Shown in pieces: positions 1-32,822 of a DNA stretch of 32,822 nt (within the stretch, counting starts at the first letter, position 1; the number at the start of each line of letters is the position of its first letter). The translations under genes were made by a program, and so were the position numbers. Below the pieces are notes generated by a model. The model did not search any database and was not told where the DNA came from. It saw only the letters and a list, made by a program, of their open reading frames with translations. This stretch comes from Okamejei kenojei (taxonomy: Eukaryota), in contig JAVHYY010000873.1 in the NCBI GenBank assembly GCA_035221665.1, forward strand, positions 1 to 32,822, written 5' to 3'.

Positions 1-190
1 TCCTCAACGGAACATTTTCCTGCTCTATCTGTCCAAACCCTTACCCAATCTTATATGTTTTCAATAAGGTTCCCTCTCATCCTTCTTAAATCCAGAGTGT
101 ACAGAGCCAACCGCTCCATTCTGCAGCATATGACATCCCCGCATCCCGGAATCAACCTTTAATCCTACGCGCACGGCCTCTATAGCAAGA
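1..190 (-). mobile_element. Degenerate CR1 LINE fragment
   Basis: Similar to the other CR1 ORF2 3' copies in the window; many indels. Confidence 0.6.
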
Positions 191-419
191 ACTTTGGCCA
201 GCTCCTCCTCAATGTCACCATAGTTGCCCCTTTATTCAACTGTAACACTGCCACTTATGGTTATATTCCGATCGGACGCTTCTCCCTCTCGAGAATTTTA
301 GATTAATCCGACCATATTTATGGGTCCACTACCTCCTAATGGCCCCCTTATCTGAGGAGAGGGACCAGAGGAGGTTAACAAGGAAAAAAAACGATCCCAG
401 GAATGCCAAGCGTTTTTTT

Positions 420-1075
420 TTGATGAATATTTTTTTATGGTTGTAAATACATATTAATAGAAAATACTTCTTACATACAGTCGTAATATAATTTACAATA
501 GCCATTTAAAAGAATTTAATAATTCATAATAACAATTTTTTTTTTAAAAATAAGCTAAGAAAAAGATAGATCCACCTACCTATGTCTGTCACACCTCTGA
601 ACATACGGCAGTCCATTCTACCTGACACCCGAAATCCATCGTTGGAGATATATTCTAGATTTGTTATACGAGATTACTTCACTATTCCATTAATCAAATG
701 TTTCAGTCAGGCTCATTGCCCCGAGCCACTTCGACCCTTTAGATATTCAATGTATGGAGACCATATTCCTCCAAAAGTTCCCAACTAGTCCATTAGTACG
801 AGCCTCAATCTTTCCAGATGGAGTGTCTCCGACATTTCTTTACTGATCCACATTTTTGAATGTGTGGTGGTATGTAGGTGGGAACCTTTTCAGAAAGTTA
901 ATATATTTTTTTTTCCCAGCGGGAAATAAACTCTAATCAATAACAATTCTTTGACAATAGTTGGTTTCTTTAATTGATCTGTTTTCCAGTATTATAAACT
1001 TTGAGTCATGGAGACAGGATCATCTTAACAACATACCGAAATTATCCTAAATTGATTTCTGTCCGAATGACAAGC
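420..1075 (-). mobile_element. L1/Tx1-like LINE 3' fragment
   Basis: AT-rich tail plus degenerate ORF2 C-terminal-like sequence; judged by eye. Confidence 0.4.
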
Positions 1076-1254
1076 TTTTTGGCAGCACTGGGCCTCTTCC
1101 TCTTCTGTTTCCAGCTGCTAACCAGTCAGGCAGGCAGATAACGCTCAAAAACAGAGAGATGAGACCGAAGTATCTTTCCCACAGGACCTGCAACTCCAAT
1201 CTCAACCAGGAACTCATATTACCTGGTTTAGTGTCTTTCTGTTTCCATTAGAAA

Positions 1255-1700
1255 GTATAAACATAGGAAAATAGGTGAAGTAGGTAGGCCATTCGCTCTT
1301 CGTGCCCTGCAACACACCATTCAATCTGATCATGGCTGTCATCCAACTCCCACTCAGTATCACCCGTACCTGCCTTCTCTCCATAACCCCCTGAACCCTT
1401 TAGAGCCACATCATACTCCCTCTTAAAATATAGCCCACTAACTGCCTCAACTACCTTCTTGTGTCCAGAGAAGATCCTACAGACTCACCACCTCTCTGTG
1501 TGAAAAAATGATTTTTCTCATCTCGGTGCCCCAAAAGACTTCCCCCTTATCCCTAAAAAAAAACTGTGAACCCTTGTTCTGGACATTCCCCAAAATTCGG
1601 GGAACAATCTTACCTGCATCCTAGCCTGTCCAACCCCGTTAAGAATTTGTACGTCTCTTAAGATCCCCCCTCCAATCTTCTAAATTTCCAGCGAGTACAA
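1255..1700 (-). mobile_element. CR1 LINE 3' end
   Basis: Matches the CR1 3' ends at 25850-26220; error-rich. Confidence 0.75.
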
Positions 1701-3589
1701 TATGGGGGACGAGTATAACGGGAGCTGTCCTGTGCGGTATGGCTGCCCAGCCTGCAGCTGTCCTTTGTTTCTCTCTTTTTTTTTTTAATTTTTTAGTTAG
1801 TTGAGTTTTTTTTTTTTTCCGGAGTCCTAAGCCTTTTTTTTTTTGTGGGGGTGGGGGGGAAACTGCTTTCCTAGGGTCCCTACCTGGTCGGGAGGGGCAT
1901 CTTTTCTTTTCTCCGGGCTGGCAACCCGTCGACGCGTCCCTCGCGGCCTATCCAGCGGGGCCTGGACGGCGTTTCCCGGGGGGGCCCGCCCATAAACAAG
2001 ACGCTTCGGCGTGGGGCACAGTAACTGGAGCGCCGGTGACTGCGGCTGAACTCGCGGAGCTGGCGGGACATGGTTTGGCGGCGGCGGCTCTGAACTTCAA
2101 TCAACTTATAAAAAAACGTCGGGGGGCCTGGGATCTCTCGGCGAGATCGCCAGTGTGGAGCGCCAACATCCTTGCCTGGCGTCGGAAGCCGTGTTCTCCC
2201 AGCAAGGAAAGCGGCCGTTACAGGCACCCCGAGTCTCCAGACGCCCGGCGGAGAAGGGCCTAGAACATCGGCCCCCGTAGCAGCGACTGCGGAGGCCTCA
2301 GTAGGCCCGACTGTGGGTGAACTGGGGATGGGGTCTGGACTTTGTGCCTCCCCTCATAATGGGAGCCATTGTGGAGGGATGTTTTTTTTTATGGTTATTG
2401 TTAAATTCTTGAATGTTGTGTTACATGCTGCAGATTAATCCTTCCGATTCCTATTTTGTTTTCCATCCATCAGTAGCATTGCAAAGCGAGCCGTTCAGNN
2501 NNNNNNNNNNNNNNNNNNNNNNNNNNNNNNNNNNNNNNNNNNNNNNNNNNNNNNNNNNNNNNNNNNNNNNNNNNNNNNNNNNNNNNNNNNNNNNNNNNNN
2601 NNNNNNNNNNNNNNNNNNNNNNNNNNNNNNNNNNNNNNNNNNNNNNNNNNNNNNNNNNNNNNNNNNNNNNNNNNNNNNNNNNNNNNNNNNNNNNNNNNNN
2701 NNNNNNNNNNNNNNNNNNNNNNNNNNNNNNNNNNNNNNNNNNNNNNNNNNNNNNNNNNNNNNNNNNNNNNNNNNNNNNNNNNNNNNNNNNNNNNNNNNNN
2801 NNNNNNNNNNNNNNNNNNNNNNNNNNNNNNNNNNNNNNNNNNNNNNNNNNNNNNNNNNNNNNNNNNNNNNNNNNNNNNNNNGGGGGGGGGGCGCGCGACA
2901 CATATCTTGGGGCTGGGCGCACACAACCGCAAGGCATCGCCCGGGGGCCCCTGTGGACCGTAACTGCCTTGGTTTGGTGACCAGACTCCGAACTCCACAA
3001 CGGCAGCTTCGTCCGCCCCGAATCCCGAATTGGCCCGTTTGTGGGGACTTTCATCAGCCGTCGGGGGCTTCAACATTGGGAAACCTCGCAGCGGTTTGAT
3101 TTTAAGCCGCGGCGGGTGGCGAAAGGCCCCGCGAACGGGCCGATTCACCCCTCATAATCACCCCCTTAGAAAGCGTCTGATAAAGTCGGGATTGCAAAAC
3201 ATGTCCCACCTCTCAAAGCATGGGGGAGGAGGGGGGGGGGGCCCCCACCAGGATTATCCGCCCATGCATGTTGGCACGTCAGTGGTCTTCAAGAGGCTGG
3301 TCGCTGGATTTTATTTGCCGTGCAAATGGGGCGATTCGTTTTAAACTTCTGTCACATCTGCAGAGGCGGGGCTCGGCAAAGATGCGACGTCTTCACAAAG
3401 GTGGGTGTCTTCGCGCACCGCACTGACACCTGGGGAGCAAGGAAGAGACGGGATGATGCAGCCACAAGCACAAGGCAGCAGCAGTCCAGTATTAGCCGCA
3501 AAACCTCCGCGTTACATTCCCCAGAGTCCGCTTGGTGGTAGATGCCCGTCTGTAACGTGCGCTCTGGTTAATTATCTTTGGAACGTACT

Positions 3590-3832
3590 TTTAGGACGAA
3601 GAGGAGGGGGGGATTTCTTTTCCCGCGAATCTGTGGAATTCTTTGCCACAGACGGCTGTGGAGGTCAGGTCACCGGGCATTTTTAAGGCAGAGATTGGCA
3701 TATTATTGATTTGTACGGGCGTCAGGGGTTATGTGGAGAGAAGACAGGAGAATGGGGTTGATAGGGAAAGATAGATCAGCCGTGATTGAATGGCGGGGTG
3801 GACTGGATGAGCCGGATGGCCTAATTCTGCTC
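3590..3832 (+). mobile_element. CR1 LINE 3' end
   Basis: gtggaattctttgccacag...gaatggcgg...ggcctaattctgctc matches the shared CR1 3' end. Confidence 0.7.
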
Positions 3833-3835
3833 TGC

Positions 3836-4100
3836 AGAGTTTAGTGATACAGCACAGAAACAGGCCCATCGGGCCATGCCAAGCAGTGACCACTAGCACC
3901 TTACGCTAGCACTATTCTATATACTAGGGGCAATTTTACCACAGCTAATTAGCCTACAAACCTGTACGTCTTTGAACTGTAGGAGGAAACCGGAGCGCCC
4001 GCGCGGTCACAGGGAGAACGAGAAACTACTCCGTACAAACAGCACCAATAGACAGGATCGAACCCGGGTCTCTGGCGCAACTCTGCCGCTGGGCCACCAT
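3836..4100 (-). mobile_element. tRNA-derived SINE
   Basis: Box-B-like ggatcgaacccgg and a body shared with 13030-13136/14339-14470 and 18735-18895. Confidence 0.7.
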
Positions 4101-4159
4101 AACCTTGCTCCACTGTCCCGCCCTTCACTGTCCCATAATTTATGAACATTTAACTGCCC

Positions 4160-4585
4160 GGTCCAACATCGACTCTGACCTCCCTTCCATCGAGGGGATT
4201 TATCGCAGTCGCTGCCTCAGAAAGGCTGGCAGCATCATCAAGGACCCACACACCATCCTGGCCGCACACACTCATCTCCCCGCTACCTTCAGGTAGAAGG
4301 TACAGGAGGAGCCTGAAGACTGCAACGACCAGGTTCAGGAATAGCTACTTCCCCACAGCCATCAGGCTATTAAACCTGGCTCGGACAAAACTCTGAACAT
4401 TAATAACTGTTATTTGGACTTTATCAGTTTATTTATTCATGTGTGTGTATATATTTTAATATAATGGGTAATAATGGACACACTGATCTGTTCTGTAGTC
4501 AATGCCTACTATGTTCTGTTGTGCTGAAGCAAAGCAAGAATTTCATTGCCCTATCAGGGACACATGACAATAATCACTTGAACTT
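4160..4585 (+). mobile_element. Rex1/Babar-like LINE 3' fragment
   Basis: LPSIEGIYRSRCLRKAGSIIKDP, followed after a frameshift by LPSGRRYR- and FRNSYFPTAIRLLN-like motifs. Confidence 0.7.
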
Positions 4586-4648
4586 TCACAATTAAAAATT
4601 TTCGACTGCCTCCAATGCACAGATTTTAATATATTATTTCTCCTACTT

Positions 4649-4758
4649 TCAAAAAGTGGGCAGTGGGCAGGTGCTATAGACCTGCACAGGAAGGTAGATG
4701 TCCCTGTCCCCACGGGTCTCGGGCAGAAGGGGCTCGTCAGCCTGGGAAGGTGGTCCAT
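4649..4758 (-). CDS. WB: Candidate terminal cytoplasmic exon 6 of the beta chain gene
   Basis: Acceptor gtttccctcacctag; phase-1 continuation gives DGPPSQADEPLLPETRGDRDIYLPVQVYSTCPLPTF followed by TGA at 4651-4649, in apparently non-repeat sequence. Confidence 0.5.
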
Positions 4759-5444
4759 CTAGGTGAGGGAAACCTCTTGATTTAAAACCTCCAGTGCCTT
4801 GTGGCCATATCCAGTCATGGAAAAGGCTCCCAGGAGTAAACCTCGAGACAATCCGGAGTCGGAGCCCCCTAGGGCCGTTCGTCGTTGTCTACAACCTCGC
4901 TCTGGCAGCTCCTGCGACGGCGCTGGTGCCAGACTGTAACGGCCCTGTTGTTCCTTTGGATCGATCAGCGACGTGGAGAGGAGGGGGGGGGGGGGGGGGG
5001 GTGGGGGGGGGGCACGCTGCGGCGGCATGGGCAACAGCGGCGGATGCCTCCATTCCATATGACATCGAGCCTCGCAGCTCGCATCCGACCCGGATGCATC
5101 GCCCATCGTCAGTCATGACCGAGGGGGGTCTACCACTAGACTTTCAAAAGGGTTGTTCTTCAAAAAATGTGGTCTTTCAGAGGATAGAACCTTCAGCCTA
5201 ACTTGTCCATAATAACCAAGATGCTCGTTCCATTTGCCTGGATTGGCACAAATCCTTCTACACCCTCACTCTTCATGTATCTGTCCGAATGCCTTTTAAA
5301 TGCCTGACCCGCGGTTACTCCAGCACTTTGTGCTTTTTTTTTTGTGTGAACCAGCATCTGCAGTTAGACAAACTCAGCTGGTGAGGCAGCATCTATGGAG
5401 CAAAGGAAATAGTTGACGTTTCGGGTCGAGACCCTTCTTCAGAC

Positions 5445-6637
5445 CAAAGATCCTATAGTGGAGCAAGATAGATCACTCCTAAATGCAATGGGCTGACGTG
5501 TAGTACGCAACGGAGCGGAACGTGGGCCTTTTTTTCATCCATTTCAGTAACCCGACCCGACCCGCAGTGTAATCAACGTTGCGGGGGGGACAGTTTGTGT
5601 TAATAAATTTAAATTCTGAAAATGAGAAGATTTTTCCCAAATCACTTTGATTTTCACGAGGACCCTTTCCGTAACCGGCTCCCGTTCTCTCCGCGCTCAG
5701 TTATCTTAGCTCCGCTGTAGGGTCTTATGGTTGCGGGAGACGGAGGCCTGTTAGGGAAAAGGGGGCCCGGAAAATTACCCCGTGAGTCTGCCCGTGACCG
5801 CAACACGTCTTTTTTTCGTCGGCCTGTGGTCTATCTTGCCCGCACGAGGATCTTTGCTTCAGACGGATTGTGGGGGCGGGGGTGGGGGGGGGGGGGGGAG
5901 AGGGAAGAAAGATGGTAAGAGGCGGGAGACAGATGAGTGTCATCCAGTATCTCCCACAGATCCTACAAGCGGAGCAAGAATTGCCTACTCCCCACGAAAA
6001 AACGCGCCAGTAAAACGGTCATGGGCAGATTCATGGGTAATTACAGGACCCATTTCAGCAACCAGCCTCCGCCATCTTGCTTCCGCCCAAAGGTAGGGTC
6101 TCTGCTTCCGCCTCCGTCTTCGGGATTGAGGCGGAGCGGCCGGAAGCGGGGCTGAGGCCGTGTCCCGGCGGCGGCGGCCCGACTCGGGAGGTCGGGTCCC
6201 GGCCGCGAACGGTGTGATTAGATGAATGAATCGCAGAGTGCAAGGTGTCAACTCAACAAAATCAACCCAAACACAGCATACGAGCCATTTAAAAAGAAAT
6301 GATTTTTTTTTAAAAAAAACATTTAAAAAAAAAAGAAAATTACCAGAATCAAAATTGATAAACATTTTATTCTTTAACAAGAATTCAATTCAATTCAATT
6401 CAACTTTAATGTCATTGCACAGATACAAGTATGGGTACAACGAGGTACAAAATTAACAGAATTATGAATCTAGCTCTATATCACACACACACACAAATAC
6501 ACTGCGAGTCGGGTCGGGTAGGTTCCGGTTACTGAAATGGACGGAAAAAATGCCCACGTTCCGCTCCGTTGCGTACCACACGTCAGCCCATTGCATTTAG
6601 CAGGAGTGGCCTATCTTGCTCCGCTGTGGGATCTTTG
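5445..6637. mobile_element. Non-autonomous DNA transposon with ~130-bp terminal inverted repeats (CAAAGATC termini)
   Basis: 5445-5570 (caaagatcctatagtggagcaagatag...gacccgcagtgt) is the imperfect reverse complement of 6499-6637. No intact TSD and no transposase ORF. Confidence 0.8.
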
Positions 6638-7166
6638 GTATCTGCAGTTCCTTGCTTCTCTCTTTTAAAAGCTGTCATTGAACTGCCTTGTCACTTACCT
6701 CTGGCTAATGAGGGCGGCACCAGTGGCTTAACGGCAGTGTTGCTTCCGCAAGGGGCTGTCCCACTTGCCGATATTTTCGGCGACTGACGTGTCAGGTCAC
6801 CGATAAAATCGCGGGGCGACGACGTATTGGCGCGCGGTGTTTCCTCAAGCGTCGCGACATTTTTTTTTTTTGTCGCCAGATGTTCAAAATCTTTTGGCGA
6901 CCCTGACGAGTGCCAGAGACCCAGGTTCAAACCTGACCATGTCTTTGAGGCTTTTAGATAGGCAGAAGGTAGAGCAGGAAAAGAGGGCTATGAATCATGT
7001 GCAGGCAGATTAGATCAGTTTAACTTGCCGTCTTGTACAGCACAGACATTGTGGGCTGAAGGACCTGTTCTTGTGTGTTGTATGTTCTACCTTGCTCTAT
7101 GTTTGTTAAGAGCCAGAGGCGATATTCATGCTCAGCTATTTGCGTTTTTAACGAGGAAATGGTTAC

Positions 7167-7253
7167 CTGAAGACATATCAGCAGCCGACACATCTGGAAG
7201 GGTAATGGGTCGACTCTGGTTCAGCCCAAATTGTGAGTCACGGTTCTGGTTCA
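7167..7253 (-). CDS. WB: Probable cytoplasmic exon 5 of the beta chain gene
   Basis: Unique island between repeats. Acceptor ttatctttctccag, donor CAG|GTAACC, 87 nt, phase 1-1, open frame VNQNRDSQFGLNQSRPITLPDVSAADMSS. Confidence 0.65.
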
Positions 7254-7289
7254 CTGGAGAAAGATAATCACATGTTTCCACTTTGGTCC

Positions 7290-7914
7290 ACACTGCGCCT
7301 CTACCACCTCGGGCAATTGAGGAAATTCAGAGTGTCTCTGAGGATCCTCCAGTGCTTCTACTCGGCAGCTGTGGAAAGCATCTTGTCCGGAAGTATCACA
7401 AATTGGTTTGGGAACAGCACTGCCCTGGACAAGAAGGCTCTGCAGAGAGCAGTGCGTTCGGCCGAACACACTGTGGGAACTTCACTCACCCCTCTGCAGG
7501 AATGATACACCAGAAGGTGCAACTCCAGAGCCAACAAGATCATGGGAGACCCCTTACACCCCTGCAGCGGACGGTTCCAGCTGCGACGGTCAGGCAAACG
7601 CCTCCGTTGCCATGCTGTGAGAACGGAGTGGTAGAGAAGGAGTTTCTTCCCAGAGGCCATTAGGACTGTAAACTCCTATCTCACCAGGGACTAACTTTAC
7701 TGGACCATTCTACTGTTTTAAAAAAAAATGCTGGGATTTTTTTCCTTTCTCTTTCCTCCCACAATATGTCATATGTAAAAGAATATGTGATTCCGTTCCA
7801 TTCTGTTTGTAGTTTGTTTGTTTTTTGCACAAAGTCCAAGAGCATTGGCCACTTTTCATTTCACTGCACATCTCGTATGTGTATGTGACAAATAAACTCA
7901 ACTCGACTTGACTT
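7290..7914 (+). mobile_element. Rex1/Babar-like LINE 3' fragment
   Basis: RLYHLGQLRKF...FYSAAVESILSGSITNWFGN; (GACTT)n tail. Confidence 0.8.
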
Positions 7915-8878
7915 GGTGGCAAGAACAAGAAGACAGATTATTATCTGAATGGTGTCAGTTTAGGAAAAGGGGAAGTGCAACGAGACCTGGGTGCCCTTGT
8001 GCACCAGTCCCTGAAAGGAAGCATGCAGGTGCAGCAGGCAGTGAAGAAAACTAATGGCATGTTGGCCTTCATAATGACAGGAGTTGAGTACAGGAGCAAA
8101 GAGGTCCTTCTGCAGTTGTACAGGGCCCTGGTGAGACCACACCTGGAGTATTGTGTGCAGTTTTGCCTGTTGGCCTTCATAACAAGAGGAGTTGAGTACA
8201 GGAGCAAAGAGGTCCTTCTGCAGTTGTACAGGGCCCTGGTGAGACCACGCCTGGAGTATTGTGTGCGGTATTGGCCTGTTGGCCTTCATAACAAGAGGAG
8301 TTGAGTATAGGAGCAAATAGGTCCTTCTGCAGTTGTACCGGGCCCTGGTGAGTATTGTGTGCAGTTTTGGTCTCCTAATTTGAGGAAAGACATTCTTGCT
8401 ATAGAGGGAGTGCAGCGTAGGTTCACCAGGTTAATTCCCGGGATGGTGGGACCGTCATATGATGAAACAATAAAGCGACTGGGCTTGTATTCGCAGGAAT
8501 TTAGCAGGATGTGAGGGGATCTTATAGAAACATATAAAATTATTAAGGGATTGGACACGCTAGATGCAGGAAACATGTTCCCGATGTTGGGGGAGTGCAG
8601 AACCAGGGGCCACAGATTTAGAATAAGCGGTAAGGCATTTAGAACTGAGATGAGGAAAAACGTTTTCACACAGAGAGTTGTGAATTTATTCAGAGGGCAG
8701 TGGAGGCCAATTCACTGGATGCATTCAAAAGAGAGTTAGATAGAGCTCTTAGGGCTAGCGGAATCAAGGGGTATGGGGAGAAGGCAAAAATGGGGTACTG
8801 ATCACATTGAATGGCGGTGCTGGCTCGAAGGGCCGAATGGCCTACTCCTGCGCCTATTATCCATGTATCCATGTATCT
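7915..8878 (+). mobile_element. CR1 LINE ORF2 3' fragment with internal ~110-bp triplication
   Basis: RDLGALVHQSLK...LYRALVRPHLEYCVQF; the segment starting ttggccttcataa occurs three times (about 8062, 8170, 8279). Confidence 0.9.
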
Positions 8879-10235
8879 CACACTTGAGTCTGAAGAAGCA
8901 TCTTGTCCCGAAATGTCCGCCTGACCCGCTGAGCTACTCCGACATTTTTCTATCTTCAGTTCATACCTCACGCATGCTCGGATTGAACCATGGGCGATCT
9001 CACTGCCGATTCCTGCAGCTGATCGGAATCCCACTGTACAGTCCAACAGTCTTCCTCGCTGTCTGTAGATGATTGCACCTTGCCCAATTTTCATGTGAAA
9101 GGAGCAGAATTATGCCATTCGGCCCATCAAGTCTAGTCTGCCATTCAATCATGGCTGATCTCTCGTTTCCTCTCAACCCCATTCTCCGTCCTTCTCCCCG
9201 TAATATATATATATCTCTATATTTATCTGAAGATGAGTCTCGACCTGAAGCGGAGCTCACCGTCATATTCCTTCTCTTCATAGAGATGCCTGTGCCTGTT
9301 ACTCCAGCATTTTGTGTCTACCTTCGATTTAAACCAGNNNNNNNNNNNNNNNNNNNNNNNNNNNNNNNNNNNNNNNNNNNNNNNNNNNNNNNNNNNNNNN
9401 NNNNNNNNNNNNNNNNNNNNNNNNNNNNNNNNNNNNNNNNNNNNNNNNNNNNNNNNNNNNNNNNNNNNNNCTGGCAGATACCTTTCTATACAGAGATGCC
9501 AAACCTAAAATTTAGTTCACAGTAACATCCCATTTGTCTAACAAATGGGTTAAATGCACTCCACTCTCGTAACACTCACCTGGGGTTGTTGCCGCCAAAG
9601 GCGGGTCTTAGCGCCTGCGCACTGGTGCAGAGCTCTATATGTATGGGGGGGGGGGGGGGGGGGCCGGCGGGCGGGGTGCGGCACAATCGCACTTGGCAAT
9701 GGATGCCGGCGGGTCTGCGGGCGGGGTTGGGGTGGGGGGGAGCCCGCCGGTGATGGGCTGCCGCGAGCACCCGGCTGGCGGCATGAAGCGGTCCGGCGCC
9801 GCCCGGGTTCTGGGCCGGGCGTAGCATAAATCGCGCCAGGCCCGGCCAACCCTCCCCCCACTGCGCACGCGCGGCCACTGTGGCCCCGGCAACCCTCCCC
9901 CACAGTGCGCACCGCAGCGGTCACGAGGCCCGGCAACCCTAACTGCGCACCGCGCGGTCACTTAGGAGACCGGCAACCTCCCCCACTGCGCGACACAAGA
10001 CGCGCGGTATTGTGACGGGTGTAAATGATATGGGGGCCGTATGTGGCAAACCGGGGGCACATGCGCCGGCGTTATCACTTAACACCGCGCGGCGGTCAAA
10101 CAGCAATTTTTGGCTGCCGGAACGACCGAAAAAAAGGTATATAAAATGCGAATTTGGCAGTTTCTTTAATACTAGCGTGTAGAATGAACGATGATGGGAT
10201 CAATGACTACACAGTGAAATGTTTTGTTTTGCATC

Positions 10236-10750
10236 CAGACTGATTCCTGGGATGTCAGGACTTCCATATGAAGAAAGACTGGATAGACCTGTTCTTGTAC
10301 TCGCTAGAATTTAGAAGATTGAGGGGGGGAGATCTTATAGAAACTTACAAAATTCTTAAGGGGTTGGACAGGCTAGGTGCAGGAAGATTGCTCCCAATGT
10401 TGGGGAAGTCCAGGACAAGGGGTCACAGTTTAGGGAGTAAGGGGGAAATCTTTTAGGACCGAGATGAGAAAAACATTTTTCACACAGAGAGTAGTGAATC
10501 TCTGGAATTCTCTGCCACAGAAGGTAGTTGAGGCCAGTTCATTGGCTATATTTAAGAGGGAGTTAGATGTGGCCCTTGTGGCTAAAGGGATCAGGGGGTA
10601 CGGAGAGAAGGCAGGTACGGGATACTGAGGGATGATCAGCCATGATCATAGGGGGGGGGGGGGGGGGGGGGGGGGGATTGTAATGCGTTGCAGCCTCGAA
10701 GGGCCAAATGGCCTACTCCTGCACCTATTGCCTATGTTTCTATGTTTCCA
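10236..10750 (+). mobile_element. CR1 LINE 3' fragment
   Basis: YSLEFRRLRGGDLIETYKILKGLD; (CTATGTTT)n tail. Confidence 0.9.
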
Positions 10751-10814
10751 TAACCCGGGGTTTGAGGGGAGACCTGGTAGAAGTATATAAAAGTAAAAGA
10801 AGCAAAGATAGGCT

Positions 10815-11540
10815 AGATAAAAATGCTGGAGAAACTCAGCGGGTGAGGCAGCATCTAAGGAGCGAAGGAATAGGCGACGTTTCAGGTCGCGACGCTGCTT
10901 CAGACTGATGTGTGGGTGGGGGTGGAGGGGGCAGGAAGAAGAAAGGAAGAGGCGGAGACAGTGTGGCTATGGGGCAGCAGCCCCCTGGATCTGGAAAGGG
11001 GAGGGGAAAGAGGGAGAAAGCAAGGACTACCTGAAATTGGAGAAGTAAACATGTCATACACCGCTGGGGTGTAAACTGCCCAATGAGGTGCTGCTCCTCC
11101 AATTTGCGGTGGGAGTCACTCTGGCCGTGGAGGAGGCCCAGGACAGAAAGGTCGGATTTGGAATGGGAGGGGGAGTTGAAATGCTGAGCCACCGGGAGAT
11201 CAGGTTGGTTATTGCGAACTGAGCGGAGGTGTTGGGCGAAGCGATCGCCGAGCCTACGCTTGTTCTCACCATTGTAGAGCAGCGGATGCAATAGAAGAGA
11301 TTGGAGGAGATTGCAGGCGAACCTCTGCCTCACCTGGAACGACTGCTTGGGTCCTTGGATGGAGTCAAGGGGGGGAGGTAAAGCGACAAGTGTAGCATTT
11401 CCTGCGGTTGCAAGGGAAAATATCAGGGGAGGGGATGGTTAGGGTGGGAAGGGATGTATGGACCAGGAGTTATGGAGGGAGCGGTCTCTGCGGAAAGCAG
11501 AAAGGGGAGGAGATGGGAGCATCTGCAGTTCCTTCTTAAA
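10815..11540 (-). mobile_element. Penelope-like element fragment (GIY-YIG endonuclease end)
   Basis: LLYNGENKRRLGDRFAQHLRSVRNNQPDLPVAQHFNSPSHS...RKLEEQHLI. Confidence 0.85.
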
Positions 11541-11656
11541 CAATAGACAGGGTAGATAGTCAGAACCTGCAAATTGTGACATTAGCAAGTGACCGAGACA
11601 AGATTAGAAAGGAAAACTTTTCCTAGACTGACGAGGACATGCAAAAATGTTCCTAC

Positions 11657-11761
11657 CTTTCCATCTCATGACTCCTCCCAATACAGCAATCAGAATACCG
11701 ACTAATCCAGTCATTATTCCAACCACATATCCATAGACTGGTACGTTTTGATTCTGGGGAA
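11657..11761 (-). CDS. WB: MHC W-category-like beta chain, exon 4 (connecting peptide/transmembrane)
   Basis: Acceptor ttttttttctccag, donor G|GTAGGA, 105 nt, phase 1-1. Encodes VPQNQNVPVYGYVVGIMTGLVGILIAVLGGVMRWK: Gly-patterned TM helix followed by basic stop-transfer residues. Not in the ORF track. Confidence 0.88.
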
Positions 11762-11946
11762 CTGGAGAAAAAAAGCTAGAGTCAAATGATGTTATAGCAC
11801 ACGCAACTCTATAAGAAGGAGTATTGTGGAAGAAAGGTCTCGACCTGAAACGTCATCCATTCCTTCCCTCCAGAGATGCTGCCTGTCCCGCTGAGTTACT
11901 CCAGCATTTTATGTCTTTATTCGCAACTCTTTCAGACTTCGGTTAG

Positions 11947-11977
<31 letters not shown>

Positions 11978-12111
11978 AGATGCCGGCCTGCAAAGTTGGC
12001 CGTGGAAGTCGGTGATGGGAATGGATCTGTTGTTTCTGGCCGAGGTTCCCGGATGGAGAAGAGTGGGAGGGCTTGGATGGATGGATGTAGAGAGCATGTT
12101 GCCACGAGTCA

Positions 12112-12440
12112 CTTCAAGTCAAGTCGTCACTTTTATTTATATAGCACATTTAAAAAACAAACTCGTTGACCAAAGTGCGTTACATTTGTTATAATAGTAT
12201 ACACAAGCAGGCTACATGCATATATACAAATAGCCCTCGCTCAGAGGACGTCAGGAAAGGCTTGGGAGAACAGATACGTTTTTAGTCTAGACTTAAAGGA
12301 GTCGATGGAGGGGGCAGTTCTAATGGGGAGGGGGGTGCTGTTCCACAGTCTAGGAGCTGCGACCGCAAAGGCGCGGTCGGTCGCCCCTGAGCTTATGCCT
12401 AGACCGCGGGACGTTCAGTAACCCCAAGTCGGCCGAGGTC
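12112..12440 (-). mobile_element. L2-like LINE 3' fragment
   Basis: LLNVPRSRHKLRGDR motif and an L2-type 3' end (tgtgctatataaataaa, gactt tail). Confidence 0.65.
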
Positions 12441-13029
12441 AAGATCGGCACCTCACCCGGCCTAGGCGCCACGTTTTCAGGGGACTTCTGGGGGGGGGGA
12501 ATTTCAAATGCATTACCCCTGTCAAAGCGTGGGTTTTCTCCGGGTGCTCTGGTTTCCTCCCGCACTCCAGAGATTAGCAGGTTTGTAGGATAATTGGCTT
12601 CTGTCAATTGTCCCAAGTGTTTAGGAGAGAGCTAATATACGGGTACTGTGTGGTGGGTATGGACTCGGTGGGCCAAAGGACCTGCTTCCACGCTGCATCT
12701 AAACTAAACTGCCCCTTGTGTGCAGGGAGTAGATGCACAGGTGATTATTGGTTTGAGTGCGCTGAATCTTTCAATCGATCAATATCCATATGGCAGTTTG
12801 AATAGAAAGACTTTGAACCGCATCTCAGACTGACAGCAGTTAATTCATACTTCGCACAGACCTATTTAAACTGTTTTACTGTTTTTTTATATCTTGTTTC
12901 TCTGGGTGTCTAAATTTTTAGTTAATTAAGTTTTTACATCGGATGGAAGCTGCATACCAAATCCCGTTGTACCTCTGGGCAATGACAATAAAATATTATT
13001 ATTATTATTACTATTATTATTAACCAAGT

Positions 13030-14680
13030 ACAGCGGCAGCTGGTGGTGCTGCCGCCTCACAGAGTCGGTGATCCGGGTTCGACCCCGACTACGGGTACTG
13101 TCTGTGTGGAGTTTGCACTTTCTCCCCGCGGCAATGTGGGGATGTTACAAAACTTACCTTTAGTGGCGCTGCAGTTCTGTCACTGGCCGTGTGCGCGACT
13201 TTGCCGCCTTTGGGGGGGAGAGGGGGGGGGGGGGCGGGGTTAAAATGCGGTTTTCCCTTGCCATCCGGAATTATATTTTCTCGGGGGTGCGAGCTTTTGC
13301 TAAAGATTGGTTCCGACTGCCGGTAAGTGAAAAAAAAAATTTTTAATCGCCCAACTATTTCAGTAAAATAAAAATTAGCTCCTAATGCCATGAACGCGGA
13401 CGGGGACGGATTTTACGTAGGGGACAGGTAAACGAAAGCTGTTTATTTTTTCATACAAACTTGCTTGTTTAGATGACCTTAATCAACATTTCATGTTGCG
13501 AAACGGTGATTTATTTATTCCCCATACGAACCGGCAGTATTTTCCCTGCCGATATGGGGTTTAAATTCACCGCAGCCGCAACGTTCCAATCCATCGCGTT
13601 CCAGAAAATCCCACTCGCAAGCTGATTTAAATGGCCAAAATTTAATGTTGCGAAAAGGTGACTAAAAAAAAATATACGAACCGGCAGTATTTTCCCTGCC
13701 GATATGGGGGTTAAATTCACCGCAAACCGCAACGTTCCAATCCATCGCGTTCCACAAAATCCCACTCGCAAGTTGATTTAAATATCATTAATTTACGGGC
13801 ATTAAACACTAAATTTCTTCAATTTGGCCCATAAATAAATGACAATTAGATTTAAAAATCATGTTATATTGTGAATTCTTGTGTAAATGTTATTTGGACA
13901 CTTAGGCTTTTTAAAAAATGTTAATATTTTCTTAAGAAATGGATAGATGTTTAGATCTAGTAATTGAATTTTGTAATTAGCTACAATTGAGTAACTAACT
14001 AATTATATGCTTTAATTTCAGGTCATCCAAGTAAGATTGTTTCATATTTGTTTCAGAATGCTTCAATCTATAATAACTGAAAATTTCTTTCAGTTCTCTT
14101 AATTTTTTAAGAAAGTTATGGGCTTTTGACTGTCCTCGATCACAGCTTTTGAGTTAAATCAATGGAAAAGCAATAGGGAACAAGATGCTAATTTCCGAGT
14201 ATGAAAATGGCCATAACTTTTTTTAATACTGAAGATATGAAAGTGAATTGGGTGTCAAATTATATCTTTGTATGCTTTATCTGATGGGATAAATTGCAGA
14301 CTTGATTTTTAAAATCTCAAAATGTTGTAACATTGCTAGACAATGTGGGTTTGTCTCCAGATGCTCCGGTTTACTCCCACACTCCAAAGACGTGTCGGTT
14401 TGCCAGTTAATTAGCTTTTGCAAATTGTCTCTAGTGCGTAGGATAGTGCTGGTGTACGGGGCAATCGCCGGTCGGGAGGAAGCCGGAGCCCGAGACCCGG
14501 GATCGATCCCGACAGCGAGCGCTGTGTGTGTGGAGCCTGTATGTTCTCCCCGTGCCTGCGCGGGTTCCGGCTCCGGCCTCCTCTCGCATCCCAAAGAGGC
14601 GTGGGGCTTGTAGATTAATTGTCCCCTCTGCTAATTGTGCCCGGGTGTGTAGGTTGTGAAAGTGGGACAACATAGAACTA
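13030..14680 (+). mobile_element. tRNA-derived SINE split by a DNA transposon, plus an adjacent second SINE (about 14490-14680)
   Basis: Box B ccgggttcgacccc at about 13073; the SINE body resumes at 14341. Confidence 0.65.
13137..14338 (+). mobile_element. Non-autonomous DNA transposon-like element (short TIR, ATGTTACAA core) inserted in a SINE
   Basis: Ends ggggatgttacaaaac and atgttgtaacattgcta, with caatgt repeated at both junctions. Internal 150-bp duplication (13524 vs 13674). An inverted second copy lies at 24001-25528. Confidence 0.75.
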
Positions 14681-14893
14681 GTGCGAGAGGTGGACATAAA
14701 AGTGCTGGAGTAACGGAGTGGGGCGGACCGCATCCCTGGAGACCAAGGATGGATGACGGTTCGGGTCGGGAAGAAGGATCCCAGCCCGGAACCACGCATC
14801 CTTTTCCTCCAGAGATGCTAGCCGATCAGCCGAGTTACCCCAGCACTTTGTGTCTATCTTTCAGATTAGGATCGTCCAGGTTCAGGAACAGCT

Positions 14894-15320
14894 GTGAGTG
14901 TGTGTGTGTGTGTGAGTGTGTGTGTATGTGTGTGAGTGTGTATGTGAGTGTGTGTGTGTGTGTGAGTGTATGTGTATGTGTGTGTGAGTGCGCGTGTGCG
15001 TGGGTGCGTGTGTGTGCGTGGGTGCATGTGTGGGTGCGTGTGTGAGTGTATGTGTGTGTGGGTGCATGTGAGTGTGTGAGTCTGCATGTGTGAGTGGATG
15101 AGTGTGAGAGTGAGTGTGTGAGTGAGTGGATGAGCGTGAGAGTGAGTGTATGTTTGAGTGTGAGTGAGTCTGCGTGTGTGTGTGAGTGAGTGGATGAGTT
15201 TGTGAGTATGCGTGTGTGAGTGTTTGTGTGTGACGTGGAGGGTGTGTGTAGGTGTGAGAGTGTGAGTGTGTGTGTGTGTGTGTGCGTGTGCGTGTATGTG
15301 CGTCTGCGTGTGTGTGTGTA
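14894..15320. repeat. (TG)n/(GAGT) compound microsatellite
   Basis: Seen directly in the sequence. Confidence 0.95.
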
Positions 15321-15574
15321 CTTGTGAGTTGGTATATAGTGGTATATACACTCACTATATATATATATTGTGGTATATGTTTAATCAATCATGTTTTATT
15401 ATTAATGTTTAATGTTTTATGTGTCATTCCTAACTGTCACTATATGTCGTCGTCACTTGCGGGTGGAGCACCAAGGCAAATTTCTTGTATGTGAATACTT
15501 GGCCAATAAACTTATTCATTCATACATTAGATCAGTGGTACATATACACACTGATCTATTTTCTCTCTCTCGTT

Positions 15575-16345
15575 TATTATCTGAATGGTGGCCGATTAGG
15601 AAAAGGGGAGATGCAACGAGACCTGGGTGTCATGGTTCACCAGTCATTGAAAGTAGGCATGCAGGTGCAACAGGCAGTGAAAAAAGCAAATGGTATGTTA
15701 GCATTCAAAGCAAAAGGATTTGAGTATAGGAGCAGGAGTATTTGAGTATACTGCAGTTGTACAGGGTCTTGGTGAGATCACACCTGGAGTATTGCGTACA
15801 GTTTTGGTCCCCTAATCTGAGGAAAGACATTCTTGCCATAGAGGGAGTACAGAGAAGGTTCACCAGACTGATTCCTGGGATGGCAGGACTTTCAAATAAA
15901 GAAAGACTGGATAGACTCGACTTGTACTTGCTAGAATTTAGAAGATTGAGGGGGGATCTTATAGAAACTTACAAAATCCTTATGGGGTTGGACAGGCTAG
16001 ATGCAGGAAGATTGTTCCCGATGTTGGGGAGGTCCAGAACAAGGGGTCACAGTTTAAGGATCAGGGAGAAATCTTTTAGGACCAAGATGAGAAAAACATT
16101 TCTCACTCAGAGAGTGGTGAGTCCAGTCTCTGGAATTCTCTGCCACAGAAGGTAGTCGAGACCAGTTCATTGGCCATATTTAAGAGGGAGTTAGATGTGG
16201 CCCTTGTGGCTAAAGGGATCAGGGGGTATGGAGAGAAGGCAGGTACGGGATACTGAGTTGGATGATCAGCCATGATCATATTGAATGGCGGTGCAGGCTC
16301 GAAGGGCCGAATGGCCTACTCCTGCACCTGTTGTCTATGTTTATC
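15575..16345 (+). mobile_element. CR1 LINE ORF2 3' fragment
   Basis: YYLNGGRLGKGEMQRDLGVMVHQSLK...HLEYCVQFWSP...TRGH. Confidence 0.92.
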
Positions 16346-16482
16346 ATATTATTTACAGAGTACTATGTTTACATATTCTGTTGTGCTGCTGCAAGTAAGA
16401 ATTTCTTTGTTCTATCTGGGACATATGACAATAAAACACTCTTGACTCGTGAACTAAACCAGCGGCCGATTCTGATCCTTAC

Positions 16483-16767
16483 CCCAAACTGCAGTCAGGT
16501 TGTCCGGTATGCTACTGTGTGTGACTTGGCAGGAATAGGTGTCGCCTACTCTGCTGGCGTCAACGGTAAGCTGTAGCCGCATCTGGAACGTCCCGTCAAC
16601 GTTGGCCAGAACGTTGCTCCGCAGCACCTCTCGGTCGATGTCTTTGCCGTTCTGCAGCCAGGTGGTATTGATGTCCCGCGGGTAAAACCCATCCACTCTG
16701 CAGGTCAGGACCAAGGGATGCCCGTGCGCAGTTGGATGCCTGGAGGTTATCGTGATCGCAGGCTTCG
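16483..16767 (-). CDS. WB: MHC W-category-like beta chain, exon 3 (beta2 Ig C1-set domain, class I alpha3-like)
   Basis: Acceptor tttcctgtccacttcag, donor G|GTAAGG, 285 nt, phase 1-1. Canonical C1 motifs LTCRVDGFYPRDINTTW, DGTFQ and YSCQVTHSS. Confidence 0.95.
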
Positions 16768-16921
16768 CTGAAGTGGACAGGAAAAAAAACACAGAGTGTA
16801 AACATGCTCGGCTGTGTCAGGATAATGAATGCCAGCGTGATTTAAGGTATTGGCTTAGTGATACTGGCCCTTCCGCACCGACCAGCGTTCCCTGCACATT
16901 AACACTAGTATTGCCCATTTT

Positions 16922-18650
16922 AGAAACAGAGTAACACAGAAAATAGGTGCAGGAGGAGGCCATTTGGCCCCTCGAGCCAGCACCGCCATTCAATGTGATC
17001 ATGGCTGATCGTCCGCTATCAATAACCCGTGCCTGCCTTCTCCCCATATCTCTTGACTCCACTAGCCCCTAGAGCTCTATCCGATGATGGACTGGGCAGT
17101 TCAATTTACACAAACTGAACCGGCACCGCCATTCATTGTGATCATGGCTGATCATCCCCTATCAATAATAACCTGTGTCTGCCCTCTCCCCATATCCCTT
17201 GACTCCACTAGCCCCTAGAGCTCTATCTAACTCTCTCTTAAATCCATCCAGTGACTTGGCCTCCACTGCCCTCTGTGGCAGGGAACTCCACAAATTCACA
17301 ACTCTCAGAGTAAAAAAGTTTTTTCTCACCTCAGTCTTAAATGGCCTCCCCTTTATTCTAAGACTGTGCGGCCCCTGGTTCTGGACTCACCCAACATTGG
17401 GAACATTTTTCCTGCATCTAGCTTGTCCAGTCCTTTTATAATTTTATATGTTTCTATAAGATTCCCCCTCATCCTTCTAAACTCCAGTGAATACAAGCCT
17501 AGTCTTTTCAATCTTTCCTCATATGACAGTCCCGCCATCCCAGGGATCAATCTCGTGAACCGACGCTGCACTGCCTCAATCACAAGGATGTCCTTCCTCA
17601 AATTAGGAGACCAAAACTGTACACAATACTCCAGATGTGGTCTCACCAGAGCCCTATACAACTGCAGAAGAACCTCTTTACTCCTGTACTGAAATCCTCT
17701 TGTTATGAAGGCCAACATGCCACTAGCTTTCTTCACTGCCTGCTGTACCGGCACGCCAACTTTCAGTGACTGGTGTACAAGGACACCCAGGTCTCGCTGT
17801 AACTCCCCCTTACCTAACCTAACCCCATTGAGATAATAATCTGCCCCCTTGTTTTTGCCGCCAAAGTGGATAACCTCACATTTATCTATATTATACTGCA
17901 TTTGCCACGCATCTGCCCACTCACTCAACCTGTCCAGGTCCCCATGCAACCTCCTAACATCCTCTTCACAGTGAGTTTTGTTTCCTTCTGTTGTCCTATG
18001 AAAGTTTCCCAATCCTCTGGCTTCCGGCTACTCTTTGCTGTGTTATACATCTTTTCTTTTAGTTTTATTCTATTCCTAACTTCTCTTGTCAGCCACGGTT
18101 GCCTCCTACTCCCCTTAGAATCTTTTTTCCTTTTTGGAATGAAATGATCCTGTGTCTACCGGATTATGCCCAGAAATTCCTGCCATTGCTGTTCCACCGT
18201 CATTCCTGCTAATATCCCTTTCCAGTCTACATTGGCCAGCTCCTCTCTCATGCCTTCATAATCCCCTTTGTTCAGCTGCATCACTGCCACTTCCGATTTA
18301 ACCTTCTCCTTCTCAAACTGCAGATTAAAACTAATCATATTATGATCACTACCTCCAAGAGGTTCCTTTGCCTCGAGTTCTCTTATCAAATTTGGATCAT
18401 TGGACAACACTGAATCCAGAATTGCCTTTTCTCTGGTTGGCTCCATTACAAACTGCTCTAAGAATCCATCTCGGAGGCAATCTACAGACTCTATCTTGGG
18501 GTCTGGAATCAACCTGATTTTCCAAGTCTACCTGCATATTGAAATCCCCCATCACCACAGTGGCATTGCCTTTGTTACATGCCAGTTTTAACTCCTGCTG
18601 CAACTTACACCCTACATCCAGGCTACTATTTGGGGGTCTGTAGATAACAC
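16922..18650 (-). mobile_element. CR1 LINE, internally deleted (endonuclease part 17972-18650 fused to the RT C-terminal part and duplicated 3' ends)
   Basis: GVIYRPPNS, VVMGDFN and GGSDHN (APE endonuclease); WADAWQMQYNIDKC...HLEYCVQFWSP. Confidence 0.92.
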
Positions 18651-18734
18651 CAAAACCTGCACTGATGTATAGCACTTGGGTCAACATGAGTTGTTTTTAA
18701 AATGTGCTATACAAATAAAATTGACTGGCTGACT

Positions 18735-18895
18735 GACCCTACACATACTTGGCACAATGTTTTACATTTGCACCAAGCCAATTAGGCTTTGCTTGTCTTT
18801 GGAGTGCAGGAGGAAACCGATGATCTTGGAGAAATCCCAAGCAGGTCATGGGGAGAGCGTTCAAACTCTGCGCAAACATGTAGCCCGTAGTCAGG
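18735..18895 (-). mobile_element. SINE fragment
   Basis: Same family as 3836-4100. Confidence 0.55.
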
Positions 18896-19127
18896 CTTCA
18901 TCCTGGAGAGGGTGAAGCAGAGTAAGAGAGAGCGCCTTTGCAAGAAGCTGGATGGGAGTAGGTCTAGTCCGGATATCACTTGTGAGGACATCTCGGATGC
19001 CCTAGAATGGACTACTCCTCCCTCCCTGCCTCTTGCAGAGACCCTGCTCATCATCTCCGTCAGCCTCCGTACCGCACGCGCGTTGTCCACCAACATTTCC
19101 GCCACCTTCAGCCAGGCAACACCTTAC

Positions 19128-19385
19128 CAGTCTCAGCTCGGATGGCTTCTTTAACCATGTGCGAGACCAACGGCATGCGACGGATGTATCGGGCAACGTT
19201 TTTGACAACTCTCACATTTTTGTTCAGTCCTTCGGCATATGGCTCCGCCAGGGGGTGTTTGGCTACAAACTTGTTCGAGGAGTATTCGAAGCGCATGAAC
19301 TCCTCGCCATCGAATGCAAACCGCAGGACCGTCAGGGAGAAATCATCACCAGTGCAAGAAAAGATCACTTGGCAAACGTGCATCC
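19128..19385 (-). CDS. WB: MHC W-category-like beta chain, exon 2 (beta1 membrane-distal domain, class I alpha2-like)
   Basis: Acceptor ttttctgctcaccag, donor G|GTAAGG, 258 nt, phase 1-1. Encodes GMHVCQVIFSC...RFAFDGEEFMRFEYSSNKFVAKHPLAEPYAEGLNKN...ARYIRR. Aligns by eye to class I alpha2 (GSHTVQRMYGC, QYAYDGKDY) and to class II beta1. Confidence 0.88.
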
Positions 19386-19492
19386 CTGGTGAGCAGAAAA
19401 ATTAATAATCGATGTTCACCACATGCCCTCTTCACCCCACCCTCTTCCCCCCCCTTACCTGCTGCCATCTTCATCCCCCACATAAGATAGAT

Positions 19493-20315
19493 TCTTGAGG
19501 GAGTGCAGCGTAGGTTTACAAGGTTAATACCCGGGATGGCGGGACTGTCATATGCTGAGAGGATGGAGCAGCTGGGCTTGTGCACTCTGGAGTTTAGAAG
19601 GATGAGAGGGTATCTCATTGAAACATATAAGATCGTTAAGGGTTTGGACACGCTGGAGGCAGGAAACATGTTCCCGATGTTGGGGGAGTCCAGAACCAGG
19701 GGCCACACACAGTTTAAGAATAAGGAGTAAAGCCATTTAGAACGGAGACAAGGAGACACTTTCTCTAGCAGAGAGTGGCGAGTCTGTGGAATTCGGGCGG
19801 TGGAGGTCGGTTCTTTGGATGCTTTCAAGAGAGAGCTAGATAGGGCTCTTAAAGATAGCGGAGTCAGGGGATATGGGGAGCAGGCAGGAACGGGGGTACC
19901 CGATTGGGGACGATCAGCCCGTGATCACATTGAATGATTGTTCCCGATGTTGGGGAAGTCCAGGACAAGGGGTCACAGCTTAACGATAAGGGGGAAATCC
20001 TTTAAGACCGTGATGAGAAAGACTTTCTTCACACAGAGAGTGGTGAGTCTCTGGAACTCTCTGCCCACAGAGGGTAGTTGAGGCCAGTTCATTGGCTATA
20101 TTTAAGATGTGAGTTGGATGTGGCCCTTGTGGCTAAGGGGATCAGAGGGTATGGAGAGAAGGCAGGTACGGGATACTGAGTTGGATGATCAGCCATGATC
20201 ATATTGAATGGCGGTGCAGCTCGAAGGGCTGAATGGCCTACTCCCTGCACCTAATTTCTATGTTTCTATGTTTCTATGAATGGTGGTGCTGGCTCGAAGG
20301 GTCAAATGGCCCACT
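19493..20315 (+). mobile_element. Two tandem CR1 3' fragments
   Basis: QRRFTRLIPGMAGLSY...TRGH; second copy from about 19936; (CTATGTTT)n tail. Confidence 0.9.
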
Positions 20316-20359
20316 CCGTCACCCATGCCCTCTTTCACCCCCCCCCTCCAACCTCTTAT

Positions 20360-20815
20360 AAAGTCAAGTCAAGTCAACCTTGTCACATATACACATACAA
20401 GATGAGCAGTGAAATGAAAGTGGCAATGCCTGCGGACTGTGCAAAAACAACAGAACAAATTAGATCAGAGCCAGTATTTACATTTTCTTAAGGCGCAACA
20501 CAACGGTAAATTAGTCTCTGGTGAGATTGGAGTTTGCAGTCCTGACGGCCTGTGGGAAGAAACTCCGTCTCATCCTCTCTGTTTTCACAGCGTGACAGTG
20601 GAGGCGCTTGCCTGACTGTAGCAGCTGGAACAGTACGTTGCTGGGGTGGTAGGGGTCCCCATAATGTTGCTGGCTCTGGATCTGCACCTCCTGGTGTGTA
20701 GGTGCTGCGGGGGGGGGGGGGGGGGGGGGGATGTGGTTCCCATAGTGCGTTCGGCCGAACGCACTACTCTCCGCAGAGCCTTCCTGTCCTGGGCAGAGCA
20801 GTTCCAAAACCAGAT
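20360..20815 (-). mobile_element. Rex1/Babar-like LINE 3' fragment
   Basis: Inverted relative of 7290-7914 (QDRKALRRVVRSAERT; RRSFFPQAVR). Confidence 0.8.
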
Positions 20816-20817
20816 CA

Positions 20818-22615
20818 ACCTCACGCCTCTAACCCTCTCCCTCAAACCCGATCCTCCATCTAAATTCACACTTCTCCTCTCCCTCAGCCCCTTCAACCTC
20901 CTCATCTCTCCACCCTCCAAGCAAAACTCCATCGACTCATACTCTGCCCACGCGCCACCTCTCCCTCCAACCTCTCACTCTCCATCTCCCCCTCAACCCT
21001 CAAACCCTCTCTCCCTCAACCCTCCTCTCTCAACCCGCCCAACCCATCAACCCTTCCACTCCTCTCAACCTCTCTCCCTCACCCTCAACTCTCCACTCAA
21101 ACTCCTCTCCTCAACCTCCTCACCCTCCCTCAACCCTCCTCTCCCTCCCTCCCTCCCCTCCTCTCTCCTCAACCTCTCCTCCTCCCTCAACCCTCCTCTC
21201 CCTCAACCCTCCTCTCAACCCTCCTCTCCCTCCCTCAACCCTCTCTCCCTCACCTCCTCTCCCTCAACCCTCCTCTCCCTTTCAACCCTCCTCTCCCACC
21301 CTCCCCCTCTCCCTCAACCCTCCACTGGCCTCAACCCTCCTCTCCCCTCACCCTCCATCATCCCTCAACCCTCCTCTCCACCCTCCTCTCCCTCAACCCT
21401 CCCATCTCCCTCAACCCTCCTCTCCCTCAACCCTCCTCTCCCTCAACCCCACTCCTCAACCCTCCATCCCACGCTCCCCTCCTCTCCCTCCACCAATCTC
21501 CTCCCTCCCTCTCCCTCAACCCTCCTCTCCCTCCCACCCTCCACCCTCCCTCCCTCACCTCAACCCTCCTCTCCTCAACCCCATCCCCTCCTCTCCTCTC
21601 CCTCAAACCCTCCCTCTCCCTCAACCCTCTCCCTCTCCCTCAACCCTCTCTCTCCCTAACCCTCCTCTCCTCAACCCTCCTCTCCCTCAAACCCTCCTCT
21701 CCCTCAACCCTCCTCTCTCCCTCAACCCTCCTCTCCCTCAAACCCTCCTCTCCCTCAACCCTCCCCCCTCAACCCTCCTTCCCCTCCTCTCCCTCAACCC
21801 TCTCCCTTCCTCTCCCTCAACCTTCTCCTCTCCCCTCAACCCTCCCTCTCCCTCAAACCTCATCCCTCCACCCTCATCTCCCTCCACTCCACTCTCTTCA
21901 TCCCTTCACTCCCCTCTCCTCAACCCTCCTCCCTCAATCCTCCAATCTCTCATCCCTCGTCTCCCTAACCCTCATCCTCCTCCCTCCAACCCTCCTCCTC
22001 CCTCAAACCCTCTCCCCTCCACCCACTCAACCCCTCCTCTCCCTCAACCCCTCCTCTCCCTCCAGCCCCCAACCATCTCCCTCCAACCCTCCTCTCCCTC
22101 AACCCTCCATTCCCTCAACCCTCCTCTCCCTCTCAACCCTCCTCTCCCTCAACCCTCCGACCCTCAACGCCTCCCGTAAACCCCTCTCTCCCTCCCTCCC
22201 TCAACCCTCTCTCTCCTCCTCCAACCATCCTCTCCTCAACCCTCCCTCCTCAACCCTCCTCTCCCTCAACCCTCCCTCCCTCTCCCTCAAACCCTCTCCC
22301 CCTCTCCCTCCCTCAACCCTCCTCCATTCCCTCAACCCCATCTCTCCCTCCCTCAACCTCCTCTCCCTCACTTCCATTCCCTCAACCCTCCTCTCCCTCA
22401 ACCCTCCACTCTCCCTCAACAAAAAACCCTCCGCTCCCTCCAAACCCTCCTCTCTCCCTCCACCCTCCTCTCAACCCTTCCTCTCCCCTCCCCTCTTCTC
22501 CCTCCACCTCCTCTCCCTCCACCCTCCCTCTCCTCTCAAAAACCCTCCCCTTCTCAACCTCCCTGCTCCCTCAACCCTCCTCTCCCTCAACCCTCCTCTC
22601 CCTCAACCCTCCTCC
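20818..22615. repeat. Low-complexity minisatellite (CCCTCAACCCTCCTCT)n in intron 1
   Basis: Degenerate ~16-bp C/T-rich unit over about 1.8 kb. Confidence 0.9.
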
Positions 22616-22619
22616 TCAC

Positions 22620-22731
22620 CCAGAGCCGCCGAGTCGAGCATGAAGAAGAGGAAGAGCAGAGAGAGGAGGAGGCCGCCGCCGCCGCCATTCCCCCGCGGCC
22701 GTCGCCATCGCCGCCGTCCGTTGCCCCTCAT
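22620..22731 (-). CDS. WB: MHC W-category-like beta chain, exon 1 (signal peptide)
   Basis: ATG at 22731 gives MRGNGRRRWRRPRGNGGGGGLLLSLLFLFFMLDSAAL: basic N-region, hydrophobic core, small-residue end. Ends at a phase-1 donor G|GTGAGG in a CpG-rich context. Confidence 0.8.
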
Positions 22732-22751
22732 TTTGGAGGGAAACCTCAACC

Positions 22752-23582
22752 GGGTCGCTGATTGGCCGAGCGGGGGCTTTTCCACCCAGCAACAGCCCCC
22801 GGGTGGTCGCTGATTGCCGAACACAACAGCCCCCGGGTGGTCCTTGATTGGCCGAACGGGGTCTTTTCCACCCAGCAACAGCCCCCGGGTGGTCCTTGAT
22901 TGGCCGAACGGGGTCTTTTCCACCCAGCAACAGCCCCCGGGTGGTCCTTGATTGGCCGAACGAGGGTCTTTTCCACCCAGCAACAGCCCCCGGGTGGTCC
23001 TTGATTGGCCGAGAACGGGGGCTTTTTTCCCCCGTCCACCCAACAACAGCCCCCGGGTGGTCCTTGATTGGCCCGAACGAGGTCTTTTCACCCAGCAAAA
23101 CAGCCCCCGGGTAGGTCCTTGATTGGCCGAACGGGGGTTTTTTTTCACCTGGCAACAGCCCCGGGTGGTCGCTTGATTGGGTGGCCGAGCGAGGGTATTT
23201 TCCACCCAGCAACAGCCCCCGGGTGGTCCTTGATTGGCCGAACGAGGTCTTTTCCACCCAGCAACAGCCCCCGGGTGGTCCTTGATTGGCCGAACGGGGA
23301 CTTTTTCACCTGGCAACAGCCCCCGGGTGGTCCTTGATTGGCCGAACGGGGTCTTTTCCACCCAGCAACAGCCCCCGGGTGGTCCTTGATTGGCCGAACG
23401 AGGTCTTTTCCACCCAGCAACAGCCCCCGGGTGGTCCTTGATTGGCCGAGCGGGGGCTTTTTTTCCACCCAGCAACACCCCGGTGGTCTGATTGGCCCCG
23501 GGGGCTAGTCCTTGATTGGCCGAACGAGGGCTTTTCCACCCAGCAACAGCCCCCGGGTGGTCCTTGATTGGCTGAACGGGGG
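22752..23582. repeat. 52-bp minisatellite (about 16 units) with X1-like (CCCAGCAACAG) and Y/CCAAT-box (GATTGG) motifs; probable promoter region
   Basis: Unit ccccgggtggtccttgattggccgaacggggtcttttccacccagcaacagc recurs at 22831, 22883, 22935 and onward. It starts about 20 bp upstream of the leader ATG. Confidence 0.9.
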
Positions 23583-24000
23583 CTTCCCCCCCCCCCCCTG
23601 TGATCGAGGACAGTCAAAAACCCATAGCTTTCTTAAAAATTAAGAGAACTGAAAGAAATTTTCAGTTATTATAGATTGAAGCATTCTGAAACAAAAATGA
23701 AACAATTTTACTTCGGGACGCGCGCCTTTTCCGACCGTCTTTCCCGCCTTCTTCCCTCTCGCCGGCTTCGCTCAACGCCAGGCGCCGATGGCCGCCCCCC
23801 CCTCCTTCCTCACCTCACGCACGACAGAAAACAAAAAAATGCAAACATCCCCGCCCCGGTCCTGACATATTACTGAACCCGAGCACAAATGTGGGCGGTC
23901 GAAGCTGCAAGCAACGCCAATGCCTTTTGTTGTTTTTTTTTTTAAATTGCTTAAATTCTTCTTCCCTGGCAACATTCAAAATAATGCAAAGCAATAATTG

Positions 24001-32822: not shown

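What the first reader, a model, noticed from the sequence alone, without database searches (positions are those of the whole stretch)
16483..19385. Class I interface signatures in a two-domain beta-type chain
By-eye alignment to HLA-A2 numbering: the distal domain has H93, Q96, C101, A117, D119, G120 and E at 122, which include class I alpha2 residues that contact b2m. The Ig domain has DGTFQ (class I alpha3 type) rather than DWTFQ (the conserved class II beta2 Trp). The P235 equivalent is Ala (LANVDG), so the match is incomplete. No alpha1 exon is visible in the gap-free interval 19386-22619, which contains almost only repeats.
Basis: partly seen in the sequence, partly recalled or inferred. 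Interest (0 to 1): 0.8.

Follow-up and report, generated by a model that had tools for sequence, protein, structure and literature searches.

The report
Skate W-category MHC beta-chain gene

Summary
On the minus strand lie a beta1-like exon (19128-19385) and a C1-set Ig exon (16483-16767).

The reading is right but not new. These residues define the W-category MHC of Okamura et al. 2021 (PMC8713811). The gene is a WB_DS1-like beta chain. Its beta1 exon is 65-74% and its beta2 exon 79-83% identical to annotated skate proteins. Its beta1 falls in a WB_DS1 clade (support 100/99) that includes the paper's great white shark sequence. It lies head-to-head with a WA_DS10-like alpha1 exon (31395-31658, + strand), the pairing the paper reports.

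I extended the model to six coding exons (22731 down to 3341), 282 aa without the cassette exon. Spliced RNA contigs from four runs end exactly at the exon 2 borders. No alpha1 exon was found in intron 1.

One unusual point is that Ala replaces the Pro at position 57/235, which 15 of 15 relatives keep.

The scan had already noted W-category genes on this window and on other pieces of this genome.

The parts
22620..22731 (-). WB exon 1: start codon and signal peptide (MRGNGRRRW...FMLDSAAL, last base starts the Gly codon)
   Evidence: Translation. The donor GT is at 22619-22618. Phase 1 fits exon 2. The leader is 49-68% identical to the leaders of skate orthologues P0026-P0029.
19386..22619 (-). 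Intron 1: repeats only, no alpha1-type exon
   Evidence: No N. Tandem array at 20997-22615. Repeat-level contig depth. tblastn with class I and WB proteins gave only noise, best E 0.14.
19128..19385 (-). WB exon 2: beta1 (membrane-distal) domain, 86 codons, with Q5, A23, G26, E28 (= class I Q96, A117, G120, 122)
   Evidence: RNA contigs of four runs lie exactly on 19128-19384/6.
16483..16767 (-). WB exon 3: beta2 C1-set Ig domain, 95 codons, with LANVDGTFQ (Ala at position 57/P235, Gly at position 61)
   Evidence: An RNA contig piece ends at 16767 (table 3: place 16737 lies 31 letters from the end).
11657..11761 (-). WB exon 4: connecting peptide, transmembrane helix with the Gly pattern, start of the tail (PQNQNVPVYGYVVGIMTGLVGILIAVLGGVMRWK)
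   Evidence: tblastn of orthologues gave E down to 7e-10. Identity to skates is 76-91%. Its 105 nt plus the 285 nt of exon 3 equal the 390 contig letters that precede exon 2.
7167..7253 (-). WB cassette exon (87 nt, 29 codons, phase 1 to phase 1), probably alternatively spliced
   Evidence: tblastn with the extra stretch of Amblyraja radiata isoform X2 gave E=1.5e-6 and 58% identity. Shark and ray isoform pairs differ by a 29-aa stretch at this spot.
3341..3429 (-). WB last coding exon with stop codon (VSAVREDTHLCEDVASLPSPASADVTEV*)
   Evidence: It is 71% identical to the tails of P0027 and P0028. An AATAAA follows about 30 nt downstream.
31395..31658 (+). Alpha1 exon of the partner gene (WA_DS10-like), head-to-head with WB; its alpha2 exon lies beyond the window's end
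   Evidence: Translation. By eye it is about 70% identical to the little skate WA_DS10-like sequence printed in the paper's supplement.

Best explanation
This is the beta-chain gene (WB, lineage WB_DS1-like) of a W-category MHC molecule in a skate.

Shown here: it is an intact gene of six coding exons with class II beta architecture. It is transcribed and spliced. It is orthologous to named WB_DS1 sequences. It lies head-to-head with a WA_DS10-like alpha-chain gene.

Inferred from the family as published: the protein pairs with that alpha chain, not with beta2-microglobulin. Beta1 and the partner's alpha1 build the platform. The partner's Ig domain is beta2-microglobulin-like and puts its Trp61 into a pleat under the platform. 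That pleat is lined by the class I-type residues of beta1 (Q5, A23, G26, E28 here). The class I signatures therefore exist because the partner looks like beta2-microglobulin.

The beta2 domain has Gly where class II needs Trp, so it packs against the platform in the class I manner. The molecule is probably a nonclassical surface heterodimer with an unknown ligand. The beta1 disulfide is missing, as in the whole WB_DS1 lineage.
For: - Architecture and open frame. The exon lengths 112+258+285+105+89 sum to 849 nt, which is 282 codons plus stop, with all junctions in phase 1.
- Transcription and splicing: contigs of four runs from two studies cover exon 2 exactly from border to border as letters 391-647/649. 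The unique intron beside it has almost no depth.
- Relatives: only 8 proteins in 1.84 billion reach E<=0.001 with beta1. [quoted passage not shown] One class I alpha2 and one class II beta1 follow at nearly equal scores.
- Skate orthologues: 65-74% (beta1), 79-83% (beta2) and 76-91% (TM) identity.
- The beta1 tree places the window in the WB_DS1 clade with 100/99 support.
- Hallmark columns: Q6, A32 and G35 are present in 15 of 15 relatives and in the window. The window has G61, as do 13 of 15 relatives.
- The family definition, the head-to-head WA_DS10L/WB_DS1L pairs in sharks, and the WA/WB-dependent surface expression in salamander are in PMC8713811.
- The little skate WA_DS10-like alpha2 printed in the supplement has Y8, L37 and L-S-F-S-E-D-W.
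Against: - Pro57 (class I P235), a named W-category/class I feature, is Ala here, alone among 16 sequences.
- Position 37 (class I D122) is Glu, not Asp, though this position varies within WB_DS1.
- The partner's alpha2 exon is outside the window, so its Trp61 could not be checked on this DNA.
- The RNA contigs differ from the window at 7 of 257 bases in exon 2. They may come from another allele or a paralogue, and W-category genes were noted on other pieces of this genome.
- Pairing, surface expression and ligand are untested in any cartilaginous fish.
- The model of the beta1 domain alone was only moderate (pLDDT 70). Foldseek matched it to class II beta chains weakly (E about 7e-4) and VIA-align gave only unspecific matches.
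Confidence: 0.9

Rival explanations
1. The window's copy is a decaying or functionally relaxed allele or paralogue of WB_DS1. The transcripts seen would come from a better-conserved copy.
For: Pro57 is replaced by Ala only here. The beta2 end branch is 0.13, against 0.03-0.045 in three other skates. The RNA contigs differ at 7 of 257 bases in exon 2. At three sites (F29I and V57E in beta1, H10R in beta2) they carry the residue found in other skates. Other W-category genes are noted on other pieces of this genome.
Against: All six exons are open, with canonical splice sites, a start codon, a stop codon and a poly(A) signal. Most window-specific changes are conservative (V/I). The invariant core residues are kept.
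Confidence: 0.1
2. It is a beta-type chain that pairs with beta2-microglobulin itself, making a light-chain-dependent two-domain molecule, instead of pairing with an alpha chain.
For: Beta1 carries the class I residues that contact Trp60 of beta2-microglobulin. The Ig exon's best single-domain PDB matches are beta2-microglobulin and class I alpha3.
Against: Without an alpha1 half there is no complete platform for beta2-microglobulin to support. A WA_DS10-like alpha1 exon lies head-to-head in the window. In the little skate that lineage's alpha2 has the beta2-microglobulin-type Trp61, Phe57 and Leu55. Salamander WB reached the surface only with WA.
Confidence: 0.03
3. It is a divergent conventional nonclassical class II beta chain of the DO/DM kind, whose class I-like residues arose by convergence.
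For: Pfam MHC_II_beta scores above its cut-off. Foldseek ranks class II beta chains first for the beta1 model. NCBI names the orthologues 'class II ... beta chain-like'.
Against: The Trp in beta2 that is invariant in conventional class II is Gly here. No conventional class II beta except one frog fusion protein reaches E<=0.001 in the exhaustive search, at the same level as a class I alpha2. The gene is orthologous to sequences the 2021 paper assigns to W-category.
Confidence: 0.03

Closest known systems
W-category MHC beta chain, lineage WB_DS1-like (Okamura, Dijkstra et al., PNAS 2021, PMC8713811); nearest tool-provided proteins are Amblyraja radiata XP isoforms (P0027, P0029), a 282-aa Logan-derived skate protein (P0028) and Rhinoraja longicauda (P0026)
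   Same: The exon and domain order are the same. Q6, A32, G35 and G61 are present. There is no beta1 disulfide partner. The TM Gly pattern, the alternative 29-aa cassette after the TM exon, the tail motif LCEDV..LPSP and the head-to-head WA_DS10-like neighbour are shared. Identity is 65-74% in beta1 and 79-83% in beta2.
   Different: Ala replaces Pro57, and there is an extra Cys at beta1 position 4. The beta2 terminal branch is three to four times longer than in the other skates. No identical protein is in the searched collections. The paper had only a partial little skate sequence, without leader, TM or tail.
Classical and nonclassical MHC class I heavy chain, alpha2 and alpha3 domains
   Same: H93, Q96, C101, A117, D119 and G120 are present, with an acidic residue at 122. 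DGTFQ has Gly239. These are the residues that face beta2-microglobulin Trp60 and the platform.
   Different: There is no alpha1 exon. There is a 3-residue deletion between C101 and A117 and no C164 partner. Ala sits at P235. The TM and tail are of the class II beta type.
Conventional MHC class II beta chain (for example chicken BLB2, HLA-DR/DQ/DP beta)
   Same: The gene architecture, the beta1 fold class (best Foldseek matches), the motif FDGEEF.RF....G.FVA...L.EP.AE..N, the C1-set beta2 and the Gly-rich TM helix are shared.
   Different: It lacks the invariant Trp of DWTFQ. It has A-x-D-G where class II has I/F-Y-N-R/Q. It also lacks the C15-C79 disulfide.

Membership tests
W-category MHC, WB chain | Class II beta-type architecture: leader, one distal domain, one C1-set domain, CP/TM/CY, and no alpha1 exon | tested here: met
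   Exon model. tblastn finds no alpha1-like exon in the window. RNA contigs stop at the exon 2 borders.
W-category MHC, WB chain | Beta1 residues Q6, A32, G35 (class I Q96, A117, G120) | tested here: met
   Q5, A23 and G26 align to these columns by Pfam, BLASTP and MAFFT. They are invariant in 15 of 15 WB_DS1 relatives.
W-category MHC, WB chain | Beta1 D37 (class I D122) | tested here: inconclusive
   The window has Glu. Among 15 relatives the column holds E (7), D (4), T (2), V (1) and A (1). The acidic character is kept here, but the column is not fixed in this lineage.
W-category MHC, WB chain | Beta2 position 61 is not Trp and is mostly Gly (class I G239) | tested here: met
   The window has DGTFQ. 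Gly is present in 13 of 15 relatives and Arg in two Mobula proteins.
W-category MHC, WB chain | Beta2 Pro57 (class I P235) | tested here: not met
   The window has Ala (codon GCC at 16604-16606). All 15 relatives have Pro. This is one substitution in a gene that is otherwise clearly orthologous. It lowers the completeness of the motif, not the orthology.
W-category MHC, WB chain | Orthology to sequences named WB in the defining paper | tested here: met
   [quoted passage not shown] By eye the window is about four-fifths identical to the paper's little skate WB_DS1-like.
W-category MHC, WB chain | Head-to-head pairing with a WA gene | tested here: met
   A + strand alpha1 exon at 31395-31658 matches the little skate WA_DS10-like sequence. 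The match was made by eye only, because the supplement text has no reference id.
W-category MHC, WB chain | Partner WA alpha2 with W61, L55, F/Y57, Y8 and no W37 | not testable with these tools
The little skate orthologue in the supplement has these residues.
W-category MHC, WB chain | WA/WB heterodimer at the cell surface | not testable with these tools
   This has been shown only for tiger salamander in PMC8713811.
Conventional MHC class II beta chain | Invariant Trp in the beta2 DWTFQ motif | tested here: not met
   Gly is at that column.
Conventional MHC class II beta chain | Beta1 disulfide (C15-C79) | tested here: not met
   C10 aligns with C15/C101, but there is no Cys in the helix half of beta1. 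The same holds in the other WB_DS1 sequences.
MHC class I heavy chain | An alpha1 domain in the same chain | tested here: not met
   The leader exon joins beta1 in phase. There is no alpha1-like exon in intron 1 or elsewhere on this strand.

The most novel reading that the evidence does not exclude
In this skate the WB_DS1 gene, or this allele of it, has changed its Ig-domain contact surface. Pro57 became Ala, a second loop Pro became Ala, and the beta2 branch is three to four times longer than in other skates. A second, more conservative allele or paralogue is expressed. This would mean that W-category chains are polymorphic or are diversifying at the class I-type interface, which would contradict the reported low polymorphism and hint at partner switching.
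Probability: 0.1. Interest if true: 0.5.

Novelty: new member of a known kind. Interest (0 to 1): 0.3.

Why it matters
W-category molecules are the proposed intermediate between MHC class II and class I, and very little has been published on them since 2021. A full search for the term found three relevant papers.

This window gives a complete, transcribed gene model of a WB_DS1-like chain in a skate. The defining paper had only a partial beta1 and beta2 for a skate. The window also shows the chain's head-to-head WA_DS10-like neighbour.

That is useful for annotation, because NCBI calls the orthologues 'class II ... beta chain-like'. It is also useful for choosing constructs for a first WA/WB structure.

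It does not change what is known. The class I interface signature is the family's published hallmark.

Tried and rejected
- Word search with the beta1 exon alone was blank. The length window shuts out full-length relatives, so this means nothing.
- AlphaFold2 of the beta1 exon alone with a 7-row alignment gave only pLDDT 70. Foldseek ranked class II beta chains first at weak E (about 7e-4, TM 0.51). VIA-align against 48,161 chains gave Z of 5.3 or less, with kinetochore and Mediator proteins above MHC chains. A structure-guided residue alignment could therefore not be had this way. The secondary-structure order (strands 4-11, 16-24, 27-35, 38-41, then helices) does put A23, G26 and E28 on the strand 2-strand 3 hairpin, as in class I alpha2.
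- The Ig-domain tree was unresolved, as the 2021 paper also found.
- A first tblastn of the WA alpha1 exon against intron 1 used the wrong frame and is not counted.
- I considered reading exon 4 through its donor (GRNIFACPRQSRKSFPF*), because it faintly resembles shark tails. I rejected it in favour of splicing. The cassette and last exons are in phase and homologous to skate proteins, and the RNA contigs break at the exon 4 end.
Each exon was handled by reference, and frame continuity rests on exon lengths and phases.
- Sequences printed in the paper's supplement were compared by eye only, since they have no reference id.
Full report
**What is there**

The finding covers two exons of a minus-strand gene. 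The distal-domain exon is 19128-19385 and the Ig exon is 16483-16767. Both have AG/GT borders and phase 1.

Pfam calls the Ig exon C1-set (E=3.4e-19). For the distal exon it gives MHC_II_beta (E=4.1e-5, 24.2 bits against a cut-off of 20.9). It also gives MHC_I more weakly (E=0.0056), with query residues 2-56 on profile positions 93-150.

Against solved structures, the distal exon's best matches are chicken class II beta chains (E about 3e-4), followed by class I and class I-like alpha2 domains. The Ig exon matches beta2-microglobulin (45.9 bits) and H-2 alpha3 (about 42 bits) best, as single domains.

Three formal alignments agree with the by-eye register.
- The Pfam MHC_I alignment starts at profile position 93 with the His and ends at 150. 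This implies a net 3-residue deletion.
- BLASTP to a teleost class I protein found by the exhaustive search (P0007, Pfam MHC_I E=3.8e-113) aligns MHVCQVIFSC with VHTVQQIGGC. After a 3-residue gap it aligns AFDGEEF with RYDGEDF. This gives H93, Q96, C101, A117, D119, G120 and Glu at 122.
- phmmer to chicken class II beta1 uses the same columns, where class II has I-Y-N-R-Q-Q.

In the Ig exon, phmmer aligns 'lanvdgtfq' with 'rpagdgtfq' of H-2 alpha3. Gly therefore sits at the class II Trp position and Ala at P235.

**What it is**

Okamura, Dijkstra and colleagues (PNAS 2021, PMC8713811) described the W-category MHC. [quoted passage not shown]
- In WB beta1 these are Q6, A32, G35 and D37, which equal HLA-A2 Q96, A117, G120 and D122.
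- In WB beta2 they are G61 instead of the invariant class II Trp, and P57, which equals P235.
- In WA alpha2 they are a beta2-microglobulin-like Trp61, L55, F/Y57 and Y8, with no Trp37.

[quoted passage not shown] By eye it matches the window's beta1 and beta2 exons at about four residues in five. It also prints a little skate WA_DS10-like sequence whose first residues (KTTLALTFFATDDPSLPDGVLE...) match the + strand exon at 31395-31658 (KATLALTLFTTDDPSLPEGVLE...). In the great white shark the paper reports WA_DS10L and WB_DS1L as a head-to-head pair. This window has the same arrangement.

**Tests with tool-provided sequences**

The word search with the beta1 exon alone was blank. I therefore used the exhaustive search.

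Only 8 of 1.84 billion representatives reach E<=0.001.
- Four are elasmobranch proteins: Mobula hypostoma (2.6e-14), basking/great white shark (9.7e-8 and 4.4e-7) and zebra shark (1.2e-5).
- Two are bacterial repeat proteins, which are noise.
- One is a teleost class I protein, hit in alpha2 (5.4e-4).
- One is a frog fusion model, hit in its class II beta1 part (7.4e-4).

Outside its own lineage, beta1 is therefore about equally far from class I alpha2 and class II beta1.

[quoted passage not shown] A word search with the full-length Mobula protein then brought skate proteins: Amblyraja radiata, Rhinoraja longicauda and a 282-aa protein from a Logan assembly.

| Window exon | Identity to the skate proteins |
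|---|---|
| beta1 | 65-74% |
| beta2 | 79-83% |
| TM | 76-91% |
| leader | 49-68% |
| tail | 71% |

None of these proteins is identical to the window's.

A maximum-likelihood tree of beta1 places the window next to the skates, inside a 16-sequence WB_DS1 clade. That clade is separated from class I alpha2 and the frog beta1 with 100/99 support. The Ig-domain tree is unresolved, as in the paper.

In a column table of 15 relatives:

| Position | In 15 relatives | In the window |
|---|---|---|
| Q6, A32, G35 | invariant | present |
| 37 | E, D, T, V or A | Glu |
| G61 | 13 of 15 | Gly |
| Pro57 | 15 of 15 | Ala, the only exception |

**Gene model**

Using the orthologues I extended the model.

| Exon | Coordinates (minus strand) | Content |
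|---|---|---|
| 1 | 22620-22731 | start codon and signal peptide |
| 2 | 19128-19385 | beta1 |
| 3 | 16483-16767 | beta2 |
| 4 | 11657-11761 | connecting peptide, Gly-rich TM helix |
| cassette | 7167-7253 | 87 nt, optional |
| last | 3341-3429 | tail, stop codon, AATAAA downstream |

All junctions are phase 1. Without the cassette the lengths sum to 849 nt, which is 282 codons plus stop. That is the same length as the Logan-derived skate protein.

Shark, ray and Amblyraja isoform pairs differ by an extra stretch after the TM exon, 29 aa in the sharks and rays and 24 aa in Amblyraja. This fits alternative use of the cassette.

That step was left out, and frame continuity rests on exon lengths and phases.

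**Expression**

Contigs of four runs of the same organism, from two studies, were laid on 16700-22699. In each run one contig lies on exon 2 exactly from 19128 to 19384-19386.
- In three runs this piece is contig letters 391-647/649.
- The 390 letters before it equal exon 3 (285 nt) plus exon 4 (105 nt). Contigs that start right at the exon 4 end fit a branch caused by the alternative cassette. This part is inference, because those letters lay outside the stretch laid.
- In two runs 188 further letters follow on the exon 1 side.
- The unique intron bin 18900-19099 has depth 0-3, against 12-49 for the exon contigs.

These are therefore spliced transcripts.

They differ from the window at 7 of 257 bases in exon 2. 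Of the six differences listed, five change the protein (F22I, F29I, V40I, V57E, H75Q), and one in exon 3 gives H10R. Three of these changes restore residues seen in other skates.

The transcripts may thus come from another allele or from a paralogue. Five replacements to one silent change is not distinguishable from neutral expectation.

A formal alignment did not shift the residues off the interface positions.

No alpha1 exon was found in intron 1.
- The interval has no N.
- It consists of a CT-rich tandem array at 20997-22615 and interspersed repeats.
- tblastn with a class I protein that includes alpha1, and with the WB proteins, gave nothing better than E=0.14.
- Across the whole window, the class I protein hit only exon 2, through its alpha2 copies.
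- Full-length orthologues go from leader straight into beta1.

**How it most likely works**

The molecule is a WA/WB heterodimer. Beta1 and WA alpha1 form the platform. Beta2 has Gly where class II has Trp, so it contacts the platform in the class I manner.

What is shown and what is inferred:
- The gene, its orthology, its splicing and its neighbour are shown here.
- The little skate partner sequence in the supplement has Y8, L37 and L-S-F-S-E-D-W.
- Pairing was shown only for salamander.
- Pairing in this species and the ligand are inferred or unknown.

The beta1 disulfide partner is absent, as in all WB_DS1 sequences. The paper notes that W-category subgroups lack the classical peptide-anchoring sets. 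A nonclassical role is therefore more likely than classical peptide presentation.

**Structure**

- No multimer tool is on hand, and the joined chain was not to be built.
- The beta1 exon alone, with a 7-row alignment, folded at pLDDT 70 into four strands and a broken helix.
- Foldseek ranked class II beta chains first, but weakly.
- VIA-align gave only unspecific matches.

This supports the MHC half-platform fold. It puts A23, G26 and E28 on the strand 2-strand 3 hairpin, but it cannot separate class I from class II packing.

**Novelty and earlier notes of the scan**

The family, the lineage and even its presence in a skate are published. New here are a complete skate gene model, evidence of splicing, the cassette exon and the Ala57 variant.

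The scan's own notes already called this window's gene pair W-category-like (s1-880450). They also list W-category genes on other pieces of this genome (s1-880053, and s1-880182, which another agent filed as WA_DS10-like). I reached the same family independently, through the paper and the searches above.

Noticed in passing
window 22824-23497 (also 22790-22857): There is a tandem array of a 52-bp unit (12.6 copies, 86% matches) directly upstream of the WB start codon. Each unit contains GATTGGCC, a reversed CCAAT that resembles the Y box of MHC promoters. Another first-stage note (s1-880535) covers it.
   Followed up: partly
window 19159, 19214, 19234, 19266, 19299, 19320 and 16737: RNA contigs of four runs differ from the window at these bases. 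Five of the six differences in exon 2 change the protein (H75Q, V57E, V40I, F29I, F22I), and the one in exon 3 gives H10R. Three of the changes restore the residue seen in other skates. This points to a second allele or a paralogue.
   Followed up: partly
window 16604-16606 (minus-strand codon GCC): Ala sits at the position where all 15 compared WB_DS1 relatives and most class I alpha3 domains have Pro (P57/P235). A second loop Pro (position 69 of the exon) is also Ala here only. The beta2 end branch is 0.13, against 0.03-0.045 in other skates.
   Followed up: partly
window 19372-19374 (minus-strand codon for Cys4 of beta1): There is an extra Cys at beta1 position 4 (class I position 95). Other skates have Gly or Val there. 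It lies on the same strand as C10, so it cannot replace the missing disulfide partner.
   Followed up: no
window 7167-7253, minus strand: This is an 87-nt cassette exon between the TM exon and the last exon. It is homologous to the extra stretch of Amblyraja radiata isoform X2. Shark and ray isoform pairs differ by 29 aa at the same spot.
   Followed up: yes
window 29484-29592, + strand: This is a candidate leader exon of the WA gene (MFHGPPRRPPPPSPSSTTPSPLLLLLSLAVARGARS). Only a weak GTTTAA donor gives the phase that the alpha1 exon needs. The stronger GTCAGG donor five bases upstream would run into a stop. N gaps lie on both sides.
   Followed up: no
window 20997-22615: A CT-rich tandem array (units of about 16 and 67 bp, about 1.6 kb) fills the half of intron 1 that lies next to exon 1. 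A similar pyrimidine-rich stretch lies near 27100-29400, between the two genes.
   Followed up: no
window 17353-18687, minus strand: ORFs that look like a non-LTR retrotransposon's reverse transcriptase tail and endonuclease lie in intron 2, in the same direction as the gene. They were read by eye only; no family scan was run. Copies of the same repeat family reach contig depths of 10^5 in the runs laid.
   Followed up: no
window 11628-11656, minus strand: Read through the exon 4 donor, the sequence gives GRNIFACPRQSRKSFPF*. tblastn aligns its start with the shark stretch RGLHACGSQP. This may be chance, or a trace of how the cassette arose.
   Followed up: no

Follow-up and report, generated by a model that had tools for sequence, protein, structure and literature searches.

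A tandem array of X1-like and CCAAT boxes as a candidate promoter of a W-category MHC gene in the skate Okamejei kenojei

A head-to-head pair of W-category genes

The window, i.e. the whole stretch of 32,822 nucleotides of Okamejei kenojei DNA analysed here, is a complete unplaced 32.8-kb contig (C1003) of a 2.76-Gb assembly. It exhibits two MHC-family genes in head-to-head orientation and, next to the start codon of one of them, a tandem array of short units (22752..23582, plus strand). The individual features are the following.

3344..3439, minus strand: last cytoplasmic exon of WB, approximate
7183..7254, minus strand: cytoplasmic exon of WB, approximate (E-value 0.001), alternative in the isoforms of relatives
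11657..11761, minus strand: connecting-peptide/transmembrane exon of WB
16483..16767, minus strand: beta2 (Ig C1) exon of WB, with G61 and A57
19128..19385, minus strand: beta1 exon of WB, about 73-74% to P0003/P0004
22620..22731, minus strand: leader exon of WB, coding part, resembling the N-termini of P0002 and P0004
22760..22767, plus strand: the first Y/CCAAT box of the array and the nearest to WB, some 30 bp off the WB ATG
23305..23319, plus strand: best X1-like box, CCTGG variant (a second one at 23144), 13/15 identical to the X box of the skate's own class IIA gene
23598..23713, strand not given: piece of a 175-bp repeat of very high copy number, adjoining the last array unit
29391..29426, plus strand: proximal promoter block of WA, GAAGTGAAAC and a GC box
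29484..29592, plus strand: leader exon of WA (DS10-like), coding part
31395..31658, plus strand: alpha1 exon of WA, the remainder of the gene lying beyond the contig end

The original prediction spoke of a beta and an alpha gene and missed their category. Judged by their closest sequence matches and by-eye alignment to the rows of Dataset S2, without a tree, they are a head-to-head W-category MHC pair, WB (DS1-like) and WA (DS10-like), and not class II. The beta2 domain of WB exhibits 83-84% identity to Leucoraja and Amblyraja proteins labelled class II beta-like in the databases. It is 84% identical to Leucoraja P0001, whose beta2 domain shows by eye one difference against the "little skate WB DS1 like" row. 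In the by-eye alignment to the Dataset S2 rows, WB carries G61 (NVDGTFQ) instead of the tryptophan W61 that is invariant in class II. At position 57 it has an alanine where P0001-P0006 have a proline, either a real variant or a sequencing/assembly error. W-category and class I chains retain P57, a residue in contact with Y8 in the partner domain. Splice sites are intact for the leader, beta1, beta2 and transmembrane exons, and the WB of this locus is single-copy in the assembly.

The WA alpha1 exon (31395..31658) matches no Pfam family; it exhibits 78% identity to P0007 and is close to "little skate WA DS10 like". The alpha2 exon would lie past the contig end, and the near-identical WA copy on another contig (C1028) has W61 and the loss of W37. 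This second WA DS10-like copy (C1028:72400-82650), 94-99% identical over alpha1 and the next intron, is either a paralogue or the other haplotype. It shares the WA proximal promoter block of the window, and exhibits no array unit, and no WB within 49 kb upstream. The shared block contains, in the window, a GC box and the ISRE/EICE-like GAAGTGAAAC; in reverse complement, the latter also occurs in the MHC-region modules of contig C30 described below. No X-Y pair was found in the WA proximal block, just upstream of which two masked stretches could hide elements.

A second head-to-head W pair was observed on a further unplaced contig (C574:11780-32770), where a DS5-like WA, with its leader at 20664, is paired with a WB similar to Nds5. 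This pair has no array unit; the leader and beta1 exons of its WB were not found, so that its promoter is not pinned down. At the scan threshold, no X-Y pair was detected for either the C574 pair or the C1028 WA.

W pairs are arranged head-to-head in sharks, teleosts and the coelacanth, and W-category molecules have been proposed to be intermediates between class II and class I, their function being open (PMC8713811).

The window is rich in repeats, with 55 tandem-repeat rows in the TRF output, among them 1.6 kb of CT-rich repeat sequence in the first intron of WB. The promoter region is flanked by long low-complexity tracts, one CT-rich and one GA-rich, on opposite strands (20997-22615 and 27230-29180). 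An AT-rich element bounded by short terminal inverted repeats occurs in very many copies in the sequence runs; the window has two of them, inverted to each other (24007-25523 and 13140-14335). The right copy (24007-25523) contains four 175-bp tandem units, with about 100 bp of flank on both its sides.

A tandem array next to the WB start codon

The array starts 20 bp from the WB (beta) ATG at 22731 (minus strand), and 5.9 kb separate its end from the WA (alpha) ATG at 29484 (plus strand). Cut at the Y core, it comprises 17 Y cores and 16 units of 24-63 bp. Half of the units (8/16) are exactly 52 bp long, which is the mode, and two are truncated (24 and 34 bp). TRF run on the window reports a 52-bp period with 12.6 copies and 86% matches at 22824-23497, confirming the predicted 52-bp periodicity.

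Each unit reads, in order, a pyrimidine tract, an X1-like box, a 16-nt GC-rich spacer and a Y box (ATTGG). The X-to-Y direction points away from WB and toward WA; as originally described, the array abuts the beta ATG and is directed at the alpha gene. On the WB strand, each unit has its CCAAT box in forward orientation and, behind it, an X box that is inverted. The first Y/CCAAT box (22760..22767) lies likely inside the WB 5' UTR.

An X motif had been claimed for nearly every unit. This holds for the 9 of 16 units with an exact CCCAGCAACAG, a sequence occurring nine times in the whole window and always inside the array, and for two further units with the X core CCTGGCAACAG; it does not hold for three units in which X is degenerate and for the two truncated ones. 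The Y motif GATTGGCC is exact at 14 of the 17 Y cores, and GATTGG is present at 16 of them, with the Y box downstream of X. The claimed 16-nt gap between X core and GATTG stands for 13 of 15 X cores, the others having gaps of 17 and 11. Counted from the last letter of the X core, ATTGG follows at 19 nt.

Two elements of the classical module are not seen. TGACG/CGTCA, the mark of an X2 (CRE-like) box, is absent from the array, where the spacer is a C/G run. No S box was identified in the array, and a skate S consensus is not definable from three promoters; about 16 bp upstream of each X, where the S box would sit, lies the Y box of the preceding unit. Within the window, variation between units falls mostly in the Y-to-X linker. 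This linker could also be read as a kappaB site, off the consensus by a single mismatch or an additional T. The pyrimidine tract described 5' of X boxes (PMC2278383) accounts for the linker sequence, and the kappaB reading was therefore set aside.

A 157-bp array query gave DNA matches exclusively on C1003 (8/8). An exact 16-letter unit pattern has 12 matches in the genome, 11 of them in the array (control, 1). The unit is thus confined to this locus.

Comparison with MHC promoters of the same genome

Two canonical promoters serve as reference. A protein search located the class IIA leader at C30:1290298; the b2m leader lies at C30:8611978, with the b2m promoter module at C30:8611772. The X box is separated from ATTGG by 28 nt in class IIA and 29 nt in b2m. 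Both modules point to their ATG, at a distance of 151 bp (class IIA) and 164 bp (b2m). The b2m and MHC-region modules have an X2-like core (TGAC in b2m). Against these, the 19 nt of the array bear out the original estimate, made against HLA-DRA, of an X-to-Y distance shorter by about 9 bp, or about one helical turn. Since the class IIA and b2m promoters are canonical, the X1-X2-Y geometry is old.

A genome-wide scan with an X-Y pattern returned 15 matches (control, 3), namely class IIA, b2m, five modules on C30, two array units and six others. The five C30 modules (C30:1254832-1393297) surround the class IIA gene and are related, all with the 28-nt spacing and four of five with TGACGC. They are copies of one another, so that the canonical cases amount to three independent ones. 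Downstream of the X-Y elements these modules exhibit ISRE- and kappaB-like elements. A tblastn search of C30:1.22-1.42 Mb with alpha and W proteins turned up no class IIB gene. Broken retrovirus-like pol and env pieces are found just downstream of class IIA (C30:1335000-1340000).

The X-like box of the array resembles the X boxes of the skate's own class IIA gene and MHC region. With a matrix built from three own-genome X boxes only, one of which was itself found by an X-like pattern, 11 of 16 array units reach 11 bits or more. Of 20,000 dinucleotide shuffles, 1.5% for the common unit and 0.035% for the CCTGG unit equalled or exceeded the observed X score. When the hexamer GATTGG/CCAATC was required in addition, the frequencies were 0.055% and 0.005%, respectively. 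With the 13/15 match of the best variant to the class IIA X box, these figures uphold the predicted X1-like and Y-like content. On sequence grounds, the X-like element of the array is the species' own X box.

A looser X-Y pattern yielded 41 matches outside the array, at distances of 13-37. Seven are at 28 (six of these being one duplicated family), four at 17 and two at 19. The 19-nt distance is not enriched genome-wide, and the pair consequently receives no independent statistical support as a composite element. Another loose pattern (209 matches, mostly repeat or chance, 100 of them listed) was discarded. Similar pairs were noticed at GC-rich promoter-like sites. At C26:22241000, an X-like box with the 19-nt distance of the array is accompanied by GC boxes and three ATTGG boxes. 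In a related GC-rich promoter family the X-like box lies 28 nt (C15:59178673, C143:542935) or 17 nt (C37:18794520, 18798117) from ATTGG; the 11-bp difference between the C15 and C37 copies is a natural one-turn change between related copies.

The array in other organisms

Eight of 24 listed sequence runs were checked, from organisms A (n=3), B (n=2), C, D and F (n=1 each). Array units are covered in all eight runs and thus in all five organisms, where pieces were counted only if at least 80% alike, a threshold biased toward conservation. Runs X5 (A) and X12 (B) bridge the junction between leader and array, with 31 letters or more to either side. Pieces from C, D and F reach from the leader into the first unit for 25-29 letters, Y box included. 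In the same three organisms, joints running from the unit end back to the start of the first unit reveal tandem copies. A single unit had been expected in relatives; this expectation failed.

The best pieces of the relatives differ from the array units by 0-4 letters in about 50. C>T at 22782, in the pyrimidine tract of the CCTGG-type unit, predominates in B, C and D. One piece from C has four spacer substitutions with the spacer length unchanged. Read by hand from the variant tables, C has X-to-ATTGG distances of 18, in two forms, and of 21, in a minor one; the value is 18 for D, 19 for F and 20 for B, the last reflecting one added cytosine, with three B indel rows not displayed. X-less unit forms are present in C and D, while a Y box is found in every listed form; among these forms, CCAAT is the most stable part of the unit.

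The surroundings are less constant. As judged from the loose ends of the pieces, neither the first WB intron nor the DNA beyond the last unit is the same in the relatives as in the window. Behind the array, the relatives continue into other GC-rich DNA, against the 175-bp repeat fragment in the window. A homology search of this downstream flank against the WA promoter gave no significant result. Since the unit occurs only at this locus, is present in 8/8 runs and is tandem in relatives, the array is neither an artefact nor a dispersed satellite, two of the possibilities that the original prediction had named as refuting it.

Interpretation

We propose, at a probability of roughly one half, that the array is a multimerised RFX and NF-Y promoter of WB, derived from an MHC module and distinct from the canonical enhanceosome of CIITA/NLRC5. 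In the skate lineage, a unit combining an X1-like box with CCAAT would have been multiplied in tandem directly upstream of WB. The array is likely the main WB promoter, with NF-Y predicted on each CCAAT box and an RFX factor on each X box, and would probably lack the CREB site and the geometry that CIITA or NLRC5 require in mammals. Transcription of WB likely starts inside the array, as the nearest CCAAT lies about 30 bp from the ATG (151 bp for class IIA and 164 bp for b2m, measured from the module). The unit may go back to an X1-X2-Y module that lost roughly a helical turn, a descent that alignment could not show. WB expression might be steady and of an open-chromatin type, with inducibility, if any, supplied by the ISRE-like element on the WA side.

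The persistence of the array in five organisms while both flanks differ would favour this promoter reading, as would the short X-CCAAT pairs at GC-rich non-MHC sites (19 nt on C26, 17 nt on C37). Against it, the X-Y spacing varies in the relatives (18, 19, 20, 21), the C574 pair and the C1028 WA have neither array nor X-Y pair, and the window is rich in neutral-looking minisatellites.

The original prediction of an MHC enhanceosome module is not supported, given the missing X2 box, the off-range spacing, the inversion relative to WB and the lack of an S box among the elements found. Bidirectional action and tuning by copy number, put forward in the same prediction, would be possible properties of the array. 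In class II genes, order, orientation and spacing of the module are fixed (PMC2278383, PMC7866136). In human cells, the XY length of CIITA-regulated genes is 46-50 bp, with one of 63, and 47-49 in MHC-II, while sites bound by CIITA and not regulated vary in spacing (PMC4381081). Being 9-10 bp shorter, the array unit falls below the range of the regulated genes. For NLRC5, an S box of its own about 16 bp from X and an X-Y distance of 20-22 bp, in the metric of that paper, are reported (PMC4374748).

A doubtful but possible alternative is a compact enhanceosome without X2, in which RFX and NF-Y, one turn closer and on the same face, recruit CIITA or NLRC5. The copies would replace the CREB site, and the array would co-induce WB and act as an enhancer for WA. 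The shortening of 9-10 bp is indeed close to one turn, and by arithmetic the 52-bp period keeps the distances from X to later Y boxes (19, 71, 123) near the canonical phase (28-29), although periods within 1 bp of whole turns are not uncommon by chance. At CIITA-bound sites the spacer can vary from 0 to 42 bp, and the CREB site is the least conserved, yet no module so short occurs among the CIITA-regulated genes described (PMC4381081). CIITA and NLRC5 are both present in sharks (PMC8455134). For NLRC5, however, the S-box position is occupied by the previous Y box, and the array spacing has to be set against the 20-22 bp required in that paper's metric (PMC4374748). One SXY module can lie between divergent genes (PMC4374748), but WA is 5.9 kb off across repeats and has its own proximal block, common to the array-less C1028 copy. 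Canonical modules are moreover retained elsewhere in the skate genome.

We consider it unlikely that the array is a largely neutral minisatellite, in which one or two units work, the rest arose by slippage or unequal exchange and copy number is irrelevant. The 55 tandem-repeat rows of the window, the tolerance of truncated and X-less units and the drift of spacer length between species are what such an origin would leave. It accounts poorly for an array that persists with 0-4 differences in about 50 letters next to a diverging intron and downstream flank, or for variation within the window being concentrated in the Y-to-X linker. Finally, an assembly artefact is highly improbable: the window is one whole small, error-rich unplaced contig (32.8 kb) with evident indel noise, and the count of 16 rests on this contig with no piece from the runs spanning the array, but diagnostic variants recur among the units, all eight runs cover them, the leader junction is bridged in X5 and X12, and tandem joints occur in three other organisms.

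If the array is a multimerised RFX/NF-Y promoter of WB, it may offer a first handle on how the little-understood W-category genes are switched on. No description of their regulation was found in the literature searched on W-category MHC, with subscription journals largely outside the scope, and the word "promoter" is absent from the main text of Okamura et al. 2021 (PMC8713811). The array is a concrete, short, cross-species element, for which the skate's own class IIA and b2m modules provide built-in controls. The X1-X2-Y geometry, from which a W gene deviates by roughly one turn of the helix, is already fixed in a cartilaginous fish. A response to CIITA or NLRC5 as co-activator would tell whether the W intermediate is regulated in a class II-like or a class I-like manner.

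Comparison with known systems

The gene pair conforms to the W-category WA/WB pairs of Okamura et al. 2021 (PMC8713811), being a head-to-head alpha/beta pair with exons matching the little skate rows. The array itself has no such direct counterpart in the literature searched, which covered W-category MHC, shark X1/Y boxes, cartilaginous-fish SXY, skate CIITA/NLRC5 and MHC-promoter VNTRs, with subscription journals largely outside the scope. PMC7046753 contained no passage on RFX.

With the class II S-X1-X2-Y module, bound by RFX, CREB, NF-Y and CIITA (PMC4381081, PMC2278383, PMC7866136), the array shares an X1-like box that has a pyrimidine tract on its 5' side and ATTGG after it, upstream of an MHC-family gene. 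It differs in having no X2 and no identified S box, an X-Y distance 9-10 bp shorter, an inverted orientation to the adjacent gene and about 16 tandem copies instead of one. The NLRC5-type SXY module of class I and B2M (PMC4374748) contains the same X and Y ingredients and can likewise sit between divergent genes. The b2m module of the skate, with its 29-nt spacing, X2-like TGAC and direction toward its own gene, has three properties that are all missing from the array.

Human RFX5 and NF-Y co-bind widely at CCAAT arrays outside the MHC, with a peak at a distance of 29 bp and other distances as well (PMC4889920). The array resembles such multi-CCAAT promoters in its evenly spaced CCAAT and RFX sites, its GC-richness and the absence of the strict MHC distance. 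In contrast, the double-CCAAT distances given there are 19, 24-28, 35-37 and 43 bp, not 52, and the promoters described are not tandem-repeat arrays (PMC4889920).

The nearest precedent found is the short motif duplication in class II promoters of cetaceans (PMC6155461), which is also a lineage-restricted duplication within an MHC promoter. The segments reported there are 11-22 bp long, occur in 2-3 copies and lie outside the X-Y core, whereas in the skate array it is the X-Y pair itself that is repeated, about 16 times.
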